Positions 1-64,000 are shown, numbered from the stretch's first letter. The stretch: 64,000 bases of DNA from Candidatus Poribacteria bacterium (GCA_964291315.2 OZ219753.1:2560001-2624000); one strand, 5' to 3'. Program-made: numbers and translations. Notes: generated by a model not told the origin, from the letters alone.

Positions 1-236
1 AAGTATAGTAAGTACATGCTATTAATACCGTATCTGTTTACACGAAAATGTTTACTGAAGTTCAAGTTCAGTCCACGCCCTAGCGTCTTTAGCGACCACT
101 CCAGGTATATATAATTTGTGAGCGCAGTAGATGCTGTTGTGTAGGGCTTAAACAGAGCTCACACATCTGTTAAAATGTATAGCTGTGCCTACATTTGACC
201 CTATTTTTTGCTACTGCAACATGTCCCTTTCGTGTC

Positions 237-869
237 CTAATTGTCTGCGGGGACTAAACCTGCTTTGACAAGAGATGCAACGACTACTTGTGCGGCTTCT
301 TCAATAGAGAGTTCTTCTGTATTTACCGTGACTTCAGGGTCGGCCGGCGGTTCGTAAGGTGCACTAATACCTGTAAACTCTTTAATCTCTCCAGCTCGCG
401 CTTTTTTGTATAAACCTTTCGTGTCACGTTCTTCACAGATTTTAAGTGGACAGGCAACGAAAACTTCGACAAATCTACCTTCTGCAACGAGTGCTCTTGC
501 CTTATCTCTATCGGCGCGATAGGGCGAAATGAAAGCTGTCATAACGATAGTACCAGCGTCTGTAAAGAGTTTTGCCACTTCGCCGATACGCCGGATGTTT
601 TCCTCACGATCCTCGGGCGAGAAGCCTAAGTTCTTGTTCAATCCGTGCCGGACGTTGTCGCCATCTAAAACGTATGTATGGTGGTGCTGTTGGTGCAATA
701 TGTGTTCGACCGCATTTGCCAAAGTCGACTTACCAGAACCTGAAAGCCCAGTGAACCAGACTACACAACCGCTCTGATTCAGTAATTTTTCTCTATCTTC
801 TGCCGTGACAGTTGCTTTATGCCACGTTATATTAGTTGCTTTCCGTTGAGCCAATTGACTATTCCTCAC
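237..869 (-). CDS. cysC: Adenylyl-sulfate kinase (true start possibly TTG at 854)
   Basis: [13 protein letters not shown]-loop, [15 protein letters not shown] and FTGISAPYE motifs. Confidence 0.95.
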
Positions 870-935
870 ATATAAAAATCAAAAAATTGAGGCAGCCCCG
901 AGGTGCCTCTGTAATCAAAGGGAATTATAGTCACT

Positions 936-965
936 ATTATACGCGCGAATATGCTTTGATGTCAA
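936..965 (-). promoter_or_regulatory. sigma70-type promoter upstream of cysC
   Basis: Minus strand TTGACA-18 nt-TATAAT. Confidence 0.65.
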
Positions 966-1133
966 GAGGAATAGAAGGAAAGAATCTCTCTGAAGGTTGA
1001 GAATCTGTCATATTATGCGGGTTTAGTTCCGTTATAATAAAGATAAAAAATCGCCGGCAAAACTGCTGAGGGTTGCCTCTTTGTTGTCTTAATTTTTTTC
1101 TTTTTGCTAACGAGCCGAAATTTCAAATAGAGC

Positions 1134-2864
1134 CTACCTTATTTGCTCCTCCGTAATAGTAATCACTTGATTTATACGGTTCTCCTTGTCCGAGAAGCCC
1201 AACGTCTGGACATGACCACTTTGCCATTTTATCTTTATAGATTCTATTGTCTTTTCTGAACCGATCCCGAAGTGAAGGCTTTGCTGACTACCAGAGGCGT
1301 AACTTCCGCCACAAGTTGCTTCACGGAATTGCGTTTTCTCCGCTGTGTGTAGCCAGACTTTCGCGCCGATCCCGTCTCTATTGCTTTGAGTTCCCACAAG
1401 TACGATTTTCACCCAATTGTTTTTTCCTGTTGCGGTTTGAGAGTCGTTTCTCAGTAGTGCTGGGCTTTCACCGTTGGATGTAACAAGAACGTCTAGTGCG
1501 CCGTCGTTATTGTAGTCCCCGATAGCTACACCGCGCCCCACAATTGGGCGTTTGAAGAACTGACCTGCTGTGTCGGGTAACGGTCTAAATACTCCCAAGC
1601 CGATATTCTCAAAAATCTGGGATCTCTGCTTGTAGGAAAGCGACTGCGTAATTTCCGATACGTTATCCCAGACGTGCCCATTTGCGACTAGGAGGTCGAG
1701 CATTCCATTGTTGTTTGCATCAAGGAAGGCGGTTCCGAAGCCGAGTTGTGAGAAACTCGGATCGGCAAGCCCCGCTTCAAAAGTGGTCATCGTATAGAAA
1801 TTATCACCGTCGTTGCGAAAGAGGCTGTTAATTTCCAAAGAGAAGTTTGTAATAAAGAGATCAACCGCCTCATCATTATTATAATCACCAGCAGCAATCC
1901 CCATACTAGCGGTCGCTCTACCTTCTGAATTGTAAGCGACGCCAGCTTCAATGGCGACATCTGTAAAGGTGTCGTCTCTGTTATTGCGATAGAGGAAATC
2001 GGGGACAGCATCGTTAGCAACAAAAATATCAAGGTAACCGTCGTTATTGTAGTCCGTGAAGAGTGTTCCTAATCCCTTGCTAATGTTGTGTAGTCCGGCA
2101 TGGGCGGTAATATCTGTAAAAGTACCGTCCCCGTTGTTACGATAAAGCGTGTCACGGCCCCCCGGGTATTCGTGTGGACCACAGTAGATATGCTCGCCGT
2201 CTAGAAAACAGGCGTGGGCAGTTTCAAGTTGGTAATCTAAATAGTTTGCTACATAGAGATCTAAGTATCCGTCAAGGTTGAAATCTCCGAAGGAGGCACT
2301 AATGCTCCAATTGCCATCACCCACATCAGCATGCAGCGTCACATCTGTGAAGGTGCCGTCCCCGTTGTTACGATAGAGCTGGTTCGCACCGAAGTTTGTG
2401 AGATAGAGATCAGTGTCCCCGTCATTGTCGTAATCGGCAGAAATGCAGCCCATACCGTAACCCTGGTCTTGTTGAAGTCCTGCTGCTGCGGTGACATCAA
2501 CAAAAGTACCGTCTCCGTTGTTTCTATAGAGGACGTTCATATCGTCGGGTTGTCTATACTGTTGGTAACGATGTATGAGTGTACCACTGTTAACGAGATA
2601 GATATCGAGATGACTATCATTGTTATAATCGAAGAAGAGGCCACCGGCACCCATCGTCTCGGGAAGGTATTTCTGTTTTGAGGCACCATTGGTGTGTGTG
2701 AAGAGGAGACCTGCTTGCTGCGTCTGCTCTGTGAAGTAAATTCTGGTTTCAGCTGCGGCTGGAAGAATAGAGAAATTGGTGGCAAGTATGAGATAGGTGT
2801 GTAAAAAAAAGATTAGATTAGTGCAGAGCGAGAGACAACAGGGGTACTTCAATTTTTTCTGCAT
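1134..2864 (-). CDS. CRTAC1-family / FG-GAP repeat protein with C-terminal ASPIC/UnbV domain
   Basis: Repeated DYxNDGxxDLY and LYRNNGDGTFTDVT units; C-terminal NRDGIGAKV...LHFGIG. Confidence 0.85.
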   Translation of the reverse strand: MQKKLKYPCCLSLCTNLIFFLHTYLILATNFSILPAAAETRIYFTEQTQQAGLLFTHTNGASKQKYLPETMGAGGLFFDYNNDSHLDIYLVNSGTLIHRYQQYRQPDDMNVLYRNNGDGTFVDVTAAAGLQQDQGYGMGCISADYDNDGDTDLYLTNFGANQLYRNNGDGTFTDVTLHADVGDGNWSISASFGDFNLDGYLDLYVANYLDYQLETAHACFLDGEHIYCGPHEYPGGRDTLYRNNGDGTFTDITAHAGLHNISKGLGTLFTDYNNDGYLDIFVANDAVPDFLYRNNRDDTFTDVAIEAGVAYNSEGRATASMGIAAGDYNNDEAVDLFITNFSLEINSLFRNDGDNFYTMTTFEAGLADPSFSQLGFGTAFLDANNNGMLDLLVANGHVWDNVSEITQSLSYKQRSQIFENIGLGVFRPLPDTAGQFFKRPIVGRGVAIGDYNNDGALDVLVTSNGESPALLRNDSQTATGKNNWVKIVLVGTQSNRDGIGAKVWLHTAEKTQFREATCGGSYASGSQQSLHFGIGSEKTIESIKIKWQSGHVQTLGFSDKENRINQVITITEEQIR

Positions 2865-2887
2865 ATCCCGCGTTGTAGTAGTAGAGA

Positions 2888-2916
2888 TAAGGGCATCCAG
2901 CGAGTGGATGCCCTTA
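2888..2916 (-). terminator. Hairpin downstream of the 2950-3654 gene
   Basis: 12-bp perfect stem TAAGGGCATCCA/TGGATGCCCTTA with a 5-nt loop; weak U-tail. Confidence 0.55.
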
Positions 2917-2949
2917 GGTGAGGCTTTTCTACTTATTAGAATAAGGCTT

Positions 2950-3654
2950 TTAGAAAAGGTTTTTCAGTGATCCCCAGGTAGTTGTGAGTCTATTTTGTGC
3001 TTCAACCGCGGTCTGCGGGTCGGTTTCATTCGGATCGAATGCCACATCGGTTGTCGCGAAGATTTTATCAACATATGTGCCGTCTTCGCGGTGCGCGATA
3101 TAGAAGGTATGGTCCCCATCAGATAACGCCACAGGAACGGGATCGTCGCCGTGCTGGGTCATTTCAAGTCCCTCAAACGGACCGTCGCGTGTATTCAACC
3201 GGAACCAGACCCAATCGGTTGTATAGTTAACGCGGAGTTCTTCTGCTTCAAAGAAATCCCAGATATTCATGGTGGCGTTATTGGTAGAGGCGATATCACC
3301 GTCTGCGGCATCGAGCGCCCAGTAAAGGGAATTATCACTGACTGAGGGAGCAATAATGCGCCCCCAGAAATGCCAATCGTCTGCTGCGACTGAAAATTCA
3401 TATTTTACCCAGTCACCACCGTCGTTAGTAGCTCCATTATGTGAACCGATGTAGGCCCCACCGGATGCTTCTGTGACGGTGTAATCCTCTACACCTTCAG
3501 CAGCGTTACCTGGATGCTCATTTGGAGCTTCAAATATCTCAAATTTCGTACCGTTTGAATCGTTAAAGTTTTCTGCTTCCCAACTGATGTATTTCTGGGC
3601 AAATGCGGGAAGCGCGATAAGGCTTAAAGCTGTTAGTAGAATGAGAGTTCGCAT
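2950..3654 (-). CDS. Secreted acidic protein, possibly a carbohydrate-binding-like fold, with C-terminal AVxxxxxLTTTWGxLK motif
   Basis: AAGGAGG RBS, signal peptide ending ALPAFA, WEAE start of mature region, C-terminus AVEAQNRLTTTWGSLKNLF. Confidence 0.75.
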   Translation of the reverse strand: MRTLILLTALSLIALPAFAQKYISWEAENFNDSNGTKFEIFEAPNEHPGNAAEGVEDYTVTEASGGAYIGSHNGATNDGGDWVKYEFSVAADDWHFWGRIIAPSVSDNSLYWALDAADGDIASTNNATMNIWDFFEAEELRVNYTTDWVWFRLNTRDGPFEGLEMTQHGDDPVPVALSDGDHTFYIAHREDGTYVDKIFATTDVAFDPNETDPQTAVEAQNRLTTTWGSLKNLF

Positions 3655-3768
3655 TAACAAACCTCCTTAGAAAAGTGGATTAAAGTTATTGTAGCACAAT
3701 TATAAAGAGAAGCACTACTTTTTATTTGTCGGTTTCTCGTCTAGACTATTTACTGCGTTATGCTATTT

Positions 3769-4017
3769 TTAAAGACCCAGCAAAACATCTTCAACAGCTT
3801 CAGGAAGTTCGACCGTACTCGGATCGACATCAATGGCGTATTCAGTACCATAAGCTGCAACGAGATTATCAAAAGTGACGTTGTCTATACGTTCAAGTTC
3901 GTCGCCCGGATAGACAAGCCATACTCCATAGCAGCCGTCACAACTGACCATATCCACATCGTCATTTTCAATTGGGAACTGGGTTAGCGGACTATTACAA
4001 TCAGGACATGGCAACAT
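3769..4017 (-). CDS. Small acidic zinc-ribbon protein (zf-TFIIB-like)
   Basis: MLPCPDC...SCDGCYGVWL...GDELERI; ATG at 4017 with AAGGA RBS. Confidence 0.7.
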   Translation of the reverse strand: MLPCPDCNSPLTQFPIENDDVDMVSCDGCYGVWLVYPGDELERIDNVTFDNLVAAYGTEYAIDVDPSTVELPEAVEDVLLGL

Positions 4018-4051
4018 ATTGGTTTTTCCTTGTAGTTGTCTCAGTTTAATC

Positions 4052-5239
4052 TTAGTCGGCCGCTGGTGCGAAAACTTCCGGATTCTCCGCAGCGGCATCG
4101 TAATCGTCGATCAGTTTTGTAATGATAGGGGTATCGCCGCAGATCGGGCAATTTTCATCTCGGTTGATTTTCATCTCGCGATAGGTCATTCCGAGTGCTT
4201 CATAGAGAATGAGCCTGCCGATGAGGGGTGCACCGATACCGAGAATATATTTAATCGCTTCGGTTGCCATCATGACACCTATTATGCCTGGGAGCACGCC
4301 CAGAACTCCGGCCTCGCTTCAGCTCGGCACTAGGCCTGGGGGTGGCGGGGTCGGATACATGCATCGATAGCAAGGACCATCGTGTGGTTTAAAGAGCGAG
4401 ACCTGCCCTTCAAACTGGAAAATACTACCGTGGACGATTGGTTTACCCAATAGTACAGCTGCGTCATTGACGAGATAACGGGTGGCGAAATTATCACACC
4501 CGTCCACAATTATGTCATATTCTGAGAAAATTTCTTCAACATTATCGGCAGCTAGACGCAGGTTATACGGAGTGATGTCAATGTCTGGGTTCAACGACTT
4601 AATGGTTGTTGTCGCGGATTGTACCTTCGGTGTGCCGACGGCTTCTGTACGGTGGAGTATCTGACGTTGGAGGTTACTTAACTCCACAACATCAGAATCG
4701 ATAATACCGAGATGGCCGATACCTGCGGCCCCGAGATACACGCCTGCTGGTGATCCCAAGCCTCCTGCACCAACCAGCAGGACGTTAGCATCAAGGAGTT
4801 TGGCTTGTCCGTGTTCGCCGACTTCTGTGAGCATAAAATGCCGGCTGTAACGGTCGAGCTGATCGTGTGTCATCGGTTTGTCTTGTGCAGTCGGGAACCC
4901 GGCGCTCATCCAGTCCCGATAGCCGCCTGCAAGAGAGACGGTATCAGTGTATCCCATTTGGCGGAGGGATTTGGCAGCGAGTAGAGAACGGAGCCCCGCT
5001 GCGCAGTATACAACGACCTTTTGGTCTCGATCAGGAATATAATTTTCGATAGAGAACTCAAGCATGCCACGTGTGACATGCACAGCATTCGGGATATAAC
5101 CGGCGCGATATTCATCTTCATCGCGAACATCCAGCAGTACGAAATCGTTCTCTTCGTCTTGTTCGGTTTTCACTTCAGCAACAGTTACTTCCGGTATTTC
5201 TGCTTTCGCTTCCTCAACGATTTGCCTGTAGGATTTCAT
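4052..5239 (-). CDS. moeB: Rhodanese-MoeB/ThiF fusion (sulfur-carrier adenylyltransferase) with in-frame TGA at 4319-4321, probably selenocysteine
   Basis: N-terminal rhodanese (LDVR...YCAAGLRS); RYSRH, GAGGLGS, SNLQRQ and CYRC motifs; reads VPS-TGA-SEAGVLGVLPG in frame to a second Zn motif CPIC; AGGAG RBS before ATG 5239. Confidence 0.88.
4288..4303 (-). promoter_or_regulatory. Candidate bacterial SECIS hairpin
   Basis: Coding strand CTGGG-CGTGCT-CCCAG; loop starts 20 nt after the UGA, with G then U at loop positions 2-3. Confidence 0.55.
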
Positions 5240-5328
5240 AAAATTTTTCTCCTGCGAAGAAGAAATATGAAAATTAAGGATCTCATATTCTCTCATTCTA
5301 TGGATTTTAGGTCTTTTGCACTTACAGA

Positions 5329-5357
5329 ATTATACCATATGTGCCTTGTCTTGTCAA
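5329..5357 (-). promoter_or_regulatory. sigma70 promoter of the moeB operon
   Basis: Minus strand TTGACA-17 nt-TATAAT with TGn extension. Confidence 0.8.
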
Positions 5358-5451
5358 TATTTTAATCTTTCGGATGTATTAACTATAATGGAAAGTCAGG
5401 GCTATTTAGTTTCCCTATCAGAGGGAATTTCTGATTCTTTGTTATCGGTTA

Positions 5452-5481
5452 TTGACAAGCAAGATATGGGTATGTTAAAAT
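5452..5481 (+). promoter_or_regulatory. sigma70 promoter of the PHP/GT9/HAD operon
   Basis: TTGACA-18 nt-TAAAAT with TGn extension. Confidence 0.65.
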
Positions 5482-5567
5482 AGATGTAGACAGGTGTAGA
5501 CACAAGTGGTAACCGGTCCAGTAGATTAAGGCACTGTCTCTAAAAGCATAAAGATAAAGGAGAAGCG

Positions 5568-6443
5568 ATGTTCAACACAAACCCTTTTCAACAACCCGGA
5601 CAGTGGTATCGCGGGAATACACATAGCCACAGCACTGAGTCCGATGGACAACTCTCAATATCAGATCGTTTTGCTGCGTATAGGGACGCAGGTTACGATT
5701 TTCTCGTGTTGACTGATCACCGCAAGGTTAACGAAGTGCAGGCTTACACGACATCGGATTTTTTGGCAATATCAGGGAGCGAAGTTCATCCTGAAAATCC
5801 TTACGGTGGTGGGACATATCACATCGTTGCGATTAATATACATGAACAGCTAAACTGCGCGAACATGCACCCGAATGCAGTAATCGATCAGATTAAAATG
5901 CAAGGTGGTGAAGCCGTTTTGTGTCATCCTTATTGGTGTGGGCATACAATTTTAGATTATCTGCCGTTGCGCGGTTATTTTGCTGTTGAGGTTTATAACG
6001 ACACATGCATGGGCATCGGTAAAGGGTTTTCGGAGCAGGCATGGGACGATCTTCTAGATAGAGGTGGTCCTGTCTTCGGCATCGCCGCCGATGATGCCCA
6101 CGGCACAAAGCACGACTGCTTCCACGGCTGGATTATGGTCAAAGCGCAAGAACTCGCGCTCGGTAGCATCATGGAATCACTCCGGACCGGCGCTTTCTAT
6201 TCTACACTTGGGCCCGAGATTAAGGATATGAACTTAGATGGAAATCAATTGACTGTTAAATGTTCGGCGGCACGATCAATTGTTTTTAAAGCAGAGTGCA
6301 GTCGTGGAAAACGAATCTTGCCATTCGATGGCGAGCTCTTAACTGAGGCAACCTACAGTATTCCGGAGAACGTCAAATACGTTCGCGTCGAGATAACTGA
6401 CGAAACCGGTAAGAAAGCATGGTCAAACCCACTCTTTTTTTAG
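5568..6443 (+). CDS. PHP-domain metallohydrolase (CehA/McbA-like)
   Basis: GNTHSHSTESDG, LTDH, CHPYW, ADDAH and AWSNP motifs. Confidence 0.85.
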   Translation: MFNTNPFQQPGQWYRGNTHSHSTESDGQLSISDRFAAYRDAGYDFLVLTDHRKVNEVQAYTTSDFLAISGSEVHPENPYGGGTYHIVAINIHEQLNCANMHPNAVIDQIKMQGGEAVLCHPYWCGHTILDYLPLRGYFAVEVYNDTCMGIGKGFSEQAWDDLLDRGGPVFGIAADDAHGTKHDCFHGWIMVKAQELALGSIMESLRTGAFYSTLGPEIKDMNLDGNQLTVKCSAARSIVFKAECSRGKRILPFDGELLTEATYSIPENVKYVRVEITDETGKKAWSNPLFF

Positions 6444-6488
6444 TGAAATGTCTTGGCAGATCTCGTCACACTTTCATGGGGGATTCCG

Positions 6489-7517
6489 ATGCAAAACATT
6501 TTGGTGTGCCAAACAGGAGGCTGGATCGGCGATATGGTGCTGCTGACTCCTGCCTTACGTGCCCTGAAGTGCGCGTATCCGAAATCTAATTTAACACTTC
6601 TGTTGCGGCGGTGTGTAGCCGATCTAATGCAAACCCACCCTTATGTTGACACCTGCATCGTGGATGCGAAAACAGAAGGTCGCTATCGATCGTTTCGGGA
6701 CCTTGTCCGTCAGATACGGGCTAAGGTATTTGACATCGCAGTTGTGCTGCATCCTACCTCGTTTCGGAATGCGCTTCTACCCTTCATAGCACATATCCCG
6801 ATACGTGTTGGGACAAATGTTGGTGGGCGCGGGATGCTGCTAACACTGTCTTGTAAAGACACTACAGAGATACATGAGGTCCACCGATACCTCCGTGTCC
6901 TAGAGCTGCTAAATATTGATGGAGCTCCCTCTTTTTTGGAGTTTTGGCATACAGATGCAGATCGGAAGTTTATTAAACGACTCCTGCGTACTGAGGGCGT
7001 ATTACCGGGCGACCGAGTTATTGCTCTCAATTTGGGCACGACCTGGCCAACGAAACGATGGAACATAACGAATTTCGCAGACCTTATCCAACGAATTGCA
7101 GTACTGATACCAGAAATCAAAATCCTGTTAATCGGTTCATCTGAGGAGCGGGAACTTGCAAAAGCACTGTCCACTTGGTTGTCGGTTATTAATCTCGTCG
7201 GGAAAACGGATATTCTCGAACTAGGGGCGTTGTTGGAAAGATGTGAAGTGTGCTTAACTTGTGATAGTGGCCCGATGCATATTGCCGCTGCAGTTCAGAC
7301 GCCGACAGTGGCACTTTTTGGTCCAACGAGTCCAACGCGCCATCGGCCCTACGGAGATGGGCATACTCTCATTGAAAAACCAGTCTCATGTCGCCCTTGT
7401 TACAAACAGATGTGTCGTCGACAAGAGGCACCGCACCTCTGTATGCAGGAAATAGGTACCGCTGAAGTTGTCAAGGCATTAGAGATTAAGTTGCGCCGGG
7501 AAATTGCCGCTGCTTAA
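6489..7517 (+). CDS. Glycosyltransferase family 9 (LPS heptosyltransferase II-like)
   Basis: GWIGDMVLLTP, KRW, CDSGPMHIAAA and LFGPT motifs. Confidence 0.88.
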   Translation: MQNILVCQTGGWIGDMVLLTPALRALKCAYPKSNLTLLLRRCVADLMQTHPYVDTCIVDAKTEGRYRSFRDLVRQIRAKVFDIAVVLHPTSFRNALLPFIAHIPIRVGTNVGGRGMLLTLSCKDTTEIHEVHRYLRVLELLNIDGAPSFLEFWHTDADRKFIKRLLRTEGVLPGDRVIALNLGTTWPTKRWNITNFADLIQRIAVLIPEIKILLIGSSEERELAKALSTWLSVINLVGKTDILELGALLERCEVCLTCDSGPMHIAAAVQTPTVALFGPTSPTRHRPYGDGHTLIEKPVSCRPCYKQMCRRQEAPHLCMQEIGTAEVVKALEIKLRREIAAA

Positions 7518-7546
7518 ATATAAACTATAGAAAAAAGGAATAGTGA

Positions 7547-8293
7547 ATGAAAGACATCCGCGCACTGGTATTTGATTTCGGCGGGACTTTGGATGGAAAC
7601 GGTATCCACTGGTTGGAACGGACGTATCTGTTTATCCGCGAACGGTGCCCCGAAATTACACGCGAGGCATTTGACGAAGCAGATAGGGCAACGGTAACGG
7701 AGTTTGCACTTGGAGATTCTTCTCATGAGTGGTCTTACCAAGACGGTTCAATGTTACCGCTCGGGGTGGTCGCCTCTGAGCACACAGCGTGCTGTAATTT
7801 GCGAGAAACTGCCGATGCGATTGCATCAGGAATTTATAAGCGACTAGGCCTGAGCAAACAGATGAAAGATGAATATGTTGAGTGGTTCTGTAAGGGAGTC
7901 GCCCAAAGTCTTGCTGAAAATAGGCGATGGCTTAAAACACTTTACGGCACCTACCAGCTTGCTGTGATTAGCAATAACTTTGGAAACACGCGCGGTTGGT
8001 GTGATGAATATGGACTTTCCCCATTGCTTGAGGCAATTATAGATTCCACGGTTCTCGGTATAGCGAAGCCAGATGCCCGTATCTTTGAAGCAGCTTTGGC
8101 CGAATTGAGGGTGGCACCTCATCAAGCAATCTACGTTGGCGATAGTTATGCTGCGGATATGGTCGGAGGAAAAAACGCAGGAATGTGGACTGCGTGGCTT
8201 GTTGGCGATGAGCACAAGACCTGCCCGGATTTATCTATGGTTGATGTTAAACTGTCCTATTTGTATGAATTGACCCAGTTTTTGAATTCGTAG
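7547..8293 (+). CDS. HAD-family hydrolase
   Basis: FDFGGTL, ISN, KPDARIF and VGDS...D motifs. Confidence 0.88.
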   Translation: MKDIRALVFDFGGTLDGNGIHWLERTYLFIRERCPEITREAFDEADRATVTEFALGDSSHEWSYQDGSMLPLGVVASEHTACCNLRETADAIASGIYKRLGLSKQMKDEYVEWFCKGVAQSLAENRRWLKTLYGTYQLAVISNNFGNTRGWCDEYGLSPLLEAIIDSTVLGIAKPDARIFEAALAELRVAPHQAIYVGDSYAADMVGGKNAGMWTAWLVGDEHKTCPDLSMVDVKLSYLYELTQFLNS

Positions 8294-8313
8294 TAGAATT
8301 TTGAGAGAGAAAA

Positions 8314-8335
8314 GGGCAGATATTTGCTTCTGCCC
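8314..8335. terminator. Probable bidirectional terminator between the convergent HAD gene and lexA
   Basis: GGGCAGA/TCTGCCC stem flanked by an A-run and a T-rich tail. Confidence 0.6.
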
Positions 8336-8373
8336 GTTAGTTTTGTTAATGTTTGAGAAGTAAAGTGTGAAGG

Positions 8374-9039
8374 TTATAGTTCACGATGGAGACAGACGAC
8401 TTTACCCAGTATCGTCACTTCATTAATGTTATAAATACTGGATTCAATGACCGGGTTTTCCGGCTGTAACCGCACTTGATCGCCTTCTATAAAAAAGCGT
8501 TTTACTGTTGCTTCGTCTTCCACCATAGCGACCACAATATCACCTGGATCGGCATCTGCTTGTCTTCTGACAATAACATAGTCGCCTTCTAGGATGCCGA
8601 CCCCGATCATGCTGGTGCCGATGATTCGGAGGGCGAAGCATTCCTGGTTATTTACCATGCGGGTTGGAATAGGCAGAGTGCCTTCGATATTCTGTGAGGC
8701 AAGGAGTGGTGCTCCGGCAGCTACACGTCCAAAAATCGGTATTTCTACGATATCCCGATCTACTTCCGTTAGCATTGGATTCGCGCCTTGGTCTTCAAGC
8801 CATTTACTAGTGACAACCTTGGGTTGTGTTTCCTTCAGAATGGAGATCGCCCTAGGCTTGCCTTCTTCCCGTTCAATATATTTCTTTTTCTCGAGCGCGT
8901 TGAGATGGTCATGCGCCGCTTTTTCGGAGAAGCCGAATTGACTGCCAATCTCACGAATCGTCGGCGGATAACCCTCCTTAATACATTTCTGGATGTAATT
9001 AAAGATCTCGCGCTGCCTGTTTGTCAAATTCTTCGCCAT
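8374..9039 (-). CDS. lexA: SOS repressor LexA
   Basis: LTxRQ...PPTIREI winged helix, VAAG cleavage site, GTSM serine, ATVKR lysine. Confidence 0.95.
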   Translation of the reverse strand: MAKNLTNRQREIFNYIQKCIKEGYPPTIREIGSQFGFSEKAAHDHLNALEKKKYIEREEGKPRAISILKETQPKVVTSKWLEDQGANPMLTEVDRDIVEIPIFGRVAAGAPLLASQNIEGTLPIPTRMVNNQECFALRIIGTSMIGVGILEGDYVIVRRQADADPGDIVVAMVEDEATVKRFFIEGDQVRLQPENPVIESSIYNINEVTILGKVVCLHREL

Positions 9040-9088
9040 GAGTTAAGCCTCCTGCAACTGATCATAGGGTATTAGTTAATATGTTTAT

Positions 9089-9117
9089 ATTATACTATAT
9101 GCAGGTTAAGAATGCAA
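9089..9117 (-). promoter_or_regulatory. sigma70 promoter of lexA
   Basis: Minus strand TTGCAT-17 nt-TATAAT. Confidence 0.7.
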
Positions 9118-9213
9118 GAAAAAAACAAATATTTATTTTTTTCTATGGTCCAAAGGCGCTTGCCATAAAATTGAAACCGAAAAGTGCTGCTAACGTCTTA
9201 ATTAAAGGGAAAC

Positions 9214-9915
9214 TTGGAAATGCAAAATCTACCTCTTTTTATCTCTCTCTTTACTAATGTCCGTATCATCTTTGAGAAGTTTCATCAGATCACAGCTGTC
9301 GTGTATCCTGGTTGTGTTATAGGTGCCCTATTTATCGGGGTAGTGAGTTCGGGGATTGCGAAAGAGCAGGCGGAGAAAGTAAAGCTTGATAGCGTCGTCA
9401 AGGACTTTAGTCTTAAAGACGTTAACGGGACATCTCACACTCTGTACAAGCTCGGCGAGGAAAAGTCTGCTGTTGTTGTCTTATTTCTTGCTACACAGTG
9501 CCCTATAGTGACTGATTATGTGGAACGTATTGTTGCTTTGGTTAAGGCTTACGACGACAAAAACGTGCAATTTATTGGTGTCAATTCAAATAAACAGGAA
9601 AACGTTAAAGAGATCTCGGAATACAACCACAAACACGGGTTGGAATTTCCTGTCCTAAAGGATCTAGAAAATAATATCGCGGATTATTTTGGGGCAAGAA
9701 GAACGCCAGAAGCGTTTCTACTCGATGCAGAGCATGTGCTCCGCTACGCTGGGGCAATAGACAATAGTCCAAAAGAACCGATAAAACAGTATCTCCGAAG
9801 TGCTTTAGATCTAGTAGTTGCTGGAAAAGAGATTCCCAAGGATTCCAGAAAGACAAGGGCAGTTGGCTGTACAATTAAGCGGGTACGGAAATCCAACGTA
9901 GATAGGACCCCGTGA
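9214..9915 (+). CDS. Exported AhpC/TSA (redoxin) thioredoxin-fold protein; start uncertain
   Basis: DFSLKD, FLATQCP, RTPEAF, YAGAID and GCTIK motifs. Confidence 0.8.
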   Translation: MEMQNLPLFISLFTNVRIIFEKFHQITAVVYPGCVIGALFIGVVSSGIAKEQAEKVKLDSVVKDFSLKDVNGTSHTLYKLGEEKSAVVVLFLATQCPIVTDYVERIVALVKAYDDKNVQFIGVNSNKQENVKEISEYNHKHGLEFPVLKDLENNIADYFGARRTPEAFLLDAEHVLRYAGAIDNSPKEPIKQYLRSALDLVVAGKEIPKDSRKTRAVGCTIKRVRKSNVDRTP

Positions 9916-9973
9916 ATATTTATCTGCTTCCTTGTTTTTGGGGTCGATGTCACCGTGGAGGTGAAAAAACAAG

Positions 9974-12451
9974 ATGTTTCGATTGTTTTACCACTGTTTT
10001 CAAGCAGTTCTAAGTCTGTTTTGGGGGGCATGTATTCTTGTATTTATAGCGATTTTCGTGGGTATCGGATTTGCAGGCGGGATATTCTTAGCGTGTTGGA
10101 AAGATGTACGAGGCATCGATCTTAATCGACTCGAATATAATGTAGACACCGAAACTTGGAGACAACACTTGGAGGTTTATTCTTCTGTTTGCGAAGTACG
10201 AGAGACAGATAAAGCGGTGTTTTTGCTTGATAAATTGGAACGACTGAAATATAAGAAGGTCGCCGAGATCATCCCCCGATTGAGCGAACCGGGCGAGTAC
10301 ACCGATACATTGGACGCGAACGGAAATCGAGTGATCCGTATCCATCTGCGAGATTTTGAGTATCCGTACCTTGACGTGGCGGCTGGACATGTGCAAGTTG
10401 CAGTTAGAGACGAGCGGATTGTAGCCATCCGGAGTGAAGCTGGGGTTGTACGCCAGAATTTTTACCTTGAGCCGGAGAAGATGAGCGAATTTACTGACGA
10501 ACAAGGTGCCACGCGCCGTTTGATTCCGTTGCTCCAAATGCCTACAAAGTTGACAGGGGCATTTATCGCTATTGAGGATCACCGCTTTTCGAACCATTGG
10601 GGAGTTGATATTATACGTCTCGGCGGAGCAGTGAAGAATACTTTGTTAAATGGGGTCCGATTGGCCGGGACAAGTACACTCACACAACAGTTGGCGCGCA
10701 ATATTTATCTGTTTGATCAGAGATCCGTGAGAGACATTGGCCGGAAATCGAAAGAGATACTCCTTGCGGTGAGAATTGAGAAGGTTTTTTCTAAAGATGA
10801 GATCTTAGAGCGGTATTTGAATTATGTTGACTTGGGCAGATCGAGATATGGGGGCAAAACGTTTCACGGTGTTCAGCAAGCAGCACTCGGATATTTTGGG
10901 AAACAAGTGTCGGAGCTCGACTACCACGAATGCGCTTTGCTCGCAGCGCTTCCAAAGGGACCTTTTGCTTTTTCACCATTTTCCAATCCTGAGGATGCCA
11001 AGAGACGTCGTAATATGGTGCTTGACAGAATGTTAACGGAAGAATACATTCCTGCGTCCGAGTGGCGTGTCAGTCGAAACGCTCCGTTACTCCCCCCAAA
11101 TGTGGAGGAGAGACGTACAAAGATCTCCGCAAAGGAGGCAGGCCACTTCCTTCAACATGTGCGTGATGAACTTGTCCGACTTCCTGAACTTAAAACGAAA
11201 TTGTACAGCGAAGGGTTAAAGGTTTATACAACCATAGACATGTCAATGCAAGCGGTTGCTGAGAAAGAAGTCGCGAATCACCTCCGTTATATGGACAAGA
11301 CTTATGGCGGGGCGCGGCTCCCGGATTACGATACTTATAAGCTGAGACCAGACGGTGATCCGATAAATAACTATCTACAAGCCGCACTCATCGCCTTTGA
11401 ACCCAAGACAGGCCATGTTAAAGCGATGGTAGGCGGACGCGATTACAATATCACAGCGACGAAAATTGATCACTACAACCGCGCCCTTGGAAGCGCGAGG
11501 CGACAACCCGGGTCCGCTTTCAAACCGATTGTTTTCGCCGCCCTCCTAGAAGAACCGTCTATTTTAACGCCCGCAACAGTTATCGTTGATAGTAGCTGGG
11601 GCATTGTGCCTTTTCCTGGACAGAAGACATGGTATCCTCGAAACTACAGCAGGATGTTTAGAGGTAACGTCAATATCCGGGATGTGCTCACAAAATCGAT
11701 CAATGTTCCTACGGCGAGAGCGGTGCTTGAGACACCAATAGGTGACAACGGTATATGGGAAGGAATCAATCGCGTCGTGGACCTATCAAAACGGATGGGT
11801 ATTAAGAGCCCGATGGACCCAAAGCCTGCACTCTCCTTAGGTGCGTCTGTTATGACAGTCCTTGAATTGACATCCGCTTATGGGGTCTTTGCAAACGGAG
11901 GCGTTCAGATGGAACCGGTGCATATCCAATATATTCTTGACACAACGGGCAACATAATTTATCCATCTGACAACCATCAGGTAGAACGTCGGCGTGTCTT
12001 GGACGAAAAAGTAGCGTATCAGATTACTTCATACTTGGAAAACGTAATTCAAAATGGAACGGGTAGGCGCGCGAAACACATAATGGGGCTTACTCGGCCT
12101 GCAGCAGGTAAAACAGGAACCACTAATGACAATGTAGATGCTTGGTTCGTCGGCTATACCGCAGATCTAGTTGTCGGTGTGTGGGTAGGACTTGATAAAA
12201 ATCTGCCGAACCGCCGTAACTACAACCAAGAGGGGGCAAAAGCGGCGCTGCCAATTTGGGCGCAATTTTTAATTGATGCAGCGCGGGGGCCCCACAAGGA
12301 ATTCCCAGTACCTGATGGCATTGTCTTCCGAGACATTGATAAGAAAAGTGGAAAGCTCAAAAGGGACGGTGAATGCCCAGAAGAAAACATTAGTACGGAG
12401 CCTTTTATTGAAGGACAGGAACCCAAAAACCTTTGTAACCTGCGACATTAA
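9974..12451 (+). CDS. Class A bifunctional penicillin-binding protein with UB2H-like insert (PBP1A/1B type)
   Basis: N-terminal TM segment; transglycosylase EDHRF and STLTQQL; transpeptidase PGSAFKP, SIN and KTGT. Confidence 0.9.
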   Translation: MFRLFYHCFQAVLSLFWGACILVFIAIFVGIGFAGGIFLACWKDVRGIDLNRLEYNVDTETWRQHLEVYSSVCEVRETDKAVFLLDKLERLKYKKVAEIIPRLSEPGEYTDTLDANGNRVIRIHLRDFEYPYLDVAAGHVQVAVRDERIVAIRSEAGVVRQNFYLEPEKMSEFTDEQGATRRLIPLLQMPTKLTGAFIAIEDHRFSNHWGVDIIRLGGAVKNTLLNGVRLAGTSTLTQQLARNIYLFDQRSVRDIGRKSKEILLAVRIEKVFSKDEILERYLNYVDLGRSRYGGKTFHGVQQAALGYFGKQVSELDYHECALLAALPKGPFAFSPFSNPEDAKRRRNMVLDRMLTEEYIPASEWRVSRNAPLLPPNVEERRTKISAKEAGHFLQHVRDELVRLPELKTKLYSEGLKVYTTIDMSMQAVAEKEVANHLRYMDKTYGGARLPDYDTYKLRPDGDPINNYLQAALIAFEPKTGHVKAMVGGRDYNITATKIDHYNRALGSARRQPGSAFKPIVFAALLEEPSILTPATVIVDSSWGIVPFPGQKTWYPRNYSRMFRGNVNIRDVLTKSINVPTARAVLETPIGDNGIWEGINRVVDLSKRMGIKSPMDPKPALSLGASVMTVLELTSAYGVFANGGVQMEPVHIQYILDTTGNIIYPSDNHQVERRRVLDEKVAYQITSYLENVIQNGTGRRAKHIMGLTRPAAGKTGTTNDNVDAWFVGYTADLVVGVWVGLDKNLPNRRNYNQEGAKAALPIWAQFLIDAARGPHKEFPVPDGIVFRDIDKKSGKLKRDGECPEENISTEPFIEGQEPKNLCNLRH

Positions 12452-12567
12452 ATAAAAATATCTCTCTACACTTTTATCACGCTTCTCCGGTTAAAACTCG
12501 TTATGAAAAAGTTCACAAGACACGATACCCTATATTACTAACGTAAGTTTGATAGATACGTCCGTGT

Positions 12568-15535
12568 TTACTTTGTCCAAAGAGAACGCTTTGGGTATGC
12601 TAAACTATGCAGGCTCATCACCTCATTTCCGCGCGGGTCGATGACTTTGACTGCGACCTGTTTATGCGGTCCGGGACGGAACGGAAACGACGTTGTACCA
12701 CTGAACCGCTCAAACTGCTCTTCATCAATAACGCCTTTCAAGGCACGGGCGATCTTCTGCCACGCCGTCTTGTCCGGGAAGAAGGCTTGTGTGATGCAGA
12801 ACGTGCGTCCATCGTAGTCGGTATCCACAAACCACGCCGCCACCTTATTCGCACCCGCAGAACGCACGGTGTTGTCTGACGGGTCGTAGATGTCCACGCC
12901 CTCCATCTCGACAATATATTCCTCTTCGCCGGCTTCCTCAAGGGTTGTGCGGGGCATTCCGAAGACGGTAAAGAGCTGGGTTGAGGGTGTCTCCTTGAGG
13001 AGTCCGCCCATTGCGACGTCGGGGTTGATGTGTGCCATATGGATACGGACCCTGGGGTTCGGATCGTCTTGGATAACTGCTTGTGCCGCGCCGTCAAAAC
13101 TGAACCCTGCGAAGACAAGTTCATCATAGCCGCGGCGGGAGGCGATGGGTAGACACGCCTCGACTTGCATTGCGGTGATGGGGCCGTGCTGTGGTCCAAA
13201 TGCGACGGCGACGGAGGATTCGGTATCGCAGTGTTTCCAAGTGCCTTCTGCGTGGAGGATATCGGCTTCGATGGGGTCGAGGGTGTCGAATGTCAATGTG
13301 TTGTTATTAGGGAATCGGATGCCGTCGTGTCGGAGGTGATGTATCATCTGTTCGAGGTATGCCTCGGCATTGACTGCTTGGTGCGTGTCGGTCTCGGCAT
13401 CAAAAGTGGTTTTGACTTCTTCGGGTTGTGCTGTGCTGGACGAATCAAGGTCGAGTGACTCTTCTGCGGGTTGCACTGCCTCTACGGTGAAGGGACCGGT
13501 GACGCGCACTCGTTTTCTGTTGATGTGTGGCTGATCGACGAGTTCTTCGGTTTCAGATGCTGCGGTGATGCATGCGTTGATGTCGTGCATCTTTGCTTGC
13601 CATGCTTTGCGATAGTCTATGAGAGCGTGTTGTAGTGTTTTTGGCCAGTCGGGGTCTGTATCGAAGGGTACTTGCCAGTCGTGCCAGTGTGTATCTGGTA
13701 GCTGCCAGCGCCTTTTGTCTGCATCCGTGATGGCAGTTTTGCCGTGTTTTTTCTGCTTATGCTTGAGTTTTGCGAGGAGTTTTATGCGAAGCGGGGGGGG
13801 TAATCTGTGATAAGTTGTTGTTCAGAGCATCCAACTTCTCTTTCAATATCGGCTCATGTTTCTCAAAAATCGGATCCAGGGCAGTGTTTTGGGCGATACT
13901 TTTGAGGGTGATATGCGGAGCTTGTTTATTGACGAAGCCACCCGCGATGCCTTTTGACTCATCCTTGAGCTTATAGTAATCAAAGGCTCCTGTCAATAAG
14001 CGTTGTCGGGCTAAGGCGACAGCCACGCGGCTGGTATCAATGGTTATCCAGCGTCTGCCCCACTGTTCAGCAACATAGGCGGTGCTGCCGCTTCCACAAG
14101 TTGGATCGAGGACAAGATCTCCAGGATCTGTGGTCATGAGAAGGCAGCGTTCAATGACTTTTGTTGAGGTTTGAACAACATAGGCTTTATTTTGCTCTGA
14201 CATTTGATTATCCCATAGGTTTGCTATTAAAGCGTAGGGAAAATCACCGTGAAAATATTTATAGCGGACAGAGTTTCCTTGACTAATTATGCGGTCTGCT
14301 GCTGCCAAACGGCTTAGCCCATCTTGCGAACATCGCCAGCCGCGAGAACGGGAAGCAGCAGGTAAATATTCTCTATTACGGAACATAAAAGGCATCCTAG
14401 ATGTATCACTGCCACTAGTTGAATACAAACTATTGCTTGAAAAGAATTTAGCATTTCCTTTATTTAATTTCTTCGCATCGGAAGCATTAACGATTTCGCC
14501 ATCAATATCTGCTAAGTTAAATCGTACCGAGTCTGCCTTTTTCTCCTCGTAAAGACGATGAAATTTTAGTAAAGAAATATCTTTACTATACCAAAGAATA
14601 TAATCGTTCAATATAGATAGGTTTTTCCTTGTAGAAGTACTACGGGTTTTAAAAACAATCTCTCCAACAAAATTCTCACTCCCAAACACTTCATCCATGA
14701 CACATCGGACGCGATGGACGTTCTCGTCCCCGATCTGCACAAAAATACTGCCGCTATCGGTCAACAACTCCTTCGCAACAATCAACCGATCTCGCAGATA
14801 CGCAAGATATGAGTGGATACCCAAACGCCACGTATCCCGATACGCCTTGATCTGCTCACGCTCACGCGTCAAGTCCTGGGGCCGATCTCTTACATCCCGC
14901 TGAAAAGTGCTCGGTTGAAAATTAGACGCAAACTTGATGCCATACGGCGGGTCTATGTAGATCATCTGCACCTTGCCACCGAGATTTTCACGTTGTGCAA
15001 GGGAACTCATCACCGTGAGACTATCCCCAAGGATCAGGCGATTCGCCCAATCCACATCGTGCTGGTAAAAGTCAACGGCTGTGCTATAATCCTGCTGCGG
15101 ATCAGCGAAGAGTTCACGTTGGACGTTTTGGCGCTTTGCGGTTTTCAAGATTGCTTTGCTGCTGATGCGTTCGTGGATGTGGAGGGCCACGGGGTCGACG
15201 CTGAAGGCTGCTGTCTCCTGTTTGCCTGCCCATTCAAGCCAGGGGGCGTGGTGTCGGAGTGCCTCGGCGAGCGTCTTCGCCTCCTCTACGGAGAGCGGTC
15301 GCTGCTGTGCGGTGTGGAGGAGTTCGGGGAGTTTGTCTGCGTCTGCGTCTAGGTCGGATCGGAGGCGGGGTGGCAGGTGTGGGTTGTATGCGTATTGCCG
15401 TTTCGGGGGTTCTTGGATCTTCCCTTGTGCGGCGATGCCTGCGGGCGGGTTATTTTTTCGGGTAGCAGTACTGTGTCGGTAGTCGCGGACCTCTTTTGGC
15501 TTAGTGGTGCGTTTTGTGCGTTTTCTTCTTGACAT
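12568..15535 (-). pseudogene. Type III Mod-like beta-class DNA amino-methyltransferase, frameshifted at a C8 tract (about 988 aa if C7)
   Basis: IYIDPPY then DPTCGSGST; removing one C from tract 13793-13800 joins ORF 13757-15535 to ORF 12568-13590 through a stop-free linker (…WQVPFDTDPDWP…YRKAWQAKMHD…). Confidence 0.85.
13793..13800 (-). repeat. G8/C8 homopolymer at the frameshift
   Basis: Plus strand gcGGGGGGGGtaat. Confidence 0.9.
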
Positions 15536-15872
15536 TCTGGGACCTCTCTATGGAAATTGCTCGTTTTTTAGTTGATACAAGATGCCCATCCGTGGTATAT
15601 TGTATACGTATGAACGTGAGTTTGATAAACAGCTCACTGTTATCTTTATCTAAAGAGAGCCCCTTGGTATATTCGGTATATCAGGTTATTATATCTTTAC
15701 CGAAAGGAGCCCTCCCTCATATATTGTATCACTTCTCCGCAAAATAGACGACTTTTTTCTTGCGTTCGGGAAAAAGCAAACCTATAAATTTCTTGTAGTT
15801 TCGATGCACGATGCAGCTTGCATCCCGTATTGCGGAAACAATTGGAGCTGCAAGAAGGAGCCAAAAGCCGTC

Positions 15873-17945
15873 ATGAGAATGAATTGGGAATTGCTGACAG
15901 AAATTAAGTGCCCAAAAGATGGTGCTCCGGAAGTGGATCACCGACAATTTGATCTCGTATCAGACTACACGCCGCAAGGCGACCAACCCCAAGCGATTGA
16001 AAAGTTGACAAAGGGTCTCCTACGAGGAGACAGGACACAGACGCTGCTGGGTGTAACTGGTTCCGGCAAAACTTACACGATGGCGAATGTTATCCAGAAC
16101 GTGCAGGTGCCCACGCTTGTCATTTCACCGAATAAGACACTTTCCGCACAACTCTACAACGAATTTCGAACATTTTTCCCAAACAACGCTGTCCATTACT
16201 TCGTCAGCGACTATGAATACTATCAACCAGAGGCGTATCTCCCGGTTACCGATACTTTCATTGAGAAGGATGTTCGTATTAACGAGGAGATTACACGGAT
16301 GCGGCTTGCCGCAACAGCGTCCCTGATATCTCGTCGTGATGTTATTGTTGTTGCAAGCGTTTCCTGTCTCTACGGACTCGGTTCCCCAACTGAATTTAAA
16401 AAGCAGAGAGTTCATATAGCCGTAGGTGAGGTTATTCGTCGCGACAAACTCCTACGTGCTCTCATCGATATTCAATATGTTCGTAACGATGTTGAGTTCT
16501 GGCAGGGCATCTTCCGAGCACGAGGGGATGTTGTTGAAGTGTTTCCAGCTTATAGCGAAAATGCTTATCGTATTGAACTCTTCGGGGATGAGATTGATCG
16601 GATTAGCGAAATTGATACCACAACCGGTGAAGTATTAGCACACCGCGACTTCCTTGAAATCTATCCTGCTAAACACTTCATGACCGATGCTGAAATCTTC
16701 GGCGAGGCATTAATTAATATTGAACTTGAACTCCAAGACCGGATTCTTTTTTTTGAGAAACAGAACAAGCTGTTAGAAGCGCAGCGCGTTGAACAGCGAA
16801 CCCGTTTTGATCTAGAAATGTTGCGGGAAGTAGGCTACTGTTCTGGTATTGAGAACTACTCGCGACATCTCTCAGGACTCCAACCGGGTGATCCGCCTTA
16901 CTGTCTCATGCATTACTTCCCTGATAATTTTTTGCTTTTTATTGATGAATCTCATGTAACCATTCCACAACTACGCGGTATGTATCGTGGCGACCGATCG
17001 CGGAAAGAGACCTTGGTCGAGTACGGTTTCCGTTTGCCTTCGGCGTTAGATAACCGTCCGCTCCGTTTCGACGAGGTTGAAGCACGCGTCAACCAGGTTG
17101 TCTTTGTCTCGGCGACCCCGGGGCCCTATGAGATGGAAAACAGTTCTCAAACTGTTGAGCAAATCATTCGTCCTACGGGCCTGGTGGATCCGAAGATTAC
17201 TATCCACCCAGTGAGTGGACAGGTCGACGACCTCATAGGTAGGATTAAGAGGCGCGTCAAGAGCAAACAACGTGTACTCGTTACAACCCTCACTAAACGG
17301 ATGGCAGAAGACTTGACCGAGTATTTAACCGAAGCAGGTATCCGTGCTGACTATATGCACTCTGAGATTGATGTGTTCGATCGCGCCCGCATTCTACGTC
17401 AATTACGAGAGGGAGTTTTCGACGTTCTCGTTGGCATTAACTTGCTTCGAGAAGGCCTCGACCTGCCAGAGGTCTCTCTTGTGGCAATCTTAGATGCCGA
17501 TCGACCCGGCTTCCTCCGTTCTGTCAGGTCTCTCGTTCAAACGGCTGGACGTGCTGCACGAAACGTTGACGGTGAAGTAATCCTATACGGAAATGATGTC
17601 ACGGAGGCAATGGCAGAGGCGATACAAGAGACGCAACGGCGACGGGACATTCAGCTGCAGTACAACCTTGATAACAACATCACACCAGCCACTATTGAAA
17701 AAGCCATTCAAGAACTTATTACCGAGGCTGGGGATGAGTATCAAACAAAGGCAGCTGACAAACCAGCCTTTGCTGTAGCAGACATTGATCCTCAAGATGT
17801 TGAAACAATGATCAAGGACCTAACGCGACAGATGCGGAAGGCTGCCCTTGATCTCGATTACGAAGAAGCTGCTGCCTTACGTGACCGTATTGCTGAACTC
17901 AAGGAACAGTCAGCGGAACAGGAGCGTGTCACCGACAACAGCTAA
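15873..17945 (+). CDS. uvrB: Excinuclease ABC subunit B
   Basis: GDQP, LLGVTGSGKT, YYQPEAY, DESH, LPSALDNRPL and C-terminal UVR domain; start ATG 15873 or 15879. Confidence 0.97.
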   Translation: MRMNWELLTEIKCPKDGAPEVDHRQFDLVSDYTPQGDQPQAIEKLTKGLLRGDRTQTLLGVTGSGKTYTMANVIQNVQVPTLVISPNKTLSAQLYNEFRTFFPNNAVHYFVSDYEYYQPEAYLPVTDTFIEKDVRINEEITRMRLAATASLISRRDVIVVASVSCLYGLGSPTEFKKQRVHIAVGEVIRRDKLLRALIDIQYVRNDVEFWQGIFRARGDVVEVFPAYSENAYRIELFGDEIDRISEIDTTTGEVLAHRDFLEIYPAKHFMTDAEIFGEALINIELELQDRILFFEKQNKLLEAQRVEQRTRFDLEMLREVGYCSGIENYSRHLSGLQPGDPPYCLMHYFPDNFLLFIDESHVTIPQLRGMYRGDRSRKETLVEYGFRLPSALDNRPLRFDEVEARVNQVVFVSATPGPYEMENSSQTVEQIIRPTGLVDPKITIHPVSGQVDDLIGRIKRRVKSKQRVLVTTLTKRMAEDLTEYLTEAGIRADYMHSEIDVFDRARILRQLREGVFDVLVGINLLREGLDLPEVSLVAILDADRPGFLRSVRSLVQTAGRAARNVDGEVILYGNDVTEAMAEAIQETQRRRDIQLQYNLDNNITPATIEKAIQELITEAGDEYQTKAADKPAFAVADIDPQDVETMIKDLTRQMRKAALDLDYEEAAALRDRIAELKEQSAEQERVTDNS

Positions 17946-18024
17946 GGCTGTGTGTATCTTATCATCTTTTAGAGAACTGACTCGATATAAGTCCGGCAAA
18001 CGTGCTCCTTATTAAGTCTACATA

Positions 18025-18162
18025 GTTCCTGTTGATACCGGATTCCTATGGGGATACCGCCGCCCCGACGACGGCACGAGAGAACCGGGGATGACTAAAC
18101 CTAGGGGTTTGCAAGTGTTGAGAAGTCCGCTTCAATCACTCTATCCGGGGCTTTATGGGAAC
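18025..18162 (+). ncRNA. Candidate structured RNA of unknown family
   Basis: Nested closing stems plus four internal hairpins in an intergenic gap; G-U pairs favour the plus strand. Confidence 0.4.
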
Positions 18163-18333
18163 ATTAATCGGATATTGGGGTTTTAGACCTTGTATTCTAA
18201 AACCTAATCTGCTAATATTGTAGTAATAGATTTATAATTCAAACTCACAATTTTGTTCTTCAACGGCTTGATAATGTTGCAATTCGGTAACAAAGGTATC
18301 AATTTTCTTGGAGGACAGAGAAAGGATTTTGCA

Positions 18334-18591
18334 ATGTTTGTTTGTGTAGCTTGTGGTTATTTATGGAAGGAAGCAGATAGCCCACCGGACGAGTGTCCGG
18401 CTTGCACTGCACCGAAAGAGAAATATATCCCTTATGATGCCCGAGCAGAACGATGGGTTAAACGTGCAGTAGCGGCACATGTTATGTACCCAGACGCAGA
18501 AGGCGCAGACCTTCGGGCTGAGAATTCTGCGCTCTCATCACATATTAGATTCGCCCTGGTGGGGTTGCTTGGGGACATGCAGCAAAAGTAA
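18334..18591 (+). CDS. Rubredoxin-like small protein
   Basis: MFVCVACGY...PPDECPAC; AAGGA RBS. Confidence 0.75.
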   Translation: MFVCVACGYLWKEADSPPDECPACTAPKEKYIPYDARAERWVKRAVAAHVMYPDAEGADLRAENSALSSHIRFALVGLLGDMQQK

Positions 18592-18672
18592 GATGTAGAG
18601 GGAGCCTCGATTCTCAAATCGAGGCTTCTTTCCGATTTTGGTAGATACATGGAATTTTAAAGGAACAGATAG

Positions 18673-20187
18673 ATGAAACAGATACGTTACCTGCTAATTC
18701 TATTCTTGGTTATTTTGCACGGAATAGTATCAGCGCAAGACCTGGCAGACCGGGTGGTAGAGCACACTTTTCCTAACGGCTTGAAGTTGTTAATGATAGA
18801 GCGCCACACCTCACCGACTATTGCCCCGTACATCCTCTTTAGAGCGGGGTCCGTTGATGAATCAAACGATACACGAGGCATCGCACACATGCTAGAGCAC
18901 ATGTTGTTCAAAGGCACTCAAACAATCGGTACAAGAGACTATGAGAAAGAAAAAGAGGTGCTTTCCGAAATTGATCGGATAGGCAATGCCCTCGACATAG
19001 AACGAACAAAAGGCGCAAGAAGCGATGATGCCAAAATTGCCGAATTGGAAAAAGCACTCAAAGTGCAACAGGAACGCGCGAAGGAGTGGATTGTTAGCGG
19101 GGAATACAGTGAGATTTATACGCAACACGGTAGCACAGGATTCAATGCCGGCACTTCTGTTGACTATACCATTTACACGGTCGAATTGCCGTCTAACAAG
19201 TTAGAGTTGTGGGCGATCCTTGAGTCTGATCGGCTTAAAAACGCAGTCCTCCGGGAATTTTATGTGGAGCGTGAAGCTGTCAAGGAGGAACGTCGGATGC
19301 GTGTGGACACCCAACCGGAGGGTAAGCTTTATGAGCAGTTTATCGCAACTGCTTTCACCGCCCATCCATACGGTATGCCGATCATCGGTTGGCCCTCGGA
19401 TATCGCTATGCTAAATCGTCGCAAAGCTGAGGAATTTTTCCGTGTCCACTATGCACCAAACAATTCCATCATTGTTATTGTAGGCAGCATTAATCCGAGC
19501 GAAACCATTGAGCTTATTGAAAAATACTTCGGTGATATACCCGCACAACCACTCCCACCTGAAGTCACGACTGCTGAGCCACCTCAAGAAGGAGAACGTC
19601 GTATAGAGGTCGAATTTGACGCAGAACCGCGACTCATGATCGGGTATCATAAACCGACAATCCCACATTTTGACGATTATGTATTCGATATGATTAGCGC
19701 GATTCTTTCTGATGGGCGTACTTCTCGGTTTTACAAAAACATTGTCGAGGAGGGGATAGCTGTCTCCGCTAACTCGGTTAACGGATATCCGGGCGGACGC
19801 TATGACAACCTTTTTGTTCTTAACGCGACACCGCGGGCACCACACACAGTCTCCGATGTTGAAGAAGCTATTTATGCTGAACTCGAAAAACTCAAAACCG
19901 AACCAGTTGCCCAAAAAGAATTTAAACGGATTCTCAAACAGATTGAAGCGAGTTTCATCCGGGGATTGAGTTCAAACGCTGGGATGGCGCGGCAATTAAC
20001 CTTCTATGAAGGACTTGCGGGCGATTGGCGTTATATCCTCGATTGGCGGGAAACTATGTATGAGATCATGCCTGAAGATATCATGAAGGTCGCAAACGCC
20101 TATTTTACAAAAAGCAACCGCACTGTCGCCACACTCGTTAAAAAAGAGGCAGTGCCCGCGGAAAGTAACGCGGAGGGTAAGGAATAA
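18673..20187 (+). CDS. M16 (pitrilysin/insulinase) peptidase, catalytic subunit, exported
   Basis: Signal peptide; GIAHMLEHMLFKGT (HxxEH), FNAGT, HPY and YAPNN motifs. Confidence 0.92.
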   Translation: MKQIRYLLILFLVILHGIVSAQDLADRVVEHTFPNGLKLLMIERHTSPTIAPYILFRAGSVDESNDTRGIAHMLEHMLFKGTQTIGTRDYEKEKEVLSEIDRIGNALDIERTKGARSDDAKIAELEKALKVQQERAKEWIVSGEYSEIYTQHGSTGFNAGTSVDYTIYTVELPSNKLELWAILESDRLKNAVLREFYVEREAVKEERRMRVDTQPEGKLYEQFIATAFTAHPYGMPIIGWPSDIAMLNRRKAEEFFRVHYAPNNSIIVIVGSINPSETIELIEKYFGDIPAQPLPPEVTTAEPPQEGERRIEVEFDAEPRLMIGYHKPTIPHFDDYVFDMISAILSDGRTSRFYKNIVEEGIAVSANSVNGYPGGRYDNLFVLNATPRAPHTVSDVEEAIYAELEKLKTEPVAQKEFKRILKQIEASFIRGLSSNAGMARQLTFYEGLAGDWRYILDWRETMYEIMPEDIMKVANAYFTKSNRTVATLVKKEAVPAESNAEGKE

Positions 20188-22334
20188 TGAAAAAACCGAC
20201 TTCTATAGGGCTTCTCATTGTCACACTGATTGCTTGTTTTGTTGTGTGGGGAGATCCCGCTACATTCGCAAAACCACATGAAGAGCTCATCTACGAACCG
20301 ATTGAATTTAAGCCGCCTGTTCCACAAAAACGGACGCTCTCCAACGGCATGACGCTCTATCTTATAGAAGATCACGAGTTGCCCCTTTTCAATATTAACG
20401 GTTTAATTAAAACCGGCGACATTTATGATCCAGCGGACAAGGTGGGCTTGGCATCTATATTTGCAAGCGTCATGCGGACAGGCGGGACGGTATCCCGCGA
20501 ACCGGACGCGCTGAACGAGGAATTGGAGTCTATGGCGGCTTCTGTTGAGGTCGGGATGTCCCGCGAGTACGGCACAATTAATCTCTCAACGCTCACAGAA
20601 GACATCGAAAAAGGCTTAGAAATCTTTGCCGATGTACTCAGAAATCCTGCGTTTCGTGAAGACAAATTGGAACTCAGAAAACAACAGTCAATTGAGCGCA
20701 TCCGCCGCCGCAACGATAATCCTATCCAGCTTGCATTGCGTAACTTCTCTGCTCTGCTCTACGGAACGGATCACCCGTTCGGATGGTATACCAAAACCGA
20801 GGGCATAAATAGTATCACTGTTGATGACCTTAGAGCGTTTCATGCTAAGTACTATCACCCCAACAATATGATGCTTGCAATTACCGGTGATTTTGATACG
20901 GACACTCTGATTACACAACTAGAAAGAGTTTTTGACGGATGGGAAACGACTGAGATCACATTCTCTGATGTTCCGACAGTGGATGCTACCGCCAAACCGT
21001 CTGTCAATTATATCTTTAAAGATCTGCCGCAAACAACGATATTAATCGGGCATTTCGGTATCAAACGCACACCGGATTTTCCCGACTTCTTCGCGCTCCG
21101 CGTCATGAATGAAATTCTGGGTGAAGGCGGATTTACTTCCCGTCTGATGACGGAAGTACGGGAGAAACATGGACTTGCTTATATGGTCGGGAGTCGTATG
21201 CGCACATCGTACTACACGAATCCGGGCGAATGGTTCGCTTATTCACAGACGCGTACCGAGAAAACGGCAGAAGCGATCTCGCTCATCATTGATGTCGTCA
21301 AAGAGCTTCGGGATGTGCCTGTGCCAGAGGCTGAATTGCAGCGTACCAAAGATTCGCTTATCAATTCGTTTGTTTTTGGTTTCGAAAGTAGTGCACAGAT
21401 TGCTTTCCAACAGATGATACTTGCCTATCGCGGGTATGCCCCAGATTTTCTTGAAACCTATACCGATAATATCGCTATGGTCACAGTGGACGATGTACAG
21501 GCGGTTGCACAAAAATATCTGCATCCAGACGCAATCACGATTGTTGCTGTCGGGAATAAAGCCAATTTCGATCGCCCGCTTGATGAGTTCGGAGCGGTTA
21601 ACGAAATTGAGATAGAGCAACCCAAACCGCCTCCTGCTGAACTGATGCCTGAAGTGAACGAAGCTGATGTAGCAAAAGCTCGGGAAATCCTGGCCGCTGC
21701 TGTCGAAGCACATGGGGGTCTCTCGAGATTGCAAGCGGTGAAAAATATTGTCGCGGAAGGACGTACTGCCGCAAACTCACCGATGGGGCAAATGCAAGTC
21801 GAGGGCAAATCATACTATGTTTATCCTGACAAATTCAGACAGGATGTCGACACACCGCAAGGTGAAATGAGCTATATTTTTGATGGCAGCGCCGGGTTTG
21901 CTTTGACACCAATGGGGGTTCAACCGCTGCCTCCTGATATGGCTAACTCTTTTAAAGATGCCGTTTTTCGGGAGACCTTATGGCTTTTGGTAAATCTTTC
22001 ACAAAACGAGATTTCGGTTCAGTATGCTGCTACAGAAGAGGTACAAGGTAAACCTGCGCACGTTCTCCTTGTGCCACAACCATCTGGCGATGTTCTCAGG
22101 CTCTTTGTGACAGAGGAGACACATTATGTCGTAAAACTCGCTTATCGCGAAACAGCACAAGGTGTTGTGAGGAACAGAGAATCGATCATGGATGATTATC
22201 GCGATGTTGACGGTGTTAAAGTCGCCCATCATGTTATTCAGAACGTAGAAGGTCAACTTTTCTCCGAGAGTTGGATAACAAATGTCACATTGAACGCAGA
22301 ACTTGACGATGCCCTGTTTCAGGCACCAGAGTGA
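20187..22334 (+). CDS. M16 peptidase partner subunit (no HxxEH) with a beta-rich C-terminal extension
   Basis: TLSNG, YHPNN and SRL...VREKHGLAY motifs; TAATG coupling to the upstream gene. Confidence 0.85.
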   Translation: MKKPTSIGLLIVTLIACFVVWGDPATFAKPHEELIYEPIEFKPPVPQKRTLSNGMTLYLIEDHELPLFNINGLIKTGDIYDPADKVGLASIFASVMRTGGTVSREPDALNEELESMAASVEVGMSREYGTINLSTLTEDIEKGLEIFADVLRNPAFREDKLELRKQQSIERIRRRNDNPIQLALRNFSALLYGTDHPFGWYTKTEGINSITVDDLRAFHAKYYHPNNMMLAITGDFDTDTLITQLERVFDGWETTEITFSDVPTVDATAKPSVNYIFKDLPQTTILIGHFGIKRTPDFPDFFALRVMNEILGEGGFTSRLMTEVREKHGLAYMVGSRMRTSYYTNPGEWFAYSQTRTEKTAEAISLIIDVVKELRDVPVPEAELQRTKDSLINSFVFGFESSAQIAFQQMILAYRGYAPDFLETYTDNIAMVTVDDVQAVAQKYLHPDAITIVAVGNKANFDRPLDEFGAVNEIEIEQPKPPPAELMPEVNEADVAKAREILAAAVEAHGGLSRLQAVKNIVAEGRTAANSPMGQMQVEGKSYYVYPDKFRQDVDTPQGEMSYIFDGSAGFALTPMGVQPLPPDMANSFKDAVFRETLWLLVNLSQNEISVQYAATEEVQGKPAHVLLVPQPSGDVLRLFVTEETHYVVKLAYRETAQGVVRNRESIMDDYRDVDGVKVAHHVIQNVEGQLFSESWITNVTLNAELDDALFQAPE

Positions 22335-22570
22335 AAGCATTAGATTTACGTGTTGGCTATTTTCAGAATAGCACGTCCGCAGATGAGCCATGTCTTGAAT
22401 AGCGTATCTATCTCACAAAATATACTCTGTTTTCAGGGTCGGCGAGGCGTTTTTGCCTCGCCTTTCCAAATACTCTGTATTCCTCAGACTTTGAAGGATG
22501 TCACTTGCAGACGTAGCTCAAATGTCAAAGGCGAAAAGTCCTTGCACATTTTCCAGAAGTGTGAGTCAGC

Positions 22571-23290
22571 TTAGGAAGGCAAAACAAATGCGTTTTTGAA
22601 CTTTCGGAACCATGAAATAAAAAGTGTCACAGCCTTTGGATCCTGACGTTTAGGCGAAAGCTGATAAATCCCTTCACCTCTGCCATCGTAAGATAGGGTA
22701 TAGAACCCTTGAGTCTGCCGTCCGATGGCGATGAATCCAACAGCCTTGCCAGTGTACTGCTCTGTTCCAACGTACTTGTAACCTATAGAAATAGCAATAA
22801 ATCCATAGGCATTGCTAGTGCTAATCGCTATAAATCCAACTGCAGCTGTACTTGCTATGGAGATCAAGCCACAGGAACCTATTCCACCTATCGCAATGAT
22901 ACCACAAGAGCTACCGCCACTTATCGCAATGATGCCACAGGAGCTACCGCCACTTATCGCAATGATACCACAGGAGAAGATCCCAATTGAAATAATTCCA
23001 GGTGCTACCACTCCCACCTCTGTTATATAACGCAAGCCCAATTCATCTAATAGTAGGAATTTGCCCGCCTCCCATACATGTAGAAAGCCGGTGATGTCAA
23101 CCTTTGTCATCTCTAAGTACAAGGCAATTCCATATACTGCAAAAGTTAGGGAAATCAAGATAACTGCGCCCGCAGAAATAGTATTGAATTTCCGAACGTA
23201 CCTATTAAAGGTCATTCGGAATATTTCCGGATCAAACGGATGGTCGTAGATTTGGTCAGTTTTGGCTTGTTTTTCTAAGGTTTTTGACAT
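22571..23290 (-). CDS. Membrane protein with G-I/F-I-A-I repeats, function unknown
   Basis: GGAGG RBS; N-terminal TM segment; repeated (C)GIIAIS/GG units. Confidence 0.65.
   Translation of the reverse strand: MSKTLEKQAKTDQIYDHPFDPEIFRMTFNRYVRKFNTISAGAVILISLTFAVYGIALYLEMTKVDITGFLHVWEAGKFLLLDELGLRYITEVGVVAPGIISIGIFSCGIIAISGGSSCGIIAISGGSSCGIIAIGGIGSCGLISIASTAAVGFIAISTSNAYGFIAISIGYKYVGTEQYTGKAVGFIAIGRQTQGFYTLSYDGRGEGIYQLSPKRQDPKAVTLFISWFRKFKNAFVLPS
22889..22976. repeat. 33-bp in-frame tandem repeat (about 2.7 copies)
   Basis: Unit tatcgcaatgat(a/g)ccaca(a/g)gagctaccgccact starts at 22889, 22922 and 22955. Confidence 0.9.
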
Positions 23291-23338
23291 TTATCTTTCC
23301 TCCACTAAACGCCGCAAGGGTGGGATTGTGCTCCACTT

Positions 23339-25234
23339 TTAATCAGCGGAGACAGTTTCTAATGGTGGAAGTTCTGGATAATTCCCACGGGCGTTTCGCC
23401 AAGCGATGACCCCTTCAGCGATCATCCATATCTGCAATGCCTCTACAGCAACACCAAATCCGAAAAGTAGATATTGGCCGGTGAAGAGCCAGCCTGTTTC
23501 TGGATTGAGCATCTGATGGAGCATCGCCCACGCGGGCATAATCAACATGACAATCATTGGGAGGAATGCAAACCAGATAGGCTTGTTACGCCGCAGGAGA
23601 TAAAAAACAATTACCATGAAGGCTAAGCCTGCTAAGAGTTGATTCGTTGCCCCGAAAAGGGGCCAAAGCGTCAAATCACCGCTCCCGGGCCCGCTCGGTC
23701 CCTGTAATAAGGCAACAACTGCAGCGAGCACTAGCGCGAACGCCGTCGCGGTGTAACGATTCGTCAACGGTTTGAAGTTAAGGGTGTGCGCCAATTCATG
23801 AATGACGTACCGCTGGAGTCGTGTAGCTGTATCGAGCGTTGTTGCAGCGAAACTTGCGACTAGTACCGCCATGATTGAAATGCTCATTTTGAGCGGAATA
23901 CCCAACGATGCAAGAAAATTTCCACCTCCATCAACAAACGCACTCACCTTTGCCTTGAGGCCATGGTTTGCCCAACCGCCAACGGTCTGTGTTGTGCCGT
24001 CGGCATTTGTCACCATTTTACTCTTGGCATAGCGAGTTTTCCACGCCTCTTGATTGGTAAGAGGGGCTGTGTTTTCTGCGTTGACAATGGGTTCAAAGGT
24101 GTAACTTGCCCCCGTGCCAGTGCGATTGAAAATGCCCATACCGATGCCGGCACAGCAAGCGAGGATAACAATAACAGCGAGACCTCCTTCAAGGAGCATC
24201 GCCCCGTAGCCTACATATTGGGCATCACTTTCAGACGCAACCTGTTTGCTAGTGGTGCCGGAACTCACCATGCAGTGGAAACCACTGACGGCACCACAGG
24301 CGATTGTAATAAAAAGGAAGGGCCAAATCGGTGGTGCGTCGGGTGGAATGTCGGAAGCGACAGCGGGTGCTGAAGCTGCCAAGTCCGCTCTGCCCGTGAG
24401 TCCCGCGACAGCGAGTCCAAGCATAAGTAAAAGGAGCGCCAATACCAATTCGTGGCTATTAATGAAATCTCTCGGTTGCAAGAGGGTCCAGACAGGCAGT
24501 ACTGAAGCGATAAAACAGTAGATAAAAAGCACCAGTGTCCAGATCACTACGACGTTCAGATAAGTTTGCTCGAGTAGCGGGATACCGAACCATTCGCCTA
24601 AATCAATAGGGAAGATATAGGCACCGACTGCCATCGCAATGTACATGATACCGAGGGCAATAAGAGAGGGCACGAGGATATTACCGCCTCTGCGATAAAT
24701 CCAGAGGCCGATGGCCACGGCGAGGGGAATTTCGACCCAAACAGATAGAACAGATTCGGGGTAGTAGGAGAAAATTAGGGCGATAACTAGACCGAAGATA
24801 GCGAGGACAAGGGTAAGCCCCATAAAGAGTACAAAAAGGAAGAGAAATTTCGCGCGGGGCCCAATCATTCTACCTGCAACTTCACCCACGCTCTGTCCTC
24901 GGTTGCGCAGGGAGACAACGAGCGCACCGAAGTCATGAACGGCCCCAATAAACACTGAGCCGAGAATAACCCATAGTAGTGCCGGCAGCCATCCCCAAAA
25001 GACTGCGATCGCGGGGCCTACGATCGGCCCTGTGCCAGCAATGCTAGTAAAATGATGGCCAAAAATGACCTCTTTTTTCGTAGGGACATAGTCAACATCA
25101 TCTTGTAATTGTTGACTCGGCACTGTTGCTTGTGCATCCAAGCCAAAAATTTTTCTCGCCAACCATTTGCCGTATGTATGATAGGCGGCGATGAAGCCCA
25201 CGAAACTCAAGATCGCAATAATCAGTGTATTCAT
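23339..25234 (-). CDS. cstA: Carbon starvation protein A family transporter
   Basis: FGHHFTSIAGTGPIVGP, LLQPRD, TIACGAVSGFH, TTLDTATR and LWPLFGATNQLL motifs. Confidence 0.92.
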   Translation of the reverse strand: MNTLIIAILSFVGFIAAYHTYGKWLARKIFGLDAQATVPSQQLQDDVDYVPTKKEVIFGHHFTSIAGTGPIVGPAIAVFWGWLPALLWVILGSVFIGAVHDFGALVVSLRNRGQSVGEVAGRMIGPRAKFLFLFVLFMGLTLVLAIFGLVIALIFSYYPESVLSVWVEIPLAVAIGLWIYRRGGNILVPSLIALGIMYIAMAVGAYIFPIDLGEWFGIPLLEQTYLNVVVIWTLVLFIYCFIASVLPVWTLLQPRDFINSHELVLALLLLMLGLAVAGLTGRADLAASAPAVASDIPPDAPPIWPFLFITIACGAVSGFHCMVSSGTTSKQVASESDAQYVGYGAMLLEGGLAVIVILACCAGIGMGIFNRTGTGASYTFEPIVNAENTAPLTNQEAWKTRYAKSKMVTNADGTTQTVGGWANHGLKAKVSAFVDGGGNFLASLGIPLKMSISIMAVLVASFAATTLDTATRLQRYVIHELAHTLNFKPLTNRYTATAFALVLAAVVALLQGPSGPGSGDLTLWPLFGATNQLLAGLAFMVIVFYLLRRNKPIWFAFLPMIVMLIMPAWAMLHQMLNPETGWLFTGQYLLFGFGVAVEALQIWMIAEGVIAWRNARGNYPELPPLETVSAD

Positions 25235-25282
25235 AAACCGAGCTCCAACTTTTTCAAGGTCGTGCCCGCGAACTGATTCTGT

Positions 25283-26452
25283 TTATCGAACACCGGTTAA
25301 GATTTCAAATGTCAGTTGATCCAATTTTTCGTATCCGAGCCCCTTCTGGGCGAGGGTATCTGGTTCAAAGTCTATTTTTCTCAGTTTGCCCACGTTTTCA
25401 GCGTTGTAGTGTGCCATAAGTGTTTCGAGTTCGGCATCTCGTGCATGCAATTCGGAGAGAATCCCTTGAATTTCAGCGTCTTCATTGAATCGAGTCGCCT
25501 TCTCTTTGAGTATCAGATAACTCCGCATACATCCTACGGCGAAGTCCCAGACCCCTTTTTCATCTTCAGTTCGGTAGGCGTGGGCGTCAAAGTGTCGGTT
25601 ACCGTTCCAGTTGACATCTTCCAAGAACTTGACAAGGAAGAACGCGCCTTTGATGTTTTCGGAGCCGAACCTCAGGTCTTGATCGAAGCGACTCATCTTT
25701 TGATCGTTCAGATCGATATGAAACAGTTTTCCGGCTTCGTATGCTTGAGCAACGCCGTGGACGAAGCTTAACCCTGCCATCGTTTCATGCGCGAATTCAG
25801 GGTTAACGCCGACTATTTCGGGGTGTTCGAGCGTTTCAATGAAGTGAAGCATGTGTCCGGTTGTCGGTAGGTAGATGTCGCCGCGCGGTTCATTCGGCTT
25901 CGCTTCAAGTGCAAAGCGGAGGTCGTAGCCTTGGTCTTTAACGTAGTGTGTGAAGTAGTTGATCGCTTCACGGTTCCACTTGACAGTATCTGGCCCGTTT
26001 TTAGCAGCCTCCACTTCTGATCCTTCACGCCCGCCCCAGAACACATAAACTGTTGCACCGAGTTCTACGCCGAGGTCAATAGCGTTCAACGTTTTCTGGA
26101 TCGCAAAGGCTCTTACTTTTGGATCGTTAGCGGTAAACGCACCATCTTTAAAGATTGGATGATAAAAGAGGTTTGTTGTTGCCATCGGCACTTTCATGCC
26201 GTGGTCCCGGAGCGCTTGTTTGAATTCACTAACGATTTTATCGCGCTCGACAGCTGTGGCATCAAAGGGGACCAGGTCGTTATCGTGCAGATTGACACCA
26301 TACGCGCCAAACTCGCTTAATTTTTCGACAGTGTAGGTAGGTTCCAAGGGGGGCCTGACAACATCACCGAATGGATCGCGTCCCGGGTTACCGACAGTCC
26401 ACAATCCAAAGGTGAACTTATGCTCAGGCTTAGGCTGATACTGTTCTGACAT
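25283..26452 (-). CDS. xylA: Xylose isomerase (class I)
   Basis: FTFGLWTVG...[24 protein letters not shown] and FDQDLRFG motifs. Confidence 0.95.
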
Positions 26453-26486
26453 ACATTCACTCCTATTGTTTGTTATTTTGGGCGAA

Positions 26487-26500
26487 GTTCGTAAACGAAC
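26487..26500. promoter_or_regulatory. Palindromic operator candidate just downstream of the xylA promoter
   Basis: GTTCGT-AA-ACGAAC perfect inverted repeat; promoter on the minus strand TTGCAA-18 nt-TATAAT (about 26508-26537). Confidence 0.55.
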
Positions 26501-26704
26501 ATGTAGAATTATACCACACTCCTCGAATTTGTTGCAAATTTTTATCGGAGTACCTCATGTTCTACCTTTCTATTGGATTCAGTAGCGGAGTCGAAGGGCG
26601 GAGAGGTTTATAAAGGTTGGCCCTCATGCTCAGAAACCAATCTCAGGTTTATAATTTGTGGTCGCGAGTTTAACACAGTCACCAGGACTTGTATGTATAA
26701 CGCA

Positions 26705-28036
26705 TTACGCATCGAGATGTGTCCCAATTTGTTTCAGGACCTCTTCATAGTCTGCTTCCAGCTCAAGCGGCGCGTTCAAGTAACGGGGCGGCGGCTCGTC
26801 AGGCGCGACCTTGTGATATGCTACTTTGAAATCCGGGAATTTGAGACCGTTGGCAGTAGAAATTACGATCACTTTGTCGTTTTGTTGTATCTGTCTACGC
26901 TCAACCATTTTTATCAAAACAGCCAAGGCTACGCCGGTATGTGGGCAATTGAATAAGCCTGTTCTGTCTGCTCTCGCTGCGGCATCCGCTAATTCTGCTT
27001 CTGTTGCTTGGTCAACGATGCCATCAAATCGTTTCAAAATTCGGGTTGCACGATGGATTGATACCGGATTTCCAATCTGAATGGCTGTGGCTTGTGTAGC
27101 TTGTGCGGTGATGGCCTGGAACTCCGTGAACCCCGTTTGGTAGCTTCGATAGAGTGGATTTGCGCGTTCAGCTTGTGCACAAGCGATGCGGGGGAGCTTG
27201 TCAATGATACCGAGTTCCAACATCATTAGGAAGCCTAAGCCAAGTGCGGAGACGTTGCCGAGGTTGCCCCCCGGAATAATGATCCAATCCGGGACCTCCC
27301 AATTGAACTGCTGCACAATTTCAATACTGACTGTTTTTTGGCCTTCAATGCGGATAGAGTTAATGGAGTTCGCGAGGTAGAAATCTTTTCGAGCAGCCAG
27401 CTTTTGAACGATCGCCATGCAGCCGTCGAAATCCGTCTCGAGTGAGAGCGTCAATGCCCCGTTAGCAATCGGCTGAATTAGTTGTTCGCGTGTAACCTTC
27501 GCTTTTGGCAAGAGGATAATTGCGGGGATGCCGGCTGCGGACGCGTAGGCCGCCAGAGAGGCGGATGTATCACCGGTGGAGGCGCACATAACGGCGCGGA
27601 TACTTGCAGATTCAGCGATTATTTGTTTGACCATTGAGACGAGGACCGTCATACCAAGATCTTTAAAAGAGCCTGTGTGACTGTTACCACACTGCTTAAT
27701 CCAGAGGTCGTTTAAGCCGAGGTGTTCGCCGAAACGTTCTGCCCAGAACAGATTGGTTCCGCCCTCATACATAGAAATGACGTTAGCGTTGTCAACATTC
27801 GGGCAGACTAGTTCCTTTTTCCCCCAGACACCGCTGCCATACGGGTACTGCGTCCGCATATAGCGATTTTCAAAGAGTGATTTCCAATCCGCAGCATGCC
27901 GTTCTTTAAGCACTTCTACGTCGTGCTGCACCTCTAACAAGCCGTCGCAGTTTCGGCATCGATAGATAATTTCTGTGAGCAGGTAGGTTTCACCGCAGCC
28001 TTCACTGCACTGAAACCAAGCGTTATAATCCATCAC
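26705..28036 (-). CDS. thrC: Threonine synthase (plant/spirochaete-like)
   Basis: HTGSFKDLG, CASTGDTSA, PGGNLGN, AIQIGNP and CPHTGVA motifs. Confidence 0.92.
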   Translation of the reverse strand: MMDYNAWFQCSEGCGETYLLTEIIYRCRNCDGLLEVQHDVEVLKERHAADWKSLFENRYMRTQYPYGSGVWGKKELVCPNVDNANVISMYEGGTNLFWAERFGEHLGLNDLWIKQCGNSHTGSFKDLGMTVLVSMVKQIIAESASIRAVMCASTGDTSASLAAYASAAGIPAIILLPKAKVTREQLIQPIANGALTLSLETDFDGCMAIVQKLAARKDFYLANSINSIRIEGQKTVSIEIVQQFNWEVPDWIIIPGGNLGNVSALGLGFLMMLELGIIDKLPRIACAQAERANPLYRSYQTGFTEFQAITAQATQATAIQIGNPVSIHRATRILKRFDGIVDQATEAELADAAARADRTGLFNCPHTGVALAVLIKMVERRQIQQNDKVIVISTANGLKFPDFKVAYHKVAPDEPPPRYLNAPLELEADYEEVLKQIGTHLDA

Positions 28037-28671
28037 TCTGTGCTTTCCTCCGGGCCGGTTGGCAGCAGTTCTTGAGGCGGTTCGTTGCCGTTTGACGCGC
28101 TAAGGAGCTCCTCAATCTCATCTAATGAAGGTAGTTCAGAGGCATCCTTCAATCCGAATTGTTTAAGAAACTCATCGGTTGTTGAGAAGAGAAGAGAACG
28201 TCCTGCTTTTCTACCGGCGATCGAAACAAGGCGTTTCTCAACCAACGAATTGAGTACGCTATCGCTATTTACGCCTCGAATCGCTGCTACATCTGCTCGA
28301 GTGACGGGCTGTTTGTAAGCAACTATAGCGAGCGTCTCTAACGCAGATGGTGATAGGGTGACGCGAACCTGCTGGGTATAGAACTTCTGAATCCACGCAG
28401 AATAGTGCGGAGACGTGCAAATTTGATACCCGTTCGCAATTTCAAAAAGACGAAAACTTCGGTCCATCTCTTGGTAGTCCTTACAGAGTTCAGTAAGTCC
28501 CTTTCGGATAACCCGTGCGTCTAATCCGTGTAACACCGTTTGAAACTGTTTTACTGAAATCGGTTCACTTGCAGCGAACAGAATCGCTTCCAAAACTGAC
28601 TTGAGGGTTTTGCCTGACAACGAAGCCGGGTCATCTATTGGGTCTACAACGGTAACATATTCAGAATCCAT
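28033..28671 (-). CDS. scpB: SMC-Scp complex subunit ScpB
   Basis: LEAILF, LSPSALETLAIVAYKQPVTR, IRGVNS and TTDEFL...LPSL motifs. Confidence 0.93.
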   Translation of the reverse strand: MDSEYVTVVDPIDDPASLSGKTLKSVLEAILFAASEPISVKQFQTVLHGLDARVIRKGLTELCKDYQEMDRSFRLFEIANGYQICTSPHYSAWIQKFYTQQVRVTLSPSALETLAIVAYKQPVTRADVAAIRGVNSDSVLNSLVEKRLVSIAGRKAGRSLLFSTTDEFLKQFGLKDASELPSLDEIEELLSASNGNEPPQELLPTGPEESTE

Positions 28672-28681
28672 AAGCTAATTC

Positions 28682-29563
28682 CTAATAACCTTGTTCTTTT
28701 GAACGAGGTGTTTCTACGGGCGGAGGCGGCGCAATTTGTCGATTGAGCCCTTCCTGCTCCTGTTTAACGATATAGATACTCTCAAAATGGTCGGTCTGAA
28801 CGGTAACAACCTTCTTGATCCGGATAAGTTCTAAGATAGCAAGGAAGGTAACGATCCGATCTACCTTACTTGAGGATAATAAAAATAGATCCTCAAAGAG
28901 CAGCTCGTTCGCGTTTGTCAACTGTTGGTCTATAAAGGCGATTTTGTCTTCAACGGTGATTGTTTCTTCTTCAACCGTTTCGTACATTTCCTCGATATCT
29001 ATCTCTGCAGCGCGGTCATTGATATTTTTGAAAGCGGAGAGTAGATCGAAGAGGGTCGCTTTGATTTCAAATTCGCGTGTTCCATCTAAATCTGCATGCA
29101 ATTTGGGGCTTCTGCTGTAAAGTAAAGTACTGCGTTCAGCATAAATATCCAGTGCATGAGCTGCCTCTTTGAACCTTTTATATTCTAAAAGTTGATGGAC
29201 AAGCTCTGTCTGATCGCCAAGTGTATATTCAGCATCTGCTGTCAGTTTCGGAAGGATACTCTGCGATTTAATATGGAGAAGGGTTGCCGCCATCACCAAA
29301 AATTCGGAGGCAACGTCCAAGTCCAACTGCTCCATTAAGTTGATGTACTCCAGATACCGATCCGTGATCTGTGATATCTGAATGTCATAAATATTCATCT
29401 CTTCTTTTTCGATGAGATGGAGTAGGAGGTCCAAAGGCCCCTCAAATCCGTCTAACTTGACAGAATATATTGAGCGGATGGATATAAGATCGGGATCTTG
29501 GCTTTCTGGCGTTTGAGTTGTTTTGGTTAACATATGTACTACTTCATCTGGAATGTAAGTCAA
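28682..29563 (-). CDS. scpA: Segregation/condensation protein A (start may be 29533)
   Basis: FEGPLDLLLHLI, FLVMAATLLHIKS and TFLAILEL motifs. Confidence 0.93.
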   Translation of the reverse strand: MTYIPDEVVHMLTKTTQTPESQDPDLISIRSIYSVKLDGFEGPLDLLLHLIEKEEMNIYDIQISQITDRYLEYINLMEQLDLDVASEFLVMAATLLHIKSQSILPKLTADAEYTLGDQTELVHQLLEYKRFKEAAHALDIYAERSTLLYSRSPKLHADLDGTREFEIKATLFDLLSAFKNINDRAAEIDIEEMYETVEEETITVEDKIAFIDQQLTNANELLFEDLFLLSSSKVDRIVTFLAILELIRIKKVVTVQTDHFESIYIVKQEQEGLNRQIAPPPPVETPRSKEQGY

Positions 29564-29619
29564 GGGGGCTATATAATTGAAATGAGCAAGCTGGAACTTC
29601 GGTTAAAAAAGTCTGCTGC

Positions 29620-30300
29620 TCATCGTAAACCGACAATTGTTGCGATCAAATTGAATATCGCGTAACTGATGTCACTCAAGAACCCGAATATGTTCAGCAT
29701 GGGCAGGAAATATGGTAGAAAGATAAGAGACATCAGAATTGGCATACCGTACGGCATCAATTTTTCAAATTGACGTGCAGCGCCTGCTGGAAGCAAGCCC
29801 CGGACAACACTGAATCCGTCCAACGGAAAAAGTGGAAGCATATTAAACGCTGCGAGGAATACACTGATAAGCGCCGTACGAATGACTTGCCTGTGTATCT
29901 CTGCGTGAAGTAGAGAGCCGCGTGGACTAAAATCCGTGAATTCCACGACTATCCTTAGCCCCCCCAAAATCACGAAAGTGAGAAGGATGTTCATGAAAGG
30001 CCCTGCGGCTGCAATTATCATCAGATCCTGTCTCGGGTTCTTTAGGTTGTACGGGTTGACCGGCACCGGTTTAGCCCAACCAAAGAAAGCGCCTCCAAAA
30101 AGTGTTCCGAGGAGCGGGAGTATTACCGTGCCGATAATGTCAATGTGAACCCCCGGATTTAGTGACATTCGTCCCTGATGGCGCGCCGTCGGATCCCCTA
30201 ACATATCCGCTGATTTGGCGTGTCCCCATTCGTGAAAGGTCAACAGAATAATAAACTGTGTAACCGTAAGGATCGCAGCGAAAGGATCAAGATTTGACAT
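29620..30300 (-). CDS. Site-2 protease (M50) family
   Basis: HEWGH, GWAKPVP, AAGP and FNMLPLFPLDG motifs. Confidence 0.92.
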   Translation of the reverse strand: MSNLDPFAAILTVTQFIILLTFHEWGHAKSADMLGDPTARHQGRMSLNPGVHIDIIGTVILPLLGTLFGGAFFGWAKPVPVNPYNLKNPRQDLMIIAAAGPFMNILLTFVILGGLRIVVEFTDFSPRGSLLHAEIHRQVIRTALISVFLAAFNMLPLFPLDGFSVVRGLLPAGAARQFEKLMPYGMPILMSLIFLPYFLPMLNIFGFLSDISYAIFNLIATIVGLR

Positions 30301-31750
30301 TGTCTATTTTCCGTAAGTGAGAATACGCCTCTTCTTTTTTTCTGATTTTTCCATCTAACTGTGCGGCAAATAGTTCCCATAGTTGAGTTTCAAATGCGCT
30401 GCCTGGTTTCTCCCCCAATTGAATCAGTTCTTTCCCTGTCACAAAGGGTTGAGCCTTGCGCAGTACGCAAAGGTAGGTTTTTATTTTTTCGCGTTTCCAT
30501 TCTGGAGCTGCTGTATCTACAACTGCCAAGATTAATGCCTCAACTGGGTAGGGTTTTAGCAATTGGTATATCTCGCTTGCGGTCACTGTCGGTTGTAATG
30601 GAGTGAATGCTTGCTCTAACTCCTTATAAGCAGTGAGTGGTGTTTCTACCCGGTAGAGGTTTCCTTCTCCACATATGTACGTTGCGTCCTTGTCTGTTGA
30701 GGCATCTACATCAACGATACACCATTTCCCATTTCTGTATTCAATTAAAGCGTGCTGCGACAATGGGAATCCAAGCTTCTCAAATGCCTCGTGTGTCACC
30801 TTCTCGAGCGAAAGGTGGCGTTGTGCTGCTTGTCTTCGACTTACCAATCTCCGAAGTTGATGCCTCAGTACAAGTCTGAAACTGAGTGCCTCAATGTGAC
30901 ATACCGGCGTATGTGTACTAAAAAGTGTCATCCAGTAGACGAGTTCCGGCTCAACCTTCTCATCTATCAGGTGCTCCAATGCCCAAGCGATAGCCCGCTG
31001 TGCGGTTTGGAAATCCGACGCAAAACTCGGTGAAATCTGCCATCCGGCAAAAATAGCGTCGTATACGCCAAATTCTGTGAGTTGTTGTACAATTCGCGGG
31101 ACATGCTCCTCCAAAAATATTGTATTGATTTCGTTCCGAATCCGTTGACCGCTAAGCCGCGCCAAGTGAGGGAGTGCTTCTCGAATCAAGTTCACATCTG
31201 TCTCAGCAATACGAAAGTTATAACGTCCAGCATACCGGCAGGCGCGGAAGATCCGCGTTGGGTCGTCCATGAAACTGTGCGCGTGTAGCGCCCGGATGAT
31301 ACCTTTCTCAAGATCTTCGCGGCCACCTGTTGTATCAACAATTGTGCCGAAAGCACCCGTATCTAAGTGTAATGCTAACGCGTTGATCGAGAAGTCCCTT
31401 CGCTGCAAGTCGTCCGTGATGTTCCCACGTGTTACGATAGGTAACGCTCCGGCGCTTTCATACGTTTCACGACGGGCCGTAACGAAGTCTATTTTGAGCA
31501 GTTTAAGGTTAGTAGATGTGACAGTTGCAGTGCCAAATCGTGGATGGACCTGCAGTGTTCCGTTCCAGCGATCCCGCAGCACTTTTGCGATGTCTATAGC
31601 ATCGCCTTCTACGACGATATCGAGGTCGAGACTCGGTCGTTTGAGCAGCATATCTCGGACAGATCCACCGACGAGATAAGTGCCCTTTCCGCCGACATCG
31701 CCGATTTCCTGTAACAGGTTTAGGATCGGTTCAGGAATGTTGGGTGTCAT
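30287..31750 (-). CDS. Class II tRNA nucleotidyltransferase (CCA- or A-adding)
   Basis: VGGSVRD, DLDIV, FGTA, RRDFSINAL and DDPTRIFR motifs. Confidence 0.88.
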   Translation of the reverse strand: MTPNIPEPILNLLQEIGDVGGKGTYLVGGSVRDMLLKRPSLDLDIVVEGDAIDIAKVLRDRWNGTLQVHPRFGTATVTSTNLKLLKIDFVTARRETYESAGALPIVTRGNITDDLQRRDFSINALALHLDTGAFGTIVDTTGGREDLEKGIIRALHAHSFMDDPTRIFRACRYAGRYNFRIAETDVNLIREALPHLARLSGQRIRNEINTIFLEEHVPRIVQQLTEFGVYDAIFAGWQISPSFASDFQTAQRAIAWALEHLIDEKVEPELVYWMTLFSTHTPVCHIEALSFRLVLRHQLRRLVSRRQAAQRHLSLEKVTHEAFEKLGFPLSQHALIEYRNGKWCIVDVDASTDKDATYICGEGNLYRVETPLTAYKELEQAFTPLQPTVTASEIYQLLKPYPVEALILAVVDTAAPEWKREKIKTYLCVLRKAQPFVTGKELIQLGEKPGSAFETQLWELFAAQLDGKIRKKEEAYSHLRKIDNVKS

Positions 31751-31815
31751 TTTTTTTACAGTCGGGCAGAATCACGACGACCGTGTCTGCAGGTCGGTTT
31801 TATCTTTGAACAAAC

Positions 31816-32496
31816 TCATACAAACGCGAAGACGCGTGTCGGTGCCCCTGAACTTCTTGCCAATTTTAGCGGGGCAATTACTACATAGAAATGCGTAGGC
31901 AACTGGCTCAAATTACGGAGATTTTCAACATGCGGAATACCAGTCCCCAGAAAGACGAGGTGTGCTGGCGGTAAACCGTCGTGCAACGGTGGATGTCCGG
32001 CTACCGAATCAATACTACACGCGTCCGTTCCGATGACCTTTATCCGCTTTTCAACCAGCAGTTCAGCAGCATCTTCGTTAAAACCGATCCACTCTCGATT
32101 AAAGTTATCTTGATAGACGAATCTGTCCATACCTGTGCGCATGAAAACGATACTGCCCGGTGAAATCTCACCGTTTTCAGCTATCCACGTCTTAACATCT
32201 TCGGCGGTCACAGCGTCTTTCAGTTTCTTGGTCTCCGAAAAATCCATTAATACGGTGTGTCCGGTCAATTTCTCTTTTGGAATTTCGGCGATGGTAAGTC
32301 CCCCGGGGTACATAAGACAAGGGGCATCCATGTGCGTGGAGTAATGTCCAGACATGTCAACGCGACTTTCAAAGTATCCGTTTTTCTCCAATGTTGCTTG
32401 ATCGTAGATTTTCGCAGGATCGATCGGCAATTCGCGTGGGCTATCTTCATCAACTACATAAGATAGATCCAACACATTTTTGAAGTCAAGGTGCAT
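31816..32496 (-). CDS. Cyclase-family protein (kynurenine formamidase-like)
   Basis: DLS, HYSTHMDAP, GTDACSID, ENL and GAPTR motifs. Confidence 0.85.
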   Translation of the reverse strand: MHLDFKNVLDLSYVVDEDSPRELPIDPAKIYDQATLEKNGYFESRVDMSGHYSTHMDAPCLMYPGGLTIAEIPKEKLTGHTVLMDFSETKKLKDAVTAEDVKTWIAENGEISPGSIVFMRTGMDRFVYQDNFNREWIGFNEDAAELLVEKRIKVIGTDACSIDSVAGHPPLHDGLPPAHLVFLGTGIPHVENLRNLSQLPTHFYVVIAPLKLARSSGAPTRVFAFV

Positions 32497-32588
32497 TTTC
32501 TCTGTTCCTTCCTACAAAGCTTTTAACCTTACAAGGCTATGTTATGTAGTATAACACATCTCCTTGAAATGTTCAAGTAAATCAGAAA

Positions 32589-33356
32589 TTAAACGTCATG
32601 AAAGTAGTTCAGAACCACGTTATGCAAGACTCCATTTGTTGCTACAAGCGAGGCAGTATCTTTCGTAACAGGTTGTCCGTGTATATCGGTTGCTTTTCCC
32701 CCGGCTTCCCGGACGATGACGGTGATAGCCGCAATGTCCCATATACTAATTGCTGCCTCAATGACAGCGTCCGCTCTTGCAGAGGCGACGAGGTGATACA
32801 TATAGAAATCTCCGAATCCTCTTGAACGGGCAAAGTCCTTGATAAGGTTGTAAGCACCCGAGAAGGTTCCTTTCTCTATAAACCAGTTCAATCCGCCGTG
32901 GCAGACCATTGCGTCTTCGGGTTGTGCGACATCAGAGACTTGGATAGGTGTGCCATTCAGAAATGCACCACCGCCGGATTCAGCATAGAGAAGTTCCCCT
33001 AAGAGAGGGGCATTCGAAACGCCAAGAATAAGTTCTTTGTCTTTCATCAAGGCAATCTGTGTGCCGAAGATCGGGATTTTTCTGATGTAATTCTTGGTTG
33101 CATCGATCGGATCGATGATCCAGAAATATGGCGATGTGCCTTCCTCTTTTCCATACTCCTCCCCCAGAAAACCGTGATCGGGGAAAGCCTGCTTAATGGT
33201 CTCACGGATGACTTTTTCCGCTCGCCGATCGGCGAGCGTAACTGGGGTTTCGTCATCTTTGAGCTCGACTTTCATATCATCGGTGTAGTAGGCGGTAATT
33301 ATTTCTTCTGCATTTTTGGCTGCTTCCAGCGCAACCGTTAAAAATTGACTAGGCAT
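32589..33356 (-). CDS. Inositol monophosphatase family (histidinol-phosphatase-like)
   Basis: PVTLAD, GEE, WIIDPIDAT and WDIAA motifs. Confidence 0.88.
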   Translation of the reverse strand: MPSQFLTVALEAAKNAEEIITAYYTDDMKVELKDDETPVTLADRRAEKVIRETIKQAFPDHGFLGEEYGKEEGTSPYFWIIDPIDATKNYIRKIPIFGTQIALMKDKELILGVSNAPLLGELLYAESGGGAFLNGTPIQVSDVAQPEDAMVCHGGLNWFIEKGTFSGAYNLIKDFARSRGFGDFYMYHLVASARADAVIEAAISIWDIAAITVIVREAGGKATDIHGQPVTKDTASLVATNGVLHNVVLNYFHDV

Positions 33357-33418
33357 AAATTTTCCTATCTGATTTTTTGTGGATAAGACGACACATTGAC
33401 ACATGCCGCGTGTTTAAT

Positions 33419-35230
33419 TTACCGAAGCGAAATTGCTGGGCAATAAATACGTTGCCATTTCCGTTGCCACCATGCGCCTTCTGAATGTTTCGTAGCAAAA
33501 TCAGTAAAGCGGTAATCGTAAAGCGTCGCGCGAACGTAGCGCGGCGGTGTGTCAGGAAACGGATTTTCTGCCAATAATCTTAATATAGCAGGTTCGCCTC
33601 GTAAGAGTGCCTCCATGAAACTAAGAAACCAACGCGTATTCTGGCAGTCTCCTTGAAGCGCAGCAAACCACATCTGCCAATCTAGACGGGGTTGGTGCGG
33701 GGCAACCCATTTTGGTGCGCTTTTGAAACTCCCCGGTTTCCATCGAAATTCATAGGTTTTCCATGTGATACGATCGTTGCTGCCTTCAACGATAATTTCT
33801 GGACGCGATTCAGTCATGTCTGCGAAGAGCCCATACGTATTCGCGCTCCGAAACGGTGTGATCCATGCGATATCTGGGATGCCTATTCCGCTGAGAAGTT
33901 GTCCACTGAACCGGATGCAGCTTATCAGCAAGAGAAACGTCGCCGTGACTGTCAGGCAGATTCGCCTGTAACGGTGAATTGGTTGTTTGAGTACATGGAT
34001 AGACAGCATGAACCGTTTGGATAGTACTACTTTCCACGTCACATCGTCAATGAGCAAGAGACACAGCGCAATCGTCAATAGATTGAAAAAGCAGTAGTTT
34101 CCTGTCAGAATGATTAGTGCTTGTAGTCCAGTGAGTCCGATACATCCAGCAGTTCGCAGCCGTCGCGGGGCAAAAATTAGAAATGGCACAACTAATTCAA
34201 CTGTGAGCATGCCAAGTACGGATATCTGCTGGAACCACTCGGGTAGCTGATGCGCATACCATCCTATCCAGGTTGGTAATGGCTGGGTTTCGTAATGAAA
34301 GTTGAGGGCAGTTAAGTTTCGCCATACTTCATCGCTGGTAAGTTTGACGAACCCGGAAGCGAACATCAATCGGAACAGCAGCCAACGTAGGAGCCACAAA
34401 AACGCTGCGGCGGGTTGGGGCGTACGGAAAAGTCTATCACGAATTTGAAGGGGCGCGAAAAAGATTGCTAAAAATCCTGTCTCTAAAAGCAGGACATCCC
34501 ATTGGAAGCTAAGAAATTCTTGTCCCGCTACCACAAGCGATAGATAGAAAAGCCACAGACCTGCTAAGGTGACAGTTGGAAAGAAGCCCGCGATCAAAGC
34601 TGCGGCAAAAAAAACGCCGGCTGCACACAAAAGGTGGAGAAAGAGGTCCGAAGGGTGCAACCACAGCAGTGTTGGAAAGGCGTAATACCCTTCCACGCCG
34701 AGGTGCTGGCGGATAAATGTCAAAAATTGATCTGTCGGTAAGATGCCGTTACTTCCGATGAGTCCATGAATTTGTACCCACAGTGAGAGGAACGCAATTA
34801 GATAGATACAGCCGAGTGCGCGTAGAAACAACCAGCGCGACAGACAGTGGGTTGTTCTTGTTGTATCTGTTCCCCAGAGCCAGCGTGTCATTGCAGAGAA
34901 CAACGGACGGTGTTGCGCAATCACGCGGTACAACGTTTCAAACACCTTCGCGCCCCCGGGCAGCTGATAGTAGCACCAGAGGAGCCAGCTGCTGTCCAAA
35001 GCACGCAGAACAGCTTCCGCGCCGCTGAGGACGGTTCCGTTCTTCAGAATCAACTGCACCGAACTTTCAAATGCGGAGATCGGGATCTCGCGGAATTGTG
35101 AGGCTACTTTTTGGTACGGAACGTAATCGACGCGATCCCCGGTGACATGTTGCCATCGGGTAATCCAGTATTGGCAGAAATCGCAGTCTTCATCATATAC
35201 AAGGAGCGGCTTGCTGCTTTGTTGGTGCAT
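33419..35230 (-). CDS. Lipase maturation factor family protein with N-terminal DCC1 (DUF393) domain
   Basis: YDEDCDFC; FQWDVLLLE, HYETQPLP and PHQPRLDWQMWF motifs; ATG at 35230. Confidence 0.88.
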   Translation of the reverse strand: MHQQSSKPLLVYDEDCDFCQYWITRWQHVTGDRVDYVPYQKVASQFREIPISAFESSVQLILKNGTVLSGAEAVLRALDSSWLLWCYYQLPGGAKVFETLYRVIAQHRPLFSAMTRWLWGTDTTRTTHCLSRWLFLRALGCIYLIAFLSLWVQIHGLIGSNGILPTDQFLTFIRQHLGVEGYYAFPTLLWLHPSDLFLHLLCAAGVFFAAALIAGFFPTVTLAGLWLFYLSLVVAGQEFLSFQWDVLLLETGFLAIFFAPLQIRDRLFRTPQPAAAFLWLLRWLLFRLMFASGFVKLTSDEVWRNLTALNFHYETQPLPTWIGWYAHQLPEWFQQISVLGMLTVELVVPFLIFAPRRLRTAGCIGLTGLQALIILTGNYCFFNLLTIALCLLLIDDVTWKVVLSKRFMLSIHVLKQPIHRYRRICLTVTATFLLLISCIRFSGQLLSGIGIPDIAWITPFRSANTYGLFADMTESRPEIIVEGSNDRITWKTYEFRWKPGSFKSAPKWVAPHQPRLDWQMWFAALQGDCQNTRWFLSFMEALLRGEPAILRLLAENPFPDTPPRYVRATLYDYRFTDFATKHSEGAWWQRKWQRIYCPAISLR

Positions 35231-35291
35231 CAAAATTTTCTGTAAGGTCTGCCCGCTGTTCAAAGCTTGAAGAGGCGGGATCCGTGGAAAG

Positions 35292-36521
35292 TTAATTCCA
35301 TGCCTTGTGGATTTTGGCAATAGCCTCGACGATCTGATCCATCTCCGCAGCTGAACCGAGCAGGAGATTTTGGAAAAGCCAGACGCTTTCTTCACAGACC
35401 GATGCTGCGTTTGGACAAGGCAGCGCCCGGATGAGGCTCGGATATTTCTGCCTAACGTGCGCCATGCCGGGCTCCTCTGAAAGCGGGGAACGGTAGCCGA
35501 GAGAACATGGAACGCCTTCAGCAGATAATGCATCGACGAACTCCCGCCGAGACCGACCACCGAATCCCTCAGCGGTATACTTCAGGCAGTAGAGGTGGTA
35601 CCCGTGTTTGGTAACCCAAGGCGCAAGTTCTGGCGGCGTGATACCTTCAATCATTTCTAGAGCGTTCGAAAGATAAGCAGCATTCCGGTTGCGAGTGTCT
35701 GTCTGTGACTCTAAGCGTTCCAAACGCACCAGGAGTATCGCGGCGAGGTATTCTGATGGGCGATAGTTCCAGCCGAGCCGTGGATATTCCCATCTTGCAC
35801 CGCCGGGGGCCCGTCCGACATTCATAAAAGCAGAGACACGGTCGTGGATGTCTTTGTCATTGGTCGTGATCATCCCGCCTTCGCCAGAAGTCAGATTTTT
35901 CGAGGCTTGAAAACTAAATGCGCCGATATTACCCAGGGCACCGACCTTTTCGGTCTCATATTCTGCTGCGTGTGCTTGTGCGCAATCTTCGATAATTGCA
36001 AGGTTGTGCCGGTTGGCGATTTCTTGTAAGGCATCCATGTCCGCCGGATGACCCCCGAGATGGACAGGCAGGATCGCGCGTGTCTCCGGACGGATTGCCG
36101 CCTCTACTGCTGCAGGGTCAATTGTAAATGTTTCCGGTGAAATGTCTACAAATACCACTGTGCATCGGCGTTCCAATACCGCGCTTGCGGTTGCGACAAA
36201 TGTGTAGTTTGGTACGATAACTTCGCCCCCGTCACTGAACCCGTCGAGATCCAGAGCCCCTGCCAAGGCGGCACTAATAGAATCAGTGCCGTGCGGCATA
36301 AAGAGAGCGTAATTTGTCCGCGTGTACTGCGCGTATTGCTCTCCGAAACGCTCAATCATCGCGCCGCCGGAGCCTTCTTTACCGCTCAAATATACTTCTC
36401 GGAGCAACGGCTCGATCTTCGATTCCCACTCCTCGGTTGTATGGACGGGCCATGCGGGCCAAGGGTCAGTTTCTGTATTGCGGACAGGTATGCCCCCCGA
36501 AATTGCTAATTGGTTGGACAT
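35292..36521 (-). CDS. DegT/DnrJ/EryC1/StrS aminotransferase
   Basis: YTFVAT, PVHLGG, EDCAQAH and FSFQASKNLTSGEGG motifs. Confidence 0.92.
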   Translation of the reverse strand: MSNQLAISGGIPVRNTETDPWPAWPVHTTEEWESKIEPLLREVYLSGKEGSGGAMIERFGEQYAQYTRTNYALFMPHGTDSISAALAGALDLDGFSDGGEVIVPNYTFVATASAVLERRCTVVFVDISPETFTIDPAAVEAAIRPETRAILPVHLGGHPADMDALQEIANRHNLAIIEDCAQAHAAEYETEKVGALGNIGAFSFQASKNLTSGEGGMITTNDKDIHDRVSAFMNVGRAPGGARWEYPRLGWNYRPSEYLAAILLVRLERLESQTDTRNRNAAYLSNALEMIEGITPPELAPWVTKHGYHLYCLKYTAEGFGGRSRREFVDALSAEGVPCSLGYRSPLSEEPGMAHVRQKYPSLIRALPCPNAASVCEESVWLFQNLLLGSAAEMDQIVEAIAKIHKAWN

Positions 36522-36693
36522 GCAAATCTCCGATCTTCTATTTACCGGTCAATAATCTGTAGTTCCCCTAGCTAAGGACAACATCTTGCCTCACACGCCA
36601 TGTTTTTGCCCGATCGCTACCTGCCATGCTTACCCTTCAATCGTGTCAACCCAGGAATTCTTATTTCTCAATTCATGGTGGGGTTAACGTCTC

Positions 36694-37107
36694 CTATTTA
36701 TCTGAGTAGATCGGGTTTCCTGCTTGATCCACGTACACTACTTCCCAGCCCTTTGGGGCCACCCCGGTATTCAAAAGGTTCAACTTCTGTTTCTCCGAGA
36801 GTTTTGGACCCGTAACCGAGGTGATTTTCCCATTCTCGGATCGAGTTATGGCGCTCATGTGCCATATCTCAGCACGCGAGGCAGTTTTTAGCACATAAAT
36901 CCTACATGGAATATTGGGCAAGGCGTTTTCACCGATCATAATCCAGTTTTTGGCTGCAGGACTGACCTGATCCACTAAAACTTCAACGGTTTAGAGGGCG
37001 GTGGTATATTCATCTGTGTGTGCATCGAAGTTCAAGAGCTTATAACCCCCAATTAGCATAATTCCGAAGATAAGCAGACACAAAAGATTTTTTCTACTAA
37101 ATTTCAT
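36694..37107 (-). pseudogene. Exported hypothetical protein interrupted by in-frame TAA at 36991-36993
   Basis: AGGAG RBS and ATG 37107; signal peptide MKFSRKNLLCLLIFG...; TAA at codon 39, then the same frame continues into ORF 36694-36975. Confidence 0.6.
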
Positions 37108-37221
37108 GGGTTTTCTCCTGCTCCTTGAAAGGGAAACTAAGCCTCTGTCTCATTCTGATAAAAGTGTTTATCAATATACTACGGAATTTACACGATAATC
37201 GAAAAAATAGCAACAAAAAAA

Positions 37222-37250
37222 TTGACAATTGAAAAATAAATATATACAAT
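37222..37250 (+). promoter_or_regulatory. sigma70 promoter of the Cache lipoprotein gene
   Basis: TTGACA-17 nt-TACAAT. Confidence 0.7.
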
Positions 37251-37296
37251 TAAATCTGTATTAAATTTTTATGAGTTAGAAGGTGAGGAGTCGAAA

Positions 37297-38235
37297 ATGA
37301 AAAATTTCTTGTGTATACTGTTTATTATAGGACTTACGGCATTTTACGTTACAGGCTGTGAGAGATCTATGACAAAGGCGACGATGGATGTCGTTACAAC
37401 ACCTGAGAAGCCGACAGCAGATGATCCTGAAATGTTCACAGTTGCATTCGTACAAGAGGCGATCGACCTTTACAAGACAGAGGGGTACGACGCAATCGCG
37501 GCCTACTACAACGATCCCGCACACATTGACGGGCAATGGTATGTCTTCATCACCGATCCTGAGGATATGTTTATCGCGCATGCACCCAGACCTGATTTCG
37601 TAGGGACGGATCTTAAAGATATTGTGGGTCTCGATGGATCACCCCTCGGAACAGAGATCGCCAAAGCCACAGGCACAGGACTTTGGATTGAGTACCTGTG
37701 GCCCAATCCAGAAACGGGCAAATTAGAGCAGAAGCACGCCTGGGCAATCCGGCACGACGGCTACCTATTCGGCTCTGGATACTATCGAGCGTGGGGACCT
37801 GACCCCGCGGCACTTTCAAGGGCCCCCAAGGATAATCCAGAGGCGTTTACACAAGACATAGTTCTTGCAGCAATTGCCCATTATGAATTTCACGGGATCG
37901 AGAGTATAGTAGCCCACTATAACGATCCTGCACACGTTGATGGGCAATGGTATGTCTTCATCACCGATCCTGAGGATATGTTTATCGCGCATGCACCCAG
38001 ACCTGATTTCGTAGGGACGGATCTTAAAGATATTGTGGGTCTCGATGGATCACCCCTCGGAACAGAGATCGCCAAAGCCACAGGCACAGGACTCTGGATT
38101 GAGTACCTGTGGCCCAATCCAGAAACGAACGCAGATGAACATAAGCGCACGTGGGCAATCCGGCATGACGGCCACTTATTCGGCTCCGGATACTACGCCC
38201 CGGTCTCGGAGGATACCGAAATGATTCCAAACTAA
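37297..38235 (+). CDS. Lipoprotein with two single-Cache-like domains
   Basis: Lipobox VTGC; two copies of WYVFI...AH..PD..G...W..Y.WPNP...FGSGYY. Confidence 0.8.
   Translation: MKNFLCILFIIGLTAFYVTGCERSMTKATMDVVTTPEKPTADDPEMFTVAFVQEAIDLYKTEGYDAIAAYYNDPAHIDGQWYVFITDPEDMFIAHAPRPDFVGTDLKDIVGLDGSPLGTEIAKATGTGLWIEYLWPNPETGKLEQKHAWAIRHDGYLFGSGYYRAWGPDPAALSRAPKDNPEAFTQDIVLAAIAHYEFHGIESIVAHYNDPAHVDGQWYVFITDPEDMFIAHAPRPDFVGTDLKDIVGLDGSPLGTEIAKATGTGLWIEYLWPNPETNADEHKRTWAIRHDGHLFGSGYYAPVSEDTEMIPN
37531..38127 (+). repeat. 186-bp direct repeat (37531-37716 and 37942-38127)
   Basis: One mismatch seen (ggactTtgg vs ggactCtgg); offset 411 bp, in frame. Confidence 0.92.
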
Positions 38236-38329
38236 ACATCACGGACGTGTTGCAGTAGCGAAATATAGTGTCAAATCTATGCATTCTAATACACGTTTGG
38301 GATATTGATAAACTTGCCTGTTTTTCGAA

Positions 38330-39406
38330 TCAGCTGCCGGCTGTGAGAGAATTAATCGCCTGCACTGCTATTTCCGTGTCTTGGAGTGAGGCGTTCGGTG
38401 CACGCGAAATCAAGTGAGTGATGACCTGTTGTTTTAATTCATCAAGCCTGCACCGATGCACAATGCCGTGCTCTTCCATATACCGATAGACCTCATGCCG
38501 TTTTGGAAGTTTCGCTTTCTCCTTCGAGAGCATGAGGACTATCACCGGATGGCCACTGTTCGAGGCTTCACAGACCATAGAGAAACTATCGGCTGTGACG
38601 ATAAGGAGGTCGCTTAAAGCGAGAATTGCGTGATAGGGATCCTCAATTTCTGAAGGCGTGTCGGGGACAACGAAGAGTGGACACCAATCTGTGTGTTGTA
38701 AGGTTGGCAATAGACTCACCACCACATCAGGCGGTGTTCGGCGGGATGTCGTCACCAATATTTGTGCGTTCGTCTCCTCAGCAACTGCTTCACAAATCTC
38801 AATCAGTTCTGCCGTGTTGGCTGTAGTGATGGTTTCGTGCCGATCTGTACCCCCGAGGAGTATACCGATACGTGGGCGGTCTGATAGGTCTAGTTCCTGC
38901 TTCAGGCGTTCCCGTGTGGCATCCAATATACCTGGCGAAATAGGAGTTGGTACACCAATCGTTTTACAGATATTGCTTTTACCCCTCGCCTTATACCTCG
39001 TTTTATCCCATGAAACCATCGGAAGAATTGCCAAATCGAAATAACGAGTGCCTATTGGTGATGGTCTCCGGCACGTGACTGTCTTAGCACTGAGAATTCT
39101 GCCGAGCAACAGATTGATGGCCGCCACAGACGAACCCGTTGAGAGGATAAGATCAGCCGTTTGGAGACGAATCAAGGCATTGTACGTATTCGGGGCGAGG
39201 CTCCATTCAAAGAGCAGGTGGATAAATGAGGTTCGGAGCGAGATGCCCCCGAAAATGCACATAAAGACCCGTAAAAAATGATCCCGCCACTTCTGCTTGA
39301 ATTCTACTTCAAACCACTCCGTTCGACATTCAGGCAGTTTTTGCACGATCCCCAAAGACTGCTTATAGTGTCCGGGTTTATTGTCGCTTAGAATCACAAT
39401 CTTCAT
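38330..39406 (-). CDS. ELM1/GtrOC1-like putative glycosyltransferase
   Basis: LSDNKPGHYKQS, LLGG, TTSRRTP and VTADSFSMVCEA motifs. Confidence 0.8.
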   Translation of the reverse strand: MKIVILSDNKPGHYKQSLGIVQKLPECRTEWFEVEFKQKWRDHFLRVFMCIFGGISLRTSFIHLLFEWSLAPNTYNALIRLQTADLILSTGSSVAAINLLLGRILSAKTVTCRRPSPIGTRYFDLAILPMVSWDKTRYKARGKSNICKTIGVPTPISPGILDATRERLKQELDLSDRPRIGILLGGTDRHETITTANTAELIEICEAVAEETNAQILVTTSRRTPPDVVVSLLPTLQHTDWCPLFVVPDTPSEIEDPYHAILALSDLLIVTADSFSMVCEASNSGHPVIVLMLSKEKAKLPKRHEVYRYMEEHGIVHRCRLDELKQQVITHLISRAPNASLQDTEIAVQAINSLTAGS

Positions 39407-39553
39407 TCTGCTTTATGTATTTAACGGTCTCCTCACCGCCCCCTTCCTACAGCTAAGGGCCGGGAATCGGCGTTTCCATCCTACGACAAAACCGAATGCC
39501 GCTAATAAATTGTAAGCGCGGTATGAAACAGCGCTTTTTGATTGAATCTGCTA

Positions 39554-40852
39554 TCAGTCAGCAGTTTTATCGTTCAAGGCCTCCACGACAAGCTCCTCTA
39601 AGGCGTGCCCTCTCGCTTCAGCCGTGATTAAGTTGCCTTCCCGATCGATAAGCCACGGTGCCGGGATAGCGCGAATGCCGTACTGTTGCGCAATAGGCGA
39701 GGTCCTATTAAAAACCTGCCGCCAAGGGATGTCATTCTTTTCGAGATAATTCCGCAACTTTATTTCATCGCCGTCAAGGCTCACGCCGATGACCTCAAAT
39801 CCTTTCGCTTTATAGGTCTCGTAGACCTTTTTAATGTTCGGCATTTCGGCGATACACGGTGCGCACCACACCGCCCAAAAGTCGAGCAAAACAATTTTTC
39901 CGCGATAGTCTTGAAGTGAAATTGGATTTCCATCAAGATCGACGGCGTGGAAGTCTGGCACCGGTTTCCCTATCAAGTCGGCTGACGGATCCGCTTTACG
40001 GCGGTACGATTCAGCGAGCTCAAGATTACCTAGCTTGTTGTGTACGTAGGCCAGTCTTTCAAAGAGTGAGAGCTCGCCCGGATGCTGCTTCACAGCTTCC
40101 TCAAAAGTTTCAAGCATGTCGTCATAACGTCCCAGTGCGTCCAGCATGTCGCCCAGGAAAAAGTAATTCCAGATCTCAGTCTTCATCGTTGACTTGAAAC
40201 GTGCAACTAGGGCTTCTGCTGCCTGCTCATTTCCGACGTGAAGGTAGAGCGTAATGAGCTGTGGATAGAGCTGAAGAAAAAGCGGTTCAGTTGCGGCTCG
40301 CTCAAGTTTTTCTTCAAAAGCGCGAATGGCCGCTTCGTGACTACCGTAGATAGCTTCCGGTGCATCTTCCCAAACCATGGGGGATCTGAAAATCTTATAC
40401 GAAAAGCTCAAGTTTAGGCAATCAGAATCTCCACTTCCGTGATGTCGGCAACGAACAAACGGGATGCCATCGCCATATAACAAACGTTGTTGACTTTTAT
40501 GTTCTCGATACCCCGGGTGATACTCATACCCGTAACTCACCGGCATCTCTGGGTCTACATTCATATCCATGATTGTCTTTCCGCCCACTTTATCCGCTGG
40601 ACAGATCAAGATGTTTGCATCTGCCAAATGTTTCGGGTGAAGAGCGGAGAGCCATTCTGGAAAATCGTCGTGTTCTTTCTGGTAGGCTTGAATCGCCTCC
40701 CCAATGGCTGTCAGATTCTGTGTGCAACTCTCGATATTTTTCTGGTCCGGTTCTGCAGTCTTGGCTATGCTCGGCCTCCGTGGCGGCGGATGCGCATAAG
40801 CAGTAGTCATCACGAGACTCAAAACCGTTGCTACAGTCAAAATTGCTTTCAT
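39554..40852 (-). CDS. Exported TlpA-family thiol-disulfide reductase with TPR-like and N-terminal extra domains
   Basis: GAAGGAG RBS; signal peptide; LLDFWAVWCAPC, GVSLD and IP cis-proline motifs. Confidence 0.85.
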   Translation of the reverse strand: MKAILTVATVLSLVMTTAYAHPPPRRPSIAKTAEPDQKNIESCTQNLTAIGEAIQAYQKEHDDFPEWLSALHPKHLADANILICPADKVGGKTIMDMNVDPEMPVSYGYEYHPGYREHKSQQRLLYGDGIPFVRCRHHGSGDSDCLNLSFSYKIFRSPMVWEDAPEAIYGSHEAAIRAFEEKLERAATEPLFLQLYPQLITLYLHVGNEQAAEALVARFKSTMKTEIWNYFFLGDMLDALGRYDDMLETFEEAVKQHPGELSLFERLAYVHNKLGNLELAESYRRKADPSADLIGKPVPDFHAVDLDGNPISLQDYRGKIVLLDFWAVWCAPCIAEMPNIKKVYETYKAKGFEVIGVSLDGDEIKLRNYLEKNDIPWRQVFNRTSPIAQQYGIRAIPAPWLIDREGNLITAEARGHALEELVVEALNDKTAD

Positions 40853-40967
40853 TTCAAACGTCTCCTTCAGGTTGTTTGCCAAATCATTAAGTTCAATAGA
40901 GGTGAGGCTAGAAAAACCTTTCAATATATTAAAACACACACTTAAGGTGAAAAGGTTGCATATTTTT

Positions 40968-40995
40968 TTGACAACATTCGCACTGTGTGTATAAT
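40968..40995 (+). promoter_or_regulatory. Consensus sigma70 promoter with no convincing downstream CDS
   Basis: TTGACA-16 nt-TATAAT with TGTG extension. Confidence 0.7.
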
Positions 40996-41008
40996 TATTA
41001 ACAATCTG

Positions 41009-41134
41009 TTAGTAGTCGTTCCGATTGCACACCGTAACAGGTGATGCTACGATGGTCTCTATTTTTATACACTCACCGCAGGCGAGTTCAGTGCAACGCG
41101 GAAGATGTTGATACGGAAGTAGGGGCTCTACTAA
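41009..41134 (+). ncRNA. Candidate structured RNA or leader
   Basis: Nested stems TTAGTAG/CTACTAA, TTCCG/CGGAA and TTGCAC/GTGCAA plus two hairpins, immediately after the promoter. Confidence 0.45.
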
Positions 41135-41145
41135 GCGTTGAAGAG

Positions 41146-41202
41146 GCACAGACTGACAGTCTATGCTACAAGTGCCACTGCACAGACTGATAGGTTATGC
41201 TA
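41146..41202. repeat. Two REP-like palindromes (GTAG type on the minus strand)
   Basis: GCACAGACT-GAC-AGTCTATGC-TAC and a degenerate copy GCACAGACTGATAGGTTATGCTA. Confidence 0.6.
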
Positions 41203-41418
41203 GAAACACTGAATCCGCAACCGAAACGCAGCCCCGAAGCCTCGCCGCGCCCGATACACCACATCATGACGGCATCAACTTGAGACTGCCGGAGTCAAAG
41301 CGATAGATTTCCACTATACCGAGAAATAGACAGATTTTTTGAAGTGTCCGAGGGCGATTCACAACTAAAGCGACATAGACAGAACCACCACTGAACTGAC
41401 GGCTGAAGAGCCTTTACC

Positions 41419-41447
41419 TTGACAGCCCACCGTTTTGTTGCTATAAT
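41419..41447 (+). promoter_or_regulatory. sigma70 promoter of the PhyH/PorV-like genes
   Basis: TTGACA-17 nt-TATAAT. Confidence 0.8.
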
Positions 41448-41503
41448 ATCTCTAGCAGCTACAGTGTTGACACACAAACGTTTTCTCAAGTAAGGACCGG
41501 CGC

Positions 41504-42367
41504 ATGCCAAGAATTGAACCTTTTACCGTCTCAAACGAACACTTGGATCAGCCCGAAGAACTCCGCGAACGAGCGCAGCGAGACGGCTACCTCTTTTTTC
41601 GAGGCTTGATTGACGCTAATGCCATCTACGCGCTACGGCGGGATTTCTTGGACATCTGCCAGCGGCACGGGTGGACACACGGCGGAGACGCATTAATGGA
41701 CGGCATCCGGAAGGGGCAACCCTATATGGAGGGCGATGCCGATTATTGGCCCGTCTTAGACGAATTTCAGAGCTTGGAATCGTTCCACACCTTCGCCCAT
41801 CATCCCGCGATTTTGGATATATGCGATAAACTCTTCGGTGAGAAGACACTCGTACATCCGCGAAATATTGGAAGAATCATGTTCCCCGAAAACACCAAAT
41901 ACACAACGCCTGCACATCAGGACTATATCCACATTCGCGGCACAGAAGAAACCTATACGGCGTGGATACCGCTCGGACCGTGTCCACTGACGTTAGGGGG
42001 TTTATCCGTATTGTCTGGGTCCCATCGAAATGGGATCTATCCGGTCAAACCCACACCCGGTGCAGGCGGGCTCGGTATTGATACTGCCCCCTTGGAAGCG
42101 GAAGGACTCTGCTGGGTCGCTGGCGATTACGAGGCCGGCGACGCGCTTTTTTTCCACAGCCACACCGTTCATAAGGCGCTCCCAAATCAGACATCGGACC
42201 GGATTCGACTCTCGGTGGACTACCGTTATCAAGGAGTCTCACAGCCGGTCACACAAGGCTCGCTATTGCCGCACTTCAATCGAATGGAATGGGCCGACAT
42301 CTACACAGATTGGAAATCAGAACAGTACCAATACTATTGGAACGCTCTCGATCTGAATACGGTTTGA
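41504..42367 (+). CDS. Phytanoyl-CoA dioxygenase family protein
   Basis: DGYL, HQD, WIPLG, GSH, GD...H..H and RLSVDYRY motifs. Confidence 0.9.
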   Translation: MPRIEPFTVSNEHLDQPEELRERAQRDGYLFFRGLIDANAIYALRRDFLDICQRHGWTHGGDALMDGIRKGQPYMEGDADYWPVLDEFQSLESFHTFAHHPAILDICDKLFGEKTLVHPRNIGRIMFPENTKYTTPAHQDYIHIRGTEETYTAWIPLGPCPLTLGGLSVLSGSHRNGIYPVKPTPGAGGLGIDTAPLEAEGLCWVAGDYEAGDALFFHSHTVHKALPNQTSDRIRLSVDYRYQGVSQPVTQGSLLPHFNRMEWADIYTDWKSEQYQYYWNALDLNTV

Positions 42368-42423
42368 AAACTATCAGCACCCCGGTGTGTCTTTGACAGT
42401 TTCTCAAAGGAAATGGAAATCAA

Positions 42424-43518
42424 TTGACTAAGTTGCAACAGTCCCAGAAGTCTAACAAGTTTCTGTATTGCTTATTGATGCTTCTCGGCTGGAGCGGTTT
42501 CACTGTTTTTCCGGCTGCTGCGGAAAACTACACCGCGGACTTCCTGACAAATGGGGTCGGCGGGCGCGCACTCGGATTAGGGGGCGCATACGTCAGCATA
42601 GCAGACGATGTTACAGCCACCTATTGGAACCCCGCCGGCATCGCAGGTGTTCCCGATAACTACCAATTTTGTCTCATGCACGCCGCACGACGTTCCGGGT
42701 TAGGGGCATTTAACTATATCTCCGGCACGACTAAGATTCTGCCCAAACTCAATCTCGGGCTGTCATGGATGCGCGCAGGGGTTGACGATATTCCGATCTA
42801 TCCGCTCGTTCCAGCATTCGATCCAAATATCAGTGCAGATGAGCGGAAGAACCTTGCAAAAAATCGACCCCGCTCCACAGATTTTGACCCGGCAGGTTAC
42901 CTCAACGACAGTGAGAATGCTTACATTCTCACACTCGCGACGGGCTGGAGCGTCAGTCAGGCGTGGTGGAATAACTTTGGAAGGGACTCCTTGCCGCCTT
43001 CGTTGCTGATCGGGGCGAATGCTAAATGGATTTCACAACGCCTGAGCAGTGGGGACCTTGATACCTACAATTATGGGAGCCGCGGCTACGGGTTCGATCT
43101 CGGCCTACTCGCCCGTCTACCAGACCTGAACGCTATTTTTGGCTTAGAAAATATTGGCAGCTTCTCGTTTGGGTTGAACCTTCAAGATGTTTCGAAAACA
43201 ACACTAACGTGGAACACTGAATCCGCGCTTAAAGAATCTATCCCCGCGAATTGGAATATCGGCGCGGCGTATGCGAATTCCCGCATTTTCGGGCGAAATT
43301 TAATCCTCTCTTATCAGTGGCAGCGACGTTACGGTGGACAGACACACCTGGGGGCAGAGTATTATATCAGTAACCCCTTGGCATTACGCCTCGGCTACCG
43401 TGATGTCAGTATTACAGCAGGAATCGGCATCCACCTCCGCGAATTTCGTCTCGACTATGCCCTCCTCTTTGGCGACCTGATTAGCACACATTTCCTGAGT
43501 CTATTATGGAATTTCTAG
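42424..43518 (+). CDS. PorV/PorQ (UPF0164)-like outer-membrane beta-barrel protein
   Basis: FL..GVGGRALGLGGAY...YWNPAG; GFDLG; GAEY; LRLGY; C-terminal Phe. Confidence 0.75.
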   Translation: MTKLQQSQKSNKFLYCLLMLLGWSGFTVFPAAAENYTADFLTNGVGGRALGLGGAYVSIADDVTATYWNPAGIAGVPDNYQFCLMHAARRSGLGAFNYISGTTKILPKLNLGLSWMRAGVDDIPIYPLVPAFDPNISADERKNLAKNRPRSTDFDPAGYLNDSENAYILTLATGWSVSQAWWNNFGRDSLPPSLLIGANAKWISQRLSSGDLDTYNYGSRGYGFDLGLLARLPDLNAIFGLENIGSFSFGLNLQDVSKTTLTWNTESALKESIPANWNIGAAYANSRIFGRNLILSYQWQRRYGGQTHLGAEYYISNPLALRLGYRDVSITAGIGIHLREFRLDYALLFGDLISTHFLSLLWNF

Positions 43519-43560
43519 CGCGAACTATACACCTCTGAACCCCGCTGAACCACCAATCTT

Positions 43561-44787
43561 TTACAAGCTGGGTTTCGAGAGATCGGGTTGATCCCGTAGC
43601 AAAATCAAGAGCGGCGCTATCAATACCGGAATCATCACCAAGCCGTCTAACACAATGGGCAGACCGAATTGGTCACCCAAGGTCCCAACGAATTTGTTCA
43701 AGATTCCACCAACCCCCCATGCCGCACCCATCATAAAACTGGAAGCGATATTTTCATGCCCGCGCAACATTATCTGTGCTAAGATAATGTTGACTGTTAT
43801 GGAACTTGAGAGAAGCACATTGCCCAAAAATAGGAGCAGAATGAAACTAAATCCATCTGTGTGTAGCGAGGCATAGAGCAGCGGCGGGGCACCAAGGAGG
43901 GACACCAGCAGCAGCACAAAGGTATTCACACGGGTTAGAAGCCATCCGCTCGACATAATCCCCATAGAACCTGCGAAGATGAAAAGTCCTATCACAAGCG
44001 ATCGGACTTGGTCAGCGTAGTTTTGGTCGTCTAAGTGGACAGATAAAAAGGTTTCTAGACCCGTAAGCGTAACCGTTCGGAAGGCTGCAATAATAAAGAG
44101 CACAACAAGAGGCAGCAGGCGCGGGGAAGCGACATGCCAAAAGGATTCTCGAGGGCTCGGTTCATCGCGTGGCGTTCCGGGGGTGGTAGCAGTCAGTGCC
44201 AATTCGTTATCAAATGCGAGTACCTTTGGCACCATCAGTGTGAGCAGTAGCCCCGGTATCATTTCCCAAACGAGGTAGTCTAACCCGAAGCGGTAAGGGA
44301 TAAACAGCAGCACCAGCGGACCGAGGGCCCGTCCAATGTTCCCGCCTGTAAGGAAAGTAGAGGTCCCCATCGCTCTCTGCCCCGAGGCGAGGGCTCCAGC
44401 ATAAGTCGTGGCTTGTGGATGGAAGGCAGCGACACCGGTGCCGCCGAGGGCTAAGAGGATATATACAGATGAAGCCGAGGGCGCGACCCATAAGAGGCTT
44501 AAACCGATGGCCGTCAGTCCAATGCCAAATGTCACAAAATGCACCGTCCGCACCCGATCCGACAACCATCCAAACATTACCTGGCCAAATGAGCTGAAGA
44601 CACTATAAATTGAGAGGAAGTTACCCGCTAAACTGTTTCGAGCCGCGGCTGTGCTGAACTTTCCCAAGAGGCGGGGCTGCAGATGTGACAGAAGCGTCGC
44701 GTAGGAGTCAAGAACGGTATGGCACAACGTCAGAAAGTAGAACTGTTTCCGAGAGGACGTTTTTGATGGAGACTGTTGGTTTTTCAT
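43561..44787 (-). CDS. MFS transporter (Fsr-like)
   Basis: About 12 TM segments; H...D.Y, FGWLSDR, AAFHP and GGNIG motifs. Confidence 0.88.
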   Translation of the reverse strand: MKNQQSPSKTSSRKQFYFLTLCHTVLDSYATLLSHLQPRLLGKFSTAAARNSLAGNFLSIYSVFSSFGQVMFGWLSDRVRTVHFVTFGIGLTAIGLSLLWVAPSASSVYILLALGGTGVAAFHPQATTYAGALASGQRAMGTSTFLTGGNIGRALGPLVLLFIPYRFGLDYLVWEMIPGLLLTLMVPKVLAFDNELALTATTPGTPRDEPSPRESFWHVASPRLLPLVVLFIIAAFRTVTLTGLETFLSVHLDDQNYADQVRSLVIGLFIFAGSMGIMSSGWLLTRVNTFVLLLVSLLGAPPLLYASLHTDGFSFILLLFLGNVLLSSSITVNIILAQIMLRGHENIASSFMMGAAWGVGGILNKFVGTLGDQFGLPIVLDGLVMIPVLIAPLLILLRDQPDLSKPSL

Positions 44788-45116
44788 GAAGCCAAATGGA
44801 CACCGCGTTTCTATAAAAATTTGAAAGATTTAGACGGGGTCCATTATAGAATACACGCCTTTAAAAAGCAAATCCTTTTTTATCTACTATCTGTAGGTTA
44901 CCTTTCCCAACCGCGCGGTTTTCTGTTAGGAGGGTTCAGTATTTGGAAATGCCGACTTGTCTTCACTTATCTGTCGATAAAAACCAATAAAACCTAAAAT
45001 TGAATGCTCTTAATCAGCGACCAATATTCCGTTGATAATTGAAACTTCCGCCTATATTATGATACAATTCTTTACAATAGAAACAGTGCCCAAAATTCAC
45101 CATAGCGAGTGCGCCT

Positions 45117-46118
45117 TTGAACACAAAGCAATTACAGCAGGTTACCAAAATCGGACTGCCGACAGTATTGGCTTTTGTTATCGCATACCTGCTTTTAAAA
45201 CAAATTGACCTTCAACAGATACCGAAGACGCTGGGTCAGTTGTCAATACATGCCCTCTTAATCGGGTTCGCCTGTTATTGTCTGTTAGTTTTAGCGAAAG
45301 CCCTCCGTTTCCAAGCCTTACTCAACCTTGAGAGTCGTGCCCATCAAATTTTTCCAATCTTAGCGTTGCATACCTTCTGGAGCAATATTCTTCCGATGCG
45401 CACAGGGGATATCTCTTATGTCTACCTGATGCAACGGAGACAGAAGGTAGCGGCTACACAGGGAATAGCATCGCTTGTAGTGGCAAGCCTGATTGATCTC
45501 GTTCTGCTAATGGGGTTGGTAATTGCCACGGCTGGGCTCCTACGCACAGAATTAAGTGAGACTCTCTCTGGTAGAGTGCTTTACCTTCTACCTCTATTGG
45601 TAGGTGGAGGTTTAATCGCAATCATGGCCTTCGTGTATATTGCCCCGAAAACCTGCCTGAGATTTGCAAAACGATGTATGCACCCTCTAATGCTCCTCGA
45701 AATTCGCCCCAGTACATGGGTTGCCAACAAAGCGCTTGCAGTCCTGCGGCACCTCCTAGCGTTTCGATCGAATCGACGCTTTGTAGAAGTATGGACATAT
45801 TCTCTACTTTGCCTCGGCATCCGTTTTGGATTCCAATGCTACCTTGTTATAGAGATGGGAGTTAACATTCCGATGGCCAAGGTGCTATTCGCGCTGGCAT
45901 TTACGAACGTTTTCAACCTGCTCCCTGTCCAAACCATCGGTAATTTTGGTACCACTGAGTTTCCCTTTGTTTGGCTACTGCACCATTTCGGGATCCCTGT
46001 GAATGTTGCTACTATCACTGGATTTAGTTTGCACATTCTAATTTTGCTCTATTGTTTGCCCTTAGGGGTGTATGGATTTTTAACGAAGAGCAGGTTTACC
46101 AAGGCACATCCGAGTTAA
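45117..46118 (+). CDS. Lysylphosphatidylglycerol synthase TM / flippase-like (UPF0104) protein
   Basis: Multi-TM; NILPMRTGD and LPVQTIGNFGTTE motifs. Confidence 0.8.
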   Translation: MNTKQLQQVTKIGLPTVLAFVIAYLLLKQIDLQQIPKTLGQLSIHALLIGFACYCLLVLAKALRFQALLNLESRAHQIFPILALHTFWSNILPMRTGDISYVYLMQRRQKVAATQGIASLVVASLIDLVLLMGLVIATAGLLRTELSETLSGRVLYLLPLLVGGGLIAIMAFVYIAPKTCLRFAKRCMHPLMLLEIRPSTWVANKALAVLRHLLAFRSNRRFVEVWTYSLLCLGIRFGFQCYLVIEMGVNIPMAKVLFALAFTNVFNLLPVQTIGNFGTTEFPFVWLLHHFGIPVNVATITGFSLHILILLYCLPLGVYGFLTKSRFTKAHPS

Positions 46119-46265
46119 CGTCGAGGGGACGCGAGGGTTCCCTATTGTAGCGCAACATAACAGCTGATTTTTCTGTTGACAACTTTTTGAAAACGTGTTT
46201 AAGTTTAAGCAGATAGGCGCGATTTCTAACGTCGGCGCTTGTCGGATAAAATGAGGAAGCATAAT

Positions 46266-47097
46266 ATGAGAATTATCGACCCGCCTCTTCACGTTTGGAA
46301 GAACGATTCTCGGTTTCCGTGGGCTCCAGAGACAACCACTCCACCGGAGGACGATGCCACAGCAGAAACGCTTTTGGAATTAATGGCAGCGAACGGCGTA
46401 GAAAAGACCGTTCTCGTTCAAGCCATTCACTACCGATGGGATAATCGTTACGCAGCGGCGGCGATGAAGAGATACCCTGATAAATTCATGGAGGTCTGTC
46501 GAGTCAACCTCGAAGACCCAGATGCCCCCGACCACCTCGGCCGCTGGACAGAGGAGCACGGATTTCATGGGGTCGGTCTGAGCCCGCCTGTGGGCCCTGA
46601 TGGCGATTGGTTCGCCGGAGCGTTGATGCCCCCACCCTTCCACCGCGCCGAATCACTTGCGGTGCCGTTGTTGATCCTCACCGGGGCCGACCGGCTCATG
46701 GACCTTGTGCCGCTTCTCGAACAATATCCGGGCCTCGATGTTGTGATTGATCACATGGCGGGGGTTCCCCGGATGTCCCTGAAAAGCATGAACTACTTCT
46801 CAACTTGGCACGCTTCCCTCGGGTGTATGTCAAGATAAGCCACACGTGGTCGATGTCGAAACCAATTTTCCGTGGGCCGATACACATGAGCAGGTCAAGG
46901 AGGTGTATCATGCTTTCGGGGGCGATCGGATGATGTGGGGCACGGATTGGCCGGTCTGTCTGAAACACACCACTTATGCGGAGACCTTAGCCGTCGTCCG
47001 CGCCGCAATGGATTTCTTTACATCTGAAGATCGGGAATGGGTGTTGGGCAAAACGACTCTACGGCTTTGGCAATTTCCGCCCCAACCTCATGAGTAG
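46266..47097 (+). pseudogene. Amidohydrolase-2 family pseudogene with two frameshifts
   Basis: IDHMA, then VYVKIS in a shifted frame (near 46760), then PW...MWGTDWP in a third frame (near 46860); the HxH motif reads DPPLH. Confidence 0.8.
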
Positions 47098-47133
47098 AAG
47101 GCGAGGTTTCCGCGCCGCAAATGTAAAATTAGC

Positions 47134-47161
47134 TTGACTTTTTTTTTGTTTATGCTAAAAT
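47134..47161 (+). promoter_or_regulatory. sigma70 promoter with a T9 tract in the spacer
   Basis: TTGACT-16 nt-TAAAAT with TGn extension. Confidence 0.55.
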
Positions 47162-47291
47162 AGTAGTTTTAGGTTAAACAATAACGACTTCCATTACCGA
47201 CGCAACAAGGCAAAGCACCACACACGTCCGAAATCCCAAGGTTATTTTAAAAGTGAGATTTCAATACCTCCGTTTCACAAGGAGAAATATC

Positions 47292-47639
47292 ATGCTGTTT
47301 TGTCCACAATGCAACGCTGAATATAAGCCAGAAGTATCGATGTGTTCGGACTGTAACGTAGGTCTCGTGCCCGAATTAAGGCAAACCGAGGTTACGGAGT
47401 ATGGCGATTGGTACGCAGTTGAATCTGTACCAAACGAAGTGGCAGGAAATATCCTTCAAAACGTCTTAGAGAATGAAGGCATTCCTGTCTACTTACGTTG
47501 CCACGAAACCCCTAACTATGGCGGCGTGAAAGGTAATGCCGCAGCATCTGAATGGGGCGATCTCCTGGTGCCAATTGATTTACTGCCACAGGCACGAGAA
47601 GCCCTCGAAACGTATTTCAATTCACTACAAGAAGGATGA
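47292..47639 (+). CDS. Zinc-ribbon plus DUF2007-like protein
   Basis: AAGGAG RBS; FCPQCNAEY...CSDC; LENEGIP. Confidence 0.75.
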   Translation: MLFCPQCNAEYKPEVSMCSDCNVGLVPELRQTEVTEYGDWYAVESVPNEVAGNILQNVLENEGIPVYLRCHETPNYGGVKGNAAASEWGDLLVPIDLLPQAREALETYFNSLQEG

Positions 47640-47658
47640 CTCTCACAGGCAGGGTGCC

Positions 47659-47871
47659 ATGGAAAAAGTGACGCAACTCTATCTCTTTAAAGAGGTAGAA
47701 TCTCATATGCGCATAACTGATAAGATTTATGTCCGAGCCTATCGAAAACAAGATGGCAGTTATGTCAGAAAATATTGGAGGAAACGGCCTACCCGAAGAA
47801 ACGAGAGTCGCAAACTGACGCCTACAGAAGTAAAACAGCTCTCTTTAATTAAAAAAGGGAGTAAAAATTGA
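47659..47871 (+). CDS. Small basic hypothetical protein
   Basis: Fills the gap between co-oriented genes; YVRAYRKQDGSYVRKYWRKRP motif. Confidence 0.5.
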   Translation: MEKVTQLYLFKEVESHMRITDKIYVRAYRKQDGSYVRKYWRKRPTRRNESRKLTPTEVKQLSLIKKGSKN

Positions 47872-49115
47872 AAATCCACGTGAGAAGGAATCATGGCACC
47901 CTCCACGGTCTAACATACAGACGCTTCTTCTCGGGAGATGTTATGCTCTATCTTTTCCGATGCCTGCAAGTATTCCGTGTTTCTGCCTGTTGCTTGCAGG
48001 CGTTCACTGTTCTACTCTTTTTTATAGCGAGTTCCACACTTTTTAGCGATGTCTACCGTATCAAAAAAGGAGACACCCTCCTCATTGCCGTGGTCGGGCA
48101 ACCCGAGTATACGCATTCCGTGCAAGTTCGTGGAGACGGCAAAATCAACTATTTCGGCGGCGACTTTGATGTTGCCGGACAGACAGTGACAAATGTGAAC
48201 CAGTTGATTCGCGAGTTTCTCGTCACAGATGATCATGTCAGTAACCCTGTCGTGATGGTATCCCCGGTCTTGCAAGAGAACGGTGTTTTCGTCGGAGGCG
48301 CGGTACAGACACCGGGACGTTATCTCATTTCGCCGGAAACCGACATCGGTTTATACCGTGCCATCGCGCTAGCCGGGGGCATGACGGAGAACGCCGACCG
48401 TCAAGGCGTACAACTCATCCGGACCGACGATACACAAAAGGTGGAAACCTACGACCTCTCCACGACTCGTGTTTTTCAAAACGTCCGCGTTGGTGTGAAC
48501 GATCTTATATTCGTCATGCCGTTGAGCGTCGTTGAAGTCCAAGGGCAGGTACAGACTCCTGGCAAGCTGTTTGTTCGTGGAGAGATCGGCATTGAACAAG
48601 CCCTCGCCCGCGCAGGCGGACCCACGCAGGAGGCAGACCTCGCGGCACTGGTAAAAGTCGCAAAAGACGGTAAACTGTCCGAGTTTAAGCGATCGGAACG
48701 GTTTTGGCAATCCGATGAAAGCAAGACGGTTTACGCTACGTTGTCGGATGGCGATGTGCTGTTTGTTCCGAATGTATTCAAAGCCGAGTTAATCTACGTG
48801 ACAGGTTATGTGCGTAATCCGGGCGCACAGCGTGTCCGTGGTCCGTTGCGTCCTTCACAGGCCGTCGCGCTTGGCGGGGGGTTTGACGTTTCAGCGAACC
48901 GTAAGACAGGGCTCATTCACCGGCGTGATGGTAGGGCAATAGAGGTAGGCTTAACATCTGATGCTGCCGAAGACGCGACCGGGCAACAGCCCCTGATCTA
49001 TCCGGGAGATATTTTGGAGATCAAGAAGAAGTTTGAGGTGAATTGGAATCTTGTCACTACATTCGCCTCCATTGCTATTGCTAGTATAGGTATTGTAATC
49101 CAATTGACGAGGTAG
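47868..49115 (+). CDS. Polysaccharide export/SLBB-domain protein (Wza-like); start probably later (about 47943)
   Basis: YRIKKGD...VRGDGKI; three V.G.V..PG...A.AGG SLBB units; C-terminal TM helix. Confidence 0.85.
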   Translation: MKIHVRRNHGTLHGLTYRRFFSGDVMLYLFRCLQVFRVSACCLQAFTVLLFFIASSTLFSDVYRIKKGDTLLIAVVGQPEYTHSVQVRGDGKINYFGGDFDVAGQTVTNVNQLIREFLVTDDHVSNPVVMVSPVLQENGVFVGGAVQTPGRYLISPETDIGLYRAIALAGGMTENADRQGVQLIRTDDTQKVETYDLSTTRVFQNVRVGVNDLIFVMPLSVVEVQGQVQTPGKLFVRGEIGIEQALARAGGPTQEADLAALVKVAKDGKLSEFKRSERFWQSDESKTVYATLSDGDVLFVPNVFKAELIYVTGYVRNPGAQRVRGPLRPSQAVALGGGFDVSANRKTGLIHRRDGRAIEVGLTSDAAEDATGQQPLIYPGDILEIKKKFEVNWNLVTTFASIAIASIGIVIQLTR

Positions 49116-49188
49116 CGAGGTAGATGGCAAATCGGTTTGGTGTAAGAGCTCGCCTTGTCCCATAAACGAAATTTGAATAGTTAACATT

Positions 49189-52100
49189 ATGCCCCATCTC
49201 AACATCAGAACCACTCACAAGCCGATCAGACAATACTACGCCGAACTTGAAAAATACGCACAACTCGGTGAGCAAAACGAAGGCATCGTCCGTGCAGCCT
49301 TCCAACACCTGCTCCAACACTACTGCCACCAAGCCAAACTTACACTGCTCTGCGAAAAAACACACTACACATCCGAGAAAAAACGCATAATACCAGACGG
49401 GGAAGTCGTGGACACCTACGGACTACCGCACGGCTACTGGGAGGCAAAAGATACACACGATGACCTGCTCCTCGAGGCTGCCAAGAAGTTTGACGCAGGC
49501 TACCCGTCCAAGAATATCGTCGTGCAGTCGCCCACACGTGCCCTGCTCTATCAGGACGGGCAGCTGCAGCTCGATGCTGACATCACTGATCCGCGCAACC
49601 TCGTCCAGGTGCTCCAAACCTTCTTCACTTATCAGGAGGCAAACATCGCCGCGTGGCACACCGCTGTCGCTGATTTCAAGGCAGCCGTGCCCGCACTCGG
49701 AGCGAAGTTAGCAGCTCTCATCAAAACAGAACGTCAAAACAACGCACACTTTCGAGAAGCGTTCACCGATTTTCACCAGCAGTGCTGTGCCTGCATTGAC
49801 CCGAGTCTCTCTGTTGCTGCTGTGGAGGAGATGCTGATCCAACATCTCCTCACCGAACGGATCTTCGCGACAGTCTTCAAGAACCGGGATTTCACCCGCC
49901 GCAACATTATCGCCAGGGACATAGAGACGGTGATTGACGTGCTGACAGAGCATGCCCTCAACCGCGACCAATTTCTTCAGAGTTTAGACCCGTTCTACGC
50001 GGCGATAGAGAGCACCGCTGCGACCCTCACAGCGTTCTCACAGAAGCAGCACTTCCTCAACACCGTCTATGAGCAGTTCTTTCAAGGGTTCTCCGTCAAG
50101 GTTGCTGACACGCACGGCATCGTCTACACGTCGCAGCCGATCGTGGATTTCATGGTCAACAGCGTGCAACATCTATTAGAGACCGAGTTTGATCGCTCGC
50201 TATCGGATAGCGGCGTGCATATCATAGACCCGTTTGTCGGCACGGGCAACTTCATCGTGCGTTTGATGCAGGTCCTGGATCCGATCTCTCTGGAGCGAAA
50301 ATACACCGCCGATCCGCCTGAACTGCAATGTAACGAGGTGATGCTTTTGCCGTATTACATTGCGAGTCTGAACATTGAGCAGCAGTTTTACACTGCGATG
50401 CGCCGGTATTCGGCTTATGAGGGCATCTGTCTCGTAGATACGTTTGAGGTATCGGAGGCTCGGCAGATAGCGTTGTTCGCGCCTGCGAACACGGAGCGGG
50501 TTGAGAGGCAGAAGCGGACCCCGATGTTCGTAGTGATCGGCAATCCGCCCTATAACGCTGGGCAGAAGCGTGAGAGCGACAACAACAAGAATAGGAGGCA
50601 TCCGATCGTAGATGCGAGAGTTGCGGAGACGTATGTCAAAGACTCTGCAGCACAGAACCCCAATAAGCTCTACGATCCGTATGTGAAGGCGATCCGGTGG
50701 GCCTCGGATAGGATTGGATCGGAGGGCATCGTGGCATTGGTAACGAATAACAGCTTTTTGGATGGCATCGCGTTTGATGGGGTGCGGAAGCACCTTGCGG
50801 CAGACTTCGATGTAATTTACGTGCTCGACTTAGGCGGGGATGTGCAGCGCGGATTAAAGGTCTCAAGTGCCAACGTGTTCGGGATCCGCGTAGGGGTGAG
50901 TATCAATCTATTCGTGAAAAACAGAGATAGGTCATCAGAGCAGCCGCGTATCTTTTATTATCGCACGGATGAGTTATGGGATAAAGATCAGAAGTTTGCG
51001 TTTCTGAATAGCAGTCAGCATGTGGGCGGTGTTGCGTGGCAGTCCATTGAACCCGATGCGCGGCATGCATGGCTGACCGAAGGTCTGGACTCGGCGTTTG
51101 ACACCTTCACGCCGATGGGGACTAAGGCAGCAAAAGCCTCTGCGGGAAAGACAGTGGGTGTGCTTTTCAAGACCTACAGTCTCGGTATCAGTACTAGTCG
51201 TGATGCGTGGACCTATAATTTCAACCGAGACGCGCTCACTGAAAATATAAGCAGGATGATTGAAACTTACAACGCAGAGGTGGCGCGTTGGACACAACGA
51301 ACAAATAGAGAGGTGAACGTTGATAATTTTGTAGTCTATGATGATACAAAAATCAAGTGGAGTTCGACGTTAAAGCAGAAACTACAGAGCGGTCAGATCA
51401 CAGCATTTACAGATGCGAAAATCCGTTCCAGCCTTTATCGCCCCTTTACGAAATCCAACCTCTACTTTGACCGAATGATGAACGAAAGGGTAAGAGAATT
51501 TCCGTTTATTTTTCCGAAACCACAAGTAGAAACGGAAAATAGGGCCATTTGCGTCAGCTGCCCGGGCACAAAATCACCTTTCCGTACGCTAATGGTTGAT
51601 GCAATTCCAGATATCCATATTACAGGCGATACCCAATGTTTCCCTTTCTATATCTACGACGAAGACGGGAGCAACCGCCGCGAAAATATCACTGACTGGG
51701 CATTGGCACATTTCCGATCTCACTATAAAGACGATAGCATCAGCAAATGGGATATCTTCCACTATACCTATGGGCTCCTGCATCATCCAGACTACCAAAA
51801 GAAATACGAGGCGAACCTCAAGCGCGATCTGCCGCACATTCCCTTCGCCACAGATTTCTGGGCGGTCGCTACCGCAGGCGCACAACTCGCAGAGCTCCAC
51901 GCTAACTACGAATCTCAACCCGAATACGAACATCTCAGGTTGATTCAGAACCCCGAGGTGCCGCTCAACTGGCGCGTGGAGAAGATGAAACTCTCCAAAG
52001 ACAGAACACAGTTGACATATAACGACTTCTTGACACTTGCCGACATCCCGCCCGAAGTGTTTGCGTATCGGTTAGGCACTCGTTCGGCGTTGGAGTGGGT

Positions 52101-52260
52101 GATAGATCAGTATCGCGCCAAAAGGGACAAGTGGAGTGGGCTGGTCAGCGATCCGAATTGTGCGGAGGCGCCGCGCTATATTGTGGAGTTAATTGGCAAG
52201 GTAATTACGGTGAGTTTAGAGACGGTGGCAATCGTTGAGAAGCTGCCACCGATAGCGTAG
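49189..52260 (+). CDS. Single-chain restriction-modification enzyme (type IIG/ISP-like, no helicase)
   Basis: PDG...WEAK nuclease motif; IIDPFVGTG; GNPPY; C-terminal YRPF, YGLLH..Y...LKR.LPHIP and SALEWVIDQY. Confidence 0.88.
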   Translation: MPHLNIRTTHKPIRQYYAELEKYAQLGEQNEGIVRAAFQHLLQHYCHQAKLTLLCEKTHYTSEKKRIIPDGEVVDTYGLPHGYWEAKDTHDDLLLEAAKKFDAGYPSKNIVVQSPTRALLYQDGQLQLDADITDPRNLVQVLQTFFTYQEANIAAWHTAVADFKAAVPALGAKLAALIKTERQNNAHFREAFTDFHQQCCACIDPSLSVAAVEEMLIQHLLTERIFATVFKNRDFTRRNIIARDIETVIDVLTEHALNRDQFLQSLDPFYAAIESTAATLTAFSQKQHFLNTVYEQFFQGFSVKVADTHGIVYTSQPIVDFMVNSVQHLLETEFDRSLSDSGVHIIDPFVGTGNFIVRLMQVLDPISLERKYTADPPELQCNEVMLLPYYIASLNIEQQFYTAMRRYSAYEGICLVDTFEVSEARQIALFAPANTERVERQKRTPMFVVIGNPPYNAGQKRESDNNKNRRHPIVDARVAETYVKDSAAQNPNKLYDPYVKAIRWASDRIGSEGIVALVTNNSFLDGIAFDGVRKHLAADFDVIYVLDLGGDVQRGLKVSSANVFGIRVGVSINLFVKNRDRSSEQPRIFYYRTDELWDKDQKFAFLNSSQHVGGVAWQSIEPDARHAWLTEGLDSAFDTFTPMGTKAAKASAGKTVGVLFKTYSLGISTSRDAWTYNFNRDALTENISRMIETYNAEVARWTQRTNREVNVDNFVVYDDTKIKWSSTLKQKLQSGQITAFTDAKIRSSLYRPFTKSNLYFDRMMNERVREFPFIFPKPQVETENRAICVSCPGTKSPFRTLMVDAIPDIHITGDTQCFPFYIYDEDGSNRRENITDWALAHFRSHYKDDSISKWDIFHYTYGLLHHPDYQKKYEANLKRDLPHIPFATDFWAVATAGAQLAELHANYESQPEYEHLRLIQNPEVPLNWRVEKMKLSKDRTQLTYNDFLTLADIPPEVFAYRLGTRSALEWVIDQYRAKRDKWSGLVSDPNCAEAPRYIVELIGKVITVSLETVAIVEKLPPIA

Positions 52261-52525
52261 GCAGCATTCGGAAAGCCCCCCCGCGGAAGATAGGAAATTC
52301 ATAAATAGCTCGGGGTTGGCAAAGCTTTTCTGCGAAACCGTTCCTGATAGAAATTTATACTGACGCGCAACTGCAAGCCCTCCATCTACCAAAAACTAGC
52401 ATCTTAATCCACACTTGACATCTATTCGTCCAATGTAGTATCATAGAGAATATAGTTGCAATGAGACTGTTTTTTCCGGGATCCTCAAATACAACATGCT
52501 GACGGCGGGAAAGGAGTTTTCATAC

Positions 52526-53260
52526 ATGACCGGTGAAGAAAAATTCAAAGTAGACCTTGAGGGATATCTTGTTATCAAAAACGTTTTGAACAAGGATGAA
52601 GTCGATGAAATGAACGAGATTATTGATAGCGGAGACCGCAAAGGCCCACCGAGCCTTTGGGGTGAACCCTTTAAGAAATTGATTGATCATCCGAAAATCC
52701 TGCCCTATCTTATCGAACTGCTAGGCCCGAACGTTCGGCTAGACCACGATTACGCCATCTTCATGGAAAAAGGGCAAGGCGGCGGGGGACTTCACGGCGG
52801 GGAGGACGGCGGACGCGCCGGCGGACATGTAGGAGACCACTGGTACAAATATCGAGACGGACACATCCGAAACGGGCTCTCTGTCATCACCTATAACTTA
52901 GCAGATGCACCCGATAGCGCAGGCGGGTTCGCTTGTATTCCAGCAAGCCACAAATCTAACTTCCCTACCCAGATACCGAAAGATGTCCGACATTTTGAGC
53001 GGACTACACACTATGTCGTGCAACCGCCTCTCAAGGCCGGAGATGTACTGTTTTTCACTGAGGCGCTCATCCACGGGACGATGCCGTGGACAGCCGATCA
53101 TGAACGCCGTTCACTCCTCTACAAATATAGTCCCGGGCACTCGGCATGGTCGGGAAACTACTATGACATCAGTAAATACCACGGGTTAACAGAACAACAG
53201 AAACGGATGTTGATGCCACCATCAATTGGCAAGCGTCCTCTTGTTATCGAGCCTAATTAA
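52526..53260 (+). CDS. Phytanoyl-CoA dioxygenase family protein
   Basis: GYLVIKNVL, LHGG, ASHK, GD..FTEALIHGT and RRSL motifs; AAGGAG RBS. Confidence 0.88.
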   Translation: MTGEEKFKVDLEGYLVIKNVLNKDEVDEMNEIIDSGDRKGPPSLWGEPFKKLIDHPKILPYLIELLGPNVRLDHDYAIFMEKGQGGGGLHGGEDGGRAGGHVGDHWYKYRDGHIRNGLSVITYNLADAPDSAGGFACIPASHKSNFPTQIPKDVRHFERTTHYVVQPPLKAGDVLFFTEALIHGTMPWTADHERRSLLYKYSPGHSAWSGNYYDISKYHGLTEQQKRMLMPPSIGKRPLVIEPN

Positions 53261-53372
53261 GGTTGATAGCCGGCCGTCGATAGCTGATAACTAAACGATA
53301 GGAGAGAACACAAGCCTCTACCGGTTTCAGAAAAAAGATGAATAATAGGATAAACGGAGGACTATAAACGAA

Positions 53373-54551
53373 ATGTCGAAGGTTCGACTCACTGGAAAAC
53401 AGAGCGACTTCCTTAAAATCGTCGTTGCCGCAGCGGGACGCGGCGACCTTGAAACCACCCGCCAGCTACTGAACGCTAATCCCGCTTGGATACACACCAT
53501 CGGCTCACACGGCCGGACAATGCTGTGGGAAGCAGCATACCGCGGAAAATTGGAAATGGTGGAATTTCTCCTCCAGCGCGGGGCCGACATCAACCTGCCG
53601 GGATGCCATTTGAGCAAGCACGGAGTGGAGATAACGCCCTATTGTGTAGCACGCCACGAAGGCCGAGACCGCGTGGCAGACGCTCTGCTTCGACACGGCG
53701 CAACGATAGATATCCACACTGCTGCCTATCTCGGAGACTACGACGCTCTCCGTTCGCACCTCGATAACGATCCTTCTCTCGTCAATAGCACCTACCTTCA
53801 ATCTGTGATGCTACCTGCGGGGGAACCTCATACCCTTGAATACCGAAACGCCCCGTGGGCAACTCCGATCTGTTACGCGGTCGTCGGCGGTAACACAGCC
53901 ATCGTTGAACTGCTTATCTCACGCGGTGCAACTATCAAGGCACACAGCGAACTCTTATTGGATTATGCCGTCTCGGAGGACAACGTAGAGATCACCAAGC
54001 TGCTCCTCAAAAACGGTGCCGACCCAAGGGGAGCCCCTCGTATCTTAGACGACAATTCAGAAATGCGCGCCCTGCTCAAGGCACATGGGGTTCCCCCTAA
54101 AGACATAAACGCCCAAAACCATATGGGCTGGCCCCCACTGGTTTATGCATGCCGCGGCGACAAAGGCGAACATCCAGAAGAGGTACAACGACTTTTAGCA
54201 CTCGGTGCCGATATCAACGTACGGAATCACAAAGGGAAAGCTGCATTACACTGCGCAGCAAAGGCGGGGTTTCTGAAAGTCGTCATCCTGCTGATCAAAA
54301 AAGGAGCGACTATCGATGCCGCGGATGCCAACGGCGAAACACCGCTGTTCGATGCTATCCGATCCACAATAAAAAACAGTGGAAAACAACGGGACACTGT
54401 GGAAACGTTACTTATCAAAGGGGCAGATCCGACCTTTAAAAACCGGAAAGGCCTGACCCCGCTGCAAGTCGCCAAGCAGATGCACAGAACAGATGCAGAA
54501 AAAATTGCCGCACTCTTACAATCTTACACTGATGTTTCACTGTTTAGTTGA
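53373..54551 (+). CDS. Ankyrin repeat protein
   Basis: Multiple G.T.LH.AA..G...V.LL...GAD repeats. Confidence 0.9.
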   Translation: MSKVRLTGKQSDFLKIVVAAAGRGDLETTRQLLNANPAWIHTIGSHGRTMLWEAAYRGKLEMVEFLLQRGADINLPGCHLSKHGVEITPYCVARHEGRDRVADALLRHGATIDIHTAAYLGDYDALRSHLDNDPSLVNSTYLQSVMLPAGEPHTLEYRNAPWATPICYAVVGGNTAIVELLISRGATIKAHSELLLDYAVSEDNVEITKLLLKNGADPRGAPRILDDNSEMRALLKAHGVPPKDINAQNHMGWPPLVYACRGDKGEHPEEVQRLLALGADINVRNHKGKAALHCAAKAGFLKVVILLIKKGATIDAADANGETPLFDAIRSTIKNSGKQRDTVETLLIKGADPTFKNRKGLTPLQVAKQMHRTDAEKIAALLQSYTDVSLFS

Positions 54552-54660
54552 CATACTCCGGCAGCAAAAGCACAAAGGATTCCGTTGAAAGTGACCCCCG
54601 TGCTTTTGGGTGAGGATACGTTCTTTGTCTGCTTGTCACCTATGTTTCTCTTTACCGGCT

Positions 54661-55428
54661 TCAGTTCCGATCTGACATTTTAAGGGCGTAAACCTCTTCT
54701 AAAAATGTGTCGTAATCAATAGAACCGCTGCCTCCCATTTTTTCAACAATCGGACCAGCCACCGTGCGCCCCAGCGCTAAACGACGGAGTCTGGAGAGTT
54801 CTGCCCGCCGGACGAGGTACTCCCGTATGACTTGCATTTCAGTTTCAGTCACCAATTCAGGCTGTATCCAAGTGGCATAAATAAATTTTTGAGAGGAAAC
54901 GTTTACAGCCGGTATATCTGCTTGCAGACGTGCATCGCTAAACGGCAGGCTTGTGCGTCCAGTTTTAACGACAAGCGTCCCGGCAGCGAGATCGCCTAAT
55001 CGCTGCCAGTTCTTATTTATCAGCATAGCACATAGACCTACACCATAGAAAAACGGGAGAAAATCCGCAACTCGAACTAGATTACGAATCGCAGACTCAG
55101 TGAAACCGATGGAGTAACCCTCCTCTTTGATAACCCGTAATCCGAGGACGCGTTTGCCGAATGATTGACCGTTTGTAGTTGTCTCTAAGACGATATAGTA
55201 GCCCCAAAAAAGGGCAAAAATAGCAACTCCACCTATAGCGCCAAGCCACTTGCCGAGAACATCACCGAGCTCGGTGATAAACCGTCTGTTGACATAATAC
55301 CCAATCAGCGAAATTAGCACGAGTAATAGGGTGTCAATGATAGCGGCATAAAAACGCGACCCGATACCTGCTTTCTGGAAATTAATATCAATTTGTTCCG
55401 GTGTTTCTATAGATAATTGTTCATGCAT
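54661..55428 (-). CDS. RDD family membrane protein
   Basis: IETPE, GSRFYAAIID, GQSFGKR, RNL.R.AD and QRLGDLAAGT motifs. Confidence 0.9.
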   Translation of the reverse strand: MHEQLSIETPEQIDINFQKAGIGSRFYAAIIDTLLLVLISLIGYYVNRRFITELGDVLGKWLGAIGGVAIFALFWGYYIVLETTTNGQSFGKRVLGLRVIKEEGYSIGFTESAIRNLVRVADFLPFFYGVGLCAMLINKNWQRLGDLAAGTLVVKTGRTSLPFSDARLQADIPAVNVSSQKFIYATWIQPELVTETEMQVIREYLVRRAELSRLRRLALGRTVAGPIVEKMGGSGSIDYDTFLEEVYALKMSDRN

Positions 55429-55695
55429 GTGTCGGAATCTCTTTCTCTCTTAGGGTTTCTTGGTTTTTTCAGATAAATCGTGAGCGGAAGGCCGCTCCAA
55501 CAGCAGAGAGTCACGATTTGGAGGACCCTACATAAGAACTCAACGGCTTCGTAAAGATATTGATTTTTCGGACAAAACGGTGTTTAATTAGTATGCAGGT
55601 GGCGACCATCGGTTATCAGTCATTCGTTGTGAGAAAAAATATGGATCGAAATAAAAAATATTGTTTCCTTCTATGTGCGTGAATGCACATTCGCT

Positions 55696-56637
55696 ATGAT
55701 GACCCCCATAGAATTCATTACGAAAAAACAGAAGACCTGGACGGAACTTGAAGAATTGTTAGGCAATTCACGCAATGCAAGTTTAAGTCAACTCAATCGG
55801 CTTGGATATCTATACCGGCGCATCACATCTGATTTAGCAGTCGCCAGGCGCGATTTTCCACAGGACCGGTGTGTCTCATATCTTAACGTCTTGGCATCAC
55901 GCGCCCATTCTAGAATCTATCAGACCTCTCCTTTCACGCGCGGCACGCTCTGGCGGTTTCTTCATCTCGGTTTCCCGGCACTGTTCCGCGAGAATCTCAA
56001 TTTTATCGGCACAGCGTTCCTGATGTTCACTATCGCGTTCGGGGCAGCGTATTGGATCGCTTTGACCCTCCCCGTACTTGCAGAACAAATTGTCCCGGAA
56101 GACACTGTAACCCATATCAAGCAGTTAGACCAACAGGCGTGGAACAGTACATCAGCAGAAAACCGAAATCTATTTGCCTCTTTCGTAATGACGAACAACA
56201 TTCGGGTCGCGTTTTTTGCCTTCGCTGGCGGCATCTTGTTCATGGCCGGCACGGTCTATATTTTAGTCACCAACGGTATCCTTATCGGTGCAGTTGCTGG
56301 ATTATGCCACGCCAACGGGATCGCGTTAACCCTCTGGTCATTTGTGTCACCACACGGTTATATTGAATTGACTACTATTTTCATTGCCGGCGGTGCCGGA
56401 CTAAAATTGGGATATTCACTCATCGCCCCCTCGCTATTTACGCGGAAGCGCGCTTTGGCGAACGCTGCGAGAACCTCTATTCAGCTCCTCGGCGGATGCG
56501 TTGTCTTACTAGTTGTTGCCGGGACTATTGAAGGCTTTGTGTCGCCCTCTGGTCTATCAGACCTCTTCAAGATCGGTTTCGGAGCTGTGACAGGAATCTT
56601 ACTCTTCACCTATTTCTTTGCGATGAAAGCGCGGTAG
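55696..56637 (+). CDS. SpoIIM (DUF95) family membrane protein
   Basis: LYR...SDLA.AR, NNIRVAF, PHG.IEL and AG.IEGFVS motifs. Confidence 0.88.
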   Translation: MMTPIEFITKKQKTWTELEELLGNSRNASLSQLNRLGYLYRRITSDLAVARRDFPQDRCVSYLNVLASRAHSRIYQTSPFTRGTLWRFLHLGFPALFRENLNFIGTAFLMFTIAFGAAYWIALTLPVLAEQIVPEDTVTHIKQLDQQAWNSTSAENRNLFASFVMTNNIRVAFFAFAGGILFMAGTVYILVTNGILIGAVAGLCHANGIALTLWSFVSPHGYIELTTIFIAGGAGLKLGYSLIAPSLFTRKRALANAARTSIQLLGGCVVLLVVAGTIEGFVSPSGLSDLFKIGFGAVTGILLFTYFFAMKAR

Positions 56638-56749
56638 AACCCGACAATAGTTGTAGACTTTGGAATTAATCGAACGCTCGGACCTGATGAGGGGGAACCT
56701 CGTGTTTTCGGTTAATTGAAACGTCACTCTTTTTATCATCACTGAACAT

Positions 56750-58090
56750 TCAAATTTTGGACATCGCCTTAAGTTCCAAATACTTATTCACCACCGCCAT
56801 TGTCAATTGGTGCGCCGGTACATCAATTGTAATAACCCCTTGACGACGCAAGATCTCTAATGTCGCCTGCTTTTCCTGCAGTAACCGCGCAGCGATCGTT
56901 TTCTGATAGACCGATCTGGAATCTGTGAACTTCTGATCAGTCAGCTCCACAATGCTGGAATCTGTCAACGTCACACAAACGACGAGGTGATGCTTAGAGA
57001 GCCGAAGAACGTAAGATGCTATCCCGGTCGCAGAATCACTGTCAAGGATGTCAGTAAAAAGGATGATAAGCGCACGTTTGCGCTGTTTCGATGCAAGATA
57101 TTTAAACGCGGTTTCGAAATCCGGTTCAACCGGATGAACAGGCAGGGCGTAGATCGTTTCGAGCATCGTGAGAAACTGCTTCTTGCCTGGCTTTGGTGGG
57201 AGGTACTGATGCACTGTATCCGCAAAAGCGATTAACCCGACCTTATCTCCTTTGAGCGTTGAGACGTAGGCAGCCATCAATGTCGTATTAATGGCATAAT
57301 CCAACTTAAGCATCGTCTTTTGTGATGATTCCCCTGGAACCTCAAAAAGGATCGGCGATGCCATGAGTCTCCCAGTATCCAACATAATAACGATATCTTG
57401 GCTTCGCTCAGTCTCGAATTCTTGGACGATCGGTTTGCGATGCCTTGCAGTGGCTTTCCAATCTACACGCCGGAAGTCATCGTCTGGAGAATACTCGCGC
57501 AACCGTTCCATTTCCGTGCCTTCTCCGAATTGTCGAGAATTTTTAAGACCCATTTGATGCAGCATGCCCCGTTTGACGAGGATCTCATATTGTCGGACTG
57601 CTTGTAGGTTCGGATAGACTTTCACCTCTATTCCAGCTGCAACCCGCCGCTGGCGGACAACAAGCCCTAAGATCCCCCAACACCGCAGATGGATGTCTGA
57701 AAACCGGTAGATCCCGCGTCTCAACGGCGTGAGGCGATAGGGAATATCAACGCGGTCTCTCGGGAGAACATGACAATCGTGAATAACCTTTTCGAACAGA
57801 AACTCGTCTGGAAAATCGTCCTTGAGATGGAGTCTGAGTCGATGGCGTGAGCGGTTCACAACCTGCAGGGTCACAAGGTTCTCCGCCCCTAACGAAAACT
57901 TGGAATTCATCACGCGATGCCCTTCAACCCTTGTAAATACTGGATTCGTAATGTAATCTATGATCCCGACGGCGAAAAGCAGCACGGCATAAGCCGCGGC
58001 GAGAAATAAAAGATTCTGTGAAAAGCTGCTCAGCGCAACCGGAACGGCTATAGGTAGTAGAAAAATGAGGAAACGTTTGCTGATATGCAT
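56750..58090 (-). CDS. DUF58 domain protein (VWA-like)
   Basis: VYPN, LREY...DD.RRVDWKATAR and DTGRLM motifs. Confidence 0.9.
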   Translation of the reverse strand: MHISKRFLIFLLPIAVPVALSSFSQNLLFLAAAYAVLLFAVGIIDYITNPVFTRVEGHRVMNSKFSLGAENLVTLQVVNRSRHRLRLHLKDDFPDEFLFEKVIHDCHVLPRDRVDIPYRLTPLRRGIYRFSDIHLRCWGILGLVVRQRRVAAGIEVKVYPNLQAVRQYEILVKRGMLHQMGLKNSRQFGEGTEMERLREYSPDDDFRRVDWKATARHRKPIVQEFETERSQDIVIMLDTGRLMASPILFEVPGESSQKTMLKLDYAINTTLMAAYVSTLKGDKVGLIAFADTVHQYLPPKPGKKQFLTMLETIYALPVHPVEPDFETAFKYLASKQRKRALIILFTDILDSDSATGIASYVLRLSKHHLVVCVTLTDSSIVELTDQKFTDSRSVYQKTIAARLLQEKQATLEILRRQGVITIDVPAHQLTMAVVNKYLELKAMSKI

Positions 58091-58098
58091 TTATCTAT

Positions 58099-59052
58099 CT
58101 AACGTGGAATTTCCACCTCGGCGAGCAGCCGATCAATTATATCATCTGGAGTCAATCCCTCAATTTCAGCGTCCGGCTTCAGGATAATACGATGCCGATA
58201 GACATGGGGTGCTAAGAACTTAACATCGTCAGGTAGAATATAGTCCCGTCCTTGAAGTGCGGCATACGTCTTACTTACCAATAAAAGCGCTATCGAGGCA
58301 CGTGGACTCGCTCCTAAAACAAGATCAGTGGAGTCCCGCGACACCTCCGCCAAACCGACGATATATCTAAAAATAGAATCTTCTACTGTGACAGCTTGGA
58401 TTGCTTCTTGACACGCTTGGAGAGTTGGGCCGTCAACCACACTCTCAATCCCGATTTCTTCCAAGCGTGTTGCATTAAAACCGTGATGATAGTTCATCAA
58501 AATTTGCATTTCGACTTCTGGGACCGGATAATCCACACGTAATTTGAACAGAAACCGATCCAGCTGTGCCTCTGGAAGCGGATAGGTGCCTTCATATTCA
58601 ATTGGATTTTGTGTTGCCATGACCATAAAAGGAGGCTGCAGTTCATGCCGGACACCATCGATACTTACCTGACGTTCCTCCATACATTCGAGGAGCGCGG
58701 ATTGCGTCTTCGCCGGGGCACGGTTGATCTCATCCGCGAGCAGCACGTTCGTGAAAACAGGACCGCGTTTGAGGTTAAAACGGTTGGTTGTCAGATCGTA
58801 GACACTGGTTCCAACAATATCTGACGGCATCAGGTCAGGCGTAAACTGCGCACGGCTGAATTGTCCAGAAACTATCATTGCTAAGGTCTTTGCAACGAGC
58901 GTTTTTGCGGTACCGGGGACCCCCTCTAAGAGGACATGTCCGCCCGAAAACAGACTGACAACAATAAGTTTAAAGAGTTCTGTTTGTCCAACGATAATTT
59001 TTTCTGCTTCCTGTTTCATTTTTTCAAAAACTGTTTGCACAAGGTTCGTCAT
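58099..59052 (-). CDS. MoxR-family AAA+ ATPase
   Basis: [36 protein letters not shown] and [22 protein letters not shown] motifs. Confidence 0.95.
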
Positions 59053-59083
59053 AATATAAGTGCACCTTTTCACGACAATGAAA

Positions 59084-60220
59084 TTAGAAATCCCGGTGTG
59101 TAGCCGCTTTTCGTCTGTGAGTATTCGCAGCCTCAGAGTAGGTCTCAACTCGTTTCGCGATGCCAAGCAGTTGTGCCTCCGATATACTGCTAGCAGGATC
59201 CAGATCCATCAGGAGTTTCGTCAATTGGTCATCCTTGTCAAGAGCGCCGCGACGCGCCAACTCCACCAAAAAATCCTGCGTATTTAACTTAGGATTGACG
59301 CGCCAGCGTCTACCGAGATCTGCCCTGAATTCGTCACGAATATGTTTTAAAACGCCCATGCGTGTGTTTCCCTTCTGATAGAGTGCGGTCATCGCATGGA
59401 CATACTCAGAACTCATACGTCTACTGCGATCCTGCACATCTAACGGCTTTCCGAACCTCCGTCCTCGAAGAAGGGAAAAAATAAAGATCATCAAAGAAAT
59501 ATAGACAAATCCCAAGCCGATCCTTGTATTGAATACGAGTGCCGTAAATGGGTCTAGAGGTTTTGAGTCAACTGTGTAGTACCCCGTTTCAGCAAGCCCG
59601 ACCCGCGCATTAGCCGGGAACGTAGACATCAGATTATAAAGAAGCGTTCTGTTACCCTCATACTGTAGTCCATTTTTGCTGAACAGATACGTTGAGGCGA
59701 TGAAAAACGCACGGCCCTGTCCCTCCCGCAGTGTGACAACCACAGCATCGTTTTCTGTACCGTAAAGCTTCGCTACCTTGCGCTCCAAAGGTTCAATAGC
59801 AAAATCTGTAGAGGTGTGAATCTTATTGACTGGGTGTCTCGAAAAGAAGGGTTTGGCTGGAAGCCTTCGTGAGAATTCCAATAGACGCGGCAGTCTACGC
59901 AGCTCTAAGCCGTACGCTGAGAAGAGCGCGTCCGCTACCCGACTAGCGCCAACCACAATTAAGGTGCCACCGGTATTGACAAAGTCTCGGATCTCTCTGA
60001 TTTCTGTTTCAGTGGGTGACTTACTAAGCCCCGACACGAACAACACATCGTACCTATCTAGGCGTGCCGGAAATACCGGCGATATTTCTGTGACGCGGAA
60101 GTTCAGTTTGAGTAAAACACGATAAAGCAGGCTTCTATCTGCATGCAAATCGCACGAAAGCAAGCAAGATATCATCGCAATTAAAATTATACTGAAAACA
60201 GCGATTCGGAGAATTCGCAT
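59084..60220 (-). CDS. DUF4350-like membrane-anchored protein
   Basis: FV..GGTL core; C-terminal TM followed by RGRRFG...EYV.A...LY; position upstream of moxR. Confidence 0.7.
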
Positions 60221-60232
60221 CTTTTATTTACG

Positions 60233-60874
60233 TTATCTTTGCGTCATCGCATAGACTTTTTGTAATAACTTGCGGTAACTCGCGACGGTTTCCGCATCAC
60301 AAGGTTTGTGTCCGTACCATACCTCATCAAAAACGGCGATTGCGGGGCCAAGCATCGCTTGTAAGTCTGTATCCACTTGCACTCGGCGAAGATACTCACG
60401 GTTCGTCAAACTTTTATCATAAGGGAGCTTACCCCGCTCCTGCAGGTGCAGAATGACAGAGAGATATAGGAATCGGAGTGCACAGCGAAAATCCGCCGAT
60501 GCCTCCGCTGTCTTGGCGTGGGCAAGTGCTGCTTTTTCTGTCTCTACACGTTCTTGTGGAGTCTCTGATATATCCTCGGACGTTTCAGCAATAAAATTCG
60601 CACGGATCTGACGGACAAAAAAGGCAATCACAAATCCGAGGGCAACGGCTGCAAGTGGAAACAAAAGATACCTCAGATCAGCGTCCCATGTCCGCCTCGG
60701 CTCAAGGAATGTCGATAAGGCCTCTCGGTATTTTTCGTAAGAGACCTCCATCTCTGTGTCTTGTGCATCTAATTCTTCACGGAACGTTTGTTCTTCGCCT
60801 GCAATTGCCAAAAGCTGAGAAAGCACAGCAAAACAGAGAACAGTCCCAACACAAACCCTTTTTTTGATAGTCAT
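60233..60874 (-). CDS. DUF4129 domain protein
   Basis: ALR.LY, TNREYL and FD.VWYG motifs; ATGA overlap with the upstream gene. Confidence 0.8.
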   Translation of the reverse strand: MTIKKRVCVGTVLCFAVLSQLLAIAGEEQTFREELDAQDTEMEVSYEKYREALSTFLEPRRTWDADLRYLLFPLAAVALGFVIAFFVRQIRANFIAETSEDISETPQERVETEKAALAHAKTAEASADFRCALRFLYLSVILHLQERGKLPYDKSLTNREYLRRVQVDTDLQAMLGPAIAVFDEVWYGHKPCDAETVASYRKLLQKVYAMTQR

Positions 60875-61968
60875 ACCGTCTCTCTTGCAGCATCCACCCG
60901 CCTGAAGTAAAGGTGTGTGGTTAAAATTGCCCATATCGGCGCTAAAAAGGTGGCAATAAGCCCTTTAACGATAAGAATGGCAACTGTAGGAGCTACACCC
61001 AATACCTGAGGCAATGCTACCTCAAGATCAACACCGATGAAAAGTGACAAGAATTTTAGTGAGGAGAGCGCTGTACGAATAGGTGCAAGCTCAGGAACAA
61101 ACATGGAAAACACCAACAAAGCCACGCCGAGCAAAACAGCGATAAGAACCGAGGTTATCCAGCTTGTCAGGAGATAGATTCCGAGAAATCGGAATTTTAT
61201 ACCGTTAACCAACGTGTAGCTCCGGCGAAAAATGCCGATAACGGAGTTATCTTCAAGAATGAGACACGGGTTGTAAAGGCTTAACATCACCATAACATAG
61301 ATAATGTAGATATGGTGAACAAACATCATAACAAGGTATAATTCAAACCGGTAACTCCAAACACGCGGGACTGCAAGCTCGAAAATTAATATGAGAAAAC
61401 TGCTGACAGACATAGCTAGCATGAAAAGCAGTGCCGCGATGAAAACTGTAAGCGCCTTGCGTCCAGTGTGCCCCCACATTTCACGAGCCGTTGGCGGCGG
61501 CAATTCTGCATTATCTGAAGTCTGCGAAGCACTTGATATACGGGCAACGGCAAGTGAGAGCGGACAGAATGCGAAGAAAAAAAGGAAGAGGAAGGCTACA
61601 TTATCCAGGATTTTAAACTTAAATCCCCATTCCCATGTACCCCCCTCGCTATCAGTTGCGCTGAAATACGGAAAAGGCATGAACCCCCAATCTACACCAG
61701 ATGGAGAATATGTACCCGATATTGTTGATATTATCCCACTGCGCGTATTGATACTGCTGGTAGCTGTGTGAAGATTGGGCTGGCTGGGTATATGGACGGT
61801 ATTGTGCACCTGCTTTTCAGTTTGCGTGGCGATGCGGAAAAATTGTGCAATATCCAATGAGATTGCAAGGATAGCGACCGGTAACATGATACGCCAGAAT
61901 AACTGCCAGTGAGCGCAATATAATTTGATAATTGTTCTCGGAAGTTTGGTGCATCGGTTATCAGTCAT
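60871..61968 (-). CDS. Multi-pass membrane protein (divergent paralogue of the two upstream genes)
   Basis: GGAGG RBS before ATG 61968; ILE...RRSY.LV.G and LTT.LY motifs. Confidence 0.7.
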   Translation of the reverse strand: MTDNRCTKLPRTIIKLYCAHWQLFWRIMLPVAILAISLDIAQFFRIATQTEKQVHNTVHIPSQPNLHTATSSINTRSGIISTISGTYSPSGVDWGFMPFPYFSATDSEGGTWEWGFKFKILDNVAFLFLFFFAFCPLSLAVARISSASQTSDNAELPPPTAREMWGHTGRKALTVFIAALLFMLAMSVSSFLILIFELAVPRVWSYRFELYLVMMFVHHIYIIYVMVMLSLYNPCLILEDNSVIGIFRRSYTLVNGIKFRFLGIYLLTSWITSVLIAVLLGVALLVFSMFVPELAPIRTALSSLKFLSLFIGVDLEVALPQVLGVAPTVAILIVKGLIATFLAPIWAILTTHLYFRRVDAARETV

Positions 61969-62014
61969 TGTGAGCCTCCATGATATTTTGCTTAAAGAAT
62001 AGAGGAGTGAGTTT

Positions 62015-62887
62015 TTAATCCGGTGCCCGCATTTCAATATCAAACGCTTCTTTCCGAATGCGGAGATCGAAGTAGAGGAGCATAAAACCGATGATCCCGA
62101 TCGGCATCGTGAAGGTTCCAATGCCCAACATGACAAAACGCTGTATTGTGTAGGAAAACCATCCCATGTCGTCAAGACTGGGAGCAACGATACGACGAAG
62201 CGAATCCAACAGTGATGTAGCATCCCCGATTTCAATAATTCCTGCCAACGTAAGAACGAATTCGACGAAAATGTAAAGGATAACCGTTATCATGCCGGAG
62301 ATTAGATAAATGGCTACTGTAATTCCGGAAACTCGCCACCAGCTCCCTTCAACCAGTTCGCTGCTGCGTCCCAATGAATTCCAAGCGTTGGTCTCCTCAA
62401 GGAGTACTGGGAAACTATACAGGGACCACCGAATCGAGAAATAGATAGCAAAAGGAATTCCAAAAACTGTAATAAACAGGCCTAGGCACCCCAAAAGCCA
62501 TAAGATATTACTACCGAGATAGGGCCAAAAACGACGGGCTGCCTGCCGGAAGGCATCTCGCGGGGTAATTGCTTTCCGTAAGTAGATGTGCGTACTTGCA
62601 TATGTCAGTCCGGCATTTACCAAAAGAACAACGACAACTGTAGCCAGGGTAAAAACACCTAAGACTACAATACTTACACCTGCTTCCGCATTTAGAAGGT
62701 AAGCAAAGACTATATCCATACCGTATTCTAAAACGAGATAAACTGCTGCAATTGCCAACAATAAACGAAAGTGATCGCGATAGATAACGAATATCCCGTC
62801 GAGAATATCCGTAAAACCCATGGGTTGCAGGGACGGCGTATCGGTTCTAGTATCATTCGGATGTACTAATTCACTTTTTTCTTGCAT
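62015..62887 (-). CDS. Multi-pass membrane protein (GPDPase-membrane-domain-like)
   Basis: MGFTDILDG.F..YR; LLE...L.RS.ELV.G.WW; LYFDLRIRKE. Confidence 0.75.
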   Translation of the reverse strand: MQEKSELVHPNDTRTDTPSLQPMGFTDILDGIFVIYRDHFRLLLAIAAVYLVLEYGMDIVFAYLLNAEAGVSIVVLGVFTLATVVVVLLVNAGLTYASTHIYLRKAITPRDAFRQAARRFWPYLGSNILWLLGCLGLFITVFGIPFAIYFSIRWSLYSFPVLLEETNAWNSLGRSSELVEGSWWRVSGITVAIYLISGMITVILYIFVEFVLTLAGIIEIGDATSLLDSLRRIVAPSLDDMGWFSYTIQRFVMLGIGTFTMPIGIIGFMLLYFDLRIRKEAFDIEMRAPD

Positions 62888-62934
62888 GACTACTCCACCT
62901 TTGGAAAAATGGATTGATGTATCTGCCTATTTTA

Positions 62935-63825
62935 TCATATCTTGTATTTAGTGGCAAGGTTCCGCGAGAGATTCTTCCTTATCTCATCAATATCAAACCG
63001 TTCTCTCTGAATACGCTGGTTTAGGTATAAGAGCGTGACACCGATCACCCAAATTGGGAAGCTAATAACAGAAATCGCCAAGTGGATACCTGTCATAAGT
63101 ATATATAAGCCTAAATTATTATTGGCAAGTAAAACAGCAGAGAAGTCACCAATTATCGCCCATTTAATGATGTCTATCAGGTTTCCTTCACTAGCGACTC
63201 CGCTTGAGACGAGAATAATACCGACAGAAATTTCAAATACAGCATGGATTGCAACACTAATCAGGTAAACAGCGAGTAACATTCCACACACCTGCCACCA
63301 CCTGCCGCTAACGAGCTCGCTGCTCCGTCTCAAGGCATCGCGCACCGAGATGCTCTCAAGCAGCAGCGTTTCAACGAAGAAAGCCCAACGCACCGCAAAA
63401 TAGACTGCCAATGGAATACCAATTATTGTAATACTTAAAGCAGTGATCACCAATAACCACAGCATAGCACATGCCAGTAGCGGAAAAAACTGTTTCCCAA
63501 CGTGTTCTAAAGCAGAACGTGTCGTCATCGGTTCTTCTGAGTAGTGCAAGGCGGTCGCAACAACTATTCCGCCTATACTGACCAAAAAAAGAAGGAGATT
63601 GTTAATAATAGCTACTGCAAGGGCAATCGAATCTTGAGGCATGAAATCTAACAACACTCGGAGGATAAGGGCAGCAAAGATATTAATCGCAGCTATCTGT
63701 GCAAAGACTCGGAAGTATCGCCGATAGAGACTGAAGCTTCCGTCAAGAATATCTGTGAATCCCATCGATTGAAGTGTCCCTATTTCGCTATTTCCCGATT
63801 TTGATGTTTTAGCTGGTGGTAACAT
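62935..63825 (-). CDS. Multi-pass membrane protein, paralogue of 62015-62887
   Basis: MGFTDILDGSF..YR; LLE...LRRSSELV.GRWW; LY...RI..E.FD. Confidence 0.75.
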   Translation of the reverse strand: MLPPAKTSKSGNSEIGTLQSMGFTDILDGSFSLYRRYFRVFAQIAAINIFAALILRVLLDFMPQDSIALAVAIINNLLLFLVSIGGIVVATALHYSEEPMTTRSALEHVGKQFFPLLACAMLWLLVITALSITIIGIPLAVYFAVRWAFFVETLLLESISVRDALRRSSELVSGRWWQVCGMLLAVYLISVAIHAVFEISVGIILVSSGVASEGNLIDIIKWAIIGDFSAVLLANNNLGLYILMTGIHLAISVISFPIWVIGVTLLYLNQRIQRERFDIDEIRKNLSRNLATKYKI

Positions 63826-63866
63826 ATGTTCTCCATTTCACCGGAAATATTGGAACTTGCTAAATC

Positions 63867-63895
63867 ATTATACAATATAGGTTAATCCGTGTCAA
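63867..63895 (-). promoter_or_regulatory. sigma70 promoter of the membrane/MoxR operon
   Basis: Minus strand TTGACA-17 nt-TATAAT. Confidence 0.8.
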
Positions 63896-64000
63896 CGCCC
63901 CGAAAAGTGGCGATGTCTATCTCAAAATCGCCGCAATCCGAGAATAGCAGCCGTTATGCGTTGCGTTGTGCAGATAGGTGTGCTATACTCTACCTATTAC

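Follow-up and report, generated by a model that had tools for sequence, protein, structure and literature searches.

A predicted selenocysteine-containing rhodanese-MoeB/ThiF fusion protein in Candidatus Poribacteria

Introduction

Does an in-frame TGA within a ThiF/MoeB-type gene of a sponge-symbiont genome end translation, or is it decoded as selenocysteine (Sec)? The question is raised by a stretch of 64,000 nucleotides from a Candidatus Poribacteria bacterium (GCA_964291315.2 OZ219753.1:2560001-2624000), referred to here as the window, which carries at 4052..5239 on its minus strand a gene that is called as two separate ORFs. The original prediction, made from the sequence alone, read these ORFs as a single rhodanese-MoeB fusion with UGA at the position of a conserved active-site Cys, and stated that Sec-containing MoeB had been predicted in marine metagenomes. 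That statement was correct. Sec-MoeB was first reported among the new selenoprotein families of the Sargasso Sea data, represented by 11 sequences and with Cys homologues that are widespread (PMC1088965; Zhang, Fomenko & Gladyshev 2005), and the 2008 study of Global Ocean Sampling (GOS) data gives 19 Sec-MoeB sequences vs 2,262 Cys homologues (PMC2398784). Sec-MoeB also appears in the tables of reviews from 2022 and 2026, where it is placed under PF00899 with '-' in the motif column (PMC9312934, PMC13188914). A literature search on selenoproteins of Poribacteria found one paper, on hydrogenases, and a search on ThiF-rhodanese selenoproteins returned the 2022 review alone. No word starting with 'selen' occurs in a review of the chemistry of ThiF-like enzymes from 2025 (PMC12596934).

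Results

A single reading frame encodes a rhodanese-ThiF/MoeB fusion

Read on the minus strand, the complete coding sequence (5239..4052) is a single 395-codon frame closed by a TAA at 4052-4054, and its sole internal stop is a TGA at codon 307 (4319..4321). Translation table 11 splits this frame into an ORF of 325 aa that begins at an upstream ATG (4319..5296, minus) and one of 81 aa (4052..4297, minus), which starts at a GTG at 4297 and lies in the same frame as the first. Direct reading of the sequence places a ribosome-binding-like AGGAG (5249..5253, minus) 9 nt ahead of the ATG at 5239. The bases quoted in the original prediction around the interruption (GTG CCG AGC TGA AGC GAG GCC GGA GTT CTG GGC GTG CTC CCA) are exact on the minus strand, and its statement that the two called ORFs share a frame holds.

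The fusion that it proposed is borne out by matches to PF00581, PF00899 and NF006444. The rhodanese domain comprises residues 20-112 (4904..5182, minus; PF00581, E 2.9e-20, 73 bits against a cut-off of 22.2) and possesses an active-site Cys, Cys79 (5003-5005), within the six-residue loop CAAGLR (4988..5005, minus). It is followed by a ThiF/MoeB adenylation domain at residues 131-365 (4145..4849, minus; PF00899, E 3.8e-84, 282 bits against a cut-off of 28.1) that covers profile positions 1-237 of 238. Within this domain are the glycine-rich nucleotide-binding motif GAGGLG (residues 157-162; 4754..4771, minus), a first zinc motif CYRC (residues 290-293; 4361..4372, minus) and a second zinc motif CPIC (residues 364-367; 4139..4150, minus), all three of which align with their counterparts in E. 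coli MoeB, where the first is likewise CYRC. Residues 5-383 match NCBIfam NF006444, which models MoeB together with an N-terminal rhodanese domain, at 535.1 bits (cut-off 449). MoeZ models match the ThiF part only (394 bits, below their cut-offs of 633 and 647), and the rhodanese domain is N-terminal here rather than C-terminal as in the MoeZ/Uba4/MOCS3 architecture.

CYRC lies upstream of the TGA, and both the ATEAIK helix (residues 325-330) and CPIC lie 3' of it, as originally claimed; CPIC is produced only upon read-through. Since the helix and the second zinc motif are located past the TGA, an intact fold needs read-through. Were the TGA a true stop, the product would be a rhodanese-ThiF protein of 306 residues without the second zinc motif, possibly joined by a separate 81-residue piece, for which the same-frame GTG at 4297 offers a start. 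Such a stop would, however, break the chain inside the ThiF fold, between its two zinc motifs.

Alignment to the solved structures of E. coli ThiF (1zfn/1zud), E. coli MoeB (1jw9) and C. thermophilum Uba4 placed residue 307 at Cys187 of MoeB, at chain index 186 of ThiF (Cys184, with an offset of two residues) and at chain index 200 of Uba4. The UGA thus occupies the position of the conserved active-site Cys of the crossover loop, which is where the original prediction had put it.

The TGA is conserved across the order and replaces a cysteine

One hundred and seventy six genomes of the phylum were searched, 159 inside the window genome's own order, Candidatus Poribacteria, and 17 outside it. 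A full-length match with exactly one TGA was found in 153 of the 159 genomes of the order, at 59-93 % identity. The other six show only a shorter paralogue, and all are drafts of 20 to 760 contigs. No full-length match at E 1e-100 or better was found in the 17 genomes from outside the order. In a set of close relatives, 59 of 61 order genomes hold the full-length match with one TGA, at 59-92 % identity, the remaining two being draft assemblies. The TGA column is identical in all 59 copies read, one per genome (VP[S/G]-U-[S/N]-EAGVLGVLPG), and the 88 codons downstream are conserved, with alignments extending to residues 380-395.

A lone in-frame stop in a conserved enzyme gene resembles a fresh nonsense mutation, and the locus could on that ground be a pseudogene, or the TGA an error of sequencing or assembly in the window genome. 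However, this is already refuted by the recurrence of the same TGA, both within the order (153/159 genomes) and in many further phyla, and the downstream codons are conserved. Moreover, assemblies and contigs alike carry the TGA; contigs from a second sequencing run (X2) are identical to the window across 4052-4661, although their best-matching holder may be the source sample. No other decay was seen, NF006444 being matched along the whole length of the protein. We consider a pseudogene or an error to be vanishingly unlikely.

The alternation of Sec and Cys at a catalytic cysteine is the usual hallmark of a selenoprotein, and here an in-frame UGA does stand where homologues carry Cys. Alongside the fusion, the same genomes encode a shorter paralogue (about 270 residues) that has no rhodanese domain and carries Cys at this column in 41/41 cases (40 from related genomes plus the window genome's own). 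Among 7 out-of-phylum loci, 6 have Cys at the column; full-length relatives from Myxococcota, Binatia and Thermodesulfobacteriota, at 55-58 % identity, carry Cys, and one from Nitrospinota has TGA. The comparison of TGA with TGY codons among relatives that the original prediction had proposed gives TGA for the fusion gene in 153 of 159 genomes of the order, and Cys in the paralogues and in these relatives from other phyla, the Nitrospinota one excepted.

The window genome's own Cys paralogue, of 268 aa and with a ThiF domain only (L322:6011-6817 (-) = G000:C4:224010-224816), is separated by two small unassigned ORFs (192 and 100 aa) from an 814-aa sulfite/nitrite-reductase-TusA fusion (L322:8158-10602). 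This locus may be a sulfur-carrier-based sulfur assimilation cluster.

Full-length sequences with Cys make up 86 of the best 120 database proteins; another 33 stop exactly at the TGA, at 306-307 residues, and the remaining one is a regular-expression artefact. One of the TGA-terminated products is named 'ThiF family adenylyltransferase' by NCBI. Ordinary annotation does, then, mis-call the gene, as was anticipated. These 33 entries are precisely the product expected of a true stop and might be counted in favour of one. Against this, the stop is TGA and never TAA or TAG in 59/59 copies, it is again TGA in 78 loci from other phyla (see below), and the codon is Cys in every Cys-form relative.

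The genome encodes the selenocysteine machinery

A search for selA, selB, selC (tRNA-Sec) and selD, as the original prediction had suggested, found all four in the genome, each above its curated cut-off (SelA 514.9 bits, SelB 328.8 bits, tRNA-Sec 78.1 bits, SelD 357.3 bits). SelA is present in 164/176 genomes of the phylum. The tRNA-Sec gene (G000:C2:61509-61598, minus) directly adjoins selB (C2:61643-63538, minus). The SelD gene (G000:C4:721940-722863, minus) itself has one in-frame TGA and so probably encodes a selenoprotein too.

The presence of this machinery is a further point against a true stop. It also bears on whether the UGA is read through by a near-cognate or suppressor tRNA (Cys, Trp or Gly) instead of tRNA-Sec, which would likewise result in a full-length protein but for which there is no specific support. 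TGA terminates 237 of the 1159 open frames of at least 400 codons in the genome, hence the codon is not reassigned. Suppression would, moreover, leave the dedicated set of SelA, SelB, SelD and tRNA-Sec beside the point, and it sits poorly with Sec/Cys alternation at the catalytic cysteine.

Synonymous sites are frozen downstream of the TGA

The bacterial SECIS consensus is a stem-loop that closely follows the UGA and carries G/U in its apical loop. A SECIS-like hairpin, UCUGGG[CGUGCU]CCCAGG, is found at 4287..4304 (minus), 18-35 bases from the U of the UGA, with G25 and U26 in its loop. Across the 55 distinct sequences from 59 genomes, the bases CTG GGC GTG CTC CC 3' of the TGA are invariant, third positions included. 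Codon entropy in the 55 Sec sequences is 0 bit at codons 7-9 after the TGA and 0.23-0.76 bit at codons 6, 10 and 11. The 41 Cys paralogues, whose peptide is nearly identical here, have 1.4-2.3 bit at the same codons, and flanking four-fold codons of the Sec forms themselves still vary (1.4-1.9 bit). The consensus hairpin has 6 bp, (C/U)CUGGG[CGUGCU]CCC(A/G)GG, and 98.3 % of cells pair; the only substitutions, U for C facing G and G for A facing U, are both compatible with wobble pairing. No compensatory double change was found at any of the six pairs within the order, the pairs being invariant or changed on one side.

Single-sequence folding was dropped as evidence for a SECIS element. The energy of the window RNA is like that of shuffled sequences (z -0.01 and -0.18), and its minimum-energy fold is a different small hairpin that is not conserved. 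An Rfam search of 4150-4450 with E up to 10 returned only two chance matches. Hairpin length was rejected as a discriminator between Sec and Cys forms, many Cys forms pairing at the same place; with two registers allowed, Cys paralogues pair over 5-11 bp in 20/40 cases and Cys orthologues over 8 bp in 3/6. Since length fails to separate the two, the RNA argument rests on the synonymous freeze.

The codons for LG(V/A)LPG are self-complementary (CUGGG / CCNGG), both at window 4287-4304 and at the equivalent place in Cys forms (L075, L082-L121, L195-L201). Conservation of the peptide LG..PG accounts for part of the hairpin potential here. This self-complementarity may have eased repeated switches from Cys to Sec. 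In other phyla a stem is found at the same place with another sequence and length, such as the 8-bp stem of Nitrospinota, and Latescibacterota stems have 9-11 bp with the register shifted by one base.

A true stop would assign the hairpin to termination, coupling or regulation; its unremarkable folding energy is a point for a true stop. Set against the break in the fold, the exclusive use of TGA, the Cys counterparts and the Sec machinery, we judge a true stop to be very unlikely. Read-through by another tRNA has in addition to face the fact that synonymous sites are frozen exactly where SelB would need an RNA element, and we regard it as highly improbable. Decoding as Sec is the reading that we carry forward.

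Contigs assembled from a sponge metatranscriptome (run X7), from relatives of 85-95 % similarity, cover the TGA site; an RNA library can contain DNA, and the contigs give no level of expression.

Homologues with the same TGA occur in at least ten other phyla

A species-genome collection was scanned with the degenerate pattern TGA-x-E-[A/G]-G-V-x-G-x-L-P-G, and at least 120 stretches matched. MoeB homologues whose TGA falls in the column described above account for 78 of the 80 matches listed; an alphaproteobacterial MAG and Kribbella supplied one chance match each. These homologues come from at least ten phyla besides Poribacteria. Among the matches listed, the hosts include Rokubacteria/Methylomirabilota, Verrucomicrobiota, Planctomycetota, Actinomycetota MAGs, Chloroflexota, SAR324, Tectomicrobia/Entotheonella, Latescibacterota, Nitrospinota and an Acidobacteria MAG. 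Two Sec-bearing architectures are seen, rhodanese-ThiF and, in SAR324 and Verrucomicrobiota, ThiF-rhodanese like MoeZ/Uba4.

The rhodanese loop CxxGxR is kept in 46 of the 56 N-terminal-type Sec forms of other loci among the matches listed. The ten that are without it are L208:1164-2339 (+), L226, L230, L262, L264 (Latescibacterota), L249, L271, L224, L272 and L280, where L271 is an Akkermansiaceae ORF with a long upstream extension and L224, L272 and L280 are from Planctomycetota. In L208 the rhodanese active-site Cys is replaced (…VYGAQGQG…) and both the Sec codon and the hairpin are retained. Retention of Sec is therefore independent of a rhodanese cysteine in cis.

In a quick maximum-likelihood tree of 72 rows (8 Sec rows of fewer than 330 residues having been removed, and then 96 of 168 rows as more than 88 % identical), the Poribacteria Sec forms cluster together. 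The tree implies a minimum of five switches between Sec and Cys, of which well-supported branches force three, but this count is only indicative because the Sec rows had been selected for the TGA pattern and the Cys rows for their similarity to the query.

Genomic context

The gene stands by itself. It is followed on its strand by a small zinc-ribbon ORF, a secreted protein, an FG-GAP protein and an APS kinase; divergently upstream are an ORF without a family match, a heptosyltransferase, a HAD hydrolase, LexA, a peroxiredoxin-like ORF and PBP1. The first divergent ORF (291 aa, window 5568-6443 (+)) matches no Pfam family at E-values up to 0.01. The APS kinase gene (window 237-869 (-), PF01583, 245 bits), which belongs to sulfur metabolism, lies about 3 kb downstream on the same strand, with three unrelated ORFs between it and the Sec-MoeB gene.

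Five ThiS-family ORFs are present in the genome, all of them distant from the gene, and no sulfur-carrier gene was found beside it. Two ThiS/MoaD-family ORFs are located just 3' of a molybdenum enzyme of the xanthine-dehydrogenase/aldehyde-oxidase type (L323:1137-3392, 3478-3759, 5737-6024; G000:C4:3178000-3187000). Clustering of the ORFs around the 78 loci revealed no neighbour common to more than one phylum, the three commonest neighbour clusters being a sugar epimerase, a trypsin-like protease and a sugar dehydratase. With no adjacent carrier gene and no neighbour shared across phyla, context gives no pointer to a pathway, be it molybdenum cofactor, thiamin, cysteine, thiolated tRNA or another.

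Discussion

The predicted protein and its possible chemistry

Taken together, these data point to one predicted selenoprotein of 395 residues, in which a rhodanese domain is joined to a ThiF/MoeB-type domain that would activate a sulfur-carrier protein, and very probably the UGA at codon 307 is decoded as Sec by SelB and tRNA-Sec, with the likely aid of the short hairpin that lies 17 to 34 nt downstream. On the sequence evidence, the in-frame TGA almost certainly encodes Sec at the catalytic loop.

The part that Sec307 may play in catalysis is inferred by analogy with Uba4 and ThiF. In Uba4, the crossover-loop Cys (C202 of C. thermophilum, in a loop at 194-205; C225 of yeast) forms a thioester with Urm1, after which the rhodanese C397, which carries a persulfide, takes over (PMC7527816, PMC6007339). 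The crossover-loop Cys184 of ThiF forms an acyl disulfide with ThiS, according to a review (PMC12596934). By extension, the ThiF domain would adenylate the C-terminal glycine of a ThiS/MoaD-like carrier, and Sec307 in the flexible crossover loop would then attack the acyl-adenylate, or exchange with an acyl-persulfide, giving an acyl-selenoester or a selenosulfide. The persulfide of the rhodanese Cys79 would supply the sulfur, and the carrier would be released as a thiocarboxylate. Selenium at the loop residue might offer a stronger nucleophile, a better leaving group and less irreversible over-oxidation. The original prediction suggested that a mixed S/Se relay may operate. A strict relay from Cys79 to Sec307 is a poor fit to the Latescibacterota Sec forms, in which the rhodanese Cys is replaced. 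Cys187 of E. coli MoeB is, moreover, dispensable in vitro, and so the residue is not essential in every member of the family.

A broader proposal can be made tentatively, as a conjecture that is more apt to fail than to hold. The protein may represent an E1-like enzyme working through an acyl-selenoester or selenosulfide, a trait with several gains or losses among fusions of either type, rhodanese N-terminal or C-terminal, by way of an LGVLPG-codon hairpin that can be recruited as a SECIS element; in Latescibacterota without the rhodanese Cys, Sec itself may accept the sulfur (an Se-S relay). We know of no description of an acyl-selenoester intermediate for any E1 or ThiF-like enzyme.

Significance

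The Poribacteria gene belongs to the already catalogued Sec-MoeB selenoprotein family, and because that family has been catalogued since 2005 no new kind of system is opened. What is added is conservation throughout an order, the mapping of Sec to the crossover-loop Cys, an RNA constraint controlled by paralogues, and the recognition that public gene calls are truncated. Public protein sets hold a fragment of 306 residues that lacks the second zinc motif, with the consequence that metabolic reconstructions of these sponge symbionts misread the gene. The role of the crossover-loop residue in the plain E. coli enzymes is debated. The retention of the predicted Sec at this loop, order-wide and across phyla, argues that the residue is catalytically important in bacterial rhodanese-fused MoeB/ThiF proteins. 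The natural Sec/Cys pair, with the Cys paralogue in the same cell, is well suited to testing the role of the loop residue.

Comparison with known systems

The published Sec-MoeB family is the closest precedent. Like its members, the window protein is a MoeB/ThiF homologue (COG0476, PF00899) whose gene is interrupted in frame by TGA, followed by a potential stem-loop, and which has many Cys homologues. The published family is from uncultured marine bacteria, and the text passages compared here give no Sec position, motif, architecture or taxon and do not name Poribacteria.

E. coli ThiF and MoeB have the same fold by sequence (E 1e-55 to 1e-56), with both zinc motifs and the aligned Cys184/Cys187, but they are without a rhodanese domain and have Cys instead of Sec. 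Uba4/MOCS3 shares the combination of adenylation and rhodanese domains in one chain, and the thioester Cys of Uba4 aligns with the Sec codon. However, Uba4/MOCS3 is eukaryotic and has Cys in the loop, whereas in the bacterial protein described here the rhodanese domain is N-terminal and the loop residue is predicted to be Sec. MoeZ (NF005902) likewise differs in its C-terminal rhodanese domain, its models matching only the ThiF part. The architecture is that of NF006444 (PRK08762), the 'MoeB' with an N-terminal rhodanese domain, to which the match is full length; the members of this family from Binatia, Myxococcota and Thermodesulfobacteriota, 55-58 % identical to the window protein, carry Cys, not Sec, at the loop.
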